From the sequence record PV730299.1: 64,000 nucleotides of DNA; one strand, 5' to 3'. The notes below the pieces were generated by a model. The model was not told where the DNA came from. It saw nothing but the letters and a program-made list of their open reading frames with translations, and ran no database searches. Positions 1 to 64,000 of the stretch are shown one piece after another; the first letter of the stretch is position 1, and the number at the start of each line of letters is the position of its first letter. The position numbers were made by a program, and so were the translations under genes. Source of the stretch: a phage.

Positions 1-1050
1 GATGAGTCCAACAGCTCGTCCAAGAAAGCATTCTGGTTGCACATGGTGACCACCGATGCCTATAAGGACAGCATGATCCGATGCTCCCTCGGTCTTGACG
101 GTTCGTACTCTGACATGGCAAAGACAATCTTCAATCAGTTGGAGTCGCGCACCAAGTTCGAAGACATCGACCCGTCGTATGGAATTCAAGAGCGGTTCGC
201 CACCCCGCTCTGGCCTGTGCTGCGATCTATTGATTATATGGCGAGCCGTTCTTATGACGAATTGTTCATGCCATTCGTGTTCTATGAAGACTTCAATGGC
301 TATCACTTCAAGAGCCTGACGACGTTGTTCAACCAGGGTAGCCAGTCATTGACAGCAGAAGAGAAGCAGGAACTAGCTCAGCAGAACAAGTTGTTCCGTG
401 ATCCTCAGGACGCGCCGCTCATGCAGGATAACAACTTCAATTCTGAGCGCTTTATGCGCACGATCATCAAGGCAGAGAAGAAGCTGGCGCGTGACCAGTT
501 CATGGCAAACTACCGCGATGTCCTGGCGGTGAACGAGCGCGTCTACGACTTTGAGACCAAGACAGTCACCCCAACACAGCGCATCTATACTGAGTGGTTT
601 GCAGAGACGGCTCACCTTGATCCGTTCCCGATGTTCTCAGATGAATTCAATCGTCAGAACGTCCGTTACATTGAAGCCCAGCCGGATGGAGCGGAGCAGA
701 TTGATTATGCTCGTCGTGTTATCAACTTCAGTCTTGCCAGCACTGTGATGCGCGTGTTGCTCGTTGGTGATAACCGCCTGAACGTCGGTCAGGTGTTCTA
801 CGTCGAAGACCAGTCCAACCGTCCTAAGAAGAACGAAAACCTGGCAGAGTTAAGTAAGCTATCGACAGGCCACTATATCGTGACCAAAGTGCGTCACAAG
901 ATTTCCCGCCTGACCAAAGATTATCAGTGCATCGCTGAGATTGCCAAGGACAGTTTGCTGGAGCAGGTGCTTCCACCTCAGACCAATCAGACAACTGCTT
1001 CCACCACTACTCCTCAGGCGATTGAGAAAGGCCAAGCACAGAAGGTTTAA
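1..1050 (+). CDS. virion structural protein, putative tail/baseplate component (5' end outside window)
   Basis: Frame-1 ORF open from base 1 (first Met at 37), stop at 1048-1050; followed 11 nt later by the tape-measure-like gene on the same strand; no catalytic motif recognised. Confidence 0.45.
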   Translation, partial: DESNSSSKKAFWLHMVTTDAYKDSMIRCSLGLDGSYSDMAKTIFNQLESRTKFEDIDPSYGIQERFATPLWPVLRSIDYMASRSYDELFMPFVFYEDFNGYHFKSLTTLFNQGSQSLTAEEKQELAQQNKLFRDPQDAPLMQDNNFNSERFMRTIIKAEKKLARDQFMANYRDVLAVNERVYDFETKTVTPTQRIYTEWFAETAHLDPFPMFSDEFNRQNVRYIEAQPDGAEQIDYARRVINFSLASTVMRVLLVGDNRLNVGQVFYVEDQSNRPKKNENLAELSKLSTGHYIVTKVRHKISRLTKDYQCIAEIAKDSLLEQVLPPQTNQTTASTTTPQAIEKGQAQKV

Positions 1051-1061
1051 CGAGGTGACCC

Positions 1062-3008
1062 ATGGCACAGGAAGCAACGAACAATGATGTTGTCAAAGTT
1101 CTAGACAAGATCAAGGCGGAGATGATGCAGCGCAAACAACTCCGCGCTCAGAATGAAACCAACAGACAGCTTGACCGGATGAACAAGAATCTGGCCAAGC
1201 TGGAATCTGCCACTAAACAGGGCACCAAGGCCGAGTCCAAGCCATTTGAAATCCGTATCCCGACAGTCAATGAGATCGTCATGGGATTCGCTCGCATGTC
1301 TCCGATCTTCACCCGCGACTTCAGCGTATGGATGAAGGATACTGTCGATGTGGGTAACGAAGGCAATCGGGAACTGGAGAATATCGCAGGCAAGATTGAC
1401 CGCCTCGGTGAGATCACCCGCATGCCAACAGATGACACGTCCCTGGAGTATCTTAACCTGATCTCAGACCAGCTGAAGTCTGCCAATGATGACACCCTCA
1501 AGCGCATGGACGAGCAGAGTGTGTCTCTGGTCCGCGTGGGATCATTCTTGAACATGATCGACGGAGTGATGATCGAGGTTCGTGACGATGTTGCTGAACT
1601 GAAAAAGAACTCCGATGACACCCTTACTCGCTTGTCTAGCATTGAAAACAAGATTGGACGCACGGGCGGTCATATCGTTGGAGTGTTGACACGCATCTTT
1701 GATGAAGACCAGAAGTGGCGTGAGAAGGACGAGATGCGCCGTGGGGAAACCGACAAAGAAACGGGTGGTCATCCTCAGGCGGGTTCTGTTATACCCAAAG
1801 ACGATGACCAGAAAGACGATTCCTCCGGTATCGGGGCTGCTGTGGCGGCCATGCTTGGCCTGAATGCACTGAAGGGCTTCTTGCTCAAGCCGTTCAAGAT
1901 CATCGGTGGTGTTGTCGGGACTTTCCTCGGCATGTTTTCCAAGCTGGGAGAAGGTATCACCAAACTTCTGGGTCCATTTGGGAAGGTGTTTAAGTTCCTG
2001 AAAGTCGGCCCACTGGCTCTCCTGTCTATGATCTGGGACTTCGGTAAAGGCTTCATTGATGCGAAGGAGATCCTGGGTAAAGGTGCTGTCACGATAGTTG
2101 ACCGAGTACGGGCGGGGATATCAGAACTGGTTGGTGGATTTGGTGATCTATTTGACTGGGTGTCCAAGATCTTTGGCTTTGATACCGAGGCGGGTGAAAC
2201 CCTGCGCAAATACACCCTCATGATCACTGAGGCTCCCTCTCGTTGGCTGAATGGTATTATCGACTGGATTAGCAACGACTTGTTTGCAGGGATCGGGAGA
2301 GACACGTCTCTTACGGATATCCCTGGCAAGTTAGCAGACAACCTACAGTCCGAGTTGATAAAGCTGGTAGACTGGATCACAGGGGGTATCAGTAGTGTGA
2401 TCGACGAGGGCATGGGTGTGGCCAACAAGGTCATTGACGATATCAAGAAGGGATTTGCCGAAAATGTGAAGAAACCTTTCTTCAACATGCTGAACACAAT
2501 CACCAATGCGATGTTCGATATCGTTGACAAGTTCGTCAGCATCATCCCTGACGCTCTGGGTGGACAGGCTGCGAAGCAGAAGATGGATGAGGCTCGCCAG
2601 TCTATGCTGATTGACACTGATGAGAATCCATCTCCTAATGTGACAGAGACCCAGCAGCCACAGACGCCAGCACAACCGAACATCGATCCACAAACGCTGA
2701 CTCCAATACCTTCTGGTGCGTCTTCGGATGACAAGAATATGACTAATGACCGCACCTCTCAGCTGAAAGCTGCGTATGGTTCTATCGGGGGTGGTACTCT
2801 GGGCGGGGCGATGCCATCACAAGGGAGGGCGCTGTCTAATATTGAACAAGTACAAGGCGGCTATTCACCGCCTCCAGCCAGCGTCGTGATGCCAGTACAG
2901 CAGAATGTGGATGCTTCTAAGAGGATCAACACGACCAATAACTTCAACAGCTCATATCTTGAGCCTGAGAACAAAACAGATAATTCCCGCATCCTGTGGG
3001 AATGGTAA
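1062..3008 (+). CDS. tape-measure-like / internal virion protein
   Basis: 648 aa; N-terminal coiled-coil-like region, central Gly-rich hydrophobic block (GIGAAVAAMLGLNALKGF...GGVVGTFLGMF), Pro/Gln-rich C-terminus; RBS GAGGTGA upstream of ATG. Confidence 0.5.
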   Translation: MAQEATNNDVVKVLDKIKAEMMQRKQLRAQNETNRQLDRMNKNLAKLESATKQGTKAESKPFEIRIPTVNEIVMGFARMSPIFTRDFSVWMKDTVDVGNEGNRELENIAGKIDRLGEITRMPTDDTSLEYLNLISDQLKSANDDTLKRMDEQSVSLVRVGSFLNMIDGVMIEVRDDVAELKKNSDDTLTRLSSIENKIGRTGGHIVGVLTRIFDEDQKWREKDEMRRGETDKETGGHPQAGSVIPKDDDQKDDSSGIGAAVAAMLGLNALKGFLLKPFKIIGGVVGTFLGMFSKLGEGITKLLGPFGKVFKFLKVGPLALLSMIWDFGKGFIDAKEILGKGAVTIVDRVRAGISELVGGFGDLFDWVSKIFGFDTEAGETLRKYTLMITEAPSRWLNGIIDWISNDLFAGIGRDTSLTDIPGKLADNLQSELIKLVDWITGGISSVIDEGMGVANKVIDDIKKGFAENVKKPFFNMLNTITNAMFDIVDKFVSIIPDALGGQAAKQKMDEARQSMLIDTDENPSPNVTETQQPQTPAQPNIDPQTLTPIPSGASSDDKNMTNDRTSQLKAAYGSIGGGTLGGAMPSQGRALSNIEQVQGGYSPPPASVVMPVQQNVDASKRINTTNNFNSSYLEPENKTDNSRILWEW

Positions 3009-3668
3009 TCAGATTCCGTGGGCTTGTATTAGCTCACGGAGTCTCTGTTTTGAATATGTGGTATCCTCATCCGGAACCACAGCATTCGTCTTCCTGAGCA
3101 AGAACGCCTCTGAGTTCCAGTAGATGTCATCACGCAGAATCGTATCGTATAGATGAATGAACCCAACGATCTTGTTCAGACCGACAAGGAACCAAATCGG
3201 GAACTTCTTGATGATGATGTCTGTCAGCAACGGTGGATGGCCTGTACCCGTCCCCTTGATGTACTCAATGAAGGTGCAGTTGCGCTCCCTTATGGCAGGG
3301 ATCATCTCCCGCTCGAACTCCTCAAGGAAGTTATATGTGAAGTTCTCGTACAGCTTACGGTATTCATCATAATTGGCCTGAGCCTGGCGTGTAAGCAATG
3401 TCGTCACCCAGGTCTTGGGTGATTTGATGAAGTTGGCAATGATGTAGTTCTCTACCACTTCACCCTGTGTTGACTCGAACCGACGGGCAAGGCGAGCAAA
3501 CTGTTTGCACACGGCCTCCTTCGCCAAGAACGTCTCGAACTTGTAATTCATAGGTCCATACAAGCTGTAATCGAAGTCCTTAGTGGTGAAGTGCAGCTTG
3601 ATCGCCATGAAGACACAGTAAACGTTGAACGCCCGCTCGAACTCCATCTTCTGCCACTCTGTTAGCAT
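3009..3668 (-). CDS. helicase-loader-like protein (T4 gp59-like, tentative)
   Basis: 219 aa; pattern resemblance to T4 gp59 recalled from memory, not verified by search. Confidence 0.35.
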   Translation of the reverse strand: MLTEWQKMEFERAFNVYCVFMAIKLHFTTKDFDYSLYGPMNYKFETFLAKEAVCKQFARLARRFESTQGEVVENYIIANFIKSPKTWVTTLLTRQAQANYDEYRKLYENFTYNFLEEFEREMIPAIRERNCTFIEYIKGTGTGHPPLLTDIIIKKFPIWFLVGLNKIVGFIHLYDTILRDDIYWNSEAFLLRKTNAVVPDEDTTYSKQRLRELIQAHGI

Positions 3669-3916
3669 TTGCGTTCCTCTTCTTTAATAAATTGCAATAA
3701 CTCTTCCATCAGCCCTTTCTTCTTGATGAACTGTAACACTAGGATGAAGCGACGGAAGGAGCGGGGGACAACACGATAACCCTTCGCCCAGTAGTTCACA
3801 ACATTAGAACAATCCAATAAACGAGCCAGCCCAGATTGTGACACCCCGAGGCTCAGTAGAACCTTGTACATGTACTTCTTGTCATTTACCGGAAGTTCTT
3901 TCATTCTTAAACTCAT
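3662..3916 (-). CDS. small helix-turn-helix-like protein
   Basis: 84 aa; segment LSLGVSQSGLARLLDCSNVVNYWAKG resembles an HTH; start codon uncertain. Confidence 0.35.
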   Translation of the reverse strand: MSLRMKELPVNDKKYMYKVLLSLGVSQSGLARLLDCSNVVNYWAKGYRVVPRSFRRFILVLQFIKKKGLMEELLQFIKEEERKC

Positions 3917-4139
3917 GATACTTGTCCGCTAATGTCTTGTAATATTTGTTAGGATTATACTCCTGTTTGGAATAGTGAAGAGTAAGGGAAGCACTCAGAC
4001 CTAGGATAATCACGACAACGAGCGCCTTGTGGTTATTGATCTCGGGAATAGCTATCCACACCAGCAACAACACAAGCGAGCTGATAATCAAGGACAGTAA
4101 GAACGTTAATGCAATCACCAATGCGAATAGCTCGTCCAT
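3882..4139 (-). CDS. small membrane protein
   Basis: 85 aa with long hydrophobic stretch ALVIALTFLLSLIISSLVLLLVWIAI. Confidence 0.4.
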   Translation of the reverse strand: MDELFALVIALTFLLSLIISSLVLLLVWIAIPEINNHKALVVVIILGLSASLTLHYSKQEYNPNKYYKTLADKYHEFKNERTSGK

Positions 4140-4143
4140 CAGA

Positions 4144-4377
4144 TCACACCTCTTTGTGTTTCTTCATCTTGCGGACAGTGCCCACAAACCCAAGATCCTT
4201 CCCGCAATGGGTGCAGATAGCATGGCAAGCATGGTTCTCACGATAGGTGCTGTGTTTGCAGCGCCATTGCTTGAACGCCGAACGGGCAACTAGGATCACG
4301 GCGATCAAGAAGACGATACCGGATATCTGAAGTTCAACCAAGAACTTCGCCCACCAGAAACTCATATACTCACCCAT
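4144..4377 (-). CDS. small membrane/Cys-rich protein
   Basis: Start moved to internal ATG (MGEY...) preceded by GGAG; one TM-like segment plus CxxC-containing tail; 8-nt overlap with ligase gene end. Confidence 0.4.
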   Translation of the reverse strand: MGEYMSFWWAKFLVELQISGIVFLIAVILVARSAFKQWRCKHSTYRENHACHAICTHCGKDLGFVGTVRKMKKHKEV

Positions 4378-5800
4378 TACTCTTCTCCAACAGGAATGCG
4401 ATGTTTTCGATGTACGCTTTCTGTATCGCATAGACTTCATCCAGTGTGTTGGCCACTTTCTTGTCAATGCGGACTTCTACAAGGCGAGGCAGGAACAAAG
4501 ACTTCATCGCATCATCTGTCTTATCCTGTACGCCATTGGAGAGCACTGCGGCGATCTTGCCAATGTAGTCGCCCTGGTTCTCCCACATATGGCGTCTCAG
4601 CTCATCTGAGATCCCTGATACGCCAACAACAAGCAGGCTGTCGGAAGTTTTACAAATCAGTGAGCCAAAAGTCTTGGCGTGTTTACCCTTCTTGTCAGCC
4701 TCGTTGAAGCCCACGATTTCAAGGTCACACTCAACCTCCATCTTCAGCTTCAGACCTTCAGAAGAAGTCCCATCTTCCCAAGGCATGTCGGCGGCCTTAC
4801 ATATCGTGCCTTCTTCTTTGCGAGCCAGCGCGTCTTTGAAGTGGTCGACGGCTTCGGCAAATGAGTGAACAACGCGGGTTTCTTGAACCTGAACCAGACC
4901 GTCGTCTTCATCAAACAGTTGCTGGATAATATCGAAGCGGCGCTCATACGGGATATCCACGCGCTGGGCGTTGAACCAGTTGTCGTACGGGATAACATCC
5001 CACACCCGGTAGATCACCCGATAACGATCTTCCAGGGGTTCTCCTGTCTGAATCACGCTGTTGAGTTTACCGTTACCGACAGCACGAGGCAGGATGGTAT
5101 TCGACTTGAGGTCAACAACGAGAAGTTCACCATGGAACACACTCTCACCAATCCCCGCATCGTAGATCAGGTCTTTGAACACCAGTGAAAGGTTATCAAC
5201 CGAACCACCTGCGATAAGGGAACCGGAGCGAGAGCGAATCTCAGGCTCTTTATTGTACCGACATATGATGTTGGCGAACATACCGTCTGACTTCAGCTGG
5301 CTGTAGACGCCGCGCTTGAAGTCCATCTTCTTCAGCAGGTCAATCGTCATGTTGTCGTAACGATGATACGGAAGAATGTTGATCAGGCGTCCAGTGCCTC
5401 CGGCGGCGTTGAATGCAGCGTTGATGCCCTTCTCAGCGATACCCGCCTTGATATCACGGTCTAGGATCATCTGAATGAGTTCGTGGTATTGGGGATCCAT
5501 CTTCAGGGCGACAGAGGCCAACAGGGCATCAGCCTTTTGGCCACCGACAAGACGCTGCGCCATCTGGTCGAGGACGTCATAGACTTCGCTGATGTCATCA
5601 GTCTTCTCACGGACGAGCATGCGAGGATACGCGCTGAGCTTCAACTCAGTCCGATAGAACGACGTCATTGGGTCATAGACATACTGCAGGAAGTCTGCCA
5701 AGTCTGGGTTGTTCTTGAATGCTTCGGTCAGCACGGCTTTCTTCGCATTGCTGCCTTTGGTTTCGCGAAGTCGGTGGACTATTTCAAGGATAGGGATCAT
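4370..5800 (-). CDS. ATP-dependent DNA ligase
   Basis: 476 aa; adenylation motif KSDG (QLKSDGMFANI); ATG preceded by GGAGG. Confidence 0.85.
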   Translation of the reverse strand: MIPILEIVHRLRETKGSNAKKAVLTEAFKNNPDLADFLQYVYDPMTSFYRTELKLSAYPRMLVREKTDDISEVYDVLDQMAQRLVGGQKADALLASVALKMDPQYHELIQMILDRDIKAGIAEKGINAAFNAAGGTGRLINILPYHRYDNMTIDLLKKMDFKRGVYSQLKSDGMFANIICRYNKEPEIRSRSGSLIAGGSVDNLSLVFKDLIYDAGIGESVFHGELLVVDLKSNTILPRAVGNGKLNSVIQTGEPLEDRYRVIYRVWDVIPYDNWFNAQRVDIPYERRFDIIQQLFDEDDGLVQVQETRVVHSFAEAVDHFKDALARKEEGTICKAADMPWEDGTSSEGLKLKMEVECDLEIVGFNEADKKGKHAKTFGSLICKTSDSLLVVGVSGISDELRRHMWENQGDYIGKIAAVLSNGVQDKTDDAMKSLFLPRLVEVRIDKKVANTLDEVYAIQKAYIENIAFLLEKSNG

Positions 5801-5808
5801 GTGGTGCC

Positions 5809-5843
5809 TCCAGGGTTATATGTGCTGCTATTATAACCCTGGA
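5809..5843 (-). promoter_or_regulatory. perfect 12-bp stem-loop overlapping the Shine-Dalgarno region of the DNA ligase gene
   Basis: TCCAGGGTTATA-11 nt loop-TATAACCCTGGA; 3' arm on mRNA strand runs into GGAGG SD; no U tract. Confidence 0.4.
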
Positions 5844-5923
5844 GACTTCAATATATTATCAGGGAACGAATCTCAGCACTCAGCGACGGTATACAGAACA
5901 ACCAGTTGATAAACTTTATCATG

Positions 5924-6136
5924 TCACTTCCTCATCAGTGAGAGCAGATTGACCGTAGCCGGGCGCGCATCAGGGGCGTAGAAGACGTCCTGAGAGTGCC
6001 TCTTACAGCACGGGCAATCCTTCGTGGCGATTACACAGGGAGCCTTGTCCACGGCAAATCCAGCGGCTTCGGCTTCCTTCACAGTGGTGAATGGCATGTA
6101 GGCACTTGTGCCCTGCCCTCCGCATGAACATTCCAT
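5924..6136 (-). CDS. small Cys-rich protein
   Basis: 70 aa with CSCGG...C...CPCC cysteine cluster; ORF-track start is TTG, taken here from following ATG with AGAGGAAA RBS. Confidence 0.35.
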   Translation of the reverse strand: MECSCGGQGTSAYMPFTTVKEAEAAGFAVDKAPCVIATKDCPCCKRHSQDVFYAPDARPATVNLLSLMRK

Positions 6137-6248
6137 CAACGTTTCCTCTTAAAGGGGATGACCAGGGCTATGATGAGAAGCATAGCTGTAATCATCCCAC
6201 ATGCTATCAGACCAAAGGCGAACGACTTCAGAACAAACTCAATCAAAT

Positions 6249-7442
6249 TCATAATTTCCTCAATTTGGCTCTAGTGACCTGAGTTTGTTTAACGCCGTTG
6301 TACTCAGTCAGTTCTTTGACACGACCACGGATGATCATATCGCCCTGCAAGAACTCTGTATCCATATAAGAGGTCTTCCAGGTAATTGTATTGCCTTCTG
6401 CTGTTTTGAAAGTAAACAGGTAACTATCACCATATTCATTGGAGAAGAGAAAGGTGCGCTTGTCGAACCTGACTTGCACTTCCAGCATTTCACCGACTTC
6501 ACCCACCCATTTGTTCTCCACCTTGCGGTCAGTACGAGGACGATGGATGTAATCGTAATACTTCTTGGCACCCCAGCGGACTGTGTTGTTATCCTTGATG
6601 AGGTGATAGCCGGGTTCACACATGCGTTTCAGGCGAACATTGAACTCATTAGATTCAGACAGCGCACTGATGAAAAGCTTCATATGGTACATTTCCGACT
6701 CGGCATCTTCACGGTATTCGTGTGCCTTGTTTACGAAATACTCTTCATCGGAACCTGCTTTTGGTTTCTGGTGAGACCGGACATAGCCCAGTACTTTGTC
6801 AAACAGTTCAGACTTGATATCCACGCCTGCCAGCATCACCTGGAAGCATGCGCGCAGGTAACTGTGGGTGTCGACGAAGTGCTCATTTTGGACGCGATAT
6901 ATACCCTCTGGGTCGTCCTCGTCTGGCATGAAGAACTCTTGGATTTCCAGATAGTAAGACATAATCGCGTCAAGGGACTTCTGATGAGGCACATAATGAT
7001 GCATACAGGTGCTACCAATCAGCATCTGGGTATGCGTTTCCTCATTTTCAATCACATACGTGTTCTTGCGACGGATGGCTAGATTGCAATGCTGACACCA
7101 AGAGACGTTCTCTGTCTCGAAGCGACGGATGAAGTCAGGATTGATGTTGTCGGACAGGCGGTTAAGAATAACCTTTGGATATTCGTGATTGAACTGACCG
7201 ATGATCTTCCAGCCACCATAAGAGATGGGGCGGTCAATGCCTTCGCCTTCGAGAGTAACAGGTTTCCACCAGTGAGTAAGGATCCCACCAGTGAAGTCGC
7301 GGGTGTGGGTTTTGAAGGGTTCACCATAAGTCACAGTCGGAAACGGAACACCCAACCTTTCGGCAGTGCGCTCGAGCTTCTTCAGTCGCTCAACTACCAA
7401 CCCTTCATTGTCGATCGGAATATTGAATGTTTTGACGTTCAT
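6249..7442 (-). CDS. hypothetical protein with Cys/His cluster
   Basis: Start moved to MNVK (RBS GAGG); contains CQHC...C.HH cluster; no family recognised. Confidence 0.45.
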   Translation of the reverse strand: MNVKTFNIPIDNEGLVVERLKKLERTAERLGVPFPTVTYGEPFKTHTRDFTGGILTHWWKPVTLEGEGIDRPISYGGWKIIGQFNHEYPKVILNRLSDNINPDFIRRFETENVSWCQHCNLAIRRKNTYVIENEETHTQMLIGSTCMHHYVPHQKSLDAIMSYYLEIQEFFMPDEDDPEGIYRVQNEHFVDTHSYLRACFQVMLAGVDIKSELFDKVLGYVRSHQKPKAGSDEEYFVNKAHEYREDAESEMYHMKLFISALSESNEFNVRLKRMCEPGYHLIKDNNTVRWGAKKYYDYIHRPRTDRKVENKWVGEVGEMLEVQVRFDKRTFLFSNEYGDSYLFTFKTAEGNTITWKTSYMDTEFLQGDMIIRGRVKELTEYNGVKQTQVTRAKLRKL

Positions 7443-7521
7443 TTCCAGCCTCATGATGTAGTTGTAACTCTTCAATACAGATTAAATATTAGGCGATTAT
7501 TTCTTGAAAGTAAAGTTATTG

Positions 7522-7550
7522 AAGTAAAAAGCCCAGTACTTGACTGGGCT
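7522..7550 (-). terminator. rho-independent terminator
   Basis: Hairpin GCCCAGT-acttg-ACTGGGC followed on minus strand by TTTTTAC; downstream of gene 7569..7883. Confidence 0.6.
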
Positions 7551-7568
7551 TCTTGGTGTTCGATTGAC

Positions 7569-7883
7569 TTATTCGCCACTGACATTCGGGTCTCGATCGG
7601 GCTTGGCGTTCGGGAATAAAGACTCGTATAAGTCTTGATATTTCTCGCTCGTTTCGATCGTCTTATGGTAAGTTCCATTGGCGCGGTCGGATACAACCTT
7701 GCGCAAGTCGCTGGCCTTGATACCCGTGTCTTTCGCCAGCTCGGCCAGAGTCTCAGTAATGAAAGTCTGTTCCGACTTGATGCGGACCTGGGCGGCACGA
7801 CAGTTTTCAATTGCACCTATCAGCTTGCGACGGGATTCAGGATCAGATGGTAGTACATAAAAACCGATTTGTTCTACAGACAT
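7569..7883 (-). CDS. hypothetical protein
   Basis: 104-aa ORF; followed on minus strand by a hairpin terminator; no motif recognised. Confidence 0.4.
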   Translation of the reverse strand: MSVEQIGFYVLPSDPESRRKLIGAIENCRAAQVRIKSEQTFITETLAELAKDTGIKASDLRKVVSDRANGTYHKTIETSEKYQDLYESLFPNAKPDRDPNVSGE

Positions 7884-7898
7884 TTGGTGTTCCTCTTG

Positions 7899-8234
7899 TT
7901 AAGATCTCATACCTCGTGGGATCAGATTAGTCCCGCAACGGCGTAAAAAGAAGTTTACGATTGAGTGATACTGGAACTTCGGGATGATCTCTACACCATC
8001 TTCCGTCGTATACCATTCCACTGTGTTGGTGCGCACTGGAAGGGGAAATGACGGCAGATCCAGCTGTACGAGTTCACCCTCTTGGCATATCATACCAATT
8101 CCATATTCCTCCCAGATTTTACGATTGTTGAAGAACTCCAGAGTCTGCTCCGGACTCAGCTCAATCGCTTGTTTGGTGTGGCACACCTGTTTGGCGGCCT
8201 GCACCAGGCCAGCCATAAAATCATTGTGTGACAT
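7899..8234 (-). CDS. hypothetical protein
   Basis: 111-aa ORF; sigma70-like TATAAT box upstream; no motif recognised. Confidence 0.4.
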   Translation of the reverse strand: MSHNDFMAGLVQAAKQVCHTKQAIELSPEQTLEFFNNRKIWEEYGIGMICQEGELVQLDLPSFPLPVRTNTVEWYTTEDGVEIIPKFQYHSIVNFFLRRCGTNLIPRGMRS

Positions 8235-8298
8235 GATGTGCTCCTAGTTTACATTCAGATCATAGAATTATACCCTATGACCCGCTTTATTGAATTGC

Positions 8299-9723
8299 CT
8301 AGAATTTCCAATTATTGACTGTTTGGGCTTTCTGCTCATCGCTGGCAGTAGCCCCGGACTTGTTGAGGTCATGTTTGATGTGTACGTTTTCGACATATTT
8401 GGCCTCAGCCTCAGTCAGGTCCTTCTTAACTTCATTCCAGTCCAGGTCAAACAGGATCTGTTTGTCTTGGTCCATACCAAACAGGAATGATTTCAGCTTC
8501 TGCTTGTTGGCATAACGGTTCTTGAGTATTGAGGCTCGGGCTTTCTTGACCGCCGCCAGTTCGTCAGGAGCATAGAATGCCATGATGAAGTCGGCCACCT
8601 TCGGAATACCGATAGCATCTGCCAAATCACTGATTCCACCATCAGTGCTATTCTGATTCTCACGATTGAACTGCATACCAGTCCATACAGGGACATCAAA
8701 CTCAAATCCCAGCGCACGAAACTCACGAGCCACAGACGTGTAATAGACGTTCGTGTTCTGCATCAGGTGGGCAGGCAGGCGCGAGGAAGCAGCTTCGCCA
8801 AGATAGTCAATAACGATAACATCAGGAGCACGACCAGTTGCCTGGATGTACTCAAGGATATCGCGGCGGAATAAACCTGTGTGTCCAGTACCGGAAGGAT
8901 ATTCCTTGATGACGATATCACCCTTGGGCGCACCATCTTGGCGACTGCGGAGCTTCTCTATCGTTGCAATATACTCGTGCCTTGTGAGTTTCTCTAAAGA
9001 CTCAAAGTCGCGTCGCATGATACGGGCATCAAGACGGTGTCGCCAGACGTTCTCGGCCACTTCGAGGGTGAAGACAAAGACGTTCAGCCCCTGCTCCGAG
9101 TACCCTGCGGTCAGGTCAATCAGCGTTGTGGTCTTACCTGCGTTGATCGCACCTGTTACGATGTTCAGTGTCTTCTTACCAACGCCACCACGTGTCGCCT
9201 TATTGAAGATCTCAACTGCGAACGGGATCTTGGCCTCGTTGGAGTTCATGTGGTCATACTGCTCTGCCGCCATCTCCCAATAGATGTGACCGAGGTATGA
9301 ATCAAACCGGATCGCCAGGGCTTCCTGCAACATGGTCGGGATGTTGTTCATCTCGTCCTTGCGCTTCTCGTCACCGTAGATGTTAACGGCGGTCTTGATT
9401 GCGTTGTGTACGGCCTTTTGCCGTGCCCAAGCCTCGGTTTCCTTCGCCAGCCACTCTTCATTGAAGGTGTTGTCGTTGATGTTCTCCAGGGCAGATACCG
9501 CCTGGTCAAACACATATTCGTTCAGCTTTGTCCGTTCAAGAATTATAGATAGTGCTTCGACAGACGGGCGGGCATTGTACTCTGAGGTATAACTGTCAAT
9601 CAGACCAAAGATGACCTTTTCGCCTTCGTTGTCAAAATAATCGGCTTTCAGGTACGGCAGGATCTTTCTTTGGTAATCTTCATTGTAAATCAACTGTGAA
9701 AGCACGACAGATTCGAGTAACAT
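8299..9723 (-). CDS. DnaB-family replicative DNA helicase (T4 gp41-like)
   Basis: 474 aa; Walker A GAINAGKTT; DnaB-like N-terminal region and RecA-fold ATPase core. Confidence 0.85.
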   Translation of the reverse strand: MLLESVVLSQLIYNEDYQRKILPYLKADYFDNEGEKVIFGLIDSYTSEYNARPSVEALSIILERTKLNEYVFDQAVSALENINDNTFNEEWLAKETEAWARQKAVHNAIKTAVNIYGDEKRKDEMNNIPTMLQEALAIRFDSYLGHIYWEMAAEQYDHMNSNEAKIPFAVEIFNKATRGGVGKKTLNIVTGAINAGKTTTLIDLTAGYSEQGLNVFVFTLEVAENVWRHRLDARIMRRDFESLEKLTRHEYIATIEKLRSRQDGAPKGDIVIKEYPSGTGHTGLFRRDILEYIQATGRAPDVIVIDYLGEAASSRLPAHLMQNTNVYYTSVAREFRALGFEFDVPVWTGMQFNRENQNSTDGGISDLADAIGIPKVADFIMAFYAPDELAAVKKARASILKNRYANKQKLKSFLFGMDQDKQILFDLDWNEVKKDLTEAEAKYVENVHIKHDLNKSGATASDEQKAQTVNNWKF

Positions 9724-9729
9724 TGGCCA

Positions 9730-10059
9730 CTACCCCACCAAAAATTTATTATATTCCTGAGCATTACGCTGCATGATGTCTACAAGGATATCCCCTGACA
9801 CCTCAGTGAACAAGTCATTTTCTTTCAAATTCACAAACATCAGACGCAATGGTTTCTTCAATATATCAGTCACGAAAGACAGGCGGGGTTCGCCGTCCAC
9901 TTCGTTGATGGCCACCTTGCCGAACCGGAATTGAACACCACGGAATTTGCCAGAAGTGATCTTGATGATCGCCAGCTGATCAGCACCAGGGTCGATGATT
10001 GTGTAGTTATTGGGGGAGTCTCCTCCCCCTCCACTGTTATTCGCTTGTGTTGATAACAT
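9730..10059 (-). CDS. hypothetical protein (position equivalent to T4 gene 40)
   Basis: Start moved to MLSTQ... (GGAG upstream); lies between UvsX and helicase genes as gene 40 does in T4. Confidence 0.35.
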   Translation of the reverse strand: MLSTQANNSGGGGDSPNNYTIIDPGADQLAIIKITSGKFRGVQFRFGKVAINEVDGEPRLSFVTDILKKPLRLMFVNLKENDLFTEVSGDILVDIMQRNAQEYNKFLVG

Positions 10060-11122
10060 GGTCCATTTGCTCCAGCATGTTAGCAGGCATAACAGTACCG
10101 TTAGAAACACCGAACATTTTCTTCACGTCATCGGCGAAGTTGACATTCTCCAGCAGCGGATACCAGAAATCATCACCCATCTGACGCTTCTGATATTTCT
10201 TTTCCTTCTCAGGATCGAAACCACCCTTGGCTGTACGCACATACCAGCCGGAAGACGGCATATCAACATAACCCAGAGCACGAGCGATCTCAAGCAGGCC
10301 GCTCCAGCGATCAATACCACCGTTGTACAGTACCGTCACAGGGAGCTTGGCTTTCTCTTTGACATGGCGACCTTTCATGATGCTTATGTTGAAGTTCCAG
10401 CCCAGCAGATCTTTGTCTTCCTTCACCTGAGAACGGGTGATAAACCAGATCAAGTTGGAGGATAAGAAGCCCTGTTTGCCACCTTTGATGTTAGGCTCGG
10501 CATATTGGTTGCCGATCTCATCGTAATAAGAGTTGATCCAAACACACACGAGATTTTTGCTGTTGATTTCGGGAGTCATGACACGCCAGAAGCTGTTAAG
10601 GGCACGGGCGCGGGTCATGTCCTGAGTGTCGTTCCCTTTGATCGCATCTTCAACTTCCTTGGTGGAGGGAAGTTGGCTGATAGAGTCGATGAAGATTATA
10701 ACATGGTCGCCTTTCTTGACTTCCTGTAGGATCTGCAGCAAGCGGATCTTGGTCTGTTCAACGTTGTCGATCGGTACGTACAGGACGCGGTCCATGTCAA
10801 TGCCCATAGAGGTCCAGTAATCGGCGTTGGCACCCTTTTCTGAGTCCGCAAAGACGCAGATAGCATCAGGGAACTTGTCCATGTACGCCTTGACGTCTAC
10901 CAGACCGAACATCGTTTTGAAGGTACGGGAATCACCCACCATCATCTTGATACCGGAGATCAGACCGCCGTCAATACGCCCAGACCATGCGATATCGATC
11001 AGGGGAATACCAGTAGAACAGATGATAGACGGTTCCAGAGCGTCGGATTTGGACAGCACTGAAGCCTGGTCATCGTGTTTCTTAGCAACCTTCAGCATGC
11101 GGTCCATTAATGAACTGGCCAT
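10037..11122 (-). CDS. uvsX: UvsX RecA-like recombinase
   Basis: 361 aa RecA-fold ATPase with P-loop (GDSRTFKT); RBS AGAGGAAG upstream of ATG. Confidence 0.85.
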   Translation of the reverse strand: MASSLMDRMLKVAKKHDDQASVLSKSDALEPSIICSTGIPLIDIAWSGRIDGGLISGIKMMVGDSRTFKTMFGLVDVKAYMDKFPDAICVFADSEKGANADYWTSMGIDMDRVLYVPIDNVEQTKIRLLQILQEVKKGDHVIIFIDSISQLPSTKEVEDAIKGNDTQDMTRARALNSFWRVMTPEINSKNLVCVWINSYYDEIGNQYAEPNIKGGKQGFLSSNLIWFITRSQVKEDKDLLGWNFNISIMKGRHVKEKAKLPVTVLYNGGIDRWSGLLEIARALGYVDMPSSGWYVRTAKGGFDPEKEKKYQKRQMGDDFWYPLLENVNFADDVKKMFGVSNGTVMPANMLEQMDHVINTSE

Positions 11123-11649
11123 TTCACTTCCTCTTTATTGTTGATCGTCGTTAATAATTCTACACCCATAACCTTCTGGGACAAAATGTTAACCGCCTCT
11201 TGGATGCTCTTCAGGGACATTGTCTCAACAAGCGACGATGCGTCATTATGCCGGTCGGTTAGGTACATATTGCGCAGATTGTTGTAGTTCGTGCGGTTGA
11301 TGCACGCAGTGTTCAGTGCTATATTCAGGATATACATCATCTGTTCAATGGTTACATCCTTTGGCATAGCGTGGATGTAATAGATCGAGCCTTCAAAATA
11401 GACGTCTACCAGTTCATCTGGTATCTTGATGCCACCACCGGCATACTCTTCGATCATCCTGAACAGAGACTCTGGTTGCTCGCTGGCGATTTTATGCGTA
11501 ACAGTCGCCGAAAGACCGTCGCCCGGTTTAACAGGCCTGTTGTATTCAGTAAGGAATACATTATGTCCGCCGCCGATGATGTGCTCGGCGAATTTGGAAG
11601 ATGCCTGAGCAGCGTTCTCCGCATGGTATGAAACGACGACTGTAAACAT
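11107..11649 (-). CDS. hypothetical protein
   Basis: 180-aa ORF overlapping neighbours by a few nt (translational coupling); no motif recognised. Confidence 0.45.
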   Translation of the reverse strand: MFTVVVSYHAENAAQASSKFAEHIIGGGHNVFLTEYNRPVKPGDGLSATVTHKIASEQPESLFRMIEEYAGGGIKIPDELVDVYFEGSIYYIHAMPKDVTIEQMMYILNIALNTACINRTNYNNLRNMYLTDRHNDASSLVETMSLKSIQEAVNILSQKVMGVELLTTINNKEEVKWPVH

Positions 11650-12203
11650 TAGAACTCCAGGGTCAGAGGGGTTTCTGCGGACTTATCGTAATCCGCGCCA
11701 CCAGCAGCACGCAGGCGATTGCGATCGTTCTTGCGTTTGTGTGCCAGTATGTAAGTCTCGATGTCGATCTCCATATAAGAACACGCAGACGACAGGAAGA
11801 ACATGAGAGTCTCAACGCAAGGATCGTTCATGAATTGCCCAAGGCGGTACGTAACATTGCGATGCCCTACAACACCCAAAGCAGATGGGGTGAATTCGCG
11901 ATTACTAAGGACTTCAAATTCTTCTTCGATCTCACCTTTGGTGCGGTCCACAAGGATGAAGCACAACATGAAGTGTACCACGTCCACCAGTTCATAAACT
12001 GCGTTCGTATGGTCAAACCCGATGTCGTTGCCATAGACCTTCCAGTCACGGGTGGTTTCATCAAGGAACTCTGCCCACTCACGATAGATAGAGTTGATGA
12101 CTGCGTTCTGACTCCATACATTCTTCCACTCTTCCCCAAAGTAGGCCACGTTAGTGGCCTTTTGGAGTTCGAGCAGGCTTTTGATATGCCCTGCTGTGAT
12201 CAT
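11649..12203 (-). CDS. all-alpha NTP pyrophosphatase (dimeric dUTPase/dCTPase-like, T4 gp56-like, tentative)
   Basis: 184 aa; acidic/aromatic pattern (EEWKNVWSQN..., VDVVHFMLCF) resembling MazG/dimeric-dUTPase enzymes; sits directly upstream of dNMP kinase and TS-family genes. Confidence 0.45.
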   Translation of the reverse strand: MITAGHIKSLLELQKATNVAYFGEEWKNVWSQNAVINSIYREWAEFLDETTRDWKVYGNDIGFDHTNAVYELVDVVHFMLCFILVDRTKGEIEEEFEVLSNREFTPSALGVVGHRNVTYRLGQFMNDPCVETLMFFLSSACSYMEIDIETYILAHKRKNDRNRLRAAGGADYDKSAETPLTLEF

Positions 12204-12769
12204 TTACGTTCTCCGTAGAATTTAACGAACGGCTCCCAACCATCAAATGGATTGAGGAATTCGTAGTCCACTTTCATTTGGTCAATGAAAGCCTCTATAT
12301 CGTCCTCTATGATACCAGCACGGTCGGCCTTTGAAATACGGGTGATAGGACATTTCGTACTCAGCGCCCATTCATATTCCTGAGGGGTACGCAGATCGCT
12401 CACGATATAATGGACGTGGGGGTTCTGCTCTACCAGAGGAAGCTGGAAGCGCTTGAAGAATGCCAGGAACAGATCGGGTTGTACGTAACGCAAGCCCGTA
12501 TCGCTGCCTAGATGAAGCCAGATCTGCCGTGGAGTTAAGCCCTTGGGGTTATCAGGGTGCACGTAAGGAACGTCCTTCACGGCATCCTCTACCTCCGCTG
12601 GGAGCCATGGGTAGATGTAGTTGGCTACACGGCGCAGTTCATCCGAGAACGAAAGGCGCTGGATGTCCATATCACCCTGTAAGTGGTGATAACTGATCAG
12701 GGACTCCAAACAGAAGTCCTTACCGGAGCGCTTGCGCCCCGTAAAGAATTCAAGATTTGGATACATCAT
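12200..12769 (-). CDS. deoxynucleoside monophosphate kinase (T4 gp1-like)
   Basis: 189 aa; P-loop FTGRKRSGKD matches the T4 gp1 GVKRSGKD signature; ATGA overlap with neighbour. Confidence 0.7.
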   Translation of the reverse strand: MMYPNLEFFTGRKRSGKDFCLESLISYHHLQGDMDIQRLSFSDELRRVANYIYPWLPAEVEDAVKDVPYVHPDNPKGLTPRQIWLHLGSDTGLRYVQPDLFLAFFKRFQLPLVEQNPHVHYIVSDLRTPQEYEWALSTKCPITRISKADRAGIIEDDIEAFIDQMKVDYEFLNPFDGWEPFVKFYGERK

Positions 12770-13812
12770 ACTACACCTTCCAGGAACTTAGGATCAATGA
12801 TCTTGCGGTCAACCGGGGAATGGGTGAGCGCGGTGTTCAAGCCATGATCCTGAATCAGGTCCAGGTTAATGAGCTTTTCGTTCAGTTTGCAGTGCAGACA
12901 GTACGCCATCTGTACAATCAGGCCGCGATCCGCATCGTATTCCTTCAGGTGAGCAACCACAGTTTCCCACGGGCTACCGATATCACAGTGATGAAGCACA
13001 CCAGTGAACAGATTGCGGATATGGTTCTGGTTGGTCACGTTCGTGAAGTGAATCATGGAGTTGATGAACCCAGCTTCTACTTTGGTGTCCTTCGTGATCT
13101 TGCCCAGCTGCTTCTGGCTGACTTCATTGTTGTAGTAATGAAGATTGTTAGAGAATAGCTTGTACTGACCGACATCAACACCCAGCACCCGAGCAATCAC
13201 TTCCTGAAGAATAGAGAACTCAATGAAGTTAATTGAACTCATCCCCCACAGAACATCCTGTGAGCGATTGATGACCGTCAGGTTCAGACGACCTTCAACG
13301 ATGGCGAATAACAGAGCCAGGTTACACACCATGTCCTTGGTCTTCGCTTCGCCGCTCTCGCTGAACTTCGCCAGACCAGCATCCGAATCTAGAGCCGGGT
13401 CATAGATGGTGAGGTACGCCTGGCGAGTGTTTGGGTTCTTACGCAGGCGGTTGATAACGCTATCCAGCTGGTCATGGGCGTACAGACGCGGACCATAAGC
13501 AGCTCGCCATGTTACCCCATCATCCGAAAAGTTAGCAGCGCGAGGCAATACGCGTGACAGGAACTTTATGTCGTTGCGGCCTGACAACACCCAGAAGGTC
13601 TCGCCGATGGCAGCGATAGCCGATGAGTTGCGACCTTCAACGGAGAGCCAGCGGTCACGGATGTCGGCGACGGTTATGGTCACGCCATCAAGGAAGCGGG
13701 TGCTATCAGTATTGATTTCAGCATTACCAGGATCAGATTCGATCCCGAATTCACGGATAGCCAAGACAGCCTGCTTCAGCATGTCATTGTTGTTAATTGC
13801 TTTGATTTCCAT
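12766..13812 (-). CDS. thymidylate synthase-family enzyme (pyrimidine hydroxymethylase/methylase homolog)
   Basis: 348 aa; TS-fold signatures: DMVCNLALLF (aligns to TS LPPCHAL catalytic Cys), RQAYLTIYDP, NRSQDVLWGMSSINFIEFSIL; about 90-aa C-terminal extension; stop/start overlap (TGATG) with kinase gene. Confidence 0.7.
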   Translation of the reverse strand: MEIKAINNNDMLKQAVLAIREFGIESDPGNAEINTDSTRFLDGVTITVADIRDRWLSVEGRNSSAIAAIGETFWVLSGRNDIKFLSRVLPRAANFSDDGVTWRAAYGPRLYAHDQLDSVINRLRKNPNTRQAYLTIYDPALDSDAGLAKFSESGEAKTKDMVCNLALLFAIVEGRLNLTVINRSQDVLWGMSSINFIEFSILQEVIARVLGVDVGQYKLFSNNLHYYNNEVSQKQLGKITKDTKVEAGFINSMIHFTNVTNQNHIRNLFTGVLHHCDIGSPWETVVAHLKEYDADRGLIVQMAYCLHCKLNEKLINLDLIQDHGLNTALTHSPVDRKIIDPKFLEGVV

Positions 13813-14471
13813 CAGATACTCCCAAAATCACGACAGAGGAATGCCATCACAGCCTGGTCTACTGTTAGGCCGTGAGACTTCATCATACCCGCAGCCACCG
13901 TAGGGAACAAGCCTTTATGTCGTTGACGATGGTCATGAACTCTCTCCCACTTCTCGACCACCAGACTTTCATTGAAGTCCACACCACCGTTACGTGATTT
14001 AACGCGGGAGATACACGTTTCAAGGGGAGTGTCCATAAAGAGCACAACCAATTCACGTGGTGGGCGTGTCAGACGGGGGATCCAAGAACTCAATAATGTG
14101 GATGGAATGATACCTTCGAAAATCACATCATATTTCAAGTATTCTGGTTGGTCAGCAATAGACAACGCGAACAACATCTGCTCAGTGTCCTTCAGGGAAT
14201 CAACCCCCTTGGACTTCGACTTGTCATATTTACCGATACAGACCACGTTGAACGAAGGACAGACAGTCAGCATGACCTTGCCGTTATGGGTCACGACATA
14301 CGCCTGAGGATCCCTCTCCGCCAGCTGAGACGGCACAGTGGATTTACCGCTACCATTGGAGCCTTTGACGTAGTAGATTTGCCCTCGTGCTGGGTAGATC
14401 CCCTTTACGACGGGTGGTTTAAAGAATGTGTGGACGGGGCGCTTCATCAGCCCCTTCAGGGAGTAGGACAT
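13812..14471 (-). CDS. P-loop nucleotide/nucleoside kinase
   Basis: 219 aa; Walker A GSNGSGKST and LID-like DTPLETCISRVKSR. Confidence 0.55.
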   Translation of the reverse strand: MSYSLKGLMKRPVHTFFKPPVVKGIYPARGQIYYVKGSNGSGKSTVPSQLAERDPQAYVVTHNGKVMLTVCPSFNVVCIGKYDKSKSKGVDSLKDTEQMLFALSIADQPEYLKYDVIFEGIIPSTLLSSWIPRLTRPPRELVVLFMDTPLETCISRVKSRNGGVDFNESLVVEKWERVHDHRQRHKGLFPTVAAGMMKSHGLTVDQAVMAFLCRDFGSI

Positions 14472-14492
14472 AAACTGCTCCGATAAACAAAA

Positions 14493-14515
14493 GGAGCTGC
14501 TATTATAGCAGCCCC
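14493..14515 (-). terminator. rho-independent terminator
   Basis: About 10-bp stem (GGGGCTGCTAT / ATAGCAGCTCC, one G-U) followed by TTTTGTTTATC; TATAAT within loop; directly upstream of kinase gene RBS. Confidence 0.55.
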
Positions 14516-14546
14516 TTCATCTATTGAACAGTTTCTGAACTTAAAT

Positions 14547-15383
14547 TTACACAGCTTTCGCTTCAGCCAGAGCCTGTGGAAGCCATTCATTGATCGCCTT
14601 AACCAGAGACTCAGCATCAGACTCTTTGATCTTCTGACGTTTGGTGAAGGACTTGCCGTTCACGTACAGACTGAAGCCCCAGCCACCGGAAACGATAGGC
14701 GCAACGTCGACATACGTATTGGTGCGGGCGTGAAGGTTTTCAGGGTTAGCCAGTTCGGTGACCGGGAACTGGAACCAACGCATGTCTGGGTTCACGTAGC
14801 TCAGGAACACGCCGGGGACAACACCAGATTCAATCGCCGCCAAGACCGGACCGTGATTAGAAGCGCGAGCCAAGTCAACCATTTCCTCACGTTTGGTGTG
14901 ACGGCGTTTACGCTCTACCAGCGCTGCCTGCGGGGTCAGGGTCTTACCCTTCGATGCTTCTTTCAGCATAGAAGACGCCAAGGAACCGATTTTCGCGTCG
15001 GACGGCTGATTGCCTTCTTCCAGCGCCGCGTTGACTGCATCTTCAACCGCGTCTACCGGGGCGTCGGACACTGGGGCTTCACATGCATCGGCAGAGATCA
15101 GTGCTTCAACATCAACGGTTTCAGCGACTTTCAGGGATACTTCAGCTTGGGCTTGCTCTTGGGCTTGCGCCAGAGCCTGCTGAGTTTCTTCCTTCTCTTC
15201 GGCGCTCAGACCTTCAATCAGTTCGAAGCCGTTGGCAGCCTGAAGAACACCTTCAACCATACGGCGTAGGGTAACGTTTCCGATGATCAGACCTGCTTCT
15301 TTGATTTCAGCCTGGATAGCCGCAACGTCTTTGCCTTCAATTTCAATTTTGGTTCCAGAATCCACATGAAGAATATATGACAT
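14547..15383 (-). CDS. hypothetical acidic protein
   Basis: 278 aa; central Ala/Glu-rich low-complexity region; Trp/Gly-rich C-terminal domain; sigma70-like promoter candidate upstream. Confidence 0.45.
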   Translation of the reverse strand: MSYILHVDSGTKIEIEGKDVAAIQAEIKEAGLIIGNVTLRRMVEGVLQAANGFELIEGLSAEEKEETQQALAQAQEQAQAEVSLKVAETVDVEALISADACEAPVSDAPVDAVEDAVNAALEEGNQPSDAKIGSLASSMLKEASKGKTLTPQAALVERKRRHTKREEMVDLARASNHGPVLAAIESGVVPGVFLSYVNPDMRWFQFPVTELANPENLHARTNTYVDVAPIVSGGWGFSLYVNGKSFTKRQKIKESDAESLVKAINEWLPQALAEAKAV

Positions 15384-15451
15384 AATAAAAACCCTTTCGT
15401 TATTAAGACCGTATCCGCGGCATATTGTTGTTCTGACTGTGTAGTGAGAAC

Positions 15452-15480
15452 ATAATATACTGCATTTTCATAGATGTAAA
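15452..15480 (-). promoter_or_regulatory. sigma70-like promoter candidate (TTTACA-17 nt-TATTAT)
   Basis: Read on minus strand in AT-rich intergenic region upstream of gene 14547..15383. Confidence 0.35.
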
Positions 15481-15572
15481 CTACTTTTTATTGAAAAGAA
15501 AGTTAACACCTTAGTGTTATAAGGTGCGCGACCAAGCGGAGCGCGAACTTGCGTGAATATTAACTTTCTACG

Positions 15573-15848
15573 TCAATATAGAAAAACCATTTCCGGCGGC
15601 CAACAATTTGTTAGCTCGACTTTTGCGAACCGTGGTTGGCAGTACGCATCAACCGACTCATCAAACAGACAGTGTTCTACATTTGCAATCATCAGATCAT
15701 CATCCACCACTTCAACAGAATGGACAATGATCTTGTGGTCATACGTCAGGCAACCGTCTAAATGCATGTTGTCGGCGCGGAGGTGTTGCATGATGAAATA
15801 CTCTATGATCGACTCAAGGACAGTCGTCAGCTTCAGATAACGTTTCAT
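15573..15848 (-). CDS. hypothetical protein
   Basis: Start at MKRY... with GAGAGGTG RBS. Confidence 0.4.
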   Translation of the reverse strand: MKRYLKLTTVLESIIEYFIMQHLRADNMHLDGCLTYDHKIIVHSVEVVDDDLMIANVEHCLFDESVDAYCQPRFAKVELTNCWPPEMVFLY

Positions 15849-15868
15849 ACACACCTCTCACAGTGGAG

Positions 15869-16618
15869 TTATTTGGACAAGTAGAAGTTTGGAACTTCAG
15901 GGAAATACTCTGGTGGATATTCCCCTAGAACATCCTGTTTCACCTTCCCTTCGATATCTTCGCGGATACGACGAATCACTTCTTCCTGTTGTTCTGCTGC
16001 CATCACTTCTTCCATGGCTGAGTACAAGTTTTCTAGAATGACACCTACGTAGTTGTGGATGGCACGACAGGAGTTCTGATCATACTCCATATCCGGATGA
16101 ATCGCCAGGTCGACCTGATCACGCCCTACCAGCAGATGCCCAGACACCAGATTTATCGGGTATTTGAATACTTCACTAGATTTGACAGCAACTCCGTCGG
16201 CTTGCTTCAGCAGGAATTCGGTTTCAGAGAAGCGTTCAAGCAGTTCCGATGGGAATACCATATCGAGATTCTGACGCTTGCGACCAAAGAAGTACAGACA
16301 ATGCGCCAGTTTCAGGCATGCATCGGTGGCCATCTTCATGTGTGCTTTAGCGTGTTCATAACCAGCGATCACATCACGGACATAATCGTACAGGTCGGAA
16401 TGACCAAAACGGATGTCCTCTTCGAAGCGGATTGCTGTTTCACTGTCCGGTTTCACACCCAGAACATCGAAAATATTTTGTTCACGAACTGATCTTCCGT
16501 TTCGATCGAAACCCAGAACGCAACCGACTTCGAATCCACTCTTTTCAAAATTTGGGAGTTTCATATCAAGGCGAGCTGGGGTAAACTCTAACCCGAACAT
16601 ACGATAAATTTGTGACAT
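15869..16618 (-). CDS. hypothetical protein
   Basis: 249-aa ORF; no motif recognised. Confidence 0.45.
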   Translation of the reverse strand: MSQIYRMFGLEFTPARLDMKLPNFEKSGFEVGCVLGFDRNGRSVREQNIFDVLGVKPDSETAIRFEEDIRFGHSDLYDYVRDVIAGYEHAKAHMKMATDACLKLAHCLYFFGRKRQNLDMVFPSELLERFSETEFLLKQADGVAVKSSEVFKYPINLVSGHLLVGRDQVDLAIHPDMEYDQNSCRAIHNYVGVILENLYSAMEEVMAAEQQEEVIRRIREDIEGKVKQDVLGEYPPEYFPEVPNFYLSK

Positions 16619-16680
16619 GTTATAGCCTCATCATTTAGGATTACCTGTTCACGAATTATCCCTCGGAACGGGTTATAGAA

Positions 16681-17385
16681 CTATTTCTTCTTATGCATAC
16701 GACGTGCATCTTTCCACACAGACATCTGGCTCTGTTTCTGGAAGCGGGCAGTGCGCATGAAGAGAACGATCTCCCAGTACTGTGGCTCAATCTCGTAAAG
16801 CTGTGAACGGAACTGATCGGCGCGGTACAGCTTCACACAGTGATTGTACAGCGGATGGTTGGCGAAGCGCTTCAGGGCTTCCCAGGTGAGCTTCAGACGC
16901 GTCTTTGAGCGGTATGCCCGTTCGTTACGCAACTTGATCAGATCCTCAAACACCAACAGCCTGAGCTTCGGTGGCAGGTAGTGCATGTTGAGCCCCCAGA
17001 GGTATGTCACACCCTTCTCTCCAAAGGTGATACCATCACCCTTGACAAAGTTGAAGAAGAACACCAGAGGGTACATATCCCAGTAGGGTAGTTCATTCTT
17101 CGTCAGAGCATCATATTTGAAATAGAACATACGCCCGACTATATACCGCACACCTTGTACCGGACGTTTGTGATCAGCAAACGCCTGTTTCATATGGTTG
17201 GGGCTCAGGTTGGCGTCCTTAGACACACGCTCCATGAACCACACATGCGAACGGCGGATGTTACGCTTCGCCTCTGGACCGAAGTGTTGACGGTACTTGC
17301 GGATGTAACGCTTGACCAGCTCGGGGGCGTCCATCTCGGCCGGAAACAGCAACGGATCTTCTTCGCCAGCTGCATTCTTTGCCAT
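16681..17385 (-). CDS. hypothetical protein
   Basis: 234-aa ORF, basic C-terminus; GGAG RBS. Confidence 0.45.
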   Translation of the reverse strand: MAKNAAGEEDPLLFPAEMDAPELVKRYIRKYRQHFGPEAKRNIRRSHVWFMERVSKDANLSPNHMKQAFADHKRPVQGVRYIVGRMFYFKYDALTKNELPYWDMYPLVFFFNFVKGDGITFGEKGVTYLWGLNMHYLPPKLRLLVFEDLIKLRNERAYRSKTRLKLTWEALKRFANHPLYNHCVKLYRADQFRSQLYEIEPQYWEIVLFMRTARFQKQSQMSVWKDARRMHKKK

Positions 17386-17396
17386 TTGTCAACTCC

Positions 17397-17404
17397 TATA
17401 AATA
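17397..17404 (+). promoter_or_regulatory. T4-type late promoter-like box TATAAATA
   Basis: Exact TATAAATA 34 nt upstream of GTG start of gp54-like gene. Confidence 0.45.
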
Positions 17405-17438
17405 ATAACAGTTATTTTATTTAAGTGGAGTCCTCACC

Positions 17439-18383
17439 GTGGAAGACTATCGCAATTTTATCACACAGATATTACAGCGGGGCTTGTCGCGCAAGAACCG
17501 CTTCAGAGTGACCATCCCTCTACCACCAGGGATCTTTGACTCCAATGCCACTCTGGCTAATGACGGAAAGGCGTACAGAACCAATTCATCTTTTGGTGAC
17601 TTGTTTAAGCAGTCAGCCCGTATTGTAAACGCTTTCTTTGGAGGGACAAACCAGACGTCCCGTTCCCTTCAGATGATGTGTATGGTTGCCTCATTGCCAG
17701 GGGTTGGTATCGACACCACTCCAATGACAAACAACGGTAATCACATCAAGATGCCGAACAACAAGTCCAACGTCGACCTCGACTTGTCATTCTTATTAGC
17801 CAATGACTATTATGAGAAGTCTGTGATGGACAAGTGGAAGAGTCTGATCTTTGATCCACACACCACCAAAATGGGATATTACGAAGACTTCGTGACTGAC
17901 ATATGCATTGAACAGCTTGACACCGAAGATCAAGTGGTCCACCGCGTCTACATCGTCGAGGCTCACCCAATAAATTTCAGTTCTATTGAGCTGGATAAAG
18001 GCGCCACAGACCAGTTCAACCAATACAACATTTCTTTCTCTTACAATAAAGTGCTTTCGGAGACAGAATATGAAACACGCAGCCTTTCCAGCGATTTTCT
18101 TCCTCTCGGCATTGCTGACGCTCTTACCAGTGGTGACTGGGAAACTGCGGCCTCAAAAGCTGGACAGCTTTATCGCAAGGTGAAAGAAGGGAACTTCACA
18201 GGAGAGGCTCTCCTGGCTTACAAACAGCTTGACCAACTTGTAAACAACCTGGCTGGGATAAGCATACAGGACTTCGAGCGCATCTCGGTAGGTATCTCTC
18301 GTGACATCATGGGTAACGATAACCTGACGGCGGCGGAGAAGACAAGCCTGTTGGGAATATTACAAGACGTGATGGGGAAATAA
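17439..18383 (+). CDS. tail tube-family protein (gp19/gp54-like, baseplate tube initiator candidate)
   Basis: 314 aa; N-terminal RKNRFRVTI and CMVASLPGVGIDT...WKS pattern matching T4 gp19/gp48/gp54 tube fold; GTG start with GGAG RBS; TATAAATA box 34 nt upstream. Confidence 0.6.
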   Translation: MEDYRNFITQILQRGLSRKNRFRVTIPLPPGIFDSNATLANDGKAYRTNSSFGDLFKQSARIVNAFFGGTNQTSRSLQMMCMVASLPGVGIDTTPMTNNGNHIKMPNNKSNVDLDLSFLLANDYYEKSVMDKWKSLIFDPHTTKMGYYEDFVTDICIEQLDTEDQVVHRVYIVEAHPINFSSIELDKGATDQFNQYNISFSYNKVLSETEYETRSLSSDFLPLGIADALTSGDWETAASKAGQLYRKVKEGNFTGEALLAYKQLDQLVNNLAGISIQDFERISVGISRDIMGNDNLTAAEKTSLLGILQDVMGK

Positions 18384-18386
18384 AAA

Positions 18387-18404
18387 AGCCATCCGAAGAT
18401 GGCT
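18387..18404. terminator. bidirectional rho-independent terminator between convergent genes
   Basis: Hairpin AGCCATC-cgaa-GATGGCT flanked by AAAAA on one side and TGTTGA on the other. Confidence 0.6.
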
Positions 18405-18410
18405 TGTTGA

Positions 18411-19421
18411 TCAGTTAGACTTGAGATACCGCTCGAATTCGTCAATGGAAGCCGTGTTTCTGGCATTCGGTTGAGCCTGAGCCTGCGACGGCGCGGCCTG
18501 TTGCTGTTTCAGGCTGTCTTGAGCAGTTGGCTGATGTGTAGTCTGGGTGCTAGGAGCATGAGCCATCGTGGCTGCACCACCTTCAACCAGAGGCTGGTCA
18601 TCAGGGATTGCCAAAACTTTGCGCAGGCGCTTTTCCAGGGAGTCGTAGTCTTTGAAGTTAGCCGGATTGAAGAATTCAAACAGGCTGTGCTCGCGAGACC
18701 AGACGTCTTCCATATACGCTTCGTCATCACTCAGCGGGGCAGGGTTCTCCCACACCACCTTACTGAAGTTTGCCACCAGACCTTCCCAGTTCCCAAACTT
18801 CTTCTGCTCGCCAAAGAGCTTCAGGTTCAGGTTGGCACCTTCCCACAGATCGAACGGATCGAATTTAGGGTCGGTTGGGAACTTAGGATTCTGCGCCTGA
18901 TCCAGGATTTTCTTGATGGCGTTACCAAATTCCAGCAGGAAGACCTTGCCGTTGTTTTCCGGTACGTTGACATCTTTGATCACCAGGATGTTAGCGTAGT
19001 ATTTGGTGTCGGGTAGACGTTTCTTCAGGATGTCCTTCAGCTTTTCGTCGTTCGTTTCTTTCTGCTGCGCCCACAGCGGACGGTCATGGTCGCGCACCGG
19101 ATCGTCGTTGCCGAACGTCTGAGGTGAGTTCTCAATGTACCAACCACCAGGTCCCTGGAACTGATGCTTCATGATCATGGCACAAGGGGTGAGGATCTGA
19201 TCTTTATCGATCGTTCCTTCTTCCTGTGCCTTGAGGTCTACCAGCGGGACTGGCAGGAAGCGGATGATGTTCTCGGAGATACCATCTTTGTTCCAAGTCC
19301 ATTTCCAGATGCGAGGATCCTTCTGGAAACCGGACTTCTGGCCTTGCTGTGCAAGACGCGCCTGCATTGCTTCAGTTTGCTGACCACGGGACGCTTTCAG
19401 ACGATCGAATAAATTACCCAT
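18411..19421 (-). CDS. ssDNA-binding protein (T4 gp32-like)
   Basis: 336 aa; shares T4 gp32 blocks IRFLP, YANILV, PENNGKVF, WEGANL; acidic C-terminal tail. Confidence 0.8.
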   Translation of the reverse strand: MGNLFDRLKASRGQQTEAMQARLAQQGQKSGFQKDPRIWKWTWNKDGISENIIRFLPVPLVDLKAQEEGTIDKDQILTPCAMIMKHQFQGPGGWYIENSPQTFGNDDPVRDHDRPLWAQQKETNDEKLKDILKKRLPDTKYYANILVIKDVNVPENNGKVFLLEFGNAIKKILDQAQNPKFPTDPKFDPFDLWEGANLNLKLFGEQKKFGNWEGLVANFSKVVWENPAPLSDDEAYMEDVWSREHSLFEFFNPANFKDYDSLEKRLRKVLAIPDDQPLVEGGAATMAHAPSTQTTHQPTAQDSLKQQQAAPSQAQAQPNARNTASIDEFERYLKSN

Positions 19422-19488
19422 TTCTTAATTTCCTCTGTTTCCGCCCCTCAGGGCTATTCTGTTACATGTATTTTCAGTTTGCTACAAA

Positions 19489-19507
19489 GCGGGGTAATTA
19501 TACCCCG
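19489..19507 (-). terminator. hairpin terminator candidate
   Basis: GCGGGGTA-atta-TACCCCG(C) downstream of gene 19521..19760; weak U tract. Confidence 0.4.
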
Positions 19508-19520
19508 ATCTTACATTGAA

Positions 19521-19760
19521 TTAACCTTTAAGCACTTGATTTGCTGGGTCAATTTCAATAATGTCGAACACGTCCGAAAACGTCTTCTTACCTTCGTCGT
19601 GCGTGTGATACTCAACGACATATGAGCGACCATCAGGGGTAACGTAACGAATACGATCCGTCTGGTCAGCATTCTCGTTCAGGCTACCCACACGCCAGCG
19701 CATTGCGCCAGGAAGAAACTCGGCAGCTTTCATTGCGCTGTAAATTGATTCTTTGCTCAT
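19521..19760 (-). CDS. hypothetical protein
   Basis: 79-aa ORF followed by hairpin terminator. Confidence 0.4.
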   Translation of the reverse strand: MSKESIYSAMKAAEFLPGAMRWRVGSLNENADQTDRIRYVTPDGRSYVVEYHTHDEGKKTFSDVFDIIEIDPANQVLKG

Positions 19761-19767
19761 AATAGAC

Positions 19768-20013
19768 CTACACTAATTTCTTGGACTTTAGCGCGTCTTT
19801 GATCAGGCGCGCATCGGAGCACTCAGCTGTCAGTCGTGACAACAATGGTGCTGTAATCATCTTTTTGACTTTGGTCTCGTCTATGTCGTTCTCTTCACAG
19901 ACAGCTGCCAGAGTCTCAAGGATACTATCCTTGGTTTGGGCGGCGCGTAGTAGGACGATTTCAGAAAATAATTCTGGTGTCATCACAAGCGCTGGCTGTT
20001 TTTCGTCAGACAT
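19768..20013 (-). CDS. hypothetical protein
   Basis: 81-aa ORF, overlaps next gene by 8 nt. Confidence 0.4.
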   Translation of the reverse strand: MSDEKQPALVMTPELFSEIVLLRAAQTKDSILETLAAVCEENDIDETKVKKMITAPLLSRLTAECSDARLIKDALKSKKLV

Positions 20014-20251
20014 CGATTGTGTTCCCCTTACCCGAACCCTTCTTTATCGTACGCAAGACGTCCTTGAAGCCGTCTGGAGCTGATTGTGGTCCCTTCACCC
20101 CAGAGACAATCTTGGGAGCACCCACGACCATTTTAATCTCCCCTCCGCACTCAGTGCAGGGGTTGGATTCAGGCTCATGGCGATCTGCAATAGATTTACG
20201 CAGTATCATCGCGTTACCACAGCCCTTGCATTGATAATCATACAGCGGCAT
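20006..20251 (-). CDS. FmdB-family zinc-ribbon protein
   Basis: 81 aa; MPLYDYQCKGCG...CTECGG zinc ribbon. Confidence 0.5.
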   Translation of the reverse strand: MPLYDYQCKGCGNAMILRKSIADRHEPESNPCTECGGEIKMVVGAPKIVSGVKGPQSAPDGFKDVLRTIKKGSGKGNTIDV

Positions 20252-20552
20252 GGAACACCCCCACGGTTGTCAGTACGAAACGTACCATAATGATAACCAG
20301 CAACATCACTGTAGAAAACACTACACGCTTGATCATTTTATCGCGCATGTGGATGAACTGATATGAGAGGATAGCCTCGGCCTGTTGATCGGCACGAACG
20401 TTCGTGTCACGATGTGGGGATAGTGTGTAGAAGTTGATCTGGTACACATACGCATGAACCAGAGTGAAGAACGACTTCACCCAGACCAAGACAACCACTA
20501 ACAACAAAGCGAACGTCAGGAAGTTCGCCAACAACCAATAATCGACCATCAT
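20238..20552 (-). CDS. membrane protein
   Basis: 104 aa with two hydrophobic helices. Confidence 0.4.
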   Translation of the reverse strand: MMVDYWLLANFLTFALLLVVVLVWVKSFFTLVHAYVYQINFYTLSPHRDTNVRADQQAEAILSYQFIHMRDKMIKRVVFSTVMLLVIIMVRFVLTTVGVFHAAV

Positions 20553-21139
20553 ATACCTCTGTTGAAGTCTGGATTATTCTCAATGAAGTAAGAGCCACAA
20601 GCCATTATCGCAAACGAATCCACGAGGTCATCGATTGGCTTAGGATCCTTAACTTCCAACATATCCATTATACCGCGCATGCTAACATTGAACAGTGACT
20701 CGAAGTGAGCGATCATGGCGTGTTTATCCGCGTTGCCCTTGTCGGTGAACATCTTCTTCACATGGGATGGCGTCACGATCTGGAAGTCAAAATTGTTACG
20801 GCGCAGGGCTTGCTTCAACAGTGAGGTATTCTCTGCGGTCTGGCATATGTTGTTGGAGTTCTTAGAGTTGCCCATAGCATACCCTTCAAGAGTGATCACA
20901 TCCGGCTTCTCAGTCAACAGGACAGCCTCAGCCCATTTACAAATGTTATAGAAGCGTTCTTCTGGGGTCTCCCACTTCGGTTGCTTCATGATAAGGATAT
21001 TCTGACGAATCTGAGTGCAGTACTTCTCCACAGTATAATATGCGTAGAAGCGCAGATGATCAAAATCAAGAGGGTCTTTGTCATCCCAGAAGCACAGGGA
21101 TGGACAGCCATAGGAGTAGTCGATTCCGCAATATTTCAT
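20549..21139 (-). CDS. RuvC-like Holliday junction resolvase (tentative)
   Basis: 196 aa; N-terminal CGIDYSYG, ITLEGY and C-terminal DDLVDSFAIMACGSYF resemble RuvC/RNase-H-fold resolvase catalytic blocks. Confidence 0.5.
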   Translation of the reverse strand: MKYCGIDYSYGCPSLCFWDDKDPLDFDHLRFYAYYTVEKYCTQIRQNILIMKQPKWETPEERFYNICKWAEAVLLTEKPDVITLEGYAMGNSKNSNNICQTAENTSLLKQALRRNNFDFQIVTPSHVKKMFTDKGNADKHAMIAHFESLFNVSMRGIMDMLEVKDPKPIDDLVDSFAIMACGSYFIENNPDFNRGI

Positions 21140-21140
21140 G

Positions 21141-21183
21141 TAAATAGCCCATAACGAAGTTTCATTGGTGTATGGGCTATTTA
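21141..21183 (-). promoter_or_regulatory. 13-bp stem-loop immediately upstream of RuvC-like start codon
   Basis: TAAATAGCCCATA-17 nt loop-TATGGGCTATTTA ending 1-2 nt before ATG; no obvious SD. Confidence 0.35.
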
Positions 21184-21190
21184 CGCCGGG

Positions 21191-21682
21191 TTAACGGGTG
21201 ATGATTTTGCTATCAGGCAGGATCAGACCAGGGTGGTCCAGGTTCTTCTGCATCTGTTGGATACTCTGCAGGATCACGGTAGTGTCGATGTGGCGTTTCA
21301 CTTTGCGCGCTTCATCACCGTAGGAGATCTGCCCCTGAGGATCGATGTAGTGGGCTGTCACAACCTGCAGATCATAACCACACTTGATCAGGTACTTGGC
21401 AATGTTGCTAACTTCGAGAGACAGGGACTCACCGTCCACACCGATGTTGGCTGAGTAGACGATTACGCCATTTTCTACTGCTTTTGGTTCAAACAAAACC
21501 ATACCAGCGATCGTCTGGATCAAAGGAACTCCCTCGGTATCGAAAGCCACCTGATCGAACGCACCGATGAACTCATCCGGCACTTTACCTTCGGCATCAG
21601 AAACTGTGTGTTTCATAAGGTCCAGGACGTGTTGTTGTACTTCCTCAATCGGAGCACGTTCAACGGGTTTTTCGTTTTGCAT
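21191..21682 (-). CDS. hypothetical protein
   Basis: Start moved to MQNEK (GGAG RBS, 8-nt spacing). Confidence 0.4.
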   Translation of the reverse strand: MQNEKPVERAPIEEVQQHVLDLMKHTVSDAEGKVPDEFIGAFDQVAFDTEGVPLIQTIAGMVLFEPKAVENGVIVYSANIGVDGESLSLEVSNIAKYLIKCGYDLQVVTAHYIDPQGQISYGDEARKVKRHIDTTVILQSIQQMQKNLDHPGLILPDSKIITR

Positions 21683-22190
21683 TACTTTTCTCCAGTTCAT
21701 AATCGCGCTCCACAACGTATTGGTAGACACGCATCTTAATATAGTCAGCACTGCCTGCTGAAGACAGTACCATCCATCCACTACTAAGGGCATTCATCTT
21801 ATATTGACCAACACCCTCTTGAAAATAACTTTTAATCTGTTCCAGCTTTCGCCCACGATGATAATACGAGATGAGTTCGCCGATGACAATACAATCTGGA
21901 TAATGCTTTTCCAATGTATTGATGTTGCGGTGAACATATACGGGTAGAACTTCTTCATCGTCGATAGGGCTGTAGTATGGGTCTACGATGACCACTTGTA
22001 GACCATAACGCAGCAGGTCTTTGACACCCAGCCGACAGAACTTATAATCTTCGTGTTTCATTGCCACATGGAGGATATTCTCTTTCTTGGCATAATCGGT
22101 CAGGAAGATAAAGAAGTCTGTGTTGGGATCGGGATATTGTATAGACAGTTCTTTGCCTATTTCACTAAAACAAAATCCGCGCATTTTCAT
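21660..22190 (-). CDS. hypothetical protein
   Basis: 176-aa ORF; no motif recognised. Confidence 0.4.
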   Translation of the reverse strand: MKMRGFCFSEIGKELSIQYPDPNTDFFIFLTDYAKKENILHVAMKHEDYKFCRLGVKDLLRYGLQVVIVDPYYSPIDDEEVLPVYVHRNINTLEKHYPDCIVIGELISYYHRGRKLEQIKSYFQEGVGQYKMNALSSGWMVLSSAGSADYIKMRVYQYVVERDYELEKSNAKRKTR

Positions 22191-22197
22191 TCCTCGT

Positions 22198-22205
22198 TAT
22201 AATTA
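22198..22205 (+). promoter_or_regulatory. late promoter-like box, variant TATAATTA (or sigma70 -10)
   Basis: 28 nt upstream of ATG at 22234. Confidence 0.25.
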
Positions 22206-22233
22206 CTCTTACAATATACCGTGGAGATACATT

Positions 22234-23040
22234 ATGAATTTACCATCATTGCCCAGAACAGAAAAGACATATAAAAGCGACTTTTGGCCTACTGTGATCA
22301 AATATCGCGCCTTTACTGCGGGGCAACAAACTTTATTACTTCAGGTGTCAGATCCGCAAACGCCGATTGAAGAACGCGCGGCCATGATGGAGAGTCTCTT
22401 TAGCGAGTGTGTAAATGCAGGCGCACCTTTCAGTAAACTGCCAATCGGCGTTGTTGAGGAAGTGTTCATCCGCATGCGCATGATCTCCATCGGTGAATTG
22501 ATGAAGATTCGTTATAAGTGCAATAATCAGATTGAAGAAACGATCGATCTGGGAGATGGTCAAGAAAAGCACCAGATGGTTCCCTGTGAGCAGGAACTGA
22601 CTCTACCTATCCCGTTGAACAATGTCAAATGCATTGCTCAGGACGGCTTCCGGGAAACATTTGACCTGCCAGGTGGATATCACCTCAAGATGCGCCAACC
22701 TTCCTTCTCGGACGCTACGGCACTGTCTGATGCTGCAAGTGTTGAGATGATGCTGGCCACCTTTATCGACTGTCTGTACGATGATGACGGTCAGGTGTGG
22801 AAGGTTGAGAATCCTGAAGAAATCGGAATCACTCCAGAAGAGGCTACTGAGCGCCGCCGTGTGAAAGAAGCGTTTGTTGAGTGGGTGAAGGATAACATCG
22901 AATCAGATGTTATTGACAGCATTACGAAGAACTTCTTCCACAAAATACCGCGCATCCACTACAAGAGTTCGATCAAGTGTCCGAAATGTGGTAAGGAGCA
23001 CAAAATCGAATTCAATAGTATTAATGAAATTTTCATTTAA
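22234..23040 (+). CDS. hypothetical protein with C-terminal zinc ribbon (possible baseplate-associated)
   Basis: Start moved to MNLPSL (GGAG RBS); C-terminal CPKCGKEH; first gene of plus-strand block ending with gp5-like and gp25-like genes. Confidence 0.45.
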   Translation: MNLPSLPRTEKTYKSDFWPTVIKYRAFTAGQQTLLLQVSDPQTPIEERAAMMESLFSECVNAGAPFSKLPIGVVEEVFIRMRMISIGELMKIRYKCNNQIEETIDLGDGQEKHQMVPCEQELTLPIPLNNVKCIAQDGFRETFDLPGGYHLKMRQPSFSDATALSDAASVEMMLATFIDCLYDDDGQVWKVENPEEIGITPEEATERRRVKEAFVEWVKDNIESDVIDSITKNFFHKIPRIHYKSSIKCPKCGKEHKIEFNSINEIFI

Positions 23041-23189
23041 TGTTTGAAACTGATTTATTATCCTACTTCGTGATGTGTGATGAATTGAAGTTACACGGCT
23101 ATAGCATATTTGAAATCAACGAGTCGATGCCATGGCATCTTGACTTGTTAACCGAAGCCCTCAAGGTCAGGTTGTCTAAGAAACAGTAA
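23040..23189 (+). CDS. small ORF (49 aa)
   Basis: ATG overlapping stop of upstream gene (TAATG); ends just before a strong terminator. Confidence 0.25.
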   Translation: MFETDLLSYFVMCDELKLHGYSIFEINESMPWHLDLLTEALKVRLSKKQ

Positions 23190-23213
23190 TCCCGCTTCGG
23201 CGGGATTTTTATT
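23188..23213 (+). terminator. rho-independent terminator
   Basis: ATCCCGC-ttcg-GCGGGAT followed by TTTTTATT, after plus-strand genes ending at 23040/23189. Confidence 0.65.
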
Positions 23214-23510
23214 GGCTTAACTGCAAAATAGGTTAACACGCGTTCTCTTTACCTAAAATTGTTATAATGGGCTTGTTCCCGAGTCATTTGTTGGTGTTTG
23301 TCTGTTTTGAATCAGATTGTCAGTAAAATACCATTTTTCAAGGAGTGTTCTGGGGTGTACAGTTATTGCCTCGCCCTTATGCCTCCATGGCATTGGAATG
23401 GTGCTGCCCGCATAGGGCGGTTTGATGAGCGAAGCGAATAGGATCGAATAAAACAAATAAAATGAACGGAAGCAGAGCTTCCTATAGTATATAAGGCAAA
23501 ATCAGCTGCG

Positions 23511-23518
23511 CATAAATA
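23511..23518 (+). promoter_or_regulatory. late promoter-like box, variant CATAAATA
   Basis: 34 nt upstream of gp5-like ATG, same spacing as the exact boxes. Confidence 0.35.
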
Positions 23519-23552
23519 CCTTCAAATCCTTGTTTGACAACCGGAACTCAAT

Positions 23553-25163
23553 ATGTTAGACAATATGAGATGGTTTTACGGCACCGTTGAAGATGTCAAC
23601 GATCCAGACCAAAACGGGCGCGTCGCCGTCCGCATATATGGCGTACACACCGACGATCCCGTCCTCCTGCCTACAGACAAACTCCCATGGGCGAAGGTAC
23701 TGATGCCTGCTTCTAACGCCTCCTCTGCTGGTTTAGGTTGGTCTCCAACGGGTATCATTCCTGGTACTGAGGTTATGGGGTTCGCCCTTGACGAAGCATA
23801 CCAGAATTTACGCATCACCTGGACTTGGACTGGTTCAAGCCCTACTGATGGCGCCGACACAAACCCGCTGGCTCTCGGGCAGGTCGTTCAATCTGTAGAA
23901 CGTCAGGCGTACAACGCTGTCACTGACGTTCCTGTGAAACAAGAAGACGAACCACAACCAGATCCACAACCACCTGTTGGTGGGTATGATCCAGAGAAGT
24001 GGATGACAATCGCTCGTGGCGAATTGGGTATCAAGGAGTACGCCGGAAAGTTCAATAACAACCCGCGCATTATAGAATATCACAAGACAACCTCCCTTGG
24101 TGCTTCTGAAGATGAAGTGTCGTGGTGTGCGGCGTTCGTGGGTTGGGTTATGATACAGGCTGGATACACGTCTACACGCTCCGCTCTTGCCCGATCTTAC
24201 CTTACATGGGGCACTGCACTGTCAGCACCACAATATGGCGCTATCGTAGTCTTCCGGCGTGGTAACAACCCTACATTTGGACACGTAGCGTTTGTGCAGA
24301 AGTTCGATGCAAACTATGTCTGGTGTATTGGTGGCAACCAATCCGATTCAGTGAAGGTCAGTCGTTTCAGACGTTCTTCGGTCTTGGGATATCGTTGGCC
24401 TGGTCCTGCTAACACAGCCACAGCCGCGCCTGCGCAGCAGAATGGTAAATGGTCAGAACCTATCCCAGATCGTACTCCAAAGGAACAACCGACTCCGGCT
24501 CCTACTGGGCGAGTACAGGATATTGACAACACTGGAGAAACCATGGTTCCGGCTGCGGGTGGCTCTAAATACCCGTACAATAACGTCATGGTGTCCCGAG
24601 CTGGGCATATTATGGAAGTGGATGACACCCCTGGTGGTGAACGTCTTCATTGGATGCATAAGTCTGGGTCTTACAAGCAAATGTTGCCGGATGGTGATGT
24701 GGTCAACAAGTCCGTCAAAGACCACTATGACCTGACGATGTTCAACAAGCGTTATTATGTCGGCGGGGACCACAACCTGACGGTCAAAGGAACTGAAGTT
24801 CAGCGCAAGACAGGTGAGGTCTATCATTTGCATTCCAACAATTACTCCAACGTGGTTGCGGGCACAGCGCTGATGAAATTCAGTGACCTAGCCGAGTTTC
24901 AAGCGCAGAATATTCTGCGCATTATCTGCGAGACTCTGGAGGTCGGTGGGACATTGAAGGTTCCTAAGATTCTAACGACTGAGATCATCGCTGACAAACT
25001 GACTGTCGCTCAGACGATCAATGGTAACATCATATATGCCGAAGGTGCTGGTCGCGCTTCTTCTCTGTCAGGTGCAACCCCTGCATCCCCTACGGGTCCG
25101 GGTGAGATTGACATCAAGGCAGAATTAAAAGACAATGGTGGTAATTTCGGCACCAAAGAGTAA
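23553..25163 (+). CDS. baseplate central spike/hub protein with CHAP peptidase domain (gp5-like)
   Basis: 536 aa; N-terminal OB-like YGTVEDVNDPDQNGRVAVRIYGVHTD; central Cys/His amidase pair (SWCAAFVGW ... FGHVAFV) typical of CHAP/NlpC-P60; C-terminal beta-helix-like region. Confidence 0.7.
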   Translation: MLDNMRWFYGTVEDVNDPDQNGRVAVRIYGVHTDDPVLLPTDKLPWAKVLMPASNASSAGLGWSPTGIIPGTEVMGFALDEAYQNLRITWTWTGSSPTDGADTNPLALGQVVQSVERQAYNAVTDVPVKQEDEPQPDPQPPVGGYDPEKWMTIARGELGIKEYAGKFNNNPRIIEYHKTTSLGASEDEVSWCAAFVGWVMIQAGYTSTRSALARSYLTWGTALSAPQYGAIVVFRRGNNPTFGHVAFVQKFDANYVWCIGGNQSDSVKVSRFRRSSVLGYRWPGPANTATAAPAQQNGKWSEPIPDRTPKEQPTPAPTGRVQDIDNTGETMVPAAGGSKYPYNNVMVSRAGHIMEVDDTPGGERLHWMHKSGSYKQMLPDGDVVNKSVKDHYDLTMFNKRYYVGGDHNLTVKGTEVQRKTGEVYHLHSNNYSNVVAGTALMKFSDLAEFQAQNILRIICETLEVGGTLKVPKILTTEIIADKLTVAQTINGNIIYAEGAGRASSLSGATPASPTGPGEIDIKAELKDNGGNFGTKE

Positions 25164-25236
25164 GTTGGTATAAGTTTAGTGGCAGAGGGACAGCACGTCT
25201 CTCTGCTCCTTATAGGCATCCTGAGAGGATCGCGAA

Positions 25237-25617
25237 ATGAAAGAGTATAAAGATGTCGATCTGAAGTTCGGCATGCATCCGGTGACCAAAGACGTCACTA
25301 TGAAATCAGGTGTGTATGCTGTCTTACAATCCGTGCGGAATATCGTCATGTCTTCAGTCGGGGACTGGCCCACTTATCCTGGGATCGGCGCGGGGCTTTA
25401 TGGGCTGTTGGGTGAAAACACGACACCGACTATCCAGGTAGATGTGAAGAACAAAGTAGAGGACGCTATCGCCCTGTATGAACCCAGAGCAGAGGTAGAA
25501 GAAGTCACGGTGAGTCTGTCAGAGGATTACCATTCTCTGGGCGTGACCATCACATTCTATGTGGTCAACAATCCAGATCCAATAACAGACACCGTGTGGT
25601 TGAAAAGGACGAATTAG
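25237..25617 (+). CDS. baseplate wedge protein (gp25/GPW family)
   Basis: 126 aa; typical gp25-like size and pattern. Confidence 0.75.
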   Translation: MKEYKDVDLKFGMHPVTKDVTMKSGVYAVLQSVRNIVMSSVGDWPTYPGIGAGLYGLLGENTTPTIQVDVKNKVEDAIALYEPRAEVEEVTVSLSEDYHSLGVTITFYVVNNPDPITDTVWLKRTN

Positions 25618-25964
25618 AATTTCGTCCTGAATGCCGGAGCCACGACTAACATGAAGTGGCTCAATAACCTGAACATCTCTTTACCGTTGAATTGGTAGAG
25701 GATAATCATCGGCCTGACGTCAACCACTGATCCCTCCAGCTTCTTGTTCAACACAAATCTGGAACCCACACTGACCTGTCCGCGCTCTTCGTCTCCTGGT
25801 TTGTCGTAGACCACGCAACTGGTGGCATAACCGATTTGAGATCCATCCTCAGACCGCAAGGGCAGCATATGCCCTTCAGACATCAGATGATGCAGGTTCT
25901 GGTATAAACCTTTGTCTGGTATGGGGACTGCCAGCTGCATTCTCAACTCTTTGTAATCTTGCAT
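25614..25964 (-). CDS. hypothetical protein
   Basis: 116-aa ORF convergent with gp25-like gene. Confidence 0.4.
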   Translation of the reverse strand: MQDYKELRMQLAVPIPDKGLYQNLHHLMSEGHMLPLRSEDGSQIGYATSCVVYDKPGDEERGQVSVGSRFVLNKKLEGSVVDVRPMIILYQFNGKEMFRLLSHFMLVVAPAFRTKF

Positions 25965-25969
25965 GAGGA

Positions 25970-26431
25970 CTACTCCGCCAGGGTGATCACAACCATATTT
26001 AAGACTGTGTCGATAGCTCGGCCTGTTTCCTCTTCATGGAGGGTTTCGGCTCGGAGGTGCACGTCGGTGATGAAATTGTCGATGTGCATTGAAGTCAGAT
26101 ACGGGCGGTGTTGACTGACCGGGCGGTTGACCAGAACATAATTGCGCAATGTGTTGAAGTCCTGATGAGAGCACCCCGTTGTATCGATACGAAGGAAGCG
26201 TTCGTTGTGACTTGTCTTCAACTCAGTCACCTTGCCAAGGTAGACCAGAGGTCCATTGCGACCGATACGGAACATGACATCAACAACAGACTTGAAGATT
26301 TCGCGTTCAATCAGTGCGGTGGGTGACCAGCAGATCTCTTCTTTGTCGTCGGCGTACAGGGTGTCGATCACCAGAGGGAGTTGAATGTAACCGAAGTTGT
26401 GCAGTGGGTTGGTGAGTACTTTGTTTGTCAT
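25970..26431 (-). CDS. hypothetical protein
   Basis: 153-aa ORF; start carries conserved AGGAACTATATC-ATG initiation motif. Confidence 0.4.
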   Translation of the reverse strand: MTNKVLTNPLHNFGYIQLPLVIDTLYADDKEEICWSPTALIEREIFKSVVDVMFRIGRNGPLVYLGKVTELKTSHNERFLRIDTTGCSHQDFNTLRNYVLVNRPVSQHRPYLTSMHIDNFITDVHLRAETLHEEETGRAIDTVLNMVVITLAE

Positions 26432-26499
26432 GATATAGTTCCTGCTTTTAATTTGTGGCGAATGCCAATGAATTACTGGGAAGTATAAGCGCAGGGATT

Positions 26500-26530
26500 A
26501 TAGAAGTAAAGCCCCTCAATGAGGGGCTTC
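26500..26530 (-). terminator. rho-independent terminator
   Basis: 9-bp stem AAGCCCCTC/GAGGGGCTT followed on minus strand by TTACTTCTA; downstream of NrdH-like gene. Confidence 0.55.
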
Positions 26531-26536
26531 GGCTTG

Positions 26537-26761
26537 TCAGCGTTTAAGGCTGGCGGCGAGTCCATTAACGTCGGTCACGGTCTGGTCAGCGAGGACGATT
26601 ACAGGCATCGACACGCGCGGCTTACCCGTCAACTGCTGAAGTTCTTCCAGCCGGTAATCTTTGTCCAGCTTGAGGATCTTGTGTTCCAGCCCTTTCATTT
26701 TGCACAGATTTTCGGCTGTTACACACTGAGCGCAACCTTGTTTGGAATAGATCGTAATCAT
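26537..26761 (-). CDS. glutaredoxin/NrdH-like redoxin
   Basis: 74 aa; redox motif CAQC near N-terminus; adjacent to nrdB/nrdA. Confidence 0.65.
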   Translation of the reverse strand: MITIYSKQGCAQCVTAENLCKMKGLEHKILKLDKDYRLEELQQLTGKPRVSMPVIVLADQTVTDVNGLAASLKR

Positions 26762-26770
26762 TTCTCACCT

Positions 26771-27874
26771 TTAAGCGAATTTGAGGCCATCGGATACCGA
26801 ACCAGTCAGTACACCCATCAGATAATCAGGAGCTTCCGCTTCCTGCAACGCGTACTGCATTGCCTTATTATCTAGCCAGTCATTAATCCATGGGACTGGG
26901 TTCTCCTTGCGAGGTTCACCGGGATATGGATGCCCGATAGCGCCCATCCGGTGGGTTGCCAGCCAGTCTACCATCTGATGAAGGATCTTGGCGTTCAGCC
27001 CCAGGATGGAACCGTCTTTGAATAGGTAGTTCGCCCACTCCTTCTCCTGATGGACCACGTCCAAGAACATCTGGGTCATCTCACCACGCAGTTCCTCACG
27101 GATGATTGCAAAGTCGGGGTCCATACCAGGCAGGCGGTTTAGCAGCGTCTGGGTCAGGATCAGGTGATCCTGCTCATCACGGGCGATCTGTCGAATGATT
27201 TTGGCATTGCCTTCCATCTTCTTCTGAAACTGTGTGAATGCCCAAGAGCATGCAAAGGACACGTAGAAGCGGATGCCTTCCAGTGTGTTGGCAGCAAACA
27301 GAGCACGCCAGAATGCGCGTTTGGCATTCATCAGATCTTCTCGGGTGAAGATGCGTCCGGCCATACGCATGCCACTGTACTGTACCATGTCATCGTAGTA
27401 CACACTGATCTGGTGAGCACAGTCCACGATCTCCACAACATCCAGTACGTGGTCAAACACGATACCTGGATCGTTCACAGTATTGCGCAAAATGTGGGTG
27501 TACGATAAAGAGTGAATGGCTTCCTGGCGCGTCCATTCAAGGACAGCAAACTGCATTTCAGGGGTAGACGCCCATGGACCAAACGCCTCGAACGGAGCCG
27601 CACCCTGGATAGAGTCCAGCATGGTCTGGCGCTTCAGGTTGCTGAAGTAGACATGTTTCTCTGCTTCGTTCAGAGTAGCGAAGTCTGCCTTGTCCTTGGT
27701 GATGTCCACCTCTTCAGGACGCCAGAACTGACTGAGACCTTTCTCATACCACTTCTGTACGAATGGCCAGGCCACGACATCGTAACGCTGGATGCTCACT
27801 GGGTCACCGAAGAACGGTAGACCAGTGTTGTCCGAGCTTGGGTCGAATACGGAGAATTGTTTCTGTTCGCTCAT
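26771..27874 (-). CDS. nrdB: ribonucleotide reductase class Ia beta subunit
   Basis: 367 aa with ferritin-like diiron/tyrosyl radical fold pattern; adjacent to nrdA. Confidence 0.9.
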   Translation of the reverse strand: MSEQKQFSVFDPSSDNTGLPFFGDPVSIQRYDVVAWPFVQKWYEKGLSQFWRPEEVDITKDKADFATLNEAEKHVYFSNLKRQTMLDSIQGAAPFEAFGPWASTPEMQFAVLEWTRQEAIHSLSYTHILRNTVNDPGIVFDHVLDVVEIVDCAHQISVYYDDMVQYSGMRMAGRIFTREDLMNAKRAFWRALFAANTLEGIRFYVSFACSWAFTQFQKKMEGNAKIIRQIARDEQDHLILTQTLLNRLPGMDPDFAIIREELRGEMTQMFLDVVHQEKEWANYLFKDGSILGLNAKILHQMVDWLATHRMGAIGHPYPGEPRKENPVPWINDWLDNKAMQYALQEAEAPDYLMGVLTGSVSDGLKFA

Positions 27875-27880
27875 GTTTCT

Positions 27881-27912
27881 TTCCTGATTAATAAGGGGTG
27901 ATCTCTCACCCC
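27881..27912 (-). terminator. intercistronic hairpin/terminator between nrdA and nrdB
   Basis: GGGGTGA-tctc-TCACCCC followed on minus strand by TTATTAATCAGG, then nrdB RBS. Confidence 0.5.
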
Positions 27913-27944
27913 TGATGATATAACGGTAGTAGGTTTAGACCAAT

Positions 27945-30227
27945 TTATACAACACAGCTATCGCACTGAGTTTCCTCGGCCTGCTTCAGCTCTTCGTCTT
28001 CCTTGGCGTCCTTGTTTGTGTTGTAATACAGAGTCTTGCCACCCCACATATAGAACGACAGGATATCCTGCATCATCTTGGCGCGAGGGATCTTGCTGTC
28101 AGGGTACTTCTCTGGGTCATACCACGTGTTGGTACTGATGGACTGGTCAACCCAGCGCTGGATGACAGCAGCGGTCTTCAGGTACTCAATACAGTCCAGA
28201 TCCCACTTGAGGTCATACATCGGTCCAAGGGTCTCAACGTCCGGGACGACCTGCTTATAAGTGCCGTCCTTGCTACCCTTGATGCTCACCAAGCCCTTCG
28301 GTGGCTCAATGCCGTTCGTTGCGTTGAGGACCTGTGAGGAGCTTTCGGTAGGGGCTACTGCCAGCAGGGTGGCGTTGCGGATACCATAGGTCTTCAGATT
28401 ATCCTTCAACCCATCCCAATCCAGCCCGTATGCCATCCCTTCTGGCTTCTTGCCATTTGGTAGGATATCAAGTGGAAGCGGCTGAAGGTCGGCGGTGACC
28501 TGCCCATTATTGTGGATGGTTCCGCGTTTACACGCCCCGAACTTCATAGCCAGACGGTTGGACGCCTTGACCAGATAGAAGTGCAGGTGTGCCATCCACG
28601 CATCCAGCATTTCAAGACCAGCTGGTGAGCCATAGCCCGTGAAGTTCTTGGCCAGGAAGTGAGCCACGTTCACGATACCAACACCCAGAGGACGATAGTC
28701 TTCAACAGCCTTGCGAGCCTGAATCGCTGGATAGTCCTGATATTCCAACAGCATGTCCAGCGCAGACACCAACACGAACGCCACGTCTTCCATTTCGGTC
28801 GGGTCTTCGAATGCTGTCAGGTTGAAGGAAGCCAGGGTGCACAGAGCCACGCGCCCGTTTTCATCGTTGTACTGCTCAAACTCACGGGTCGGCAGGGCGA
28901 TTTCTAAACAAAGATTTGAAGAATAAATCGTGTCTAGGTTGAATGGACTGTATTCATTCATGTGATCGACAAACGCGATGTAGATGCGGCCTGTGTCTGA
29001 ACGCTGGTCTAACAGCATCTGGAACACCTCTTCTGCCTGCAACTTTTTAGCACGAACCAAACCAGCATCAGCGGCCTTGATCATGTTCTCATACAGAGTA
29101 CGGAACTTGTCAACGTCAGCGAAGTATGCTTCATACATTTCGCGGTTGTCTTTCGGGTCGAACAGATACAGAGGCTGCTTGGCAACCAGGCGCTCAAACA
29201 TCACGCGGTTGATCTGAATGCCATAGTCGATACGGCGTTCGCGGTTTTCTTCAGTACCACGGTTGTTCTTCAGAACAACGACGTCATCGAACTGGTAATG
29301 CCACAGAGGGATGTACGCTGTTGCTGCACCACCACGAATGCCGCCCTGAGAGCACGATTTGAGTGCCCCAGTGAGATACTTGATGAACGGGATCAGGCCT
29401 GTGTGAACCATCTCTCCGCCGCGAATAGGACTACCAATCCCACGGATTGCCCCGACGTCGAAGCCGATACCCGCACGTTTGGACACATAGTCAACGATGG
29501 TCTTGGCTGTTGCGTTGATAGAGTTCAGGGTGTCATCAGTCTTGATTAACACGCAGGAACTAAACTGACGAGTAGGAGTACGAACACCTGCCATAATCGG
29601 GGTGGGAAGACTGAACTTGCCTGTGCTGGCATATTCATAGAACTTTTTCACCATCTCCAGGCGGCTGTCTTTGTCCCAGTTAGAGAACAACGCCATGGCG
29701 ATGCCCATGTACATGACCTGAGGGGTTTCGTAGAAGATCTTGCTGTCTTTCTTGGAACGGTCGCGCAACAGGTACTTCTCAGTCAGCTGACCCATGGCCG
29801 CCCACGTGAAGTTCTTATCGCGTTTGTGATTGATGACATCGTTCAGCTCGTTGAACTCTTCGGTCGTGTAGAGATCAAGGAACTCACGATCATACACGCG
29901 CTGTTTGATGTTCTTGACGAAGATGTCCAGCAGGTGAGGCGGCTTGTACTGACCGTAGACAGCCTTGCGCAGATCATACGACTTCAGACGAGCAGCCACA
30001 TACTGGTAATTGGGTTTGTCTACAGAGATCAGTGAAGCCGCAGCCTGGATGAGGATATCCTGAATGCGATCTGTTCTCATGTTGTCGGTGAACTGAATCT
30101 TCGATGCAGCGATCACCTCTGACATTGACACACCAGACAGGCCATCACAGGCGCGGTCTACGACTGCGTGTAGTTTCTCAATATCAAATGGGACAGAAGA
30201 TCCGTCACGTTTTATAACGTTAATCAT
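27945..30227 (-). CDS. nrdA: ribonucleotide reductase class Ia alpha subunit
   Basis: 760 aa; N-terminal ATP-cone (VIKRDGSSVPFDIEKL), catalytic barrel; C-terminal CxxC pair (CDSCVV). Confidence 0.9.
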   Translation of the reverse strand: MINVIKRDGSSVPFDIEKLHAVVDRACDGLSGVSMSEVIAASKIQFTDNMRTDRIQDILIQAAASLISVDKPNYQYVAARLKSYDLRKAVYGQYKPPHLLDIFVKNIKQRVYDREFLDLYTTEEFNELNDVINHKRDKNFTWAAMGQLTEKYLLRDRSKKDSKIFYETPQVMYMGIAMALFSNWDKDSRLEMVKKFYEYASTGKFSLPTPIMAGVRTPTRQFSSCVLIKTDDTLNSINATAKTIVDYVSKRAGIGFDVGAIRGIGSPIRGGEMVHTGLIPFIKYLTGALKSCSQGGIRGGAATAYIPLWHYQFDDVVVLKNNRGTEENRERRIDYGIQINRVMFERLVAKQPLYLFDPKDNREMYEAYFADVDKFRTLYENMIKAADAGLVRAKKLQAEEVFQMLLDQRSDTGRIYIAFVDHMNEYSPFNLDTIYSSNLCLEIALPTREFEQYNDENGRVALCTLASFNLTAFEDPTEMEDVAFVLVSALDMLLEYQDYPAIQARKAVEDYRPLGVGIVNVAHFLAKNFTGYGSPAGLEMLDAWMAHLHFYLVKASNRLAMKFGACKRGTIHNNGQVTADLQPLPLDILPNGKKPEGMAYGLDWDGLKDNLKTYGIRNATLLAVAPTESSSQVLNATNGIEPPKGLVSIKGSKDGTYKQVVPDVETLGPMYDLKWDLDCIEYLKTAAVIQRWVDQSISTNTWYDPEKYPDSKIPRAKMMQDILSFYMWGGKTLYYNTNKDAKEDEELKQAEETQCDSCVV

Positions 30228-30310
30228 GGTGTTCCTCGGGTTTGTTTACGCAGGTTTTATTATACGCCACCCTCGTAGATTGAAGGCGGCGGGGAGGGTT
30301 GGCGAGTTAC

Positions 30311-31153
30311 TTAAATGTCGTACAGATCGTTGACTTCCAGCATCAGGCGGGTGAAGTCGCCGCGCCCGTTGCGGTCAGACTTGTCGAACTCGATGATACT
30401 GAACGGCTGAACCCATTCAGGGTACTCATCACCGACGCCAACACCATCGATCTTCAGGGTTCCGGCCTCCAGCTTGGCGTTGAAGTCGCGGAAGGAACTG
30501 ACGTACTTTTCAAGGGCGCTGTCGCGCAGGCGCTTGTTGGACTGTTTGATGTCACCGTTGACAAAGATGTAAGTCGAGTCAGATGCGCGGGTCAGTAGGT
30601 TCTTCAGCTGCTCCATATCACATTCCTGCGCTTCTTCAATGATCAGGAAGGTGTCGTCAAAGGTCATCCCCTTGATGGTCTCCAGATCCTGGATCTCAAT
30701 GATCCGCTTCTCCCACAGATAGTTGAAGAAACCGTCGCTACCTGTGTCAGTCTTCAGCACCTTCTTCAGCGTCTGAATCAGGGGCATCAGATATGGCATC
30801 AGCTTTTCGTATGTGTCGCCAGGGCGGAAGCCTGCAGTCTGGCCTGTTGGCAGCGGAGAGCGCGTGATGACGATCTTACTGACCACTTTATCGATCAGGA
30901 GCTTGGCGGCGGCTGAGGCACCGCAGTACGATTTACCTGTACCGGCAGGACCGATTGCGATAGTGAGGTTTTCTTCAAGAGCAGATTGATATGCGAGGTT
31001 CTGATTCTCTGAGAGGCCATTGAACGGAGCGATTCTGAAGTCACCTTTAGAGAACTTCATCCAGTCATCTTCTTTCTGAATTGTCTCTTTCTTACGTGCT
31101 GACTTGGTCTTGCCCGCTGGCTTCTTACTTACAACTTTGGTGGCAGATTGCAT
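30311..31153 (-). CDS. phoH: PhoH-like ATPase
   Basis: 280 aa; Walker A GPAGTGKSY. Confidence 0.8.
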   Translation of the reverse strand: MQSATKVVSKKPAGKTKSARKKETIQKEDDWMKFSKGDFRIAPFNGLSENQNLAYQSALEENLTIAIGPAGTGKSYCGASAAAKLLIDKVVSKIVITRSPLPTGQTAGFRPGDTYEKLMPYLMPLIQTLKKVLKTDTGSDGFFNYLWEKRIIEIQDLETIKGMTFDDTFLIIEEAQECDMEQLKNLLTRASDSTYIFVNGDIKQSNKRLRDSALEKYVSSFRDFNAKLEAGTLKIDGVGVGDEYPEWVQPFSIIEFDKSDRNGRGDFTRLMLEVNDLYDI

Positions 31154-31224
31154 GGGAACCTTCCTATATCTCAGGGTGTCATCACCTCTAATTAAGGTGA
31201 CAACCCCAGCATACCTGAGGATTG

Positions 31225-31250
31225 GATAAAGAAAAGGCCGTTTCCGGCCT
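31225..31250 (-). terminator. rho-independent terminator
   Basis: AGGCCG-tttc-CGGCCT followed on minus strand by TTTTCTTTATCC; downstream of endolysin gene. Confidence 0.65.
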
Positions 31251-31255
31251 TTGAG

Positions 31256-32050
31256 TTAACTGAAACTCTTGTATGCTGCTGCGAGCTTCTTGTCGTACTG
31301 GTTCTTGGCATACGCCGGACCATTATAGCGCCGTGCAAATTCAGACCAGTTCTTGTCCTTCAGAGCCTGCCAGAGCTTGGCGTCAGCCTTGATGAACTTC
31401 ACGAATGCCATCAAATGAGCACGTTCTCCTGTCAGGAAGTCGTTGAACATCTCCTTGGCGTTGGCATATCCACAGACCTGGCAGTTGAATCCCATGATCT
31501 GGAAGAGACCGTAAGAGGCGCTCTCGTACGCACAATCCTCATCGATGTTGATGGCCGCATGAAGTCGATCCAACTCCGCGTCGCCTCCCGTGTACCCGCC
31601 TGCAGAAGGGTTGACCAACGTCGGGTACATATGTCCCATGGCATTCGCCCGAGCCTGTCCGAACTTCGCCATCAACTTCTTATACATGATGTGGCGCTCA
31701 AATAATGTCTTGATCTTACCTGACTTGGTGAAGCCCGTGCCGCGCGACTCAACCTGATTCACCGCCTTGACAGAGGCAAGGTCAACACCCAGATCGTTAG
31801 CAGCATCAATCAGGTCTGACTCAGTTAGATGATCCTGATGGGCGTCTCCAGCGTTGCGAATAGCATAGGAGGTCTTTGGACCCACGATACCATCAATGAC
31901 AAGCCCCGCACCCGCCTGAACAGTCTTGACGGCGTTCTCTGTTGCCTTGCCAAAGATACCATCAGCGACGAGGGTGAAGCCGATTTTGTTGAGGCTATCC
32001 TGGAGTGCCTTCACTTCAGTGCCACGGTTGCCAAGTTTTAGAATGGCCAT
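31256..32050 (-). CDS. endolysin (peptidoglycan-binding domain + muramidase-like catalytic domain)
   Basis: Start moved to MAILKLG (GGAGG RBS); N-terminal PG-binding-like repeat (LKLGNRGTEVKALQ..., IDGIVGPKT); C-terminal block VESRG...YGLFQIMGFN; terminator downstream. Confidence 0.7.
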   Translation of the reverse strand: MAILKLGNRGTEVKALQDSLNKIGFTLVADGIFGKATENAVKTVQAGAGLVIDGIVGPKTSYAIRNAGDAHQDHLTESDLIDAANDLGVDLASVKAVNQVESRGTGFTKSGKIKTLFERHIMYKKLMAKFGQARANAMGHMYPTLVNPSAGGYTGGDAELDRLHAAINIDEDCAYESASYGLFQIMGFNCQVCGYANAKEMFNDFLTGERAHLMAFVKFIKADAKLWQALKDKNWSEFARRYNGPAYAKNQYDKKLAAAYKSFS

Positions 32051-32080
32051 AAGAAAATACCTCCACAATGAATGTAGAGG

Positions 32081-32088
32081 TATTTAAA
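32081..32088 (-). promoter_or_regulatory. late promoter-like box, variant TTTAAATA
   Basis: About 30 nt upstream of endolysin ATG. Confidence 0.3.
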
Positions 32089-32234
32089 GTGAAAGTGAAC
32101 TACTCGAGGAGCTGGGGGAGACTTTGTTCTGAATGTGTCAGCAACCCAGAGAGCGCCTAAAGAGGATTGAATGACTGTGATCTCCTCCCAAGACCTGATA
32201 GGGGGAGTTGCCTCCCCCATGTTACACGTCTGGA

Positions 32235-32723
32235 TTAGGCCAGTTTGCTCACCAGAGCTTCAACTGCGTCGGCGCTCAGTTTACCCATTTTGACGTACTG
32301 AGCTTTTGCTTCACCACCAGCCGCTTTCACGATGTCTTCGTTTGCGTAGCCTTTCTTAGGGAAGACCATCACAGAGAAGGAACCGTTGTTCAGCGGGTTC
32401 AGCTGGATGCGACCTTTACCGACTACGATGGTGCCGTAAGTTTCGGTGTTTGCTTCGACAATGTGGATGTCGTGACCCAGGTTTTTCAGCATACCAACTT
32501 TGTCGGCAGTCTTAGCAACCACAGCTTTGTCAACCACAACCTGCTCTACCAGGGTGAAGCCGTTTGTCGATTTCACTTTACCGTTCAGCAGGTTCATGAA
32601 GGAAGTTTTACCACCAGTGAAGCCAGCTGCCTGAGCGATGCGGAACATTTCAACTTTAGCAACTTCGGTGTTCAGTTCGAAAGAGATGGTGCCGTTGGTG
32701 ATCAGAGTTTTGGTAGTAGCCAT
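32235..32723 (-). CDS. hypothetical protein
   Basis: Start moved to MATTK (GAGGAA RBS); bracketed by terminator-like hairpins. Confidence 0.45.
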   Translation of the reverse strand: MATTKTLITNGTISFELNTEVAKVEMFRIAQAAGFTGGKTSFMNLLNGKVKSTNGFTLVEQVVVDKAVVAKTADKVGMLKNLGHDIHIVEANTETYGTIVVGKGRIQLNPLNNGSFSVMVFPKKGYANEDIVKAAGGEAKAQYVKMGKLSADAVEALVSKLA

Positions 32724-32834
32724 GATGTAATTCCTCATAATGTAGTTGGTGCGTTTCACTTTTCATTCGGCGGTGTGTTGTCGCCCTATGTGAACTATAA
32801 TAGTGCATCATTATTGAAGAGTAAAGTCTTTTTC

Positions 32835-32854
32835 AATAATTTTTAAAAATTATT
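32835..32854. repeat. perfect 20-bp AT palindrome AATAATTTTTAAAAATTATT
   Basis: Self-complementary in a 196-nt AT-rich intergenic region between a terminator and gene 32235..32723. Confidence 0.5.
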
Positions 32855-32861
32855 TTTGAAG

Positions 32862-32891
32862 TATTTTAAAAGGCCTCGTCGAATGAGGCCT
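32862..32891 (-). terminator. rho-independent terminator
   Basis: AGGCCTC-gtcgaat-GAGGCCT followed on minus strand by TTTTAAAATAC; downstream of gene 32920..33126. Confidence 0.55.
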
Positions 32892-32919
32892 GGAGGGAAG
32901 TGATGTGAATTAAAAAGTT

Positions 32920-33126
32920 TTAGTTCGGGCGAAATCTTACAAACTCGCGAGCCAATTCGGCCTGCTCATCACTGATGGGAACCCCATGGAAGTCCGCCTG
33001 ACCATTCTTCCAGCCGTGGATGAAACTCGGAGATTCTTCCCCAGATAAGACATACCCCTCACGAGATTTCAAGTACCCCCGCACGATCTCTCCGTCGTCC
33101 AGTTTGTTCAGTTCTTCTAACGTCAT
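32920..33126 (-). CDS. hypothetical protein
   Basis: 68-aa ORF with ATGA overlap to primase gene; terminator downstream. Confidence 0.35.
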   Translation of the reverse strand: MTLEELNKLDDGEIVRGYLKSREGYVLSGEESPSFIHGWKNGQADFHGVPISDEQAELAREFVRFRPN

Positions 33127-34181
33127 CGCACTTTCCTCAGTTCAGCGAATTGTAATGATGCGGCCATACCTTGGTAAACGTTCTTGGCGATTAGCTTCAG
33201 GAGGTCTTGTATGGACATGTTGCCCTTTGATGGCATGACCATGTCGTTGATATCCTTCCAAGGAACGTCTGGTGGGAACAGTACAACTTTGACACCTTTA
33301 TCTATCATCTTCTGAATACCGTCACACACCTGCGGGTTCCGGTACTGATTATCAGGGATATAAATGTCACCCTTCACGCTCAGTAGATCAGCATCGGCCG
33401 ATGCAAGACAGTTGGGTAGGAACAGGCTGTCAATCGGACCTTCCACAACCAGCTTGGTTTTGTGAATGTTCACCCGGTCTTCACCATACACCTTAGTGTC
33501 TTCATCCTTGGGCTTGACTGTTGCGTAGCGCAGTGTCGCATTCTTGTCGAATGCACGCCCCTGAACGATCTTCATGCGACCATCCTGAGTCCAGAACGGA
33601 ATCACCAGCCGCTCGTCATCGGGGATCTTCAGCTGCTTCTCAGGGTTCGTTTCGAACTGGAGTAGATCCTGGCGGAAGTGCTGTGTGTAATACAGGAGGG
33701 ACAAAGTGCTCTCCGGCAGTCCACGCCACTGTACGTACTGTCGAGCCTTATGGTCAGGCGGTAGCAGATCAAGCCGTAGCATATTGCCGAGGAGGCTCTC
33801 GTCGCGTTTCGCCGCCACCGAGCCAATACGGGCGGTCTGTGTCAGCTTTGGTAACGGCTTCAGGGAAGGAAGTGGTCTGCCCGACGTATCACCCAGCAGA
33901 CGGAACTTCTCCATGTTGTATTCTGTTGAGAGGCGCTCATCGAACTTCTTCAACCAGAACTCAAATGACCAGCCATTCATCTGGTTGCAGTTGTGGCACT
34001 TGAACCGGAAGCAGTCATGATCCCGATCATAGAAGAAGTATCCACGGCGCTTGTTAGCAGACTTCGTGGAGTCACCGCACAGAGGGCAACGGAAGTTCGC
34101 AACAGAACCCACGCGCTCCCACTTGAACTTGTCAAGGCGAGGTGACACGTTGTTGATAAATTGCTCGTCAAGAAATTTCAT
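33123..34181 (-). CDS. DNA primase (zinc ribbon + TOPRIM, T4 gp61-like)
   Basis: N-terminal zinc ribbon CPLCGDS...CHNC, TOPRIM-like VVEGPIDSLFL; start set at MKFLDEQ. Confidence 0.7.
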   Translation of the reverse strand: MKFLDEQFINNVSPRLDKFKWERVGSVANFRCPLCGDSTKSANKRRGYFFYDRDHDCFRFKCHNCNQMNGWSFEFWLKKFDERLSTEYNMEKFRLLGDTSGRPLPSLKPLPKLTQTARIGSVAAKRDESLLGNMLRLDLLPPDHKARQYVQWRGLPESTLSLLYYTQHFRQDLLQFETNPEKQLKIPDDERLVIPFWTQDGRMKIVQGRAFDKNATLRYATVKPKDEDTKVYGEDRVNIHKTKLVVEGPIDSLFLPNCLASADADLLSVKGDIYIPDNQYRNPQVCDGIQKMIDKGVKVVLFPPDVPWKDINDMVMPSKGNMSIQDLLKLIAKNVYQGMAASLQFAELRKVR

Positions 34182-34423
34182 TAGATCTTCTGCCTCTGGA
34201 ACACTTCGGTCACAGTATAGTCTACACCACGACTTTGAGCTATACACAGTTGTTGCCAAGCCCTATACAAAATATTTGTTTACCAGCCGTGTAGTGTTCG
34301 AAGTGGGCGAAGCTGTCCAAGAGATTCATGTAGCTGCGCATGTGACGGGATAAAGATTTTGCTCATTGTCCTTTCCTTTCGGTGAATAATGAGCAAAATT
34401 ATATGCCTTTATTTCGTATTGAC

Positions 34424-34777
34424 TTACGACAGCTGCTTCAGTTTGTAGATCGTCTGATAGCACAGTGTCTTGATATCGTCAAGAGTGCTCTGAAGGTGGG
34501 AGTCACACTGCTTGTAGATGCCATCGACGTCTATCACCACACTGTTAATATAGGAGATAGGGTCTGGGTTGTACAATTTGATATTCTCGAATGATGGAAC
34601 ATACTGACCACCCGCACCGATGTATGCTTCGGTAAACGTGTCCAGCAAGTCCTCTAGATCCCCGTAGAACTCCCCGAGTGCCTTGTGCTTGGCATAGGAC
34701 GTTGTAACGAAGTGTAAGGCATGAGAGTGGGCTATAGCAAGCAGTCCACGGTTGATGAAAATACTCGCATTGACCAT
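34424..34777 (-). CDS. hypothetical protein
   Basis: Start moved to MVNAS (AAGGAA RBS). Confidence 0.4.
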   Translation of the reverse strand: MVNASIFINRGLLAIAHSHALHFVTTSYAKHKALGEFYGDLEDLLDTFTEAYIGAGGQYVPSFENIKLYNPDPISYINSVVIDVDGIYKQCDSHLQSTLDDIKTLCYQTIYKLKQLS

Positions 34778-34871
34778 GATTTGTTTCCTTAGAAAAAGAA
34801 ATCCCCCTGTATTTAGGGGGATCCAGTTACAGACCAAGTTCTTTCGCCGTGGCGTCGTCTAGTGCAACCTT

Positions 34872-35441
34872 CTAGACAGGCTTAACACCGAGGAACTTGG
34901 CAATGTCAGCAGCCAGGTTTTTACCCTTGCTGATGTCGTGTTCTTTACCGCCGACAGTAACGATCACATACGGGTCATCTTCACCACCGAAGTTCACGGT
35001 GATCGCCTTGCCGATGCCAGGGATGCCAGAGTATTCGAACTCAGTGCGACCACTCTTGCGAGACTTGCCAGCACCCAGTGCTTTACCGATCATCTTGTCC
35101 ATGTTCGCCAGTTCCTGAGCATAGGATTCGGTCACTTGGCCTTTGTTGGCAGACTTGCCAAAGAAGAATTCGAAGCCGTCATGGACAGCAACGACTTCCT
35201 GACCTTGGGAGATACCGTGAGTCTGGTCTGGGGTCAGCTTCACCTTGATGGTGTTGCCGTTGGTTAACTCCAGGTTGTAGACATCCGCCTGATTGTCAGG
35301 GGTGATCTGGGTCACGGTAGCGCCGGAACACCACTGGGTGCCGTCAGCTTGCTTGGTGATGGATACGGTCTTACCTTGGACACCAGCGTGGGTCTGAGGT
35401 TTAGCGGCTTGTTCTTTAAAATATTCGATAAAAGGTTTCAT
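34872..35441 (-). CDS. hypothetical protein, probable late/structural gene
   Basis: 189 aa; GAGGAG RBS; TATAAATA box about 25 nt upstream of ATG. Confidence 0.45.
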   Translation of the reverse strand: MKPFIEYFKEQAAKPQTHAGVQGKTVSITKQADGTQWCSGATVTQITPDNQADVYNLELTNGNTIKVKLTPDQTHGISQGQEVVAVHDGFEFFFGKSANKGQVTESYAQELANMDKMIGKALGAGKSRKSGRTEFEYSGIPGIGKAITVNFGGEDDPYVIVTVGGKEHDISKGKNLAADIAKFLGVKPV

Positions 35442-35466
35442 TGGATCTCTCCTCGGGGATTTAAGT

Positions 35467-35474
35467 TATTTATA
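35467..35474 (-). promoter_or_regulatory. T4-type late promoter-like box TATAAATA
   Basis: Exact TATAAATA on minus strand about 25 nt upstream of ATG at 35441, immediately after terminator hairpin of the 986-aa gene. Confidence 0.45.
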
Positions 35475-35492
35475 AGCCCCCGAAGGGGCTTT
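35475..35492 (-). terminator. hairpin terminator candidate
   Basis: AGCCCC-cgaa-GGGGCT just downstream of 986-aa gene stop, abutting TATAAATA box. Confidence 0.45.
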
Positions 35493-35498
35493 CGATGA

Positions 35499-38459
35499 TC
35501 AGATCTTAATCTGCATGTTGCCACCCAGGGACTGCTCGTACTCGCTGTATGCGCCTTCCCCGTAGTCTCGTGCCCACTGGTCAGACTGCTGGGCACTATC
35601 CAGAGTCATCAGGTTTGGTTCAGTCGGGTTGTAACCCTTGGACTTCGCATCCCGGTACAGAGTCTGCAGGTACTGGTTGGCGCGGTCAATCTGAGCTTTG
35701 AACTCGCGATATGCCCCTTCAGTTGTGTTGCGGCGGAAGGTGATATCCCAGTCCACGTTCAGAGTCTGACCATCACGGCTTGCATAGATCTGCCAATCCA
35801 GGTCGCGACCTTTTGGTGCGTTGTCGCGGATGGAGTCGGCGTATGCCGCAAGGTCGTCCTTCGGATTGTGCGACGTGCTTTTCAGAAGTAGTGCATGACC
35901 CATACCACCGTTTGACTGAAGAGACCATTTTCCTGTTTCTCTTCCCAGGCGTTCTATGTTGTTGAGTTGGTTTATCGACAATTCAGAAGAGTCAAATAAT
36001 ACCACATCACGTTTTTTGGGGGTTCTCACATAAGGGGTGAGATCAATGTCGATCATCCGGTTTATAAATTCTACCACTTCAGCTTGTTTCTTTGGCAATG
36101 TGGTATTGATATCCGGCGTGTTTGCTACTTTCTCCAGGCGTTTGTTTTCTGCGCTTATCATGGATAGCATAATTTGTGTAACTTTGCCGTCAGACAAGTT
36201 GTAATCATTCCAAATCACTTCACCTTTATCCGTGATGGTTATATCGTTCAAGAACACCTGGTTTGGGTTGTATGACTGACTTTTCAACTGTTGGAGGTTT
36301 CTGGAAAGATATTCCATTTTTGATGAAATCTCATCAATCACACTCTGGACCATATCTTTGTTTAAAGGAAGTTCATATGTCTTTGGATTGTTCAGGGTAC
36401 GCCCTTTCTGAGAGACAATTGGGGTGAATGCAACTTTACCTTTGTCGTAGTAATAGGTCACGTTGGTTATCATAGAAGCACCGGCGTATTTTCCCGTTTC
36501 GGGGAAATTGACATCCCACCGAATGGACATACCGTTGACAGTCTCACCAAACACCATGGCGTTGCGTGGCATCTTCAGGGTTCCAGAGTTGACCAGATCA
36601 TCGCCTTGGGCATTCAGGTCGATAGAACCATAGATGGCCCCGGTAATACGATCTTTCAGCATCAGGGTCTTGTCGCCCTTCTCTGGGATGATTTCCAGCG
36701 GGTGCTTGCCACGCGGAGGCTCTTTGATGAGTTCCAGCAGAGCAGTGTTCCCAGGCTTCACACGATTCAGGACAGCGTCTGACACTGTCAGAGTCCAGTT
36801 TGCGGTTTCTACATAACCCCAGCCCCGAGAACGGCGAATGGCTTTGATAGGGTATGGAGCGCTTGTTGGCACTGCGCTAATTTCCCATTTCCCAGTGTAC
36901 TGGGTCTTGGCAACCTCAAAGATGGACGCAATTACCGCATTGGCGACGTCACGGGCGCTGCCTTTGGCCACGTTCTCCTCTTCAGCAATTTCGCTGAAAA
37001 CTGAGTATTGAATGAAACCAGCGAGGACGTTTGTGAAGTTGACAACGATAACCAACCCGCCTGCCGTCGTGTAACGACCAGCGCCCACACGACGGATGTT
37101 CTCACCAGGAAGAATAGAAGTGTCCAGCCCAACGTTGGTATCAATGATACCCAGAACACGAGCGATGAAACCGCTGTCACGTAATTGATCAACACTGGTT
37201 GCACCCTCGGTCGAATCCGATGCGGATTTAGACACTTTGTTCAACTTGATAGAGACAAGGGTTTCCCCGTTGACACCGATGATATCCCATTCAGTACCCT
37301 GCTCGTTCGAGATGCGGGCAATCTTGCGCTTTGAATTGATGGCACCTTCGTAACGCCCGTTTTTGACCACAACAGAGGCAGTGGCAGCATCAGTCGCACT
37401 TGCTGCATTTGAAAAGTCTGGGTCGGAAATACTGATGTCGACGTCACCGTTTTGAGAACGCATGCGAACACCGTTTTTGAATCGTTCCACGTTTACTTCT
37501 CGAGCACCAAGTCGTTTGGCATCAATAACAGCAGTTCCAGAACCGATAATGTTGGCTGGGTTATTTCTGTCTGAACTGTTTTGAGAACCTTTCCAAAATT
37601 TTGTGGACGCCGTGGTGAAATCATTCAGGATACTGATAGGGACTTGCGGTAATTTCAACTGACGAGCAATGAAATCAGCACTTTGCCCACGCACAGGTTT
37701 CTCATTCATGTATGCGCCAACATACACACCCGGCTCATTGTAGTGGGGAGCGATATTTGCCGTGTTCATGCGGCCTCTCTCCTTACCAGCCCATAACAAC
37801 ATGGGCTGATCCCCGTTTGAAGTCAATTTCCATCCGTTGGAATTATCAGCAGAAGATGACACACCCACATCCGGAGTATTGTTCTGAACCGGAACGTCAC
37901 CGACCTTGTCTGGATCATCCCAGGTGATACCCTGCATCTTCGGACCGTCGAATACCTGAGCCGGATCTTTACCCTTGCGGACCAGCCACACATAACCACG
38001 GTCAGGGACAGGCGCGTAGGTCAGGTCCATGACATTCAGTTTCTGTTTCAGGCCGGACTGGCGGATGATCTTAGGAATCAGGGTCATACCGCGATCCAGC
38101 GCTTTCTTAGAGAAGTTGACAGCAAAGCCATCGATGGTCTTGCCCAGAGGAGTCGCCATGAATTGTTTGGTCGCTTCGATCATGGAAGCGATAACGCGCA
38201 TTGGGTTCTTGAAGCGAGCGATGGCGTCAGGATAGACGGAGCCGCGCTTCTGGCCGATGAAAACCTGACGAACGCTCTTGCCCAGCCCCTGAGGGGTATA
38301 GAACTGAATACGGTATTCCTTTTCATCTTCGTCGATGAAGGTGAAGAACACATCGCCTGCGTTCTTCTTACCCATGGTCAGCTCATACGGAGCGGAGTTG
38401 AACGCTTCGTCCAACTGATCTCTTTCCTGCATGAACTGGAGGAAACTTAGCTTTGACAT
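35499..38459 (-). CDS. large hypothetical protein (986 aa)
   Basis: Long uninterrupted ORF with AGGAG RBS; no polymerase, ATPase or nuclease motifs recognised; hairpin terminator downstream. Confidence 0.55.
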   Translation of the reverse strand: MSKLSFLQFMQERDQLDEAFNSAPYELTMGKKNAGDVFFTFIDEDEKEYRIQFYTPQGLGKSVRQVFIGQKRGSVYPDAIARFKNPMRVIASMIEATKQFMATPLGKTIDGFAVNFSKKALDRGMTLIPKIIRQSGLKQKLNVMDLTYAPVPDRGYVWLVRKGKDPAQVFDGPKMQGITWDDPDKVGDVPVQNNTPDVGVSSSADNSNGWKLTSNGDQPMLLWAGKERGRMNTANIAPHYNEPGVYVGAYMNEKPVRGQSADFIARQLKLPQVPISILNDFTTASTKFWKGSQNSSDRNNPANIIGSGTAVIDAKRLGAREVNVERFKNGVRMRSQNGDVDISISDPDFSNAASATDAATASVVVKNGRYEGAINSKRKIARISNEQGTEWDIIGVNGETLVSIKLNKVSKSASDSTEGATSVDQLRDSGFIARVLGIIDTNVGLDTSILPGENIRRVGAGRYTTAGGLVIVVNFTNVLAGFIQYSVFSEIAEEENVAKGSARDVANAVIASIFEVAKTQYTGKWEISAVPTSAPYPIKAIRRSRGWGYVETANWTLTVSDAVLNRVKPGNTALLELIKEPPRGKHPLEIIPEKGDKTLMLKDRITGAIYGSIDLNAQGDDLVNSGTLKMPRNAMVFGETVNGMSIRWDVNFPETGKYAGASMITNVTYYYDKGKVAFTPIVSQKGRTLNNPKTYELPLNKDMVQSVIDEISSKMEYLSRNLQQLKSQSYNPNQVFLNDITITDKGEVIWNDYNLSDGKVTQIMLSMISAENKRLEKVANTPDINTTLPKKQAEVVEFINRMIDIDLTPYVRTPKKRDVVLFDSSELSINQLNNIERLGRETGKWSLQSNGGMGHALLLKSTSHNPKDDLAAYADSIRDNAPKGRDLDWQIYASRDGQTLNVDWDITFRRNTTEGAYREFKAQIDRANQYLQTLYRDAKSKGYNPTEPNLMTLDSAQQSDQWARDYGEGAYSEYEQSLGGNMQIKI

Positions 38460-38534
38460 TTTATATCTCCTGACTGAATTAATGGCGGTTTCTTCTAATT
38501 AGCGAAACCAAAAGGGAGCGTCAGCCCCCTTATC

Positions 38535-38870
38535 TTATTTTTGAACTTGGGCTACAGACATCGCCCAGAGCGGGAGGGTGTGGGGGTCCAGGGCTTCCAG
38601 TAGATATTCGACGCGCTCTGACATGATACCTTCAGGGAAGTTTACTTCTTCTGGTTCGTTGTTGGCCGTCCAACCCAAGGTCAGTCCTTCAGCGTGATGG
38701 ATGATATAAACGAAGTCGTCTGGTTCGTAGTCCTTTTCCATCAGGTCGAAGAACGCTTCCATCTCTTCGTCGGAGAAGTAGTAGATGCGAGGTACGGAGC
38801 CGTCAGCAAAGTGCTCAGCACCCTGGAAGGCAAACATGTCATCGGCGGTGAAGTTCTTGAGTTGTGTCAT
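38535..38870 (-). CDS. hypothetical acidic protein
   Basis: Start at MTQLKNF with AAGGAACTATATC-ATG motif. Confidence 0.4.
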   Translation of the reverse strand: MTQLKNFTADDMFAFQGAEHFADGSVPRIYYFSDEEMEAFFDLMEKDYEPDDFVYIIHHAEGLTLGWTANNEPEEVNFPEGIMSERVEYLLEALDPHTLPLWAMSVAQVQK

Positions 38871-38892
38871 GATATAGTTCCTTCGGTTCAAA

Positions 38893-39168
38893 TTAACGGC
38901 GGAAAGGGCGGTTTGCGTTTTCGCGGTTAGACCAATTCTTTTCAGCCCGAGCGATAGCCGCTGGACTCCATTCGCGCTCCCACTCTTTGTCTACTTCAGC
39001 CTGGTTGGCAGGCTCTACCATTTCAACGCCAGGGAAGTCGCGTGACATGATTTCGCGCAGCTGGGCAGCTGGGGCGGTCTGGGCGTGGATCAATTCTTCG
39101 CCGTCGTAAACCTTGGCCATCAGGTATTTCTGACCGTGGCGGATATATGCGTCGAGAATAATTTTCAT
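38893..39168 (-). CDS. hypothetical protein
   Basis: Start at MKIIL with AGGAACTACACC-ATG motif. Confidence 0.4.
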   Translation of the reverse strand: MKIILDAYIRHGQKYLMAKVYDGEELIHAQTAPAAQLREIMSRDFPGVEMVEPANQAEVDKEWEREWSPAAIARAEKNWSNRENANRPFRR

Positions 39169-39239
39169 GGTGTAGTTCCTGCTTTTCAAGTTGGTGTTGT
39201 ACTGCTTATGGAATGAAGTATAGGGAAGGATATTGAAGA

Positions 39240-39262
39240 AGTAAAGGGGCGAAAGCCCCTTT
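39240..39262 (-). terminator. rho-independent terminator (possibly bidirectional)
   Basis: AGGGGC-gaaa-GCCCCT flanked by T-runs on both strands. Confidence 0.55.
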
Positions 39263-39275
39263 TATTGAATTATTT

Positions 39276-39914
39276 TTACGGCGTCGGATTCGCAACCGGA
39301 ATGTGGGATCGAATACCTGCGATGATATCCTTCAGCTGTGGTTTCCAGCCATTTACCAAACGGGGGAGAGCGATAGCGCCAGGCTGGACCAAAATGATGT
39401 CGCTGCCTGTGATATTGTGCTGAGGGAACTGGGCAAGGTACTGCTCCATGGTGACACCCTCATCAATCAGAACCGCACCGACGTCAGACGATGCGTAGGT
39501 TGCACCCAGACCGTCAACGCCCCACGCCAAAATACCCCAGTCAGGGATGTTGGCTTCAGATGTGATGGTGAATCCAAACACGGTGTTCAGTGAGGTAAAG
39601 GAATAGACATCGTGGGTGAGGTCATACACCAGATACCCCTTGGCCAGCATATCGGCAAAGATCGCGTCCGTATCGCCTGCAGCCGGAGTCGGTACAGTAA
39701 ACAACAACTCGCCCTCAGGAGGGGCAGGATACGTACCGAGGGCATAGAGGCACCATGCGTCAATACACTTCTTGATAAATGCCTCCGGTGCGACATAATC
39801 AGCAAGGCGAACCGTGCCTGAGTACTCGGATACGATGATGCCTTCCTTCGCACCCTGTAGAGCAATGAAGACCAAGATATGTTCATATCCGGCCTGAGAT
39901 GGAGTGATGTTCAT
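39276..39914 (-). CDS. hypothetical protein
   Basis: Start moved to MNITPS (TAATG overlap with upstream gene); terminator downstream. Confidence 0.45.
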   Translation of the reverse strand: MNITPSQAGYEHILVFIALQGAKEGIIVSEYSGTVRLADYVAPEAFIKKCIDAWCLYALGTYPAPPEGELLFTVPTPAAGDTDAIFADMLAKGYLVYDLTHDVYSFTSLNTVFGFTITSEANIPDWGILAWGVDGLGATYASSDVGAVLIDEGVTMEQYLAQFPQHNITGSDIILVQPGAIALPRLVNGWKPQLKDIIAGIRSHIPVANPTP

Positions 39915-40528
39915 TATCTTGTCCTCTTCAGTTTCTCTATCGTGTGCTTGTTCATGGCGATCACCCGAGGATCTACCTCGGAGATGGTCCGGCCTTTGAA
40001 GGACACACATTTCTGAAGATATTTAGCTTTCTTCACGACGTCAGCGGCATAAGCGTTCGATGCAGGATTACGGGCAAAGCCAGCATTGTAAGAGGAGAGG
40101 GATTTGCGGATATTCTGATTGTGATAGGTCAGCCAGAACTGCATCTCATCGAGGGCGGCTTGCGCGGCATATTCTTGGTCGGTCAGCAACTTTATGGCGA
40201 CATTGGCATAGCACTTGCGATTCTTACAACCTTCGCGATCACCAACTGTCTTCACCTTGTTCTGAAAGGCTCCCATGTTGGCCGCCTTGAGGCCGTATCG
40301 CATTGACACTACATCTTCACCAGCGCGGCTCTCTCGCCAAGATATGGCGGCCAGAGTGTAGCCAAGATCTTGTGTCTTGCCTACGTGATAGGCGGTTGCC
40401 ATCGTATTAAGTTGTTGCTCGGAGAAATTATAATCACATTGGGTGGTACTTTGGGAAGCGTGCACATTCCCGCTGGCAATGGTAAAGGTCACGGACAAGG
40501 CCATGGCCTTCAACGTTGTCATCGTCAT
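39914..40528 (-). CDS. secreted lytic transglycosylase-like (SLT domain) protein
   Basis: 204 aa; N-terminal signal peptide (MTMTTLKAMALSVTFTIASGNVHA); SLT-like catalytic context LAAISWRESRAG and NAGFARNPASNAY. Confidence 0.55.
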   Translation of the reverse strand: MTMTTLKAMALSVTFTIASGNVHASQSTTQCDYNFSEQQLNTMATAYHVGKTQDLGYTLAAISWRESRAGEDVVSMRYGLKAANMGAFQNKVKTVGDREGCKNRKCYANVAIKLLTDQEYAAQAALDEMQFWLTYHNQNIRKSLSSYNAGFARNPASNAYAADVVKKAKYLQKCVSFKGRTISEVDPRVIAMNKHTIEKLKRTR

Positions 40529-40582
40529 GATGGCGTTCCTTATGTTTTGTCGACTTGCAGCTCGCTTGAGCCTCCTGACAGG

Positions 40583-40620
40583 GGTTAAAAGATAAAGGGC
40601 ACGTGGTATTTAGTGCCCTT
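40583..40620 (-). terminator. rho-independent terminator
   Basis: 8-bp stem AAGGGCAC/GTGCCCTT with 10-nt loop, followed on minus strand by TTATCTTTTAACC. Confidence 0.5.
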
Positions 40621-40625
40621 CAGCC

Positions 40626-40910
40626 TCATTCGTAGATGAGGTGGTAGGATTCCTCGATGCACTCCAGCCAGCCATAGACGAACTGTAGAGGGTCATCCCA
40701 TGCCGTCTTGGTCGCGACGGTAAAGTTGCCGTCCAGGATCTGCATATCTTGGTACTTGTTGAAAGCGAGTACAGCATCAACCACAATCAGGCCGCCCTGC
40801 TCAAGATAACGATTCAGAGTGACGGTCACTTGGTAATGAGGATTCCTGCGATTCCATATCTCCACAGCAATGTCACAGGATTCCTGAATTTCATCTTTGT
40901 TTTCTGACAT
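40626..40910 (-). CDS. hypothetical protein
   Basis: 94-aa ORF; terminator downstream. Confidence 0.4.
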   Translation of the reverse strand: MSENKDEIQESCDIAVEIWNRRNPHYQVTVTLNRYLEQGGLIVVDAVLAFNKYQDMQILDGNFTVATKTAWDDPLQFVYGWLECIEESYHLIYE

Positions 40911-41220
40911 ACGTTTGTCTCAGATGTTCAGTAAAGGATTTACCCAGCTTGCGGAATAGTTTAATACGACCAATGACTTTGACGTAAACATCTCCGTGGC
41001 AGGGGCGCGGCTTACACCAGCACCCCAATACCTTCCCGTCAAGATCAAGGAGTTCATCCTCAGTGATATCCCCTTCAATCAGGCGCACATACAGGTCGTC
41101 CTCAAACAGTTCGATACAGACGCCTCGTCCATGGTCTTTGACCTCAAACGGGTTCCCCCATTTACCAGGCCGACCAATGTAGACGTCATATGGCTCCTTC
41201 TTGAAGTGGACGACTTTCAT
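40891..41220 (-). CDS. DUF4326-family protein
   Basis: 109 aa; signature YDVYIGRPGKWGNPF and GCWCKPRPCHGDV. Confidence 0.65.
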   Translation of the reverse strand: MKVVHFKKEPYDVYIGRPGKWGNPFEVKDHGRGVCIELFEDDLYVRLIEGDITEDELLDLDGKVLGCWCKPRPCHGDVYVKVIGRIKLFRKLGKSFTEHLRQTYVRKQR

Positions 41221-41382
41221 TTCAGGATTTGACCTGCAAGTAGATAACAGAACCAGACAGAGAACCCGAGATACCCCAGTGATTTCAGGTAGTTTTTCCT
41301 TTCGACTTCACGAGAAAACGCAACGATGTCAATGATGCATGCAAAGATCAGTATTGCGAGTTTAATTTGTTCGTAGTTCATG
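41219..41382 (-). CDS. small membrane protein (54 aa, not in ORF track)
   Basis: ATG preceded by AAGGA; hydrophobic core; stop overlaps next start (ATGA). Confidence 0.3.
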
Positions 41383-41383
41383 A

Positions 41384-43729
41384 TCAATCCTTCTTGATAA
41401 CTTCAGTCAGGCCGTTTCGCAGACCGTAGCGAATGTTGTGTTGGAAGTATTCCTGGAACTCCTGCTCACGCTGACTGATGACAAACAGGTTGTTCCCACC
41501 GAACTTATGCTTCAACATCTCAACAGATTCCTGCACCCCGCGCTCGCTCATGTTCTCAAGGATCTCGTCCAGCACGAACAGGTTACATTGTACAGACGCC
41601 TTGAGGTTAGCCACATCGCGCAGGGCTAATGTCACAGCCAGGTTCAGACGACTGCGCTGGCCAGTAGACAGGGAGAAGATACTCTGTCCTTTGCGACCTG
41701 CTGCGCTCATGGTGATCTCAAAGGTATCGTCAACAACGATGTCCAAGAACATGTTGAGGGCTTCAAGATACTCGTTGATCTTACTATTGAGGAATGGCAG
41801 ATACAGAGCGATGATACGCGCCTTGGTCTGGTCATCTTTCAAGAAGAACAGCAGGTGCTGTAAGTCCTGGAGTTCCTGGTCGGCATCCTCGCGGCGCTGG
41901 TATAGATCCTCCAGTTCACCTTCCAACGCAGCGATAGAGTTCTCTAGGTCGGTGGTAGGTGTTGGCTGTACAGCCAGTTTACGCTCCAGATCGGCAATAG
42001 ACGCCACGAGAGGAGCACGACGGGCTTTCAGCTCGGCGATCTTATCATCGACGACTTTAATCCCGCTGACGGCATTCTCTCGCGTCTGTTGCAGCGAAGC
42101 GGTGATGTCTTCAAAACGAACGTTCAGTGCCTTACGGATGTCAAGGATCTTCTGTTGGCATTCACGGTTCAGTGAATTACATTCAATCGTGGCGGTATCA
42201 TGAAAACCTTGAATATCACGGCGCAGCTGCTTGATGTTGTCAACGATTTCGTCGGCCTGCTTGCGCATTGCATCCAGTTCAGCATCCAACACAGCAATGT
42301 CAGCAACCAGCTTGTCGTCCTGAGCCTTGTGATCATCGATCAGGACATTGATATCGGCGGTAACTTTGTCCAGTTGATCTAACTTCGACTGTAGTTCCTG
42401 GATCTGAGGATTGTACTCACTCTCAATCCGCGCCTTGGTGTCATCAGACACCAGTTGGGTACATGTTGGGCAAGTCCCCATATCGTGGAAGCGCTTGATG
42501 GCCGACTGATGCCCCTCCATTTCAGTCTGGAACTTGATGCGGAAGTTCTCACCCTGTTGGCGACGCTGGATAGCAGCGTTCAGGGCGTCCAGATTTGTGT
42601 TGCGCTCGGTGAGCAGGGTGTTCTTGCGTTCGGCCACTGTAAAGGCGCGGTCACGCAAGACCTGAAGATCATGCTCCGCAGTAGACACTTCGATGCGCTC
42701 ATAATCGTCAGCCTTGTCCTGCGCGGCGTCCTTCACCGCCTGGATCTTGGTATCAAAGTCTTTCTTGACAGCCTCGATCTCTACCATGGATTCATCATGC
42801 AGGCGGCTTTCCACCGTCTTCATTTCCTGGGTGGCTTCAAACTCCACAGCCGTGAGGCGGGTGCGCTCTTCGTTCTGGGAAGCGATGTCGATATCCAGGG
42901 AATTCAGGGCTTCCTGTTGCTGTACAAGGATATCGGCCGATTGCTGTCGGATCAGGGCGTTGGATTGCTCGATCTGCTGAAGCTGCGTCTTCTTGTTGGT
43001 GTGGTCAACAACCTTCAGTGCGCATTCGTTAGATATAGAGTCCAGAGTTGCATTTGTCCTTTTGATGGCGGCCTTGACATCTTCGTTCATCAGGCTGAAG
43101 AAGCCCAAGTCCCAGATAGTCTCCACCATGGCGCGGCGGTCGGCTGTGTACATCTCCGTGAACGGAATGAACTTCTCTTTGCCCAGCACCAGAGAGTTCT
43201 CAAACATCTTCTGGTCCACGCCGATGAGGTTCACGATGTACTTGTTCATGTCGGCTTTGGCTGCTTCGTTATCGATCTTCAACCACTTGCCGTCCACCAT
43301 CTGGTATACTTCAACAAAGTCAGGTTTAATGCCACGGCGAACCTTCCATTCGCTACCACGGCAGGCAAACTCCACCTCACCCACACATTCCTTGCGGCTC
43401 TGTGAGTTAACCAGGCCTGCCTTCTTCTCCTTCTTGCTGTATGTGTCGTTGTACAGTACGAAAAACAGCAGCCATACCAGCATCGTGGATTTACCCGCGC
43501 CGTTGTCATCAGACGTGACAAGGGTGGCCGGGTTGCGCTGATAATCAATCTCCATGAACTGATTGCCGATGGAGCGGAAGTTCTTGGCGCGGCCTTTACG
43601 GAAGGTCAGTTTGTGTGTAACAACGTTACGCACTTCAAATGGGACTTCAACCTCGACCGGGGCGTCGGCTTCCTTCAAAAGATTACCAAATTTGGTCAAG
43701 ATATCTGTGCTCTGAGTCATGTTATGCAT
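41384..43729 (-). CDS. SbcC/Rad50-like recombination ATPase (T4 gp46-like)
   Basis: 781 aa; N-terminal P-loop (SDDNGAGKST), long coiled-coil with zinc hook CPTC, C-terminal signature/Walker B region. Confidence 0.85.
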   Translation of the reverse strand: MHNMTQSTDILTKFGNLLKEADAPVEVEVPFEVRNVVTHKLTFRKGRAKNFRSIGNQFMEIDYQRNPATLVTSDDNGAGKSTMLVWLLFFVLYNDTYSKKEKKAGLVNSQSRKECVGEVEFACRGSEWKVRRGIKPDFVEVYQMVDGKWLKIDNEAAKADMNKYIVNLIGVDQKMFENSLVLGKEKFIPFTEMYTADRRAMVETIWDLGFFSLMNEDVKAAIKRTNATLDSISNECALKVVDHTNKKTQLQQIEQSNALIRQQSADILVQQQEALNSLDIDIASQNEERTRLTAVEFEATQEMKTVESRLHDESMVEIEAVKKDFDTKIQAVKDAAQDKADDYERIEVSTAEHDLQVLRDRAFTVAERKNTLLTERNTNLDALNAAIQRRQQGENFRIKFQTEMEGHQSAIKRFHDMGTCPTCTQLVSDDTKARIESEYNPQIQELQSKLDQLDKVTADINVLIDDHKAQDDKLVADIAVLDAELDAMRKQADEIVDNIKQLRRDIQGFHDTATIECNSLNRECQQKILDIRKALNVRFEDITASLQQTRENAVSGIKVVDDKIAELKARRAPLVASIADLERKLAVQPTPTTDLENSIAALEGELEDLYQRREDADQELQDLQHLLFFLKDDQTKARIIALYLPFLNSKINEYLEALNMFLDIVVDDTFEITMSAAGRKGQSIFSLSTGQRSRLNLAVTLALRDVANLKASVQCNLFVLDEILENMSERGVQESVEMLKHKFGGNNLFVISQREQEFQEYFQHNIRYGLRNGLTEVIKKD

Positions 43730-44837
43730 CCAGTTTGTTCAGGCGTTGTTGGGCAGCATTATAGAAGTGCTCTGCTAGTTTACAGACATTGTCGGGGCGC
43801 TGAATGTTGTTCCCTGCGCGGATATCCTTCTTCAGGACTTCCACCGCATCGGTCGCCACCATCTCTTCGGTGACCTCAACCTTCTCGGCAGCAACAGTAA
43901 TCGTCCGGTCGATGAAGTTGTAGTCAATACACTTGCATCGCTTCATGGCATCACAGAACTTTTCATAATGCTTAGCATTGTCGCGGTTCTGTACAATAAC
44001 CTTAACGATTTGCCCTTCAATACCCAAGCCTGTGTTCAACCATTCCGGGTCGATCCAATTACCTTCTTCATCAGAGGACAACTTGGTGTAATCATATTCC
44101 ACATAGCGGAACAGCGTCTGGTGCTCGGCGTTCGGGATAAAGATCTCACCACCACGCATGTCGTCCACATAGAAGCCACGGTTAGTGCCGTCTTTGTAGT
44201 CTTCCCAGTTCAGGTGATACGGAGTCCCAATATATTGAATGTTACCTTCCATCGAACGGGTATGGAAATGCCCCGTGTCGACCCTGGTAAACTTGGAAAG
44301 CAGAGCAACGTCGATCTGACCGTGATCACAAGTAGAAGACTGGTACATTTTGAACCCCGCCAGCTCCAGATGCGCAAAACAGTACTCGGCGTCTGTATCT
44401 TGTATCGCTTTAATAGACGCATCATAGTTCTCCTTGTTGATCCAAGGCAGCAGCAGAGTCTTGACACCCTCGATCATCACTTCGGTCGGTTCGCTGTAAT
44501 AGCAGTACACATCCGGGTCGAGTTCGTTCAGGTAGGATGGCCAGTTGATGCGGTTGGACTCTTCCAGGGTGATATCATGGTTACCCACGATGCCATTCCA
44601 CTTGATACCAGCCGCTTTCAACGCAGGGGTGAGTTCATCCTTCAGCCAGTCTTTGTCACGACCGTACATGAATTTGCGGACATCAAACGTATCACCGAAC
44701 TGCCAGACCTCTTTGATATCAGAGTCGACAAGTTCAGGAATGAAATAATTGATGAGATAGTTCTTGATGAAGTCGCGAACGTATCGAGAACCATTACGGC
44801 TCCCGATATGCAGATCGCCAATTTTAGCAATCGCCAT
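43722..44837 (-). CDS. SbcD/Mre11-like nuclease (T4 gp47-like)
   Basis: 371 aa; calcineurin-like phosphoesterase motifs GDLHIG and GNHD; 8-nt overlap with SbcC-like gene. Confidence 0.85.
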   Translation of the reverse strand: MAIAKIGDLHIGSRNGSRYVRDFIKNYLINYFIPELVDSDIKEVWQFGDTFDVRKFMYGRDKDWLKDELTPALKAAGIKWNGIVGNHDITLEESNRINWPSYLNELDPDVYCYYSEPTEVMIEGVKTLLLPWINKENYDASIKAIQDTDAEYCFAHLELAGFKMYQSSTCDHGQIDVALLSKFTRVDTGHFHTRSMEGNIQYIGTPYHLNWEDYKDGTNRGFYVDDMRGGEIFIPNAEHQTLFRYVEYDYTKLSSDEEGNWIDPEWLNTGLGIEGQIVKVIVQNRDNAKHYEKFCDAMKRCKCIDYNFIDRTITVAAEKVEVTEEMVATDAVEVLKKDIRAGNNIQRPDNVCKLAEHFYNAAQQRLNKLDA

Positions 44838-45615
44838 TATTCTGTTTCTCCCGTTCTTCTAATCTTTGTTTGAGGGCTTCCCAATCTGGTTCCATCGCAC
44901 AGATATTATCTTCCAGATTGAATTGGGTTTTGCCGAAGTCCTGATCTGAATTGTCTTCGGCCTGCGCTGTTACCGTATTCTTAGCCTGCGCCATGTATTG
45001 AAGTATGCCTTTCGCAATCTTTTTATTCGATTCTGCGAGACGAGCTGCCTCCACCTTCTCTCGTTCCTTCTGCCTTTGAGCGTCCTTTTTGTTCTCAAAG
45101 TTGCCGATACGTTCACGGAAGTCCATGCCAATTCCTGTAGCATCAACAAAGATCTCTTGTTGGAAGTCGGGATCGTCTGCCAGGCCTGCGAACCCACCCG
45201 CCTCTTCAAATGAGCGCAATTTGATGTACGTATGTTCTTCTTCGATATTCAGTTTACGAGCAAATGAGCGATCCGCACACATGGTCACCCAAGAAAAGAA
45301 GTTGATCTTCCCTTTCTTTCCAATATGGTCGACGTCAAAGGTGTGGAGGTAACGCAGGATGTTGACGATTGCTTCAGAGACCATGTCTTCACGGAAGGGA
45401 TAATCGCGATAGTTGTAGCGGGTACTCATCTTGGTGATGATGCGCTGGACCTGCAGAGCAACATAGTTGGGGATCTTTGGAAGCCTGGTGCCCTCAGCAA
45501 GTGCTTTCTTGCGAGCAGGGATCCAATCACGAAGGATACTAATGACACGCTCGTTGTCTTCGTCCGTGAAATATTTGACGACATTCTCCCCTCTGTCCAC
45601 GAAGTTCATTCCCAT
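44824..45615 (-). CDS. late-transcription sigma factor candidate (T4 gp55-like)
   Basis: 263 aa; N-terminal region resembles T4 gp55 as recalled; lies upstream of the SbcD/SbcC-like pair as gene 55 lies near 47/46 in T4; TATAAATA boxes present in window. Confidence 0.45.
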   Translation of the reverse strand: MGMNFVDRGENVVKYFTDEDNERVISILRDWIPARKKALAEGTRLPKIPNYVALQVQRIITKMSTRYNYRDYPFREDMVSEAIVNILRYLHTFDVDHIGKKGKINFFSWVTMCADRSFARKLNIEEEHTYIKLRSFEEAGGFAGLADDPDFQQEIFVDATGIGMDFRERIGNFENKKDAQRQKEREKVEAARLAESNKKIAKGILQYMAQAKNTVTAQAEDNSDQDFGKTQFNLEDNICAMEPDWEALKQRLEEREKQNNGDC

Positions 45616-45626
45616 TATGATAGCCC

Positions 45627-46154
45627 TCAGATACCGATAAATTCATCAAAAGATCCAACAACCTTCTTCACCGAGATATTGTCATTCTCAATCAGGAAGT
45701 TGCTGTCGTTTTTGGCTGCTGTAGCCCAGTCATCGGCAAGTTCGTTGCCTTCGTGTCCCGCATGACCCTTAACCCATTTTAGTTCAACATCACAAATTGA
45801 ACAAACGAGATCATAGATTCTGAACAGATCTTTGATGAGTTCAACGTTCTTTTCTGGGAACCCCTGATACTCCCACTTCGTTCGCCATTCGGTGACACTC
45901 TTGATGGCATATTGGCTGTCAGACCAAATTGTTGCCTTTGGTATTCTGCGCTCACCCTTTCCTGAGAATGCCCACAGTAGCTTCAATGCGTTGGTCACAC
46001 CCAACAACTCGGCGATGTTGTTAGTGGACGGGGGAGGTAGATGACCGAAGAACACCTTCCATTGCATACCCGTTATTGGCCTGATGACAAATGCCCAGCC
46101 TGCGGCCTGGTTGGTCTTCGGGTTAGAACCCCCGTCAGAATAAATTTCTATCAT
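45627..46154 (-). CDS. ribonuclease H (RNase HI-like)
   Basis: Start at MIEIYSDGG; RNase H catalytic blocks YSDGGS, NNIAELLGV, IWSDSQYAI, GHAGHEGNELAD. Confidence 0.85.
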   Translation of the reverse strand: MIEIYSDGGSNPKTNQAAGWAFVIRPITGMQWKVFFGHLPPPSTNNIAELLGVTNALKLLWAFSGKGERRIPKATIWSDSQYAIKSVTEWRTKWEYQGFPEKNVELIKDLFRIYDLVCSICDVELKWVKGHAGHEGNELADDWATAAKNDSNFLIENDNISVKKVVGSFDEFIGI

Positions 46155-46156
46155 GA

Positions 46157-46164
46157 TATAAATA
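46157..46164 (+). promoter_or_regulatory. T4-type late promoter-like box TATAAATA
   Basis: Exact TATAAATA 35 nt upstream of ATG at 46200; overlaps RNase H start region on opposite strand. Confidence 0.45.
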
Positions 46165-46199
46165 TCCCAAACTGGTTTTATAGAAAGAGGAATGAAACT

Positions 46200-46967
46200 A
46201 TGGCACCCCGCGCATATCGTTTCAGTCTCACCGCCCCGCAGATTGAGCAATTGCTCCTCTCTATCTATGATGCTATCAAGTCAGAAGATATCATCTATGA
46301 TTATGCTGCAGGTGGGACTGCTGGACAAGTCGCAGCAGCGTCTGCTGTCAAGAACATGTGGTTGAAGCTCAACGAGATGGTGACAGGCCAAGGTCTCAAA
46401 GATGCCATCAACGATGCAGAAGACAGCAACGTGTTCACCGACTATTATAAGTCTTTACTGGATCGCGAAGGCTGGAAATTTATTGGATCTCCAGCAGATG
46501 AACTTCAGCGAGGCGACATCGATACTTCGAACTTCAAAGGTGGTGAGGTCATTCTACTTCAGAAGAACGCTTCGGGCAACCCAGAATTCCAATACTGGAA
46601 GCGAACCCCTGTTGCTGGGGGTGATCCTACCTTTGCATGGGCTTCGGTCTATGAAGGGAACTCCAATGATTCCAGCATAGAGATTCCCGTGGTTGGCACC
46701 AGCGTACTCAAGGACATCCCCAAGGCACTCTTCCATATGATCGAGTTCAGAGTGCATGTGTACGATGAGACACTGGGTCATTGGCAAGACACCGACGGGA
46801 AGGTGGGGTATCGTGGCGAGGATCTGATCTACAGTGTATACAACCATATTCAGACCAAACCTCTCGCCACCATTGACTTCAGCCAAGATACGGACAATAT
46901 GACGGTTTCTGTGACGTCGTTGGAACCGAATGTCAAGTGCCATCTGTCCTTCGTTGCGGGTTACTAA
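46200..46967 (+). CDS. hypothetical protein, probable late gene
   Basis: Start at MAPRAY (AGAGGAA RBS); TATAAATA box 35 nt upstream; plus-strand gene between minus-strand RNase H and helicase genes. Confidence 0.5.
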   Translation: MAPRAYRFSLTAPQIEQLLLSIYDAIKSEDIIYDYAAGGTAGQVAAASAVKNMWLKLNEMVTGQGLKDAINDAEDSNVFTDYYKSLLDREGWKFIGSPADELQRGDIDTSNFKGGEVILLQKNASGNPEFQYWKRTPVAGGDPTFAWASVYEGNSNDSSIEIPVVGTSVLKDIPKALFHMIEFRVHVYDETLGHWQDTDGKVGYRGEDLIYSVYNHIQTKPLATIDFSQDTDNMTVSVTSLEPNVKCHLSFVAGY

Positions 46968-48682
46968 ACCTCAAACACGGCATCAGTGAACCAAGCGGGG
47001 AAGAACTCTGGGTTGCGCATCATCAGTGATTCAAAAGAAGAATCAAGGATGTACGTCGCAGCCCAGTCATTCACGCCCCTGACCGAACGCCCACACATCT
47101 GAACGATACGCAGTACCGCCATCCTGAAGTACGCCGATGGGTCCACACTGTTGACGTGGGCCACCAGAGGATCACCAAGGTAATCGTATGGCACCTTGAT
47201 CAAGATCTGAAATCGACTATAATCGCCTTTGAAGTCATACCCCTCTTCCATGGCCGGACTGGCGATGACACAAGGCGTCTTCGTCCTGAACGCGTGTTCC
47301 ATGATGTCCATCAGAGCCTTACGAGTACGAGGAACGTGAATCATATTCCGGTACTTACTGAACTTTTGTAGAGCCAGGGCGCGGTCATAACTGACTGTGT
47401 GAATGATGCCAGACTGCCCAGGGTGGAACGCGATAATTTCATCCACGTATTCAGCCAGCTTCTTCATCTCGTAGTCGCCCATGTTCGCTGTCATCTTCAT
47501 GATGGGCATGTAGTTGACTTTCCGGTTCTCAATCGGGATAGGGTTGCCGATCTGTATCTTGTGGTACTCACCCTCGCGGATACCCAGTGACCGGGCGTAC
47601 GAGTCAATCCCACAAATGGTAGCCGACATGTGAACGTGGTAGTCACCCTTGCGGAACAGGCCGAACTGGGATACATCAGAGGCGATGACAGGCTTGAACT
47701 GAATCATGCCCTTGTCCTTCTCCTGTACGATGAAAGTGCTGGCGTTGGTCTGCCCCATGATACCACAGTAGTCGCTGAGGTTGTGAAGATTATCAATAAT
47801 ATCAGACAGCTTCATCACCTGGGCTTCAGTCAGGCGCTCATCCTCTACCAGTTCCTCAAGAGTTTCCAACAGGGCTTCAACCTTGCCGTGTAGTTCATCA
47901 AATATCGCATGCATCTCACCAGACAGGGAATACAGCTTGCCCAATTCATAGTTCTCTGTGCGGGTGATGATATCCTTGATGGTCTCCACGATAGGCACTC
48001 CCTCGGGGATCGTAAGCAACCCTTCCACAGCCTTTATGTTGTATTCCATGATCGTGTGCTCTAGGAGCGTAGAGGGCATTTTATGACACTCGTCAAGGAT
48101 CAGCATATCGGCACGGTTTTCCGGCTTCATACAAATCGTCGTACACATCTCCACCATCATGGCGGCGTTGGTGCAGCGCAGGGAGGAGACGTCGGTCCAC
48201 TGTCTACGCGCCTGAACATATGGGCAACGATTCTTACTACAGTGGCCATCACGGCATGCCATACGACACTGAATGGCGTTGTAGTATAGGTCGGGACTGA
48301 TGTGGCAACGATAGTTCTTCTTGCCCTTCAGGATGTCTATCGCCACGGCTTTCTCTGCTGCATACTGATCCTGTAAACCTTTGGTCGGCGTCGTGATAGA
48401 CGTGCGGAACTGACCATACGGGTTGTGCTCAAGAACCAAATGGCGAAGCACGTTATGGATGGTAGTGCCGATGAGGGATTTACCTACACCAGTCGGAGCC
48501 TCGATGATCACGTGTTTGAATTTCTTATTCACAAGGGCATCAATGGCTTCAACGATGCATTCCATCTGGCCGGGGTTGGCGGTGTCATACGGGAAGAACT
48601 CAGTGGCAAGAGACTTGATGCGGTCTATGCTGACTGGTCCGACGCCGTTAAGCGCCTTGGTATATTGGTTGAATGCTGTCAC
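46964..48682 (-). CDS. DinG/XPD-like Fe-S DNA helicase
   Basis: 572 aa; Walker A EAPTGVGKS, DEAH-like LILDECH, Cys cluster (CRMACRDGHCSKNRCP) between them. Confidence 0.7.
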   Translation of the reverse strand: MTAFNQYTKALNGVGPVSIDRIKSLATEFFPYDTANPGQMECIVEAIDALVNKKFKHVIIEAPTGVGKSLIGTTIHNVLRHLVLEHNPYGQFRTSITTPTKGLQDQYAAEKAVAIDILKGKKNYRCHISPDLYYNAIQCRMACRDGHCSKNRCPYVQARRQWTDVSSLRCTNAAMMVEMCTTICMKPENRADMLILDECHKMPSTLLEHTIMEYNIKAVEGLLTIPEGVPIVETIKDIITRTENYELGKLYSLSGEMHAIFDELHGKVEALLETLEELVEDERLTEAQVMKLSDIIDNLHNLSDYCGIMGQTNASTFIVQEKDKGMIQFKPVIASDVSQFGLFRKGDYHVHMSATICGIDSYARSLGIREGEYHKIQIGNPIPIENRKVNYMPIMKMTANMGDYEMKKLAEYVDEIIAFHPGQSGIIHTVSYDRALALQKFSKYRNMIHVPRTRKALMDIMEHAFRTKTPCVIASPAMEEGYDFKGDYSRFQILIKVPYDYLGDPLVAHVNSVDPSAYFRMAVLRIVQMCGRSVRGVNDWAATYILDSSFESLMMRNPEFFPAWFTDAVFEV

Positions 48683-48731
48683 TTTCTTCCTCCTATGGGA
48701 TTCGCCTTTAGTTTACCCGATCCCCAAGAAC

Positions 48732-48768
48732 GAAAAAGCCGGAGCATTGTACTCCGGCTTTCTCTTTG
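48732..48768. terminator. rho-independent terminator downstream of HU gene (bidirectional potential)
   Basis: 8-bp stem AGCCGGAG/CTCCGGCT, loop cattgta, T-runs on both sides. Confidence 0.7.
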
Positions 48769-48810
48769 CCATGCCCTGTAATGCAGAGCCTGGCCGCGCG
48801 TCAGATAGAA

Positions 48811-49089
48811 TTACTTGCCGTTGGCAGCGTTCTTCAGACCTTCGCCCACTTTGAATTTCACAACGTTTTTCGCCGCGATCTGAATGGTCTGGCCGTTCAG
48901 AGGGTTGCGACCTTCACGCGCTTCTTGGTGTTTCACTTCGAACGCACCGAAGCCGACCAGCTGTACAGATGCGCCTGCAGCAACTGCAGTTTTAACACCG
49001 TCGATAAAGGATGCCACTACTTTCTCCGCTTCGCCTTTGGTGATATTCTGGGTCGAAGCAATGTGGGCAACAAATTCAGTACGATTCAT
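48811..49089 (-). CDS. HU/IHF-family DNA-binding protein
   Basis: 92 aa; HU pattern (MNRTEF...GFGAFEVKHQEAREGRNPLNGQTIQIAAKNVVKFK); GGAG RBS; strong terminator downstream. Confidence 0.85.
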   Translation of the reverse strand: MNRTEFVAHIASTQNITKGEAEKVVASFIDGVKTAVAAGASVQLVGFGAFEVKHQEAREGRNPLNGQTIQIAAKNVVKFKVGEGLKNAANGK

Positions 49090-49214
49090 CTGGATTTCTC
49101 CGTTGGGTTAATGTTTACTTTCATGTTCACTACAAGAGGACTACAGTTTAACTAACAAATTTTATTGAATAAAGCGGAATTAATAGCCTTTCACCACGAT
49201 TACAGTCTTTGTGC

Positions 49215-49655
49215 TCATATTTGCTCCGTTTGTTTCTCAACGCCCAGTGCGGCGGCATAGATACCACGAGCCATGCGATCATCACAAAATCCATGCGTAA
49301 ATAATCCAGCAATGGCATCAAGGCGTTCCTGTGTTGGTGCGACAGGCACAGACACCGTTTGAACTTCAGTCTTTTCGGTGCCTTCCGGTTTCATCAAGAC
49401 CTCCATTTCTTGACGGCTAACCATAATGGTTTCTACCTTATCTTCATCGATCAACATTTCGTTCAGAAGATCGTATCCCAACACTTGTGTATCGCCGATA
49501 TATGTCTTCGCGTTCAGTTCTGCTTCGATACTTAACACCCTCTGAGCTGTAAGGCCACCAGAGGAGAACGGTACTGGATAGAAGGCGGAACGAACTTGGG
49601 CACACCCATTTACGCTGTAACGAACCAGCAAGACATCACACCATACGCCAGCCAT
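49215..49655 (-). CDS. hypothetical protein
   Basis: 146 aa; GGAGG RBS lies in 3' end of upstream gene. Confidence 0.45.
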   Translation of the reverse strand: MAGVWCDVLLVRYSVNGCAQVRSAFYPVPFSSGGLTAQRVLSIEAELNAKTYIGDTQVLGYDLLNEMLIDEDKVETIMVSRQEMEVLMKPEGTEKTEVQTVSVPVAPTQERLDAIAGLFTHGFCDDRMARGIYAAALGVEKQTEQI

Positions 49656-49656
49656 A

Positions 49657-50319
49657 TTACACCTCCACCGCGTGAGACTTCAGGAGTTCATCAATCTCTT
49701 TCTGCCCCATGTATGAGAACGGGGTGCGCTGGTAGAACGCCCAGAGTACTAACTGGACAACAGCACGGGAACGGGTTTCGGCCGTCATTACCAGGCCACT
49801 GAAATGAGGAGACTCAGCTGTCCATTGTATCTCTTCGCCCAGGTCTTGATTACAGGTCACCGAGATGCGGAACTTGTTGCACAGATTGTCGACTTCTTTG
49901 TATGCATCGGTAGACACACGAAGTTGTTCCGAATGTGCCCACGGAGTTGTGATGATTCTTTCACCCATCACTTTATCAGAGATAAACCAATCAATACATT
50001 CGGTAAACTCACTAAAATGGTCGATACGATAAATGCAGTCTCCCCCTTCCATAGAACGCATGGCATGATAGCGAGCGTCAATTTCGTTGTTGTGCATAGC
50101 GTTGAAGTCGATGAACACGCGACGCGCCAACACAACATCTTCTGGTTGAAGTGCCAGGAAATCGTTCAGGCGGCTATAATGGAGGATATTGGAACCGTCG
50201 TGGCCACGTGTGAAATATGCGTAATAGCTACCGATACGGGCGTGGGCAATATAAGACAACGGGGCGAAGAATAATCCGTCAGGATCAGGACCGACGATAA
50301 TAGAATAAAGTTTTTCCAT
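49657..50319 (-). CDS. hypothetical protein
   Basis: Start moved to MEKLY with ACTATATC-ATG motif; hairpin upstream. Confidence 0.45.
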   Translation of the reverse strand: MEKLYSIIVGPDPDGLFFAPLSYIAHARIGSYYAYFTRGHDGSNILHYSRLNDFLALQPEDVVLARRVFIDFNAMHNNEIDARYHAMRSMEGGDCIYRIDHFSEFTECIDWFISDKVMGERIITTPWAHSEQLRVSTDAYKEVDNLCNKFRISVTCNQDLGEEIQWTAESPHFSGLVMTAETRSRAVVQLVLWAFYQRTPFSYMGQKEIDELLKSHAVEV

Positions 50320-50375
50320 GATATAGTCACTCAAATGAAAGGGCAGCTTTATGATAAGCCGCCCGAGGTTATTGA

Positions 50376-51314
50376 TTATTGGAAATCGCCAACATACATG
50401 TTCAGCTTGTCGTCCCAATTCAGAACGACACGGATCGTTCCGGTGTCTTCTGGGAAGGTCAGTTTGTCACACATGGCGCGATTAACATAAGTCCCGCTCT
50501 GGTTGACGTTGTAGTCCTTGCCTTGCATGATACCAAAACGCTTGAAGTCGCGAGTGACCATCATGTTCAGAGTTGTCCAAGGGATTGCATCGCGCAGGGC
50601 TTTGCACAGGACGATCTTGCCATCCGACCTGAACGACACAAACAGCTCGTTGGCGACACGGCGGCGAGTAGGCGGTTCAAGTTCACGCAGGGAAATAAAT
50701 TCAGAGGGATCGTCCAATGCACCCAGGGCGACCATGTCTTCGCGAACTTTACTGACAACTTCAGTTACTGCTGAAACGACTTCAACAGCTGATTTTGAAG
50801 AATTTTTAAAGGGTTCTACAGTCTTGTCGGTCTTGACAATTGCGTGGCCATTCTCTGTTTTCACCAGACGTTGTGATTCCATAACCACACCCTTGCGCTT
50901 CTCCGCATATTGTTCAACAGACTTTTCGCTCACCGGAGGCAGTTTGGTGGCCGGGTTTGCATCTGGCTTCGCCTTTGGGGTACTCCGAGCCGCACGCAGC
51001 TTTTCCTGGGCTTCCAGAATGCGCTCTTGACGAGAAAGCGGAGCCTTTGGGGTGATCTTCGTACTGAAGTCAGAAACGCCGACCCAGTCACCCTGGTCAT
51101 TACGCTTGGCCACCAGAGTCAGTTTGTGGATGATACCCTGAAGTTTGCTCTCACGTAAGTTGTCGGCATACCAGAACTTCGCGCCCATCTCGAACTTCTC
51201 GGCGAAGATCACGCGAGCGTCTTCGTGTACCAACATAACTTTGGCTGCGTTGGGGGCAAAAGCCTTATTCTTTTCGATAATCGCCGCAGCGATTGTTTTG
51301 GTCAGGAGCATCAC
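50376..51314 (-). CDS. hypothetical protein
   Basis: 312-aa ORF; Lys/Ala-rich central region. Confidence 0.45.
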   Translation of the reverse strand: MMLLTKTIAAAIIEKNKAFAPNAAKVMLVHEDARVIFAEKFEMGAKFWYADNLRESKLQGIIHKLTLVAKRNDQGDWVGVSDFSTKITPKAPLSRQERILEAQEKLRAARSTPKAKPDANPATKLPPVSEKSVEQYAEKRKGVVMESQRLVKTENGHAIVKTDKTVEPFKNSSKSAVEVVSAVTEVVSKVREDMVALGALDDPSEFISLRELEPPTRRRVANELFVSFRSDGKIVLCKALRDAIPWTTLNMMVTRDFKRFGIMQGKDYNVNQSGTYVNRAMCDKLTFPEDTGTIRVVLNWDDKLNMYVGDFQ

Positions 51315-51350
51315 AGTGTATTCCTTCAGTTCACAATGTAGGGCTAAATT

Positions 51351-51680
51351 TTAACCCGAAACTTTATTTTGAAATCCGACAAAGTCCTGGGCAATCCCCC
51401 GACAATACATCAGGTCTTTCTTCGTTTGTGGACTGTTATCAGCCGCAGTCAGCATCATGGGAAGATCCAGCGCATTCTCTATCTGATCAACACTGAACAG
51501 ATCAAGGCGCTTCAGCTCCCCCTCGAAGTCGGACAGGAGGATAGATGTGTCTTTGTCATCTGGGTGGAACTGCTGATACGTCTCCATCCATGCCACACAT
51601 GTGTTCAGTTTGGACGGTGGCGCGGCGTTTACACACCCGGCTATCAGTACCAACAAGAGCAGGATTTTACATTTCATCAC
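51351..51680 (-). CDS. secreted protein (signal peptide)
   Basis: 109 aa; N-terminal MMKCKILLLLVLIAGCVNAA signal peptide. Confidence 0.45.
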   Translation of the reverse strand: MMKCKILLLLVLIAGCVNAAPPSKLNTCVAWMETYQQFHPDDKDTSILLSDFEGELKRLDLFSVDQIENALDLPMMLTAADNSPQTKKDLMYCRGIAQDFVGFQNKVSG

Positions 51681-52363
51681 TCGTTCTCCTTCATCATATT
51701 GTCGCAGTCAACACGAGTCTGCTGGAGTTCGCGCGACATGCGGGGATCATCAAGGTTCACGCTCAGATTCGTAGCCAGGTCTTTCAGACCGTTCTGAACC
51801 CTGTCTTCAAAGTAATAATCGTTCTCAACCAGCCAGGCTCTGAGACCAAGAGCGCGGGTGCGCCATTCCTTCTTCAGGACGCGATCAGAGGTCTGTGTAG
51901 CGCTGTATTCGAATACTTTGATGCACTGGTTGCCATCGTTGATAAGGTTCAGGTGGCGGCGACCAACCTGCACACCCTTCTGTAATGCCGGAGAAGGGAG
52001 CGAACGGCACTGTCTTACGGTCATTCGGCCTTGGGTGCCCATACGCCCAGTCATGATCAAATCGCCAGCCTCCATGCCTCCACGGTTAAATTCGTCGTCA
52101 TTGAGGTAGCCTTTGAGGTTATAGGCTCCCTGTTTGTAACGGTTGAACTCAATTCCGGCATTGACGACAGCAGTGGAGACGTTGCCTGTGTTCCAGAGTT
52201 CAGCGAAGTTCTCTATGGAACCAGACTTGTCGATGGCAACCGCCTGGGAGAACCCAGCGCAATAGGAAAGGTCGGACCACAGTTTATCACCTGTGGAGTT
52301 CAGCTTGGCAGCGGCGGGTAATGCCAGACCAACCAGCACAACCCCGAGGATTAAACGTTTCAT
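51677..52363 (-). CDS. secreted protein (signal peptide)
   Basis: Start moved to MKRLILGVVLVGLALPAAA with AAGGAG RBS; ORF-track N-terminal extension lacks RBS. Confidence 0.5.
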   Translation of the reverse strand: MKRLILGVVLVGLALPAAAKLNSTGDKLWSDLSYCAGFSQAVAIDKSGSIENFAELWNTGNVSTAVVNAGIEFNRYKQGAYNLKGYLNDDEFNRGGMEAGDLIMTGRMGTQGRMTVRQCRSLPSPALQKGVQVGRRHLNLINDGNQCIKVFEYSATQTSDRVLKKEWRTRALGLRAWLVENDYYFEDRVQNGLKDLATNLSVNLDDPRMSRELQQTRVDCDNMMKENE

Positions 52364-52442
52364 GGCGATTCTCCTTATTTCATTGGATGAAATGATAGGC
52401 GGCTCACCATGATGAGTAAAGGGATTCAATAAACTATCGTAT

Positions 52443-52892
52443 TCAGAAACGGGTATCACTGACCGTTCTGTATCGCACACCCTGAAACTGTTTAGCGAGT
52501 TTAACAAATTCCATCGCTGGCAAATCAACTTTGTAGACCTTCATGCGCTGTTTGCCGTCCATGTTCAACGCAGCGACAAATCGGTGAGAACCGTCAACAA
52601 CGTAATTGTCAGAAGACACCCAAACTCGACCCATAGGTTTCTTATTTCTGATGTTCTTCATGATCTTCCAGACCTTCATCTTGTTGATTTCGTTCTGGGT
52701 AAGACGAAGCATTTTGATGGGCACTTGCACAGCATCTATGGACACGCCGTTGTCTTCAAGATATTTGTGAAAATCTTCTTGTTTGTCGGCATCGATTTGC
52801 GGCATAGAAGAACGAGAAAGCCCGAGGTTCCCAACAGGAATCCTCAGGCCGTTAATGATGTTCAACCAGTCAATAAAAGATGTAAGGAACAT
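52443..52892 (-). CDS. ParB-like nuclease-domain protein
   Basis: 149 aa; ParB N-terminal domain signatures LRLTQNEINKMKV and VVDGSHRFVAAL. Confidence 0.5.
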   Translation of the reverse strand: MFLTSFIDWLNIINGLRIPVGNLGLSRSSMPQIDADKQEDFHKYLEDNGVSIDAVQVPIKMLRLTQNEINKMKVWKIMKNIRNKKPMGRVWVSSDNYVVDGSHRFVAALNMDGKQRMKVYKVDLPAMEFVKLAKQFQGVRYRTVSDTRF

Positions 52893-52924
52893 GACACACC
52901 TCGGGATATAGGGTTATCCCTTAG

Positions 52925-53116
52925 TTAGCGCATCCATCGATCCTTTCTCTCTTTCTCCTTGCGTTCGCGACGTTTCTGGTCGGATCGGAATAACCAATAG
53001 AAGAAGTTCCCACCCAAGATGAAAACCACCGCGATTATTACTAGGACACCCTTCACAATTTCCCAAACCAATTCTTTATCCAAATTATACCTCGTCTTCT
53101 TCAGGTCCACCGTCAA
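52925..53116 (-). CDS. small membrane protein
   Basis: 63 aa; single TM (VLVIIAVVFILGG) followed by highly basic tail. Confidence 0.35.
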   Translation of the reverse strand: MTVDLKKTRYNLDKELVWEIVKGVLVIIAVVFILGGNFFYWLFRSDQKRRERKEKERKDRWMR

Positions 53117-53372
53117 TCAGGATACGAGCGGCGTCGAAAGTTTCCCCGCCCGTGTTCAGCAGCTTGGTCAGATCGTCAAGATATCGGACCGTGCCAAGAT
53201 CAGACGACCGCGATATAAACTCCAGCATGCCATACAACGCTGTTTGGAATCGGCTGTTGTCGATATCGTTCTTTATTACCATCAGGCGCAAGATGTTCTC
53301 TGACTGAGTATGGCCAACACACGCCTTGTCTCTGATCATCTCCTTGATAGAACTTCTCTCTGATGGTGTCAT
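53085..53372 (-). CDS. hypothetical protein
   Basis: 95-aa ORF with ATGA overlap to next gene. Confidence 0.4.
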   Translation of the reverse strand: MTPSERSSIKEMIRDKACVGHTQSENILRLMVIKNDIDNSRFQTALYGMLEFISRSSDLGTVRYLDDLTKLLNTGGETFDAARILIDGGPEEDEV

Positions 53373-53743
53373 AACGTACCCCCGACAGAGATCAAGAACT
53401 CTTCTTGCATGGTCTTGACCGGGTGGTGGTTGCGGGTTTCGAACATGAAGCCCCAGCCACCGTCGGCGACGTTGCCAAAGGTCTTGACGCCAAAGGACTT
53501 CGTCCCGTTGGAGCAGGAATAGATGTCCAGGACGTATGGGCTACCCTGATTGTCGATCCCACGATTCACGTCGTCTGATACGCAGCGCTCAATCATCTTC
53601 CCGTTCTTATACAGAACGAGGTCTTGGCCATACGCCTTGAAAGCATAAACACCGTTGGTAGACACTCCGGTGATGACAGGAGGGGCGGAAACAGCAGCAA
53701 AGGAAGCGCCCAGCAGGGCAACAGCGAGGATTAACTTTTTCAT
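53369..53743 (-). CDS. secreted protein (signal peptide)
   Basis: Start at MKKLILAVALLGASFAAVSA with ACTATATC-ATG motif. Confidence 0.5.
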   Translation of the reverse strand: MKKLILAVALLGASFAAVSAPPVITGVSTNGVYAFKAYGQDLVLYKNGKMIERCVSDDVNRGIDNQGSPYVLDIYSCSNGTKSFGVKTFGNVADGGWGFMFETRNHHPVKTMQEEFLISVGGTL

Positions 53744-53802
53744 GATATAGTCTCTTGGTTTCAAATAGACGGGGTAATCATACCCCGCCCAAAGTTATAG
53801 AA

Positions 53803-54042
53803 TTAACTGATGTGCTTCAGAAGAGCGAAGAGGATCACGGCCTTGGCCTTTACCTTTCCTACGATGCCTGTCTCGACATCAACTTCTTCAGCAACCCACT
53901 CTTTGCCTTTCTTGCTGATGATAACGTCACGACGCTGTGCGTAGACTTCTTTGGTCGCATACACACGGCGGAACCCTTTAGCGCGGAGCAATCCCCAATT
54001 GCGATCAATCTCTACTGAAGTTTCGACCATTTTGTTCTTCAT
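53803..54042 (-). CDS. hypothetical basic protein
   Basis: 79-aa ORF; hairpin downstream. Confidence 0.4.
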   Translation of the reverse strand: MKNKMVETSVEIDRNWGLLRAKGFRRVYATKEVYAQRRDVIISKKGKEWVAEEVDVETGIVGKVKAKAVILFALLKHIS

Positions 54043-54127
54043 GATATAATCTTACCTTTCAACCCGGTGAACCCATCGTTCGCCAGTTATTGAATAATAG
54101 GACATTCCTTAGAGGAAGTAAACCCCT

Positions 54128-54160
54128 AAAAGTAAAAATCCCCAACAAAACGTTGGGGAC
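54128..54160 (-). terminator. rho-independent terminator
   Basis: 8-bp stem TCCCCAAC/GTTGGGGA, loop aaaac, followed on minus strand by TTTTTACTTTT; downstream of ACP-like gene. Confidence 0.7.
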
Positions 54161-54165
54161 TTCTG

Positions 54166-54489
54166 TTATTTGCGCAGGGCAACCACGAGTTCAGCGAGTT
54201 CACCCATGGTCGGGTCATCGCCTTTACTACCCAGCCAACCGTCGTCGATTTCGACCTGAAACTCTTCTTCTAGTTCCATTACGATTTCGATGGCATCCAG
54301 TTCATCACCGCCGAGGTCTTTCTTGGTACGGAGGCCAGCCAGCTTGTCCAGGGCGTCCTCGTTCTGAGATGCCACGTCGTCCAGCAATTTACGCTTGTCA
54401 TCGTCACGCCACAGATCCATATTCAGATTGTCAGTGGCGTACTGAGCCAGATGACGCATGACTTCAACATATGTTGGTTTACTGCTCAT
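54166..54489 (-). CDS. acyl carrier protein-like protein lacking the phosphopantetheinyl serine (DEL instead of DSL)
   Basis: 107 aa; DLGGDELDAIEIVMELEEEFQVEIDD aligns with ACP helix II ([27 protein letters not shown]) but the Ser is Glu; GGGAG RBS; terminators on both sides. Confidence 0.6.
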   Translation of the reverse strand: MSSKPTYVEVMRHLAQYATDNLNMDLWRDDDKRKLLDDVASQNEDALDKLAGLRTKKDLGGDELDAIEIVMELEEEFQVEIDDGWLGSKGDDPTMGELAELVVALRK

Positions 54490-54498
54490 GCTACTTCT

Positions 54499-54526
54499 CC
54501 CAAAGAAAGGCGGGTTGCCCCGCCCG
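54499..54526 (-). terminator. rho-independent terminator/attenuator between vWA and ACP-like genes
   Basis: GGCGGG-ttgc-CCCGCC followed on minus strand by TTTCTTTGGG then ACP-like RBS. Confidence 0.6.
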
Positions 54527-54531
54527 TTGGA

Positions 54532-56733
54532 TTAGATTTTGATTTCTTTCTCTGTCAGTTCGGCAGTGACCTTGTACTTCACGCCATCCACTTCAACTTC
54601 CATGGTGGACTCTTCCAAGTCGAGGTCGGTGAACCAGCCATGGCCAGCAACGATACCATAAACCACTTTAGACAGCGTCTTGTTCAGGGCACGGACTTCG
54701 GTGATGGCCGCCTTGGCAGCAGCGTCGATCCAGTTTTCGATCAGATGTTTCTGTAAGGCTTCAGGCACGGCAGTGATCATAGGAGACTTCACGAATGCTT
54801 CGTACTCCTTCAGCGCATTGGCGATGAACAAGTCACCAGCATTGAGTTTCTTGTTCTCGGCAATCTTCTTCTGTACCGCTGCGATAGACGGTAGAGAAGA
54901 AGCGCCAGCGATCTTCACGTTCAGCTCACGGCTCATGTAGAAGTCGGTAGACTCTTTGGTCTCAGTCTTCGGTGAGAATCCGTAATCGCGGATGCCGTAG
55001 GAGGACAGGAACTCGGCCGCCTCAGCGCCGTACTGTACTGCCAGGCCTTTGGCGTTACCCTTACCAACCAGGGCGTCTCGATAGAACTTCAGCACCTTCT
55101 GCTTGCCTTTCAGGGCTTCCAGACGGACATTATCCGCAAAGAACTGAGCAGCACTGATGTTCTTGACCATGGCGCGGTTGACCAGTGGTACACTTTCCAG
55201 GTTCAGGACAAACACTTCTGGACCACCAAACACGTGGACACCCATTTCGATCAGCTTATGCACGACTTCGATATCAGCCTTGAACGGCAGAGTCTTCACG
55301 TTAATGATACCGTCTTTGACGATCGTGTAGTTGCGCCACTGGAAAGTATCCAGTTCTTCAGGCAGGCCGAACTTCTTCTGTGCGAATTCAGGCACAGCCA
55401 CAGTACCGTGTTGAATTGTACGCACACTGATGTTCGGGCGCTCGGAGTTATAGACCAAATCGCTGATTGGCACAACACCCAGGTCGTTGGTAGGTTCGAA
55501 CGTCGGGTTCCACTCTTCGTGCTCTGCCAGCTTGAGAGCCAGGGCTTTACGCTCTTCTTTGGACTGAGCATTCGCGATCTGTTCTGCCAGCTTGTCTTCG
55601 GTGTCGTCGGTTTTCTGCACAGTACCGCGCCCGATACTCTTATAGGAGAACATCGGATGCTTGGTAGCAACAGGCACACCAGCTTCAGCCAGGTACGTCA
55701 GCACATCAACAACGGTGGTCGCGTCTTCGGCCGGAACCAGGTCATAGTCAATACCGTCAACGCCGCGCAGCTGGTCGTCAACAATCGCCTGAACCAGATC
55801 GTTCTTGATGTTGGAGTAGTCCTGCTTGGTGAAGCAGTTGCTGTACTGTTTGATGAAGCGAACGTCACCCGTTTTCTTCAGTGCAGCCCACACCAGGTCC
55901 GCGTCCATGATGTGTACGCCGTAGAACGCCAGCACGTATGCCGCCTGGATATCCGTCAGACTATCCATCTGGTCGATCATGTTAGGGTTTACAACCCACA
56001 GCTTGGTGACGCTCTCAGGGATGCTCACATAGCCGACCGGGTGAGAGTCATCGTCCTGCACCGCCAGTACTGTTGCCACACCGTTTTCGACGTAGATGGC
56101 ATGGGTGTAGATGACTGGGACATCAACTTTCACCTTCGGCACTGATGACTTCAGCACGTTTTCCAGTTCGGTCTGGTATTCGGTCTGACCTTCGGCAAAC
56201 ACATGAGTCGCGCCAGAGCGCTCGGACATCAGAGCCAGCAGTTCGCGGTTACAGTGCCAGCCGTATTCGATGAAAGTAATGTTATCGAACACAGAAGGCA
56301 AGGTTTCGGCGACGGCCAGGATTTCGTTTGAGCGCCAGCAGTTGTCATAACCATCGGTCATGAATGCCAGGTTGTTGACGTAACCAGGTTTCTTCAGGTC
56401 ACGCGCAGTATCCATCGCCAGTTTCAACGGCTCAACGAAGCCAGTACATCCGGACGGTTGCAGGAAGCGATCGATCAGTTTGTTCAGCTCGCTCAGGTCA
56501 GACGCAGCACTAACCTGGCGGCCAGCGAACACAGTACCAAAGTCGCCTTTGGAGGAGAAATACAGAACGCTCACAGTGTCTTCCGGTTTCACCAGGGAAG
56601 GCAGGTTCTCCTTCAGATGCTTACGGACTTCAGGGAGCGCACGGTACATAGAGCCGGAAATGTCTACAACGATTACATGGTTGGACGGGGCAGCAGTCGC
56701 AACCGCATTCTTAAATTCTAATGATTCAATCAT
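54532..56733 (-). CDS. von Willebrand factor A (vWA) domain protein
   Basis: Start set at MIESLEF; MIDAS-like VIVVDISGSM near N-terminus followed by vWA-like fold; about 500-aa C-terminal region without recognised motifs. Confidence 0.6.
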   Translation of the reverse strand: MIESLEFKNAVATAAPSNHVIVVDISGSMYRALPEVRKHLKENLPSLVKPEDTVSVLYFSSKGDFGTVFAGRQVSAASDLSELNKLIDRFLQPSGCTGFVEPLKLAMDTARDLKKPGYVNNLAFMTDGYDNCWRSNEILAVAETLPSVFDNITFIEYGWHCNRELLALMSERSGATHVFAEGQTEYQTELENVLKSSVPKVKVDVPVIYTHAIYVENGVATVLAVQDDDSHPVGYVSIPESVTKLWVVNPNMIDQMDSLTDIQAAYVLAFYGVHIMDADLVWAALKKTGDVRFIKQYSNCFTKQDYSNIKNDLVQAIVDDQLRGVDGIDYDLVPAEDATTVVDVLTYLAEAGVPVATKHPMFSYKSIGRGTVQKTDDTEDKLAEQIANAQSKEERKALALKLAEHEEWNPTFEPTNDLGVVPISDLVYNSERPNISVRTIQHGTVAVPEFAQKKFGLPEELDTFQWRNYTIVKDGIINVKTLPFKADIEVVHKLIEMGVHVFGGPEVFVLNLESVPLVNRAMVKNISAAQFFADNVRLEALKGKQKVLKFYRDALVGKGNAKGLAVQYGAEAAEFLSSYGIRDYGFSPKTETKESTDFYMSRELNVKIAGASSLPSIAAVQKKIAENKKLNAGDLFIANALKEYEAFVKSPMITAVPEALQKHLIENWIDAAAKAAITEVRALNKTLSKVVYGIVAGHGWFTDLDLEESTMEVEVDGVKYKVTAELTEKEIKI

Positions 56734-56941
56734 TGTTCTCTTCGCCTTGTGCGTAAGGGTTAAGTTCAGACTCATCAGCGGCTTCGATGCGCGTCTTTAC
56801 AGAGTCCAGCATATTGTTGATAAATTCACGAGACTGCTCCAGCTGAGCCAAGAGCACATCCTTTGGAGCATAGTTCTGAATGCAAGCCGGAATACTTTCA
56901 GACGTCGCCTTCAGGTCGGTAAAACATTCTTTCAGTATCAT
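56726..56941 (-). CDS. hypothetical acidic protein
   Basis: 71-aa ORF overlapping vWA gene start by 8 nt. Confidence 0.35.
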   Translation of the reverse strand: MILKECFTDLKATSESIPACIQNYAPKDVLLAQLEQSREFINNMLDSVKTRIEAADESELNPYAQGEENND

Positions 56942-57009
56942 TTGATCTCACTTAACAGAGACGAAGCCCTGTTGGGATTTAATAGCGGTCTTCACAGACA
57001 TCAGGTTTC

Positions 57010-57036
57010 CCTCAAAACAGGGGAGTCTCCTCCCCT
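57010..57036 (-). terminator. rho-independent terminator downstream of NAMPT-family gene
   Basis: GGGGAG-tctc-CTCCCC followed on minus strand by TGTTTTGAG. Confidence 0.55.
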
Positions 57037-57043
57037 TCGGTTA

Positions 57044-58708
57044 TCAGATTTGTGAGGCCAGTTCTGTCACCAGAGGAGCGGCACGAACACGCGCATCTTC
57101 CAGTGTTTGAGTATTGAAGAACTCGCCATCACGATACACCAGCTGGTGCTGGTTGTCGGCGTCTTGCACCTGATCAAAGGTGATACCGTCAACCAACACT
57201 AGTTTACCCTGAGAGTCTTTAATGACTTTAAGGAAACCACGCGCAGACTTTTTAGTCCCGCCTTTATCGGTCTTCGGCTCTTTGAAGATCTCACGGAATT
57301 CGCCGTTCACTTTACCAGCCGTGGCTTTCACCGCCGTGCCAGTACTGTCACGGGTGTTCATCTGGTAGGTGTAGGAACCGATACCGAACACCACGTTGAT
57401 GGAAGCGAAGTTCCGGTCAGCCAGACGGCTAAAGATCTGGTCTTCACGCGACAGGGTGATAGAATCACCGTAGATCAGGCCGATGTGCTCATCCAACAGG
57501 AAGTGCCCAGTTTCAGTCTGGGTGCCACCAAAGATCTCCCACAGGCGCTGGATAGAGCCGACCGCTTCTGAACGGCTGATGATATTACGGTCATCTGCCA
57601 TCAGAGAGTTGATCGTGCCTTCGCCTGTAATCAGGTGGTAGGTGTTCGTCTCTTCGATGTGAATAACTTCTGTGTCGCTAGACACACCGCTAATGTTCAG
57701 CGTGGCACGGTCTTTGAACCCCTCGATGCGGTAGCCGCCAACAATGTGTACAGGGTCGCCCGAGTCGGGGCGGATCACGACTTTACCATTGCGCGCCATG
57801 ATAATGTCTTTCAGGCGAGGGAGATAGTCGTCGATGACCTGCCAGTAATCCCATGCATCAGACACGATGCTGACGGTGCCATCAGGATACACGTCCTGCA
57901 CCAGGCGGCGGAAGGTTTCGAATTCGCCATCCTTCGTGCCCATACACATCACGGCGTGTTCGGTAGCCGCAACAGAACCAGCAACGACATAATCTTCGTC
58001 GATGTCTGCGCCATAATACTCTTCTACGAAGTCTAGGGCAGGGTTGGTATCGGTGCCTTTGAAGAACACCAGATGACCGGAACCGGAAGACGCCGCGTCA
58101 TGCCACCCGCTCATACCACGGAAGGAGAAGTCGTGGCCTTGGTAGTCGATGAACCAATGGTCCGGCGACACGCCTGTAGCGAGGGCAGCTTTCACCATCA
58201 GTGCCTTGTAATGCAGAGCTATGGTGGCGTTCGTCATCGGCTTCCATATCTCAGAGCTGAACACGGTCTCCAGATAGTTGGTCAGCCAGTAGAACTCCGG
58301 CAGGGTATTGAACATCACATACACCGGAACGCCATACGGGCACATGGTGCCTTCAGGCAGCGCACGGACTTCGATAGGAAGGTAGCCGAGGTCATGCAGG
58401 GCTTCAATATGCTCTGTGCCGACGCGGCCTGGACCCAGGACTTTGTTCATGCGACGGGCATACTTCTTCAGCACCTTGGCCTTCGGGCACTGGAAGAATG
58501 CTTCGTCAAACAGTTCGTGGAACCAGGTCATGAAGCCCTGGATGCCCCAGACCACCACTCCGTTCTTCGGCAGGTGAGAGTTGAACAGTTTGTTAGAGCG
58601 CGGAGTTCCGTTGGAGAACACCAGCTCACTGCCTTCAGGGAACTGATAGATGTGCCCCGATTTGTAGAAGTCGATTGCATGGATTGGGTCTAAGTGGCGC
58701 ATGCTCAT
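57044..58708 (-). CDS. nicotinamide phosphoribosyltransferase-family protein (NadV/Namat-like)
   Basis: 554 aa; NAMPT-family pattern along full length; ATGA overlap with Prs-family gene; terminator downstream. Confidence 0.8.
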   Translation of the reverse strand: MSMRHLDPIHAIDFYKSGHIYQFPEGSELVFSNGTPRSNKLFNSHLPKNGVVVWGIQGFMTWFHELFDEAFFQCPKAKVLKKYARRMNKVLGPGRVGTEHIEALHDLGYLPIEVRALPEGTMCPYGVPVYVMFNTLPEFYWLTNYLETVFSSEIWKPMTNATIALHYKALMVKAALATGVSPDHWFIDYQGHDFSFRGMSGWHDAASSGSGHLVFFKGTDTNPALDFVEEYYGADIDEDYVVAGSVAATEHAVMCMGTKDGEFETFRRLVQDVYPDGTVSIVSDAWDYWQVIDDYLPRLKDIIMARNGKVVIRPDSGDPVHIVGGYRIEGFKDRATLNISGVSSDTEVIHIEETNTYHLITGEGTINSLMADDRNIISRSEAVGSIQRLWEIFGGTQTETGHFLLDEHIGLIYGDSITLSREDQIFSRLADRNFASINVVFGIGSYTYQMNTRDSTGTAVKATAGKVNGEFREIFKEPKTDKGGTKKSARGFLKVIKDSQGKLVLVDGITFDQVQDADNQHQLVYRDGEFFNTQTLEDARVRAAPLVTELASQI

Positions 58709-59559
58709 TTTACACGTCCTGTATTTTCAGTTTTGAAAGGAAGCCCGTCGGCGGTGATGTTCTCCCACCAGACAGTGTCGGCATACACAGCATCATAGAT
58801 CCCGTCGAAAACAGAGAGACCTTTGCTGAAGATGCCATGGGTAACGAAGAGTGTCATGTGCTTAGGCTTGTGCTTCTGAAGCTCTTTGCCTAACTCAACG
58901 AAAGTGCGCCCGCCGTCGCAGATATCATCAACCACAACCAGATAGCGGTCTTTGATCAGTTCAGGGTTCGTAATACTCACCCCAATGATCTCACCAGTCT
59001 TGGTGTCACGGTTCTTGTGACCGTAGACAATAGGAACACCGTCCAACGACAGGCTGAGGGCTTCGGTCTTCTTAGCCGCGCCGCCGTCAGGGGCCACCAA
59101 CACAGCGTTGTTCCCACGGATGAACCAACCCAGATACTGACGCACGATGTAATCTTGCGGGACAACATGGACGTTGTTGATCAGAGAAGACACAACATGG
59201 CTGTGAGGATCTTTGATCGCCACGCGGTCAAAGTTCATGCTATTGATGAACTCAGCCGCCCACTTCACAGACAGAGGCTCACCGAAGTCACAATGGCGGT
59301 CCTGGCGAGCATACGGGAAATAAGGGATATACGCATGGAATGTCGTCAGACGGTCCACGTTACCCAGACCACGAACGGCGTTTACCAGAAGCGCCAGCTC
59401 AATGAAGTCAGCCGATGATTTGATGTGAGCATCAATCACCACGTTCTGAACGTGGCCGATAGGGATACCAGACTTTTGAATCTTGATATGTTCCTCACCA
59501 CCTGGGAAGGTGAAGTGTTTGTAGAACACATCTTGGTCGTTCAATTTCAAACGAAACAT
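58705..59559 (-). CDS. ribose-phosphate pyrophosphokinase-family protein (Prs/Adps-like)
   Basis: 284 aa; phosphoribosyl-binding block VVVDDICDGGRTF and N-terminal Prs-like domain; GAGG RBS. Confidence 0.8.
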   Translation of the reverse strand: MFRLKLNDQDVFYKHFTFPGGEEHIKIQKSGIPIGHVQNVVIDAHIKSSADFIELALLVNAVRGLGNVDRLTTFHAYIPYFPYARQDRHCDFGEPLSVKWAAEFINSMNFDRVAIKDPHSHVVSSLINNVHVVPQDYIVRQYLGWFIRGNNAVLVAPDGGAAKKTEALSLSLDGVPIVYGHKNRDTKTGEIIGVSITNPELIKDRYLVVVDDICDGGRTFVELGKELQKHKPKHMTLFVTHGIFSKGLSVFDGIYDAVYADTVWWENITADGLPFKTENTGRVK

Positions 59560-59615
59560 AATGCAGCCTCATGGTGTATTGTACAGCCGTATTATACTGT
59601 GATGCACAAATTGAA

Positions 59616-59639
59616 ACGTCCAGCATTTACGCTGGACGT
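59616..59639 (-). terminator. hairpin terminator candidate
   Basis: 9-bp stem ACGTCCAGC/GCTGGACGT downstream of gene 59668..59901 and upstream of Prs/NAMPT pair. Confidence 0.45.
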
Positions 59640-59667
59640 TATTGATATTGAAAAGGTTTTGACAAAC

Positions 59668-59901
59668 TCAGGATTTGGAGGAAGCGCCCTTCCATGTCTG
59701 ACGTTTGTAGTGGGAAGCCATGGCCATCGACCCGGCGTATTGTGTTTCACCCCTGACTACCACAGCCACAACCAGCTTATGTCGCAACAGGAAGTCCAGA
59801 CCTGACTTAGACGGGATATCGCCAATGCTCAGTGGACCACGATTGTACAGGGCATACATGGTGTCAAGCGCCGCCCCGGTAAAGATAATCTCTTTAGACA
59901 T
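59668..59901 (-). CDS. hypothetical protein
   Basis: Start moved to MSKEII; terminator downstream. Confidence 0.35.
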   Translation of the reverse strand: MSKEIIFTGAALDTMYALYNRGPLSIGDIPSKSGLDFLLRHKLVVAVVVRGETQYAGSMAMASHYKRQTWKGASSKS

Positions 59902-59908
59902 GGCGGTC

Positions 59909-60214
59909 TCACTTAAACGAGTCAACGATGGATGTAAGAATTTCGGGGGTGGGTTTGGCGTCTTGTGGTTCACGGAAACCCACCTTTGCGATGCGACCCA
60001 AGACATTGTACACTTCGCGCGGAAGGGTGTCTACGACCGTGTCCGACATGAACGCCACGTCTTCTTGGATGGCGTTGTATTCGGCCAGTTTAGCCAGTTC
60101 TGATTCTACCAGGGACTTCAGCTTTTGCAATGGGTCGTTGCAATAGTTGAGACGGTTGCAGTTGGTGAGCGCCTGGGTTAGATTCTCAAACGCTTCTTGT
60201 ATTTCCTTTGACAT
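59909..60214 (-). CDS. hypothetical protein
   Basis: ORF-track start is TTG; internal ATG (MSKEIQ) used. Confidence 0.35.
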   Translation of the reverse strand: MSKEIQEAFENLTQALTNCNRLNYCNDPLQKLKSLVESELAKLAEYNAIQEDVAFMSDTVVDTLPREVYNVLGRIAKVGFREPQDAKPTPEILTSIVDSFK

Positions 60215-60301
60215 TGATATGTGCCTCGTATTGTTGACAGACAACAACTACTTTACGGCACATGTCGATATCGAACAAGCCAATATGACACTCACGCTTC
60301 T

Positions 60302-60595
60302 TTATCCCCAGCTTATGCGCCAGCCAACTGTAAGCGTCGCTCCTGCTCCTCTCTCCGTTTTCCATAATGGGTCAAACGATCTATGGGCTTTTTGCTTCTC
60401 GGCACGGAGAGCGGCATTCGCCATCCTTCCCAGAGGCTGTCTGCCGTCGCCATGGGCATGGCAACCGACACGGGCATCACACGGGGTGCATATCCAGAAC
60501 TTCAGATTGCGGAGGTCAGGGCGATGAGGGTAGAGAACATCACCACCGACGAATTCGGCTGGGAGGCCACAGTAATCACATATAACATGTTTCAT
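60302..60595 (-). CDS. DUF3268-like zinc-ribbon protein
   Basis: Start at MKHVICDYCG; CxxC...CxxC with PLG and FDPLWK blocks typical of this phage zinc-ribbon family. Confidence 0.55.
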   Translation of the reverse strand: MKHVICDYCGLPAEFVGGDVLYPHRPDLRNLKFWICTPCDARVGCHAHGDGRQPLGRMANAALRAEKQKAHRSFDPLWKTERGAGATLTVGWRISWG

Positions 60596-60655
60596 ATTCT
60601 TTGTCCAAAAGAAACCCCGCACATGGCGGGGTTGCTCAGGCTGAGGTCAGACAGA

Positions 60656-61027
60656 TTATTTCAGGAGTGCTTCCAGTTCTTCAACAGATTTGCTTTCCAG
60701 CTCTTGCTGTTTCTTACGCTGGATCAGCTCCAGGATAATCTGGTTGTTCGCCTTACGCTCTGCCGCTTCTCTGCTGTCGTCACGTTCTTTCAGCTTAACG
60801 CCGATGATGTGCTTGACAACGTCGAAGCGCAGCTGCAGTTCGGAGTCAACGTTGCTTTTGGTGCCAATGAAATCTTCTTCATCGGTTTCTGCTGCTTTCA
60901 CCTGACGGCTCAGACCTTTCGCCATTTCGTTCAGGGCAGTCAGGCTCAGGTCCCAGACCTGCTCAACAGACAGCAGACCTTTGTTAGACTCGAAGCGCAG
61001 TTTCATACGGGTTGCTTTATCAAACAT
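60656..61027 (-). CDS. hypothetical protein
   Basis: 123-aa charged, helical-looking ORF. Confidence 0.4.
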   Translation of the reverse strand: MFDKATRMKLRFESNKGLLSVEQVWDLSLTALNEMAKGLSRQVKAAETDEEDFIGTKSNVDSELQLRFDVVKHIIGVKLKERDDSREAAERKANNQIILELIQRKKQQELESKSVEELEALLK

Positions 61028-61071
61028 TTTACTATCCTCAATGATGAATGGGTTACAATTTCAAATCAGGT

Positions 61072-63090
61072 TTAGAACACAACTTTCACAGTGCGGTTGA
61101 ACGAACCGCTCACCTTCACGAACACGTGGTTACGTTGGGTGGTAGAGAAGCCCAGACCGGACAGCTGCTCAGTGCTTGGCTGTACTTTAATCTTACCACC
61201 TAACATTTCAAAAACCTTGCGGTGTTTATCAAGTTCCGGCTTCAGATATTCGTTATAGAAACCACGGGTGCCGACAGGGTTAGCACAACCTTCCAGGATG
61301 AAGAACACGTGCTTGTTGCCCGTCTGCTCGCCGTCCCAATGGTTTGGTGAGTTCAGAACCAGCTGTACCTTCTGGAAGACGGAGGTCTTGATGCCCCAGA
61401 TTTCCTGAGAGCGAGCGTCGTCTTTCAGGGTAGAACTGATGTCAACCACCTGACCAGCGCGAACCTGAACCACAACAGCCAACGTGCGATCTTTGTTACC
61501 CAAGCCAGGGTGTGAGAAGCGCTTAGTCTGACCTTTGTATTCAACTTCGATTTCGAAACCAACGTCACAGGTTTCACGCTTGTTGAAGTTGGTGACATAG
61601 AACTCATAATTCCCGTCGCGCAGCTTGCTTTCATCGCTAAAGAAGATGTTCTCCACCGGACGGCGGTTTGGATCAATGCCGTCCATACCGTTCATGTCGA
61701 TGTCCAGAGTTGCGCCAGTTGACGAACGACGGTTGCGAAAATATACGTGGTTGTGAAGAGGATCGTTCATGCTCAGATCCAGGTCGTCGTTGTTATGCCA
61801 AGCCAGTGACACACGGAGGAAACTGTCGACATTACCACCTGCGGTCTTCACGCGCTCTTTGATGGAGTCGGCCACTTCGCCATTGTACGACCAGCTGAAG
61901 CCGTTGTTCCACTTGAACAGGTTAGGAGCGCCTGCGGTGGCCGGAGCGATCAGGGACATCAGGTTGCCAATGTGAGAGTTTTCGACCAGCACTTCCAGGG
62001 AATGCGCCTTTGGCAACACGTTTGTCAGGAAGTCGTCGATCGTGATCTCTTCAACCTTGTCCAGGGACTTGGTCGGAGTCTTCACTTCAGACGCCAGCTG
62101 AGCAAACGGGTCCATCTTCTTCTGAGCTGCCAGATCGGCGAACAGAACGTTGTTGATGGTCAGATCGTCATACACGGCATAACGGCGACCCAGTGAATCA
62201 GTCAGACCCAGCGCTTCGACTTCTTTCTGCGCGTTTTCAATCATCGACTTCGTGACCAGCGCGGTTGGGCGCTTGTAGTTCGTCGGAGCGACTTTGGCTT
62301 CAAAGGACTTCACGGCGGTTTCCAGATCCCGGCCTTCATTGAGGTCTACCAGCAGAGAGCCAATCACGGTATTACGAATGCCGTGAGGGGTATGACCGTT
62401 TGCACGGTAGCCAGTGCGCCAAGCCCACAGAGCGCGTTTCTCTTCTGCAGTTTGTTCGTACATGGTCTTGTTCACCACGAACGCCTGCACTGCCGCTTTG
62501 TGCTCTTCACCGCGATACAGAGAATTCTGGTCAATCAATTCCAGAACGATTTCAGCCGATTCCAGAGACAGTTCACGCAGGCCGCGCTCAAACACTTCAA
62601 TCGCCTGGCGGATTTCACCCTTCTTAGAAGCGATGGTATCTGCCCGCAGAACATAGCTGCCCAGCAGGTCGGTGTGGAAGTGGTTGTAGGTGCGGACAAT
62701 ACCATCTTTCATTTCGTGATTCGACTCAACACCAACTTTCTTGGTGTCGTTGAAGTACACGTCGACGATTGCGTGCTGCTTAACATACGCTGACAGCGCC
62801 GCAGCGACAACGTCGTATTCGTTACCCAGCTGAATGTTATCCCAGATAGAGATCACGTTCAGGTCGGCGTCGATGGTGACCACACCGCCGATGTTACGGA
62901 TGAATTGTTTACAGCAGGTGCAGTCGTGCTCGGTACGCTCACGGTAGAGCGGGTTGGTACCAGCAGGAAAAGAAGACAGATACAGATCCCACAGAGCATC
63001 TTTATCGATGTTGGTCATGAACAGACCAGTTGCTGACATGGCTAGCACGTTGTTGTTAACAGCTACTGCGAAGGGCTTAAATTCTGACAT
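61072..63090 (-). CDS. large hypothetical protein with N-terminal Cys motif
   Basis: 672 aa; HDCTCC motif near N-terminus; AGGAAGACTACACC-ATG initiation motif; no family recognised. Confidence 0.55.
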   Translation of the reverse strand: MSEFKPFAVAVNNNVLAMSATGLFMTNIDKDALWDLYLSSFPAGTNPLYRERTEHDCTCCKQFIRNIGGVVTIDADLNVISIWDNIQLGNEYDVVAAALSAYVKQHAIVDVYFNDTKKVGVESNHEMKDGIVRTYNHFHTDLLGSYVLRADTIASKKGEIRQAIEVFERGLRELSLESAEIVLELIDQNSLYRGEEHKAAVQAFVVNKTMYEQTAEEKRALWAWRTGYRANGHTPHGIRNTVIGSLLVDLNEGRDLETAVKSFEAKVAPTNYKRPTALVTKSMIENAQKEVEALGLTDSLGRRYAVYDDLTINNVLFADLAAQKKMDPFAQLASEVKTPTKSLDKVEEITIDDFLTNVLPKAHSLEVLVENSHIGNLMSLIAPATAGAPNLFKWNNGFSWSYNGEVADSIKERVKTAGGNVDSFLRVSLAWHNNDDLDLSMNDPLHNHVYFRNRRSSTGATLDIDMNGMDGIDPNRRPVENIFFSDESKLRDGNYEFYVTNFNKRETCDVGFEIEVEYKGQTKRFSHPGLGNKDRTLAVVVQVRAGQVVDISSTLKDDARSQEIWGIKTSVFQKVQLVLNSPNHWDGEQTGNKHVFFILEGCANPVGTRGFYNEYLKPELDKHRKVFEMLGGKIKVQPSTEQLSGLGFSTTQRNHVFVKVSGSFNRTVKVVF

Positions 63091-63209
63091 GGTGTAGTCT
63101 TCCTGTTTCAGTTCAAATGTGCGCCCCGTTTGCCAGGGCGCTTCGTTTAAGTGAGGTCAATAATACGTTGAAAAGAGTTATTGAAGAACGAAGTAAAGGG
63201 AATCTTTAT

Positions 63210-63434
63210 TCAGACGATCTTACCGCCGTCACAAGGCCGAGTATCACCGGAGTTGTATGCCAACATCCCCTGCATCAACAAACGTCTTGGCCCAGAAACT
63301 GATTTCTGTTTCCTCAACGTACTACAAAACCGAGTAGTGCCTGGGTAAGGAGTGTACACGAGACGTCCTTCCATACGGGCTTTCAGAAGAAACTCATCAG
63401 TCGCTTTACGCAGTTTGAACAATTTCCAGCTCAT
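63210..63434 (-). CDS. hypothetical basic protein
   Basis: 74-aa ORF directly downstream of the NUMOD3-containing ORF. Confidence 0.3.
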   Translation of the reverse strand: MSWKLFKLRKATDEFLLKARMEGRLVYTPYPGTTRFCSTLRKQKSVSGPRRLLMQGMLAYNSGDTRPCDGGKIV

Positions 63435-64000
63435 TTCTCACCCTTGTATCTTTTTAACCATTTGACGCATTTTAATGGTTCCCACCCTTTATTGAAACGT
63501 TCGATTATCCCACTGGTGGCATTAAACGCCTTCAGATCTTTTGTTCCGTACACATGCATGAGGGCTTCTGAACGTTTCATCGTTTTCAGGGCTTCAAGGA
63601 ATTGATCAGCTTTCTCCCAATATACGTCATTGTCGGGGTTCCATTTACCCTTCTCCCAAGGCATCTTAGCCAACATGCCTTTCTGAGCGTTTTCTTTCTG
63701 TTTGGCGCGTTGCTCTGGTGTGAATGAGTTGGTTAAGTCCTTCCCATAATTGGGATTGAGTTCCCCCAGTTTAGCTTTCCTGGCACATTCAGAAAATTGT
63801 TCTAAATCCATGTTGGCGCGGCGTTTCTCTAAAACCCGCCTTTTATATTCAGGATCAGAAGCCATCCTTTCATGGATTTTCATCAATCCTTTGGTAATTT
63901 TCTTGACTTGCTCTGGGGTTCTCTTATACCCATATTGGGGATTATTCTTTCCTCTTCTCCCATACATTGGGTTGTCTTTACCCACAAACCGAGAAACCCC
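63431..64000 (-). mobile_element. homing endonuclease-like gene, C-terminal NUMOD3 DNA-binding region (N-terminus beyond window edge)
   Basis: Tandem NUMOD3-like motifs (GKDNPMYGRRGKNNPQYGYKRTPEQ) typical of GIY-YIG/HNH homing endonuclease DNA-binding domains; reading frame continues to window end; catalytic domain not visible. Confidence 0.45.

Follow-up and report, generated by a model that had tools for sequence, protein, structure and literature searches.

The bacterial acyl carrier protein (ACP) AcpP (PF00550, TIGR00517) carries 4'-phosphopantetheine on the serine of a D-S-L motif. The phage family described here differs from AcpP in that this serine is always replaced by Glu or Asp, in a variable insertion of 25 residues between helices I and II, in a different helix III region (W85, GDDPT), and in that no carrier-dependent enzymes are encoded near the phage gene. 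Apo-ACP and Ser36 mutants (S36T) of Escherichia coli keep the same fold without the prosthetic group and are the model for a decoy function; they are, however, laboratory or transient host forms, whereas the phage protein is the product of a dedicated, selected gene in which the acidic residue is fixed and a loop has been added. Apo-ACP is reportedly a potent inhibitor of E. coli growth, in work attributed to Keating, Carey and Cronan in 1995. Entries called 'acyl carrier protein' in PHROG 4154 and in Vi01-like phages (CBA120 orf142, Maynard_88, Det7 gp45 and ViI E1XTD1) belong to the same family as the gene reported here; the PHROG name implies a carrier function, which the sequence of the family excludes. 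Organellar ACP-fold subunits ('acyl carrier-like subunit' 7w5z_AC; mt-SAF32, 6sga_Fc; Pfam Ribosomal_L50) are eukaryotic and related by fold only. Ocr and Arn are small, strongly acidic phage proteins that occupy the binding site of another macromolecule, but they mimic DNA and have an unrelated fold, so that a likeness to the ACP-like protein is functional speculation only.

The window, i.e., the whole stretch of 64,000 nucleotides that was analyzed (sequence record PV730299.1), belongs to an E. coli phage of the Aglimvirinae (Ackermannviridae). Escherichia phages LHE287, YX22 and AV101, which are likewise Aglimvirinae, share 96-98% identity with the region. Phages of this family (Vi01-, CBA120- and LIMEstone-like) are widely used in biocontrol and therapy. 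The coordinates of the features discussed are given in Table 1.

Table 1. Features of the ACP-like locus (positions in the window)
Feature	Position	Strand	Remarks
Intrinsic terminator past the ACP-like gene	54127..54159	minus	13-bp extended stem, then U5
CDS of the serine-less ACP-fold protein, 107 aa	54166..54489	minus	ATG start
Helix II, 'recognition helix', residues 62-77, DELDAIEIVMELEEEF	54259..54306	minus	family alignments
Codon GAA, Glu63, aligned to Ser36 of E. coli ACP	54301..54303	minus	alignments
Hypervariable mosaic insertion, about residues 25-48	54346..54417	minus	MAFFT alignment with canonical ACPs
Ribosome-binding site GGGAGAAG	54494..54501	minus	5 nt before the ATG of the ACP-like gene; read from the sequence
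GC-rich, terminator-like hairpin in the gap between the VWA gene and the ACP-like gene	54508..54525	minus	GGGCGGG/CCCGCC stem, then UUUCUUU
733-aa protein with N-terminal VWA domain, upstream neighbor and candidate partner	54532..56733	minus	intact MIDAS

The ACP-like protein has a pI of 4.26 and contains 27 acidic (Asp + Glu) and 13 basic (Lys + Arg) residues. Its reading frame, predicted originally to have a ribosome-binding site (RBS) of its own, does start with ATG behind such a site, and the annotation of phage Maynard has an RBS at the corresponding position. The gene had also been described as bracketed by two strong hairpin terminators. Both hairpins exist, and the downstream one is strong: the stem-loop at 54139-54159 with its U5 tract has a folding energy of -18.4 kcal/mol (z = -4.1), and none of 200 shuffled sequences was as stable. 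The upstream hairpin is weaker (-18.3 kcal/mol, z = -2.4; 4 of 200 shuffles folded equally well or better) and overlaps the RBS; its extended fold pairs with the Shine-Dalgarno bases of the ACP-like gene. A terminator is annotated at the matching position in Maynard. Programmed read-through from the VWA gene into the ACP-like gene was considered and rejected, as the spacing is 42 nt and in frame here but 41 nt in Maynard.

The original prediction rested on a gapless match to helix II of E. coli ACP, and this match was reproduced by BLASTP with 17 identities in 27 positions and no gaps (E = 4e-9), phage residues 57-83 aligning with ACP residues 30-56. A phmmer search against PDB sequences gave dozens of ACPs in the same register, the best being B. 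subtilis ACP (E = 5.5e-6). The Pfam model PP-binding (PF00550) reaches 26.0 bits (gathering cut-off, 20.8), with the match spanning profile positions 26-66 only, and PHROG 4154 'acyl carrier protein' matches the 107-aa protein over its full length (E = 2e-57). On these BLASTP, phmmer, Pfam and PHROG matches, the similarity to ACP exceeds chance. The NCBIfam model TIGR00517 stays below its cut-off (34.6 versus 70.45 bits), as do the remaining ACP equivalog models. The structural search suggested at the outset also found the ACP fold: in BFVD, the TM-score to the phage ViI homolog named 'Acyl carrier protein' (E1XTD1) is 0.85. The 107-aa protein thus has the helical ACP/PCP fold, with helix I at residues 7-21 and helix II at residues 62-77. 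It is approximately 30 residues longer than AcpP. This extra length is no N-terminal extension; the MAFFT alignment with canonical ACPs places it mainly in an insertion of approximately 25 residues between helices I and II.

In every alignment made, Glu63 falls on the phosphopantetheine-attachment serine. The family was sampled by a search of 5.8 billion proteins, which gave 41 clusters, and by a profile search, which gave 52 clusters. Among the 52 cluster representatives containing the motif region, position 63 is Glu in 43 and Asp in nine, and Ser in none, which bears out the predicted loss of the serine well beyond the single genome. The codon is GAA in 15, GAT in eight and GAC in one of 24 Ackermannviridae loci; the large genus Kuttervirus has Asp. 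Relatives with just 33-50% identity (P0042-P0049, including Salmonella phage CRW-SP2) read D-E-L or D-D-L. The very divergent gp092 of Serratia phage phiMAM1 (90 aa) reads 'WFDELDRIE', with no Ser, and an un-annotated reading frame of Erwinia phage Bue1, directly 3' of the VWA gene, reads 'AMDELDYIE' (E = 7e-12 to the family HMM). For contrast, 57 other phage ACP-like proteins were chosen by a motif blind to the attachment position; 54 of these have Ser there and three have Glu or Asp. As far as the family alignments reach, the change from Ser to an acidic residue is neither a sequencing error nor a strain quirk, but is fixed as Glu/Asp across the phage family. No other Ser is conserved, and no Ser, Thr or Cys is invariant among the 52 cluster representatives. 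A D-S-L serine at the N-terminus of helix II, as required of a functional carrier, is absent from the window copy and from the family. Even the conservative mutant ACP(S36T) of E. coli cannot be modified with 4'-phosphopantetheine and is non-functional (PMC3340395), and for this reason a protein with Glu or Asp in this place is not expected to be phosphopantetheinylated. The claim that the protein is carrier-dead is upheld by both the family-wide fixation and the behavior of S36T. Judged by its sequence, this is a conserved, carrier-dead ACP-fold protein and, since the attachment serine is always Glu or Asp, not an acyl carrier.

Pairwise dN/dS values against the window copy are 0.04-0.31; the ACP-like gene is therefore under purifying selection. 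One peptide of the Kuttervirus homolog gp186 of phage Sajous1 (Vi01-like) was found in a proteome (PMC10892097). The gene encodes a real, selected and translated ACP-fold protein. Approximately 30 residues are invariant across 33 sequences. In helix II, D62, L64, I67, E68, E74 and E76 are invariant in the family, and E63, D65, M71 and E75 are nearly so; in helix I, Y7, V10, L14, A18, N21 and L22 are invariant or nearly invariant. Eleven of the 16 residues of helix II are identical to residues 35-50 of E. coli ACP, among them the acidic counterparts of D35, D38, E41, E47 and E48. An acidic cluster (D62, E/D63 and D65) marks the start of the helix, and D58 is conserved in most members. Ahead of helix IV stands a family-specific motif, W85...G-D-D-P-T-x-G-E. 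The insertion between helices I and II, on the other hand, is hypervariable and exists in at least four unrelated versions within the family. Compared with phage Maynard, identity is 100% over the first 75 nt of the gene and 87-100% over the last approximately 170 nt, but only approximately 57%, with indels, over the approximately 70 nt between them. By this comparison the gene is a mosaic. A frameshift was considered as the origin of the divergent middle and rejected, as the other frames are full of stops.

With tblastn, the ACP-like protein was found in 271 phage records, each covering at least 80% of its length; the hosts of these phages are Salmonella, Klebsiella, Escherichia, Dickeya, Shigella, Enterobacter and Serratia. 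The VWA neighbor is found at 60% identity or more in 270 records. Because the two numbers agree so closely, the ACP-like gene is regarded as a syntenic core gene of the main Ackermannviridae genera, and it is present in every family member sampled. In IMG/VR, two alignments gave no close relatives outside the Ackermannviridae, and only generic phage ACPs, mostly with Ser. The gene is named 'acyl carrier protein' in many records and 'hypothetical protein' in AV101, LHE287 and YX22, and its PHROG category is the generic 'moron, auxiliary metabolic gene and host takeover'. The literature found, in searches that extended to Ackermannviridae transcriptomes, consists of table entries that name the gene; the missing serine is discussed in no paper found, and a 2024 review of the biology of the Ackermannviridae does not mention the gene. 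The gene is thus already catalogued (PHROG 4154, GenBank, UniProt), under a name that its sequence contradicts. What is new is that a phage has made a non-carrier protein out of the ACP fold.

The gene directly upstream, which the original prediction overlooked, encodes a conserved protein with a VWA domain and a MIDAS, and thereby a rival partner. Its translation probably begins at the second Met of the reading frame listed as 54532..56775. The VWA fold of the 733-aa protein was confirmed, and its MIDAS is complete, as needed for binding an acidic ligand (D24-x-S26-x-S28, T97 and D127 in the 733-aa numbering); across 48 VWA homologs, the DxSxS, T and D residues are either invariant or conserved to at least 90%. 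The VWA gene precedes the ACP-like gene in Maynard, in CRW-SP2, in two metagenomic contigs and in Bue1; in phiMAM1 the two genes are approximately 900 bp apart. For the same genome pairs, identity is 73-93% for the VWA protein versus 34-97% for the ACP-like protein. Outside the family, VWA homologs occur in the RB16 and KP15 groups of the Straboviridae (47-49% identity) and in Rhizobium phages; more distant ones are encoded by Shewanella phage Thanatos-1, Bacillus phage PBS1 and jumbo-phage contigs. A search of six-frame translations with the family HMM found no ACP-like gene within approximately 3 kb of the VWA homolog in five such loci (RB16, PBS1, Thanatos-1, an Aeromonas-associated contig and a soil contig). 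Further upstream of the VWA gene lie a nicotinamide phosphoribosyltransferase gene and a PRPP-synthetase-like gene. No phosphopantetheinyl transferase (PPTase), ketosynthase, acyltransferase or adenylation enzyme was identified among the genes within approximately 10 kb, either in the window or in Maynard.

Serine-less acidic ACP-like domains are also found in bacteria. A pattern scan covering one genome per prokaryotic species gave 52 loci with LG[GAM]D[ED]LD ACP-like domains, for which Pfam PP-binding scores above threshold. Some occur in small proteins that begin with a signal-peptide or lipoprotein leader. In Streptomyces and Kitasatospora the domain forms the C-terminus of Trypsin_2 + nSTAND_NTPase5 + TPR proteins, and others stand beside a TIR domain (with PADLOC TIR matches) or are fused to Sel1 repeats. 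The 140 genes flanking 45 of the bacterial ACP-like genes are heterogeneous, with 137 Pfam families, and the Pfam survey showed no enrichment of VWA among them. No paper was found on bacterial serine-less ACP-like domains or on ACP-like adaptors in STAND or TIR systems. The bacterial proteins show that the ACP fold is reused as a non-carrier module. Since they occur in unrelated contexts, the conserved helix II alone is no evidence for binding to enzymes of fatty-acid synthesis.

From the residues that are kept and the one that is lost, we infer that the phage protein is a binding module, i.e., a small acidic docking module that uses the recognition face of ACP; it is probably an acidic binding or decoy protein. 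Among the possible mechanisms, a non-acylatable mimic of host ACP is ranked first, though tentatively, ahead of a ligand of the VWA protein and then of a subunit of some other partner. The docking face of such a mimic would be formed by the carboxylates of D58, D62, E/D63, D65 and E68, which cluster where helix II begins, together with E74-E76. The carboxylate at position 63 would take the place of the phosphodiester of holo-ACP, and would keep host AcpS from making the protein a working carrier. The mimic would then fill the helix-II docking sites on at least one host ACP client without delivering a substrate; candidate clients are enzymes of fatty-acid, lipid A or phospholipid synthesis, AcpS, and non-lipid clients. 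The hypervariable insertion beside the docking face may tune specificity. The protein does retain the docking surface (acidic and hydrophobic positions of helix II) while having lost the attachment serine, as a decoy or mimic should. The helix II identities with E. coli ACP, acidic positions included, argue for this mechanism, as do the Glu or Asp in all 52 clusters and in phiMAM1 and Bue1 (versus three of the 57 other phage ACP-like proteins), the purifying selection together with the Sajous1 peptide, and the lack of PPTase, ketosynthase and acyltransferase genes nearby. The combination of a variable mosaic loop with a conserved face next to it is what a host-interaction surface should show, and the growth inhibition that apo-ACP is said to cause provides a model. 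On the other hand, the conserved helix II is generic to the fold, and the same motif is present in the bacterial serine-less domains (with signal peptides, or in TIR, STAND-TPR and Sel1 fusions); in these proteins, enzymes of fatty-acid synthesis cannot be the partner. The closest solved ACPs are from Bacillus and Thermotoga and not from the host, and hence nothing indicates that the AcpP of enterobacteria is mimicked specifically. The helix III region is unlike that of AcpP, and the added segment between helices I and II may get in the way of docking to ACP clients. Host-takeover and anti-defense genes are in many cases patchy, which this syntenic core gene is not. The literature searched yielded no data on interactions or phenotypes, and describes no phage ACP-like decoy or interaction of ACP with a phage protein. 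A decoy or anti-defense function is a plausible hypothesis, with the VWA neighbor as its serious rival.

The reading that involves this neighbor makes the ACP-like protein a ligand or regulatory partner of the VWA protein, with Glu/Asp63, exposed on the tip of helix II, completing the metal coordination of the MIDAS; it includes the case of a subunit or adaptor of a phage complex, and as a whole it is possible but doubtful. In integrin I-domains, acidic residues of the ligand complete the MIDAS metal coordination in this manner. The free interchange of Glu and Asp at position 63 suits metal coordination, in which the carboxylate alone matters, and the MIDAS is conserved as described above. The two genes are co-oriented and adjacent in all Ackermannviridae examined; adjacency holds where the ACP-like protein has only 34-39% identity (CRW-SP2, L083 and L085) and in the more diverged Bue1, and the proximity in phiMAM1, the matching record counts and the equally low abundance of both proteins in one proteome point the same way. 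But the phage family keeps its gene order whatever the function, and co-occurrence of the two genes beyond this shared synteny was not found. VWA homologs of Straboviridae, Thanatos-1, PBS1 and jumbo phages lack an ACP-like gene nearby, and the VWA protein therefore does not generally need one. Tight co-evolution would predict a different picture from the unequal conservation of the two proteins; a terminator-like hairpin separates the genes; and VWA genes are not enriched beside the 45 bacterial ACP-like genes. A non-carrier accessory subunit of another partner, which could be an enzyme of the phage or a host protein outside the ACP clients, is about equally doubtful. The acidic residue would here stand in for the prosthetic group by stabilizing the fold or a divalent-cation site, after the model of the organellar ACP-fold subunits, a version that is given the same low weight. 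This reading offers no pointer to a specific partner and leaves the hypervariable cassette unexplained.

The remaining explanations range from improbable to very improbable. A decoy for bacterial immune proteins that bear serine-less ACP-like adaptor domains, comparable to the death-domain-only or CARD-only decoys of viruses, is improbable. It draws on the serine-less D[ED]L domains that end Trypsin_2 + nSTAND_NTPase5 + TPR proteins (L111, L112, L115 and L129) or adjoin a TIR domain (L114), on the Trypco2 and TIR genes among the neighbors of bacterial serine-less ACP-like genes, and on the mosaic hypervariable segment of the phage gene. The bacterial proteins, however, come from Actinomycetota, Chloroflexota and other phyla and not from Enterobacterales hosts, their similarity to the phage protein is generic ACP similarity only, and the phage gene is core and not accessory. 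PADLOC gives nothing for the STAND protein or for the phage protein, and no catalogued defense or anti-defense model was matched by the latter. A carrier of a different type, with the substrate on the Glu carboxylate or on another residue and perhaps serving thymidine hypermodification, is less probable still. Its precedent would be LysW, an amino-group carrier protein with Glu linkage. Such hypermodification is typical of phages of this kind, and they make 5-(2-aminoethoxy)methyl-dU (PMC5889632). Glu and Asp interchange freely at position 63, though, with Asp in the largest genus, Kuttervirus, which is unlikely for the attachment point of a specific ligase; no ATP-grasp or ligase gene lies nearby, and there is no other invariant Ser, Thr or Cys. 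A role in thymidine hypermodification itself was rejected, as the modified base can be produced in vitro with five ViI proteins and the paper makes no mention of a carrier (PMC5889632). The least probable explanation is a decaying, functionless remnant of a captured ACP gene. The ACP-like gene does evolve faster than its VWA neighbor, but the low dN/dS, the invariant residues, the RBS and terminator of its own and the detected peptide speak against decay, and the gene is kept in 271 genomes and in genera diverged to approximately 25% identity. The selection and retention data contradict this explanation.

Under the name 'acyl carrier protein' the gene would be assigned to lipid or polyketide metabolism; the sequence excludes this, and the annotation is corrected here. 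The protein is small and easily expressed. If its partner is a host ACP client or an immune protein, it would represent a new viral exploitation of the most connected small protein of bacterial metabolism. A more specific proposal is that it acts as a charge mimic of holo-ACP, jamming either an ACP docking site of the host or an immune protein with a serine-less ACP-like adaptor; this is rather unlikely as it stands. If true, it would define a new class of host-takeover or counter-defense factor on the carrier-protein fold, and would point to serine-less acidic ACP-like interaction domains as a family that is widespread in bacteria but so far undescribed. Such proteins recur in other phages and in bacterial TIR, STAND, Sel1 and secretion-signal contexts. 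Further bacterial examples are D[ED]L domains in tandem at the end of a 1266-aa protein of Sphingobacterium, and one inserted in a GlcNAc-2-epimerase-like protein. Among viral sequences, IMG/VR contains a lineage of marine-type phage contigs in which ACP-like proteins with D-A-L are encoded beside a MazG-like gene, as well as a few contigs with D-E-L.

The ACP-like gene has flanks that are identical or nearly so across phages of different subfamilies, and these enclose a centre of about 70 nt that is unrelated from phage to phage. On this sequence comparison, the middle of the gene behaves as an exchangeable cassette. The intergenic RNA preceding the gene was folded at minimum free energy. A terminator-like hairpin is enclosed by an outer helix in which the Shine-Dalgarno sequence of the ACP-like gene is predicted to be base-paired. 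This element might therefore act on translation in addition to transcription. Coordinates of the features are summarized in the table.

Features in the window and in the compared loci
Feature	Location	Strand	Remarks
Cassette-like middle of the ACP-like gene	window 54346-54417	-	compared with phage loci L001 13168-13494 and L007 8001-8327
Intergenic RNA before the ACP-like gene	window 54490-54540	-	
VWA protein ORF as listed	window 54532-56775	-	PHROG 2426, 'unknown function'
Nicotinamide phosphoribosyltransferase (554 aa), then PRPP-synthetase-like protein (284 aa)	window 57044-59559	-	Pfam, PHROG
DUF3268 zinc-finger-containing protein	window 60302-60622	-	
Un-called 99-aa ORF, divergent ACP-like family member	Erwinia phage vB_EamM-Bue1 (L141, MG973030.1), about 5316-5615		directly after VWA gene
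Bacterial serine-less PP-binding-type domains	L111, L112, L115, L129; L114		Kitasatospora/Streptomyces; Caldilinea MAG (L114)
Further bacterial serine-less PP-binding-type domains	L103; L136; L092; L095, L099, L110, L123, L137		
D-A-L ACP-like genes	L035, L037-L041, L045, L048-L050, L052, L059		uncultured phages (IMG/VR contigs)

The family of the neighbouring VWA protein is very widespread in large myoviruses, including Ackermannviridae, the RB16/KP15 group of Straboviridae, Thanatos-1, PBS1, Rhizobium phages and contigs as large as 450 kb. Within this family the MIDAS residues are either invariant or conserved to at least 90%. The N-terminal part of the protein consists of the VWA domain and a beta-sandwich and resembles ArnB and Sec23/24; for the other residues, approximately 440, the top PDB hits included no recognisable match. 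The true start codon of the ORF probably lies 14 codons downstream of the listed one (56775).

Further upstream, the 554-aa product matches Pfam NAPRTase and the PHROG 'nicotinamide phosphoribosyl transferase'. Judged by such matches, this gene and the one following it are an NAD-salvage pair. Pairs of this kind have been discussed as phage counter-measures against NAD-depleting defence. Phage Maynard lacks the pair at the equivalent position. Bue1 and one Aeromonas-associated phage contig likewise encode a DUF3268 domain close to their VWA gene.

The recorded gene calls for the Bue1 genome omit the ACP-like ORF, which carries the motif AMDELDYIEFIMELEDD and matches the HMM of the phage family with E = 7e-12.

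Bacterial proteins also carry PP-binding-type domains that have Glu or Asp where the attachment serine would be, and the settings of these domains vary. Some are fused to other modules (Trypsin_2, nSTAND_NTPase5 and TPR; TIR and zinc fingers; Sel1 repeats), some lie in tandem where a 1266-aa protein ends, one is inserted into an epimerase-like protein, and others belong to small proteins that bear export signals. No description of these domains was found in the literature searched. In a lineage of uncultured phages the ACP-like proteins are 73-79 aa long and read D-A-L, the serine being replaced by alanine. These proteins are a second, independent case of a serine-less phage ACP-like protein. 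Their genes sit directly downstream of a gene with a MazG-like product, as judged by eye.

Follow-up and report, generated by a model that had tools for sequence, protein, structure and literature searches.

The question raised by this locus is whether two neighbouring genes of a phage, one Prs-like and one NAMPT-like, serve a classical nicotinamide salvage route or form the NAD+ reconstitution pathway 1 (NARP1), by which NAD+ would be regenerated after its cleavage by host defences. The pair is located in a stretch of phage DNA of 64,000 nucleotides (PV730299.1), referred to as the window, from an Agtrevirus-like member of the Ackermannviridae that shows 97.6% identity with the E. coli phages YX22 and LHE287. 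An initial annotation of this DNA had described the pair as equally compatible with NARP1 and with NadV and Prs, and the two readings as indistinguishable by sequence alone. This part does not hold: read against the characterised references and the structure paper of 2026 on Namat, the sequence strongly favours NARP1 over salvage by Prs and NadV. The pair is very probably a plain NARP1 operon, although we infer both enzyme activities and the anti-defence role from characterised homologues. Both the pathway and its distribution have already been published, as has the occurrence of these genes in the Ackermannviridae, and the locus contributes nothing new to the biology.

The first gene of the operon, adps (58705..59559, minus strand, as are all features described below), encodes a protein of 284 aa from the Prs family, a predicted ADPR-pyrophosphate synthetase. 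The second gene, namat (57044..58708), encodes a protein of 554 aa from the NAMPT family, a predicted nicotinamide ADPR-transferase. Both protein lengths and the overlap of 4 nt reported in the initial annotation agree exactly with the list of open reading frames, and both family assignments are supported by profile matches far above chance; the shared nucleotides of the adps stop and the namat start are ATGA (coding-strand junction ...GTA AAA TGA / ATG AGC...), and this overlap would couple the translation of the two genes. In the literature, NARP1 is defined by homologues of Adps and Namat that are at most 10 genes apart and usually in one operon, and the genes described here, being adjacent, in the same orientation and overlapping, fall within this definition. 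The order adps to namat is common to the window, Bas63, SPbetaL1, Kayvirus, Pakpunavirus and ICP1. In SPbetaL1 (Adps WIT26982, Namat WIT26983) the genes likewise overlap, whereas they are 45 nt apart in the E. coli phage Bas63/JohannRWettstein (genes 79-80), an enterobacterial myovirus like the window phage.

In the proposed mechanism, SIR2-, TIR- or SEFIR-based defences of the host would cleave NAD+ to ADP-ribose and nicotinamide. Adps, which has the Prs fold, would then use ATP to convert ADP-ribose to ADPR-PP, and Namat, which has the NAMPT fold, would exchange the pyrophosphate of ADPR-PP for nicotinamide and thereby yield NAD+ directly; the host enzymes that convert NMN to NAD+ would not be required for this regeneration. 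The published biochemistry describes ADPR-PP, and not PRPP, as the product of SPbetaL1 Adps, with ADPR pyrophosphorylation demonstrated only for the enzymes of SPbetaL1 and DyoEdafos. ADPR-PP is also the preferred donor of SPbetaL1 Namat, while Namat enzymes retain PRPP-dependent NMN synthesis in vitro. Loss of the operon sensitises Bas63 or FADO to SIR2-HerA or DSR2, and ICP1 NrsAB counters Nezha. An Ackermannviridae review of 2024 had already drawn the link to anti-defence; no report of an assayed enzyme or phage from the Ackermannviridae lineage was found in the literature. The module of the window is predicted to counter defences acting by NAD+ depletion, such as SIR2-HerA/Nezha, type I Thoeris, DSR1/2, SEFIR, Kongming and SPARSA, which would be relevant for host-range prediction and when phages of the Ackermannviridae are selected for use in therapy or biocontrol. 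By analogy, it should not counter aRES, whose product is ADPR-1''-phosphate.

The Namat of the window matches Pfam PF04095 (E 3e-32). In the PDB search it reached 452 bits to 9W5X/9W5W, the SPbetaL1 Namat (452 bits by HMMER, 421 bits by BLAST), as opposed to 174 bits to mammalian NAMPT, and its pairwise identity is 43.7% with SPbetaL1 Namat, 43.6% with Bas63 Namat and 28.7% with the KVP40-like NadV. The initial annotation had proposed to align both proteins with characterised Adps and Namat versus Prs and NadV, and such alignments resulted in splits in neighbour-joining trees that contain few outgroups, with a bootstrap support of 97/100 for Adps and 100/100 for Namat. In the latter tree, rat NAMPT, the KVP40-like NadV, BcepSauron and avDM12 are placed on the opposite side. 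The catalytic core is completely conserved (D13, Y15, F194, R197, D220, H251, R313, D315 and T452-R453-D454) and identical to that of SPbetaL1 Namat, which served as the reference (D13, Y15, F189, R192, D215, the catalytic His, R306, D308 and T398-R399-D400).

Overall similarity is not fully diagnostic, as the NadV of Haemophilus ducreyi pNAD1 nests within the Namat-like group. This protein (PDB 9ke8/9keo, with 9ke8 matched to the plasmid gene by tblastn against plasmids) scores 351 bits to the Namat of the window and shares its catalytic core. Genetically, it is a working Nampt. However, its gene has no Adps partner on the 5.6-kb plasmid that carries it, and its clamp, GAQTYQRNTRD, carries Gln and Arg at positions 3 and 7.

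The selectivity clamp of Namat is built across the interface of the dimer. The selectivity-clamp helix (SCH) of the window Namat comprises residues 444-454, GSYTYQMNTRD (57347..57379), and shares its length and frame with that of SPbetaL1. It conforms to the signature published for Namat, GS-X-phi-X-phi-X-phi-TRD, in which position 3 is aromatic (F392 in SPbetaL1), as Ser445 is present and Tyr446 corresponds to F392, whereas every Nampt-type protein compared has GG[GA]LLQ at this site. An exception is position 7, where Met450 replaces Y396 of SPbetaL1, an aromatic residue that stacks on the adenine. According to the structure paper of 2026, this position is "most often aromatic", and single clamp mutants of Namat lost merely 1.3-1.7-fold of their activity. 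Met450 recurs in every one of the Ackermannviridae that was checked (Agtrevirus and Kuttervirus, together with a Klebsiella relative), and the Namat of the Pakpunavirus Adele has Cys at the same position. Met450 is a deviation from the Namat pattern and not an exclusion from it.

The selectivity-clamp loop (SCL), residues 35-50 (58559..58606; TPRSNKLFNSHLPKNG), agrees in length and pattern with that of Bas63 (TPRSDKWFNSPLAIDG), both being of the type TPRS[DN]K.FNS.... At its third position, for which R, K or Y has been published, it carries Lys40; the stacking residue is described at this or a neighbouring position. Lys40 is followed by Leu41, which is Trp in Bas63, and by Phe42. Compared with SPbetaL1, the loop is four residues longer and has Lys in place of Arg40. 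The SCH of Bas63 differs from that of the window in having Tyr at position 7. In addition, the window Namat contains an insertion of about 58 aa (residues ~326-383; 57560..57733) following RPDSGDPVHIVGGY, which is also found in the Namats of Bas63, outra and Adele and is missing from those of SPbetaL1, SA5 and ICP1 and from NAMPT. The insertion site is shared with Bas63, where the insertion is longer and the protein comprises 593 aa as opposed to 554 aa.

These features could also be taken to indicate that the Ackermannviridae Namat is a functionally distinct subtype, in which Met450, the Lys40-Leu41-Phe42 segment of the SCL and the insertion would shift or relax the selectivity for the donor. 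Such an enzyme might, for example, use both PRPP and ADPR-PP or accept modified ADPR derivatives, and the module might then counter a wider range of NAD+-degrading defences than canonical NARP1. We consider such a subtype unlikely.

The Prs-like protein, Adps, matches Pfam PF00156 and PF13793, and its AF2 model (pLDDT 92) has a Prs fold with TM values of 0.70-0.76. It remains below every curated NCBIfam cut-off for Prs, with 106.8 versus 113 for TIGR01251 and 48-93 bits versus cut-offs of 296-536 for the other models (e.g. 84 versus 297 for PRK01259). The best 120 matches of the homology search consisted exclusively of Adps-like proteins and contained no true Prs. In the tree, the Adps-like proteins, including those of the window, Bas63, SPbetaL1 and FADO, are separated in 97 of 100 bootstraps from canonical Prs, represented by four outgroup sequences (E. 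coli, human, M. smegmatis and S. solfataricus) for which the E. coli genome and PDB alignments served as sources. In pairwise comparison, Bas63 Adps reaches 36% identity and 131 bits, as opposed to 73 bits for E. coli Prs; the latter, however, scores no lower than FADO Adps (64 bits), which counts against the NARP1 reading. The identity with SPbetaL1 Adps is 32.5%.

At the level of motifs, the substrate loop of Adps, DDICDGGRTF (residues 211-220; 58900..58929), is identical in Bas63 and aligns with DDMxDTGGT[IL] in canonical Prs. D211, D212, C214, D215, G216, G217, T219 and F220 are invariant among 71 Adps-like sequences. SPbetaL1 has SSFGGTF where the window has CDGGRTF. The loop pattern DD[IL](CD|[ST]S)xGxTF is the sole motif that separates Adps from all four Prs compared. 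Two further motifs, [DE]PHS and K-x-R-D-x-x-TG-E, were considered as specific for Adps and dropped, as the Prs of Sulfolobus (4twb) contains EPH and KERDRTTGEV. Lys182 (59014..59016) occupies the alignment column of the catalytic Lys162 of SPbetaL1 Adps, whose exchange to alanine (K162A) abolished NARP1 activity; the same Lys is invariant in Prs and therefore does not discriminate between the two.

In classical salvage, a true PRPP synthetase and a true NadV would produce NMN, which the host would convert to NAD+ by NadR or by PncC/NadD. The names in all deposited records, nicotinamide phosphoribosyltransferase and ribose-phosphate pyrophosphokinase, correspond to this reading, and the Namat of the window passes the equivalog model NF006629 ("nicotinate phosphoribosyltransferase") with 469.7 bits versus a cut-off of 405 (E 9e-141). 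The NMN synthesis of Namat enzymes with PRPP, the position of H. ducreyi NadV in the same clade and the absence of the adenine-stacking aromatic residue at Met450 can be added; all three, like Leu41 behind the SCL lysine, also count against NARP1. However, a true PRPP synthetase is difficult to reconcile with a Prs-like protein that fails all Prs cut-offs and is split from canonical Prs, nor does SPbetaL1 Adps have Prs activity. The anti-defence effect of Bas63 is independent of pncC and nadR of the host. The clamp, intact at the key Tyr446, differs from that of H. ducreyi NadV, which has no adjacent Adps, and two phage queries found no NMNAT homologue in the 64-kb window, a weak test of low sensitivity. 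Taken together, salvage by Prs and NadV is very unlikely, and the deposited names appear outdated.

The NARP1 reading proposed in the initial annotation is in turn supported by the position of both proteins in a clade with enzymes tested by biochemistry and genetics, by SPbetaL1 Namat as the best structure match, by the clamp signature and by the failed Prs thresholds, as well as by near-identical orthologues within the published NARP1 tables. The orthologues of the pair in SKML-39 are 98.2% and 98.9% identical, and Osterman et al. list them in these tables as "Namat within 10 genes: Yes" and "Adps-associated".

Several variants of these systems have been described, with which the locus was compared. 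NARP1-AP (Adps-Adpp-Namat, Vibrio phage Gary) shares the core pair and is recognised by a Macro phosphatase (PF14519, PF01661 or PF20016) at most two genes from the operon. The Macro-domain Pfam models gave no match in the flanking open reading frames (E<=0.01 for one downstream neighbour, E<=10 for the others), and phmmer with the Macro protein of Adele found nothing across the window. The NARP1 of the mycobacteriophage DyoEdafos, which contains RyDEP, also shares the core pair; no match to the RyR domain (PF02026) was found in the flanking open reading frames. Searches of all six frames of the window likewise returned no homologue of Macro, NMNAT or phosphoesterase proteins. As no Macro (Adpp), RyR (RyDEP) or NMNAT gene lies nearby, the locus is assigned to plain NARP1. 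The NadV of NARP2/KVP40, which is paired with the NMN adenylyltransferase NatV, has the NAMPT fold and the substrate nicotinamide in common with the Namat of the window, but this type of NadV (D485) has GGGLLQ instead of the clamp. Shewanella phage 1/40 encodes a Nampt-like protein of 29% identity and was considered as a contrast in which a true Prs accompanies Nampt. It was rejected, since the splits place its two proteins with Adps and Namat, respectively; it therefore carries a NARP1-like trio, divergent in sequence, that includes a nucleotidyltransferase.

Among relatives, the genes are present in 8 of 14 Agtrevirus genomes and absent from the other six, and the Limestonevirus Ds20CZ shows a clean in-frame deletion of the module. 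The module is therefore dispensable, and its variable presence fits an accessory set of counter-defence genes. The same chemistry might have another purpose, the recycling of ADP-ribose and nicotinamide mainly for the NAD+ economy of a normal infection, as the operon has RNR, thymidylate synthase, dUTPase and ligase close by in a region devoted to replication and nucleotide metabolism, and the pair is conserved over several Ackermannviridae genera; this is very unlikely, given the gaps in its distribution and the observation that in Bas63 ADPR-PP appears only with a defence system and the deletion phenotype only on hosts carrying one.

The pair appears to be a transcription unit of its own, flanked by two conserved hairpins. 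A ribosome-binding site, GAGG (59567-59570), is located upstream of adps, and the 60 nt ahead of its ATG are nearly invariant in three genera. The weak TATAAT mentioned in the initial annotation for the region around 59590 is present as a putative -10 element at 59591-59596, with no recognisable -35 element and no call by the sigma-70 scanner; this hexamer and the GAGG are unchanged in the three genera. The conserved upstream sequence was also considered as a recurring promoter consensus of the phage and was rejected, as it occurs once in the window. In the consensus scan of the region, the number of promoter-like and terminator-like sites is at chance level. A 10-bp hairpin (59615..59640; -17.8 kcal/mol) separates the operon from the gene upstream and shows a compensatory change from T-A to C-G in relatives; it probably terminates transcription of that gene or has a regulatory role.

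At the other end, namat terminates with the double stop TGA TAA, followed by a terminator-like hairpin, AGGGGAG-GAGA-CUCCCCU (57013..57036), with a stem of 7 bp, a GAGA loop and a subsequent GUUUUG; the 44-nt stretch has a folding energy of -17.3 kcal/mol. The terminator that the initial annotation placed downstream corresponds to this hairpin with its short T-run, which is missing from the list of the consensus terminator scanner. In the relatives from Agtrevirus, Kuttervirus and Klebsiella, its stem is conserved and its loop is variable.

The 284-aa Prs-like gene (adps; 58705-59559, minus strand) and the 554-aa NAMPT-like gene (namat; 57044-58708, minus strand) were found in the ORF listing exactly as initially annotated, with a 4-nt overlap that reads ...GTA AAA TGA over ATG AGC on the coding strand, an ATGA junction typical of translational coupling. 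Their family membership was likewise borne out by Pfam, with PF00156 and PF13793 in the former and PF04095 (NAPRTase family, E 3e-32) in the latter. Two readings of such a pair have to be weighed, the older annotation as NadV and Prs salvage and NAD+ reconstitution pathway 1 (NARP1). The latter goes back to the 'Prs' and 'Nampt' operon of phage Bas63, which counters SIR2-HerA independently of host pncC or nadR, and to SPbetaL1, whose 'Prs' homologue converts ADPR and ATP to ADPR-pyrophosphate (ADPR-PP) without making PRPP and was named Adps, while its 'Nampt' homologue forms NAD+ from ADPR-PP and nicotinamide, prefers ADPR-PP over PRPP and was named Namat (Osterman et al.). The specificity of Namat has been placed in a two-element 'selectivity clamp', one element of which is a variable loop (SCL) with Arg40, and the SPbetaL1 structures are available as PDB 9W5X and 9W5W (Lan et al.).

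These two structures were the best PDB matches of the 554-aa protein with 452 bits, compared with 174 bits for mammalian NAMPT. In BLASTP it shares 43.7% identity with SPbetaL1 Namat, 43.6% with Bas63 Namat and 28.7% with NadV of a KVP40-like phage. A tblastn search against all phages gave two identity groups of about 40-47% and 25-29%, and every representative fetched from the first has a Prs-like gene upstream, adjacent or a few genes off. Neighbour joining with bootstraps splits the Nampt type (rat NAMPT, D485 NadV, BcepSauron and avDM12) from the Namat-like proteins in 100 of 100 replicates and puts the window protein on the Namat side, grouped with Bas63, outra and Adele. The alignment shows the catalytic core to be fully conserved (D13, Y15, F194, R197, D220, H251, R313, D315 and T452-R453-D454), and the helix motif of the clamp (SCH, residues 444-454), GSYTYQMNTRD, has the Namat form, whereas every Nampt-type protein aligned has GG[GA]LLQ there. 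The SCL (residues 35-50, TPRSNKLFNSHLPKNG) agrees in length and pattern with that of Bas63. The 554-aa protein is therefore assigned as a Namat. Three deviations do not argue against its function: SCH position 7 is Met450, kept in all Ackermannviridae checked, instead of Tyr in SPbetaL1 and Bas63 or Cys in the Pakpunavirus Adele; the SCL lysine is followed by Leu41, where Bas63 has Trp, and then by Phe42; and about 58 residues are inserted after RPDSGDPVHIVGGY (57560-57733, minus strand; residues ~326-383), an insertion that the Namats of Bas63, outra and Adele, phages of Gram-negative hosts, also have and that SPbetaL1, Kayvirus, ICP1 and NAMPT lack. Single clamp mutants of SPbetaL1 Namat lose only 1.3-1.7-fold of their activity (Lan et al.), and Bas63, with the insertion, works in vivo. 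With 469.7 bits, the window protein also exceeds the cut-off (405) of the NCBIfam equivalog NF006629 ('nicotinate phosphoribosyltransferase'), so Namat genes will go on being mislabelled by automatic annotation.

The 284-aa protein lies below every curated Prs threshold, closely for TIGR01251 (106.8 versus 113) and widely for the other Prs models (48-93 bits versus 296-536). Pairwise scores were 132 bits to ICP1 NrsA, 131 to Bas63 Adps, 95 to SPbetaL1 Adps, 73 to E. coli Prs and 64 to FADO Adps, and are indecisive on their own because the last value is below that for E. coli Prs. In the tree, the canonical Prs, represented by those of E. coli, human (PRPS2), M. smegmatis and S. solfataricus, are set apart from all Adps-like proteins, including the window protein and the three tested Adps, in 97 of 100 replicates. 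Lys182 occupies the place of catalytic Lys162 in SPbetaL1, a residue that is invariant in Prs too. The ribose-5-phosphate-binding loop of Prs, DDMxDTGGT[IL], is replaced by DDICDGGRTF in the window protein, and the pattern DD[IL](CD|[ST]S)xGxTF is common to all Adps aligned; in 71 relatives, D211, D212, C214, D215, G216, G217, T219 and F220 are invariant. An AlphaFold2 model (pLDDT 92.1, pTM 0.86) has the two-domain Prs fold with moderate similarity only to solved Prs structures (TM 0.70-0.76, 20-25% identity); the PDB search with this protein found no Adps structure. Taken by its sequence, the 284-aa protein is classed as an Adps.

Overall similarity to Namat is insufficient alone, since the classical bacterial NadV of Haemophilus ducreyi plasmid pNAD1 (NC_005329, 3876-4793; PDB 9ke8/9keo, 100% identity to 9ke8) reaches 351 bits with the window Namat and nests inside the phage Namat clade, beside the SPbetaL1 and Kayvirus (SA5) Namats, in 98 of 100 replicates. 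Its clamp, GAQTYQRNTRD, has Gln and Arg at positions 3 and 7 in place of the adenine-clamp aromatics, and the 5.6-kb pNAD1 is without an Adps, which suggests a plasmid-captured Namat reverted to or retained for PRPP use. The clamp motif and the adjacent Adps are thus the discriminating features, and the window has both. Clade membership, catalytic core, clamp motif and adjacent Adps all agree with the NARP1-like reading of the initial annotation, and the alignment against characterised enzymes that it proposed places the two proteins on the Adps and Namat sides. Its reservation that sequence alone does not distinguish NARP1 from NadV and Prs is not upheld, and the predicted assignment to NARP1 is right.

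Recent preprints describe extended forms, in which a Macro-domain ADPR-1''-phosphate phosphatase (Adpp) lets NARP1 overcome aRES or a RyR-domain glycosidase (RyDEP) is inserted in the operon. Neither a Macro nor a RyR domain was found by Pfam in five of the flanking ORFs and the upstream 672-aa protein (E <= 10) or in the downstream 747-aa neighbour (E <= 0.01), and phmmer with single Macro and NMNAT queries gave no match in any frame of the 64-kb window, so that the operon is classed as a plain two-gene NARP1. Both neighbours are conserved; the 747-aa protein (54532-56775, minus strand) has a VWA domain at its N-terminus (E 1e-6), the 672-aa protein (61072-63090, minus strand) has no Pfam match, and a DUF3268 zinc-finger protein is encoded at 60302-60622. 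Shewanella phage 1/40 (comparison locus L012, 3398-6554) has a three-gene cluster of a nucleotidyltransferase, an Adps-like and a divergent Namat-like protein with a one-residue SCH insertion (GSYANLQNNTRD); the cluster is perhaps a hybrid NAD+ pathway or an extended one. Three Adps-like proteins from the broad homology search (P0080, P0096 and P0120), 42-44% identical to the window Adps, are encoded on bacterial contigs of several megabases (Marinicellulosiphila, Motilimonas), in agreement with reported bacterial NARP1 homologues.

Regulatory elements around the operon are plausible. The terminator proposed downstream corresponds to a GC-rich hairpin of 7 bp with GUUUUG after it, past the double stop of namat (57013-57036, minus strand; -17.3 kcal/mol for a 44-nt stretch), and the weak TATAAT-containing region to a perfect TATAAT at 59591-59596 (minus strand), which is without a -35 element. 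A consensus scanner called neither a promoter nor a terminator at these places, and its site counts around the operon are at chance level. A 10-bp hairpin lies further 5' (59615-59640, minus strand). The stems of both hairpins are preserved in relatives with compensatory or loop changes, those at 59615-59640 being compensatory. Over the final 60 nt before the adps ATG, Agtrevirus, Kuttervirus and one Klebsiella relative hardly differ, and sequence farther 5' diverges; the upstream motif occurs once in the window. This leader of about 60 nt (within 59567-59640, minus strand) consists of the hairpin 3' arm, TTTCAATTTGTGC, TATAAT and a GAGG ribosome-binding site, with flanks that diverge.

The region matches 90 phage records, nearly all Ackermannviridae, with 97.6% identity to E. 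coli phages YX22 and LHE287, 97.1% to AV101 and 95% to Salmonella phage SKML-39, and following the AV101 annotation the window is a region of replication and nucleotide metabolism (ribonucleotide reductase, thymidylate synthase, dUTPase, UvsX, gp33, gp55). The operon is a known system that has been catalogued in this lineage before. For SKML-39, Shigella phage Ag3 and Klebsiella phage 0507-KN2-1, a Prs/Adps homologue is entered in Supplementary Table 1 (Osterman et al.) with the flag 'Namat within 10 genes: Yes', and in their Table 2 the Namat of SKML-39 appears as 'Adps-associated'. Between SKML-39 and the window, Adps is 98.2% and Namat 98.9% identical. The AV101 paper reports NAMPT and RPPK genes in 8 of 14 Agtrevirus genomes, and a 2024 Ackermannviridae review, citing Osterman et al., suggests that these genes serve to evade defences that deplete NAD+. 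In more recent GenBank entries, for instance that of Pseudomonas phage Adele, the products are already called 'ADP-ribose pyrophosphate synthetase' and 'nicotinamide ADP-ribosyltransferase'. A literature search found no experimental test of NARP1 for the Ackermannviridae lineage. Dickeya phage Ds20CZ (MN813051; comparison locus L018, 3998-4330) offers a ready-made knock-out, as its annotated 110-aa 'nicotinamide phosphoribosyltransferase' joins Adps residues 1-7 (MFRLKLN) to Namat from ~451 (NTRDSTG...), a natural in-frame deletion which shows that the module is dispensable. Shigella phage Ag3 (FJ373894_00125 in Osterman Table S1) apparently has Adps(1-222) joined to Namat(226-554) by fusion or deletion, which could be a real deletion or an old assembly error; PHROG 12872 (547 positions) is a model of this chimera, and the two window proteins therefore match it over different halves.

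Follow-up and report, generated by a model that had tools for sequence, protein, structure and literature searches.

The gene and its surroundings in the window

The gene studied here lies on the minus strand of the window, the whole 64-kb stretch of phage DNA that was analysed, and encodes a protein of 672 amino acids. The features of the region are as follows.

63431-63985, minus strand: homing-endonuclease fragment with NUMOD3 only, matching positions 137-283 of 343 in PHROG 655
63210-63434, minus strand: 74-aa open reading frame, PHROG 19743
63091..63104, minus strand: Shine-Dalgarno site (AGGA) and spacer before the ATG, AGGAAGACTACACC
61072..63090, minus strand: DUF8224 / PHROG 1735 large protein, 672 aa
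62911..62928, minus strand: HDCTCC string of the large protein, aa 55-60
60656..61027, minus strand: small partner gene, 123 aa, PHROG 2018, found beside nearly all full-length homologues
60613..60633, minus strand: terminator-like hairpin with a T-run directly after the partner gene (pattern match from a consensus scan only)
60302-60622, minus strand: DUF3268 zinc-finger protein, PHROG 1934
59909-60247, minus strand: 112-aa open reading frame between the DUF3268 and Prs-like genes, PHROG 9847
58705-59559, minus strand: Prs-like gene, 284 aa
57044-58708, minus strand: Nampt-like gene, 554 aa, NCBIfam PRK09198 (470 bits), overlapping the Prs-like gene by 4 nt

The open reading frame at 61072-63090 is a real gene, as the preliminary description held, since deposited phages carry 99% identical proteins and the whole protein aligns to PHROG 1735 (E = 0, 1020 bits, residues 1-672 on profile positions 1-673). 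In this region, identity amounts to 98.5% with Escherichia phage LHE287 and to 93-98% with other Ackermannviridae phages. Annotations of the gene there nearly always read 'hypothetical protein', and in three records 'DNA-directed RNA polymerase'. The protein is predicted to be soluble, with a pI of 5.9 and five cysteines in total, and no transmembrane segments were found in it. The 14-mer AGGAAGACTACACC, which abuts its ATG, had been regarded as a conserved initiation context. This does not hold, as the exact sequence occurs solely at the 672-aa gene and allowing up to three mismatches adds a single further site in the 64-kb window; being exact only here, it represents an ordinary ribosome-binding context rather than a repeated motif.

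Judged by its sequence, the 672-aa protein is a typical member of DUF8224 (PF26675) / PHROG 1735, a catalogued but uncharacterised family. Membership of PF26675 is taken from the precomputed labels of homologues, which are present on those 96-99% identical and on all 240 listed relatives; the Pfam copy that I searched does not include a DUF8224 model, and the large protein has no match in this copy (E ≤ 0.01 and E ≤ 10), in NCBIfam or in PADLOC. Searches of the PDB sequences with the single sequence and with three profiles returned only a chance match to BacB and a weak match to a RING knuckle. DUF8224, PF26675 and the PHROG identifiers are mentioned nowhere in the literature searched, within which the family appears to stand far from anything characterised.

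A conserved core with an optional insert

The large protein can be divided into the following parts, all on the minus strand.

62656..63090, minus strand: N-terminal alpha/beta sub-domain, aa 1-145, with invariant R52, C57, C60, W83 and H137
62191..62655, minus strand: six-helix sub-domain and conserved loop, aa 146-300, with invariant W224, Y272 and R274 (APxNYKRPTA motif)
61885..62190, minus strand: aa 301-402, with invariant R302 and R303, a disordered linker (327-345) and then strands, as seen in the models
61399..61884, minus strand: inserted TerD-like beta-sandwich, aa ~403-564, with the acidic motifs NxDDLD, LDxDxN and VEN
61072..61398, minus strand: C-terminal alpha/beta domain, aa 565-672, pI 9.7, with invariant E614, L616 and E628 in the alignment with Xp12-type proteins

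These boundaries can be recognised by comparison with a second subfamily. The Xp12-type proteins of about 540 aa, found in Xanthomonas and Stenotrophomonas phages, in PaBG, in jumbo phages and in a Burkholderia prophage, share with the 672-aa protein the Pfam label and the CxxC, His, YxR and RR invariants, but are devoid of the TerD-like insert of ~160 aa; divergent homologues from jumbo phages show the same insert-less architecture. As the Xp12-type homologue aligns solely to aa 24-400 (27% identity) and aa 565-668 (25% identity), the sandwich is inserted in a core that is otherwise conserved. The structure models are consistent with this, as residues 313-400 lose confidence when the N-terminal part is modelled alone and are ordered in the full-length model, in which the strands after the linker appear packed with the C-terminal domain. 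The core consists of the N-terminal alpha/beta sub-domain (with C57-x-x-C60 and H137), the six-helix sub-domain and the C-terminal alpha/beta domain, and the insert is located in the last of these. No convincing solved-structure relative of the core was found among PDB sequences and PDB folds, and the N-terminal sub-domain (aa 1-145) has no PDB fold match.

The compact cysteine cluster reported earlier is indeed present at aa 55-60, but it is not conserved as such. In the alignment of 31 full-length homologues only C57 and C60 of the HDCTCC string are invariant, while some of the homologues have T, A or S at the position of C59, and position 55 holds either H or Y; in the ~540-aa subfamily, the equivalents of the invariant pair are C81 (conserved in more than 90%) and C84 (invariant). 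In the structure model the pair is situated at the N-terminus of helix 58-67, preceded by a loop with pLDDT below 50. The alignment of both subfamilies leaves twenty invariant residues (Y37, R52, C57, C60, W83, G120, H137, W224, Y272, R274, L300, R302, R303, F329, F354, P360, W394, E614, L616 and E628), of which R52, C57, C60, H137, Y272, R274, R302, R303, E614 and E628 form the polar set. Compared with zinc fingers and RING domains, which have four conserved Zn ligands in a recognised spacing, only three invariant candidate ligands are seen here (C57, C60 and H137), and the profile of both subfamilies gives one weak match (E 0.0035), to the UHRF2 RING finger at its first CxxC knuckle. A Cys2-His(+1) metal site is plausible from the alignments and the model, although folding or contacts between proteins could equally account for the invariance of these residues.

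With respect to the insert, the PDB fold comparison shows the TerD beta-sandwich fold (PDB 2kxt, 2qz7), and the resemblance to TerD is at the level of the fold only. The TerD profile (PF02342) gives no match to the 672-aa protein even at E ≤ 10, and comparison of the insert with authentic TerD sequences yields an hhalign probability of 0.2% and a Smith-Waterman score equal to the shuffled mean. TerD proteins bind Ca2+ through the conserved acidic loops GDN(R/L)TG(E/A)GDGDDE and DLD. This exact motif is absent from the insert, whereas the analogous invariant motifs NxDDLD, LDxDxN and VEN appear in the same order as the TerD loops. By the character of these motifs the insert is a candidate Ca2+-binding domain, while the sequence comparisons with TerD gave no signal.

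The presence of the insert coincides with that of the small partner gene. The partner has an N-terminal motif F-x-x-A-x-R-x-K-x-R-F...G...E-x-LW-x-L-x-L (conserved residues F2, A5, R7, K9, R11, G17, E22, L24, W25, L27, L29 and L32), followed by a charged, probably helical tail, and it matches nothing in Pfam, NCBIfam, PADLOC or the PDB. It is 34-43% identical to the product of the gene directly downstream of the homologue in CBA120, Caulobacter phage Ccr5, Bacillus phage BCU4 and Alteromonas phage AD45-P1, and was present in 82 of the first 85 loci, the exceptions being two contigs that end at the gene and the insert-less Xp12 protein. In larger sets it adjoins the gene in 78 of 80 genomic and 79 of 80 viral full-length homologues, and in none of 80 insert-less viral loci. 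DUF8224 and its partner of ~125 aa form a self-contained two-gene cassette, in which the partner occurs only where the insert is present, a rule of which I found no description in the literature searched. The terminator-like hairpin after the partner gene may close this two-gene unit. In a mirror-tree analysis, the partial correlation of the partner with the insert given the core is 0.31 and that with the core given the insert is 0.56; the divergence of the partner thus tracks the core at least as well as the insert, so that the link between insert and partner rests on presence and absence.

Distribution, dispensability and neighbours

At a cut-off of E ≤ 1e-3, an exhaustive profile search returns 8,995 clusters, defined at 50% identity, and 2,289 of these reach E ≤ 1e-30; the best 150 are all ~660-760 aa long, and unusually long members show no extra Pfam domains or domain fusions. 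With tblastn, homologues at 30-50% identity are observed in 556 phage records, and in 460 of these the homologue is full length. These include Ackermannviridae, ~145-kb phages of Klebsiella, Serratia, Erwinia and Cronobacter, phiCbK-like phages of Caulobacter, Bastille-like phages of Bacillus, and phages of Alteromonas, Vibrio, Microcystis and Cellulophaga; members also occur in Vequintavirinae-like, marine and cyanobacterial phages. Cellular genomes give 149 matches over 185,579 species, against at least 600 viral matches. The distribution, which had been proposed as a check, shows that the cassette is enriched in phages, especially large virulent ones, and is also present in some bacterial chromosomes. 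Among the best 80 of the 149 cellular matches, about half are in Micromonosporaceae chromosomes. Within this family the cassette is present in approximately 45 species, belonging to Actinoplanes, Micromonospora, Salinispora, Dactylosporangium and Plantactinospora; their proteins are 39-41% identical to that of the phage, and the chromosomal context is apparently ordinary, which suggests an old capture with vertical inheritance since then.

A natural deletion is found in Dickeya phage LIMEstone1, where DUF8224 aa 1-267, broken up into three small open reading frames, is joined to Nampt aa 446-554 (locus L250, 4501-5881). Lost with the deletion are the remainder of DUF8224, its partner and the DUF3268 and Prs-like genes, ~5 kb and six genes of the window in total, and the remnants are annotated as separate small open reading frames and 'nadV'. 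Similar partial DUF8224 matches occur in other Dickeya phages. The cassette is therefore not required for lytic growth in the LIMEstone1 lineage. Together with the searches of Pfam, NCBIfam, PADLOC and PDB sequences and folds, in which confident homology to a core replication or structural protein was looked for and none was found, this partly bears out the earlier suggestion of an accessory rather than a core function. However, 'accessory' understates both the spread and the constraint of a family with 8,995 clusters and 45-50% identity across phages of unrelated hosts.

The reasoning from position by which the preliminary description had arrived at this suggestion is not supported. In an all-against-all clustering of the neighbours in three sets of 80 loci, no third conserved gene is observed; no neighbour is shared by more than 15 loci, those shared are lineage-specific, and in these 240 loci nothing recurs except the small partner. 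Likewise, a pooled Pfam scan of the 150 nearest neighbours from 51 non-redundant viral loci returns assorted replication and recombination genes, among which no family appears more than twice. The proximity to the Prs-like and Nampt-like genes, which match the published NARP1 (Adps and Namat) in families and gene order, is not conserved, as CBA120 retains DUF8224 and the partner without a NARP1 match. DUF8224 as a member of the NARP1 pathway is rejected, given the absence of homology, the independent occurrence in CBA120 and the fact that this NAD+ reconstitution pathway is defined as a two-gene operon, complete without a third gene. The endonuclease-like segment on the other side is an insertion specific to the phage studied, as colinearity with its closest relative, LHE287, ends at 63213. 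At this junction LIMEstone1 carries F-LimVI, an intact homing endonuclease, which points to a recurrent insertion site upstream of DUF8224.

Several other neighbours were considered and rejected as general partners. A DUF3268 gene is near DUF8224 in 15 of 80 viral full-length loci, and in a Burkholderia ambifaria prophage (locus L087, 7641-8093) a gene of this family immediately follows an insert-less DUF8224 gene, but the association is confined to Ackermannviridae, one other viral locus and this one Burkholderia prophage. In CBA120 (locus L001, 7295-8904), which has no nucleotide match upstream of window position 60140, orf156 is a 5-hmdU DNA kinase of the thymidine-hypermodification pathway (PF18723, E 1.6e-83), located two genes upstream of the DUF8224 gene, and orf154 has weak zinc-ribbon matches (E ~3e-3, below the Pfam cut-offs). 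Both are just upstream of DUF8224 in Ackermannviridae, to which the kinase link is restricted; in the window the kinase would fall past position 64000. In Alteromonas phage AD45-P1 (locus L004, 3340-5966), a DUF2201 metallopeptidase-like/VWA protein and a MoxR-type AAA ATPase are located directly upstream in the same orientation, and in Bacillus phage BCU4 an AAA ATPase is found just downstream of the partner. With VWA in 2 of the 150 pooled neighbours, the MoxR/VWA link observed in these two phages is rejected as a general one, though it may be a lineage-specific functional link.

Possible function and likeness to known systems

The reading that I tentatively prefer, at somewhat less than even chances, is that DUF8224 is a soluble and metal-dependent protein, either an enzyme or a ligand binder, whose substrate is shared by many hosts, and that insert and partner make up a Ca2+-responsive add-on. 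The core would be the metal-dependent enzyme or ligand-binding module, probably with Zn held by the Cys2-His residues, and the invariant Arg, Tyr, His and Glu residues would form the binding site for a small molecule, nucleotide or nucleic acid present in very different hosts. Such a universal substrate fits better than a host-specific protein target with the 40-50% identity observed among phages of Proteobacteria, Firmicutes and Cyanobacteria and the bacterial copies. The three acidic motifs of the TerD-like insert would hold Ca2+ or a different divalent cation, and the insert, together with the partner, could be a regulatory or oligomerising add-on without which the ~540-aa subfamily manages; direct contact between partner and insert is unproven. 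In the phage studied, the cassette would then provide an auxiliary early or middle function, unneeded for basic lytic growth. A role outside the virion is indicated by the Salinispora copy, which has ordinary chromosomal neighbours (LD-carboxypeptidase, RmlD, an SDR and sigma factors, for example), and by the location of the phage copies within replication and recombination gene blocks. Sequence and fold searches with the large protein revealed neither a catalytic motif nor a cofactor site nor an enzyme fold.

Alternatively, the protein may be associated with nucleic acids as a factor in phage replication, recombination or transcription, binding or processing DNA or RNA by means of the zinc knuckle, the conserved Arg/Tyr-rich loop and the basic C-terminal domain. 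I consider this rather unlikely, as the acidic pI of 5.9 and the lack of any nucleic-acid-binding fold in the searches weigh slightly against it. Less likely still is a Ter-like stress or conflict module, in which the TerD-like domain would be a sensor of Ca2+ or of a signal resembling a nucleotide, and the cassette would serve counter-defence, superinfection exclusion or host takeover. Apart from the fold of the insert, what speaks for it is that the cassette is phage-enriched (by the counts given above), mobile, self-contained and dispensable, that in the phage studied it occupies a variable block beside a NARP1-type counter-defence operon, and that Ter components including stand-alone TerD are known in phages, with a role in inter-phage competition proposed (PMC7824862). 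However, neither the large protein nor the partner has a PADLOC match, the ~540-aa subfamily works without the TerD-like domain, and transmembrane segments are missing. The conservation is moreover far above that typical for conflict proteins, and the chromosomal context across many Micromonosporaceae species is ordinary. Nor are other Ter partners found nearby: around DUF8224, in 240 loci, none of TerB, TerC, TelA, TerF/vWA and the PRTase biosynthetic genes is recurrent.

That DUF8224 is a virion, scaffold or assembly protein seems highly improbable to me. Its size, multiple domains and beta-sandwich, the coiled-coil-like tail of the partner and the name 'putative membrane protein' given to a homologue in one GenBank record would be compatible with it, but the gene is located among early and replication genes and not among morphogenesis genes, chromosomal contexts other than prophages exist, and the matches to capsid and tail folds amount to generic Ig-like noise. 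In LIMEstone1, where the gene is deleted, the neighbouring ORF108 is marked as a confirmed structural protein and no DUF8224 fragment is so marked. The phage DNA-directed RNA polymerase of the GenBank records of ChubbyThor, Gloob and Se-B has only these annotations in its favour and is effectively refuted, as no polymerase family or fold turned up in any sequence or structure search.

Returning to the preferred metal-dependent enzyme or ligand binder, a bolder version of it, which I regard as doubtful though worth stating, is that DUF8224 and its partner are a new system: a Zn-dependent enzyme or ligand sponge with an unseen core fold, switched by Ca2+ via the insert and an obligate adaptor. 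Its target would then be a metabolite, signal or nucleic acid conserved universally among hosts, and the system would belong to the same class as the metabolite-centred host-takeover and counter-defence functions of the NARP1 type, with new chemistry. If the core is a new enzyme or signal-binding fold, a widespread auxiliary function would be added to phage biology, and with it the first TerD-type domain to serve as an insert-plus-adaptor regulatory module. DUF8224, with ~9,000 clusters at 50% identity, is among the larger uncharacterised families of big virulent phages. What was an anonymous open reading frame now has a two-gene unit, domain boundaries, invariant residues, an optional insert tied to the partner and a natural deletion, which makes experiments to find its function straightforward to design. 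Of relevance for therapeutic Ackermannviridae phages, the libraries searched contain no known toxin or defence protein to which the gene shows a resemblance.

Among known structures, the core domain of Pneumovirus M2-1 (PDB 5nkx, 4cs7) is similar with a weak score and 8-9% identity, and is taken as a fold resemblance only. TerD itself is known as a tellurite-resistance, Ca2+-binding beta-sandwich, whereas here the predicted fold is inserted inside a larger protein. With NARP1 the cassette has no homology, and the two occur independently of each other, as in CBA120 and at other loci; nevertheless, both are phage-enriched, dispensable two-gene units, located in one and the same variable block of the genome.

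Follow-up and report, generated by a model that had tools for sequence, protein, structure and literature searches.

Window-edge open reading frame and its neighbors

The last 24 kb of the window, by which we mean the whole 64,000-nucleotide stretch analyzed here, match Ackermannviridae (ViI-like) phages, and the host genome is that of an Ackermannviridae (ViI-like, Aglimvirinae-type) E. coli phage. The best matches are the Escherichia phages AV101 (97.0% identity, 99% of the query covered) and LHE287 (97.8% identity, 94% covered); an identical record was not found. The window ends in a minus-strand open reading frame whose stop codon, TGA, lies at 63431–63433 and which continues without a further stop as far as base 64000. 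Based on the open frame, on Pfam and PHROGs matches, and on orthologs in other phages, we assigned this frame (63431–64000, minus strand, 189 codons plus stop) to the 3′ part of a free-standing homing endonuclease gene. Its product, which starts at the window edge with GVSRFVGKDNPMYGRRGKNNPQYGYKRTPEQ..., covers a NUMOD3 linker and a C-terminal helical domain; the 5′ ~360 nt of the gene, encoding an HNH head in relatives, lie beyond the window.

A preliminary description of the region had quoted the tandem motif NPMYGRRGKNNPQYG and read it as part of the DNA-binding tail of a free-standing homing endonuclease. This motif is indeed present on the minus strand at 63929–63973, with the cores NPMYG at 63959–63973 and NPQYG at 63929–63943. 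A third core, NPNYG (63743–63757, minus strand), occurs in the same frame and opens a tail module that is common to the F-LimVI gene of Dickeya phages; residues G199, N202, and P203 around it are invariant in 14/14 homologs. Pfam NUMOD3 (PF07460) matched the window fragment over two stretches with 26.0 bits (E = 8.8e-6), against a gathering cutoff of 20.4 bits. A loose regular expression for the NUMOD3 core gave three matches in one frame within 231 bases of the window-edge ORF and just two scattered matches in the six frames of the remaining 63.8 kb, while 100 shuffles of the window averaged 0.8 matches per 64 kb. The NUMOD3 observation is confirmed as real, rightly placed, and well above chance.

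In PHROGs, the window fragment matched phrog_655, "homing endonuclease" (E = 8e-21), whereas an NCBIfam search for the endonuclease gave no match, and no paralogs of it were found elsewhere within the window. The fragment is 98% identical to the full-length homolog P0001 and shares 188/189 residues with the ortholog of locus L033. One substitution is private to the window: residue 72 of the fragment (63785–63787, minus strand) is Cys (...EQFSECARKAK...) in the window and Arg in all 15 orthologs examined. The C-terminal DNA-binding module, made up of the third NUMOD3 core and a compact helical domain (63431–63775, minus strand), is ~95% identical at the nucleotide level between HNH-headed genes and the GIY-YIG-headed F-LimVI. 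The helical domain gave weak HTH-like fold matches. The NUMOD3 linker of the full-length protein was modeled at low confidence, as would be expected of an extended DNA-tracking segment.

An ORF of 74 aa (63210–63434, minus strand; phrog_19743, no Pfam match) comes next, its ATG overlapping the stop codon of the endonuclease gene (ATGA). In relatives, the genes, which all lie on the window's minus strand, occur in the order clamp loader, regA, MazG-like, a ~400-aa protein, a variable slot, and a 672-aa protein. The ~400-aa protein, encoded just past the window end, is the 5-hmdU DNA kinase (Pfam PF18723, E = 3e-79 to 3e-81). We examined 15 occupied loci, namely, eight same-lineage contigs obtained by exact-match look-up of the window's 74-aa protein and seven GenBank/IMG-VR loci. 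In 15/15, the endonuclease gene is flanked by the 5-hmdU DNA kinase gene on one side and by the 74-aa or 672-aa gene on the other and is not in an intron or intein, the intergenic location of a free-standing homing endonuclease.

The gene of the 672-aa protein (61072–63090, minus strand) belongs to phrog_1735; relatives carry a Pfam DUF8224 match, and some records label the protein "putative DNA-directed RNA polymerase." An exact-match look-up of the window's 672-aa protein returned no record. A divergent stretch within it (61400–61700), with 86–92% identity to AV101 and 60–74% to Kuttervirus, suggests that a further small recombination patch may lie here. Upstream of the start of this gene at 63090, the intergenic region contains a conserved G+C-rich hairpin (GCGCCC-loop-GGGCGC, 63121–63141), whose loop is reverse-complemented in two IMG/VR loci, L010 and L011 (CTAAATG versus CATTTAG), with the stem retained. 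Scans for sigma-70 promoters and intrinsic terminators across 62900–64000 gave results at or below chance; this hairpin was left uncalled by the terminator scan because it lacks a T-run.

Full-length orthologs and the HNH head

The preliminary description had placed the catalytic N terminus beyond coordinate 64000 without giving a strand, and the minus-strand orientation of the ORF puts it there. In the loci of relatives, the 120 upstream residues carry a MobE-like HNH motif in all 15 occupied loci. The tail assignment held as well. The eight same-lineage contigs are 97–98% identical to the last 3.5–4.7 kb of the window, backbone and cassette included, and in 8/8 the encoded protein has 309 aa and an intact HNH block. 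The full HNH form, 307–309 aa in length, was found in 8/8 of these contigs and in 7/7 GenBank/IMG-VR loci; the ORF is 307–309 aa long in AV101, RPN242, PMBT18, Det7, and phiD3. The full-length protein matched phrog_655 (E = 7e-61), and its residues 16–90 matched phrog_12434, "HNH endonuclease" (E = 3e-17).

The N terminus of the orthologs reads ELHHILPKS...NLVRLTGRQHYLVH, with the general form ELHHILPKS...NL..L..RQH...H, and residues E35, H37, H38, N54, H63, and H67 are invariant among 11 homologs. The full-length orthologs have the His...Asn...His motif of HNH/His-Me finger nucleases. Over 56 residues (31–86), the HNH block shares 39% identity with its counterpart in T4 MobE (pairwise E = 2e-12), and it aligns with the residues of P0010 that score 25.7 bits against a Pfam HNH cutoff of 21.4. 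A family profile compared with the PDB matched two chains only, both weakly. These HNH domains, from a group II intron maturase (E = 0.029) and from the pyocin AP41 DNase (E = 0.42), both align on the motif. The HNH assignment leans mainly on sequence evidence, because Pfam did not call HNH on this subfamily and a Foldseek comparison of the full model with the PDB returned nothing significant. A PDB sequence search with a full-length ortholog gave SMC and cyclophilin matches only, which were judged spurious. From these relatives, we infer that the window's own copy carries an HNH head.

Values of dN/dS were 0.07–0.26 in the nuclease head and the tail alike, and 0.07–0.23 for the window fragment compared with orthologs, indicating that the protein is maintained by purifying selection. 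Two allelic versions exist of the stretch that joins the HNH head to the first NUMOD3 motif (residues ~75–130), ...FPNSDMVYAVLLMSRGGRYT...KGVSKCVGANNPMYG and ...FPNTRMVYAVVAMRKGGRRN...KGVSRFVGKDNPMYG, and they are shuffled among otherwise near-identical genes (L028, L034, L003, and L006 compared with L004, L027, L029–L033, and the window). This shuffling indicates recombination inside the endonuclease gene.

The preliminary description had left the head as either GIY-YIG or HNH. The ambiguity was reasonable, because in Dickeya phages this site is occupied by a gene that combines the tail with a GIY-YIG head. This gene, F-LimVI, was published as a free-standing GIY-YIG endonuclease (PMC3296691); it sits in the same slot, immediately behind the 5-hmdU DNA kinase gene, and shares the C-terminal ~110 aa. 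It differs in an unrelated, GIY-YIG-like N-terminal ~150 aa, in lacking the tandem NPMYGRRGKNNPQYG linker, and in having its own kinase-tail allele. We compared F-LimVI of Dickeya phage LIMEstone1 (L007, 5001–5786) with the gene of phiD3 (L006, 4008–4931) and with positions 63431–63775 of the window. HNH and GIY-YIG-like heads are here joined to one C-terminal module with 95% nucleotide identity over ~330 nt, and homology is absent upstream of a sharp breakpoint at KLGELNPNYGKD. Both head types are found within a single phage species, in phiD3 (HNH) and LIMEstone1 (GIY-YIG-like). The label of the F-LimVI head rests on its published annotation and on Pfam GIY-YIG matches below the cutoffs (20–22 versus 25 bits and 16.4 versus 22.6), since its head showed no significant similarity to I-TevI or SegG.

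That the window's copy has a GIY-YIG head of the F-LimVI type (PMC3296691) instead of an HNH head would fit the 95% identical tail at the same site, and as this tail occurs on both heads, the last ~345 nt alone cannot tell the identity of the head. The window, however, reaches 225 nt upstream of the swap breakpoint, and this stretch (GVSRFVGKDNPMYGRRGKNNPQYGYKRTPEQVKK...) is identical to the linker of the HNH type and unrelated to F-LimVI; for this reason, we regard a GIY-YIG head as extremely improbable. The linker form KGVSRFVGKDNPMYGRRGKNNPQYG is present in 5/7 HNH-headed homologs (P0001–P0007) and in neither of the GIY-YIG-headed P0008 and P0009, the HNH-type orthologs contain no GIY-YIG motif or Pfam match, and the HNH head is present in 8/8 same-lineage contigs. 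The HNH half of the original alternative therefore stands for the orthologs and for the linker form of the window, and the GIY-YIG half does not.

In all seven GenBank/IMG-VR occupied loci, the endonuclease gene is preceded by a nearly identical leader of ~60 nt. In the hairpin formed by this leader, GGAG and the first two bases of the start codon (AU) are paired (ΔG −26.3 kcal/mol, z −5.0; none of the shuffles was as stable), and the variation seen in it, one A-to-G change, keeps a G·U pair. At L004 (6161–6200, minus strand), outside the window, the hairpin has the form AUAACAGGAACU-loop-AGUUCCUGUUAU and terminates in the endonuclease AUG; equivalents in L001, L003, L005, L006, L014, and L016 are near-identical across three genera. 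Hairpins that sequester the RBS have been described for I-TevI/II/III, segB, and Aeh1 mobE, and the leader hairpin found here matches those of the T4-type endonucleases (PMC2988022). Just 5′ of the hairpin lies a TATATTAT element, which was considered as a T4-type late promoter and not called because 3/8 positions differ from TATAAATA.

Gain of the cassette and its flanks

The preliminary description had also taken the element to mark a site of recent mobility and had proposed a comparison with relatives. Such a comparison revealed presence/absence polymorphism at one site with a precise empty counterpart, in agreement with that reading. LHE287 follows the window at 98% identity as far as 63213, where it runs straight into the kinase gene, and the backbone of LHE287 and many other phages is 96–98% identical to the window without the sequence from 63214 onward. 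In AV101, a cassette of 1,284 bp stands in place of 92 bp of the empty site. The endonuclease gene matches 93 phage records, and the adjoining backbone matches 263–291. In 200-bp bins, the window is 60–88% identical to Salmonella phage PMBT18 in the backbone and 95–100% identical from 63200 to 64000. Given the end of LHE287 homology at 63213 and the identity to PMBT18 beyond it, we take 63214–64000 to be the in-window part of a laterally acquired cassette of donor-type DNA. The left junction, CTTTATTCAG (63204–63213), is common to the empty, the endonuclease-only, and the endonuclease plus 74-aa states; it also holds the stop codons of three different ORFs.

Positions at which LHE287 and PMBT18 differ served as informative sites for co-conversion. 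These sites are of the E. coli type up to ~62900, except for one isolated donor-type site near 62690, mixed between 62900 and 63200, and all donor-type after 63200. A patchy tract of co-conversion (62900–63213) is thus apparent, with donor (Salmonella-phage) alleles amid the 5′ end of the 672-aa gene and the intergenic region, which are otherwise of the E. coli-phage type. On the other side, the kinase gene of AV101 carries donor-type alleles over its last ~300 bp; that of RPN242 is mostly donor-type over its last ~300 bp, with interruptions, and has an extra donor patch further upstream. Donor-allele tracts therefore measure ~300 bp on each side, as in lateral movement with co-conversion of the flanks. 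Recent gain of the cassette by the window's lineage from Salmonella-phage relatives is well supported.

The kinase gene itself differs between occupied and unoccupied sites. Its product ends in ...QPKA(T)TSGSKNLLNLFKK at 7/7 loci with the HNH gene and at 0/18 without it (25 loci classified), although these counts are not independent events because the loci are phylogenetically related. The linkage was seen in Kuttervirus, Limestonevirus, and the E. coli lineage. At unoccupied sites, the kinase ends in ...YKKRCDEVVLKRGSVNLLDRLKK(PE); the tail in the F-LimVI genome differs from both. Among the unoccupied kinase 3′ ends, conservation at the presumed target did not exceed that over the remainder of the gene.

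The 74-aa ORF (dN/dS 0.02–0.23) is native in Klebsiella phage Menlow, directly after the kinase gene and without the endonuclease. Since the E. coli sister phages LHE287 and RPN242 lack it, it was imported into the window's lineage together with the endonuclease gene, as a hitch-hiker. Klebsiella Taipeivirus phages have the ORF natively and without the endonuclease. A homolog in Serratia phage phiMAM1, 52% identical, is annotated as "putative transcriptional regulator-HTH domain."

The slot after the kinase gene is an accessory-gene hotspot, and other Ackermannviridae hold unrelated inserts in it. In L015 (5203–5610), it contains a 135-aa zinc-ribbon ORF (phrog_16119), to which a further allele of the kinase tail is linked, and in L025 (5237–6584), an Erwinia-phage-like contig, ~1.4 kb of small ORFs. 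One could suppose that the endonuclease is a relic or passenger, no longer active in homing, and that its cassette spread by ordinary homologous recombination among co-infecting Ackermannviridae at this variable site. The zinc-ribbon ORF, the ~1.4 kb of other ORFs, and the 74-aa ORF alone fit a general hotspot of that kind, and every junction lies on short shared sequences. Against it, the low dN/dS of both head and tail bespeaks a maintained protein, and the catalytic His/Asn/His residues are invariant. The linkage of the kinase tail to the gene and the short flanking conversion tracts are moreover specific signatures of endonuclease-driven homing, and the cassette crossed genera at a far higher identity than the backbone. 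We consider a relic unlikely.

Strong purifying selection would also suit a domesticated protein, that is, a sequence-specific DNA-binding regulator or anti-competitor factor (for example, in the exclusion of rival markers or the repression of transcription) for which homing is secondary. T4 intron endonucleases also act as autorepressors, homing endonucleases cause marker exclusion (PMC2988022), and the weak HTH-like matches of the C-terminal domain point in the same direction. The locus, however, showed no sign of a regulatory target, and the patchy spread of the gene (93 of ~290 related records) is what one typically sees with selfish elements and not with a domesticated core function. Domestication is in our judgment very improbable.

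Homing model and relation to known endonucleases

We conclude that the window very probably ends in the 3′ two-thirds of a free-standing, MobE-like HNH homing endonuclease gene, carried by an Ackermannviridae E. coli phage and homing by cassette copying. The predicted protein would be modular: behind an N-terminal HNH (beta-beta-alpha-metal) head of ~90 aa would come an extended linker with tandem NUMOD3 motifs, one further NUMOD3 motif, and, at the C terminus, a compact helical domain. When a carrier and a relative devoid of the gene infect the same cell, the tail would bind at or near the 3′ end of the relative's 5-hmdU DNA kinase gene, and the HNH head would then nick or cut the unoccupied allele, by analogy with T4 MobE and I-HmuI. 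Recombinational repair would copy the cassette from the carrier genome and co-convert a few hundred base pairs of flank. The cassette would consist of a replacement kinase 3′ end, a leader with the RBS-sequestering hairpin, the endonuclease gene, and, in this lineage, the 74-aa ORF; the replacement kinase tail would render the carrier immune to its own enzyme. Beyond 64000, we expect the 5′ part of the gene to encode MFYELL...ELHHILPKS...NLVRLTGRQHYLVH, preceded by the AACAGGAACT...AGTTCCTGTT hairpin and by a kinase tail that ends in ...QPKATTSGSKNLLNLFKK and a stop.

T4 MobE is a strand-specific nicking HNH enzyme with its target in an adjoining gene, flank co-conversion, and trans-homing (PMC2790892). 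The gene described here resembles it in being free-standing within a T4-like cluster of replication and nucleotide-metabolism genes, in its modular head-linker-tail design, and in a target expected in a conserved neighbor gene. T4 MobE, which lies between nrdA and nrdB, mobilizes the I-TevIII intron in trans (PMC2790892), and the hitch-hiking of the 74-aa ORF resembles this trans-homing of a neighbor; in both cases, flanks are co-converted. On the other hand, T4 MobE is only 141 aa long, without the long NUMOD3 linker and the C-terminal domain, and residues 31–86 alone align, with no similarity outside the head; the protein therefore has a MobE-like head and is not a MobE ortholog. The two also differ in insertion site and neighboring genes, and activity, shown for MobE (nicking), is putative here. 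T4 MobE is translationally coupled to nrdA, whereas the present gene has its own leader with an RBS-sequestering hairpin and is in this respect closer to Aeh1 mobE (PMC2988022).

I-HmuI, the intron-encoded HNH nicking endonuclease of phage SPO1, likewise combines an HNH head, a linker, and DNA-binding modules. Its likeness to the endonuclease here is architectural only, and our sequence and fold searches recovered no match to it.

Annotated orthologs in other Ackermannviridae represent the same gene at the same locus, with 84–97% nucleotide identity to the window fragment. Det7 gp37 is annotated as "HNH endonuclease domain protein, T4 MobE-like," the phiD3 protein as "NUMOD3 motif family protein," and those of Se_EM4, SeF6a, PM10, and SJ3 as "homing endonuclease." They differ in their backbone, which is that of Kuttervirus or Limestonevirus, from the window, whose E. 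coli Aglimvirinae-type backbone lacks the gene in most sequenced relatives. Our literature search found no paper with a title or abstract on this particular locus, but because GenBank orthologs are already annotated as homing endonucleases, the finding as such is ordinary and already known. Ackermannviridae are rich in homing endonuclease genes, with 14 in LIMEstone1 (PMC3296691), and we regard the present one as a clean, unsurprising case of free-standing endonuclease homing in this family.

For annotation, it means that the window ends in a selfish mobile gene and that its last ~790 bases, including the 74-aa ORF, are a recent import and not part of the lineage backbone, which matters for phylogeny and synteny work on therapeutic-candidate phages. 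More tentatively, the slot may be a contested homing site, at which one tail recently recombined onto two unrelated heads, each linked to its own "immune" kinase-tail allele; we put this forward as a possibility that we would sooner doubt than assume. Were it true, and were the tail to set the target, two enzymes would compete for one site on hypermodified (5-hmdU-derived) DNA, and nature would have provided an experiment in head-swapping and in the handling of hypermodified thymidines by homing enzymes. The swap of HNH and GIY-YIG heads beside a DNA-hypermodification gene is a modestly useful lead for the engineering and study of modular homing endonucleases.
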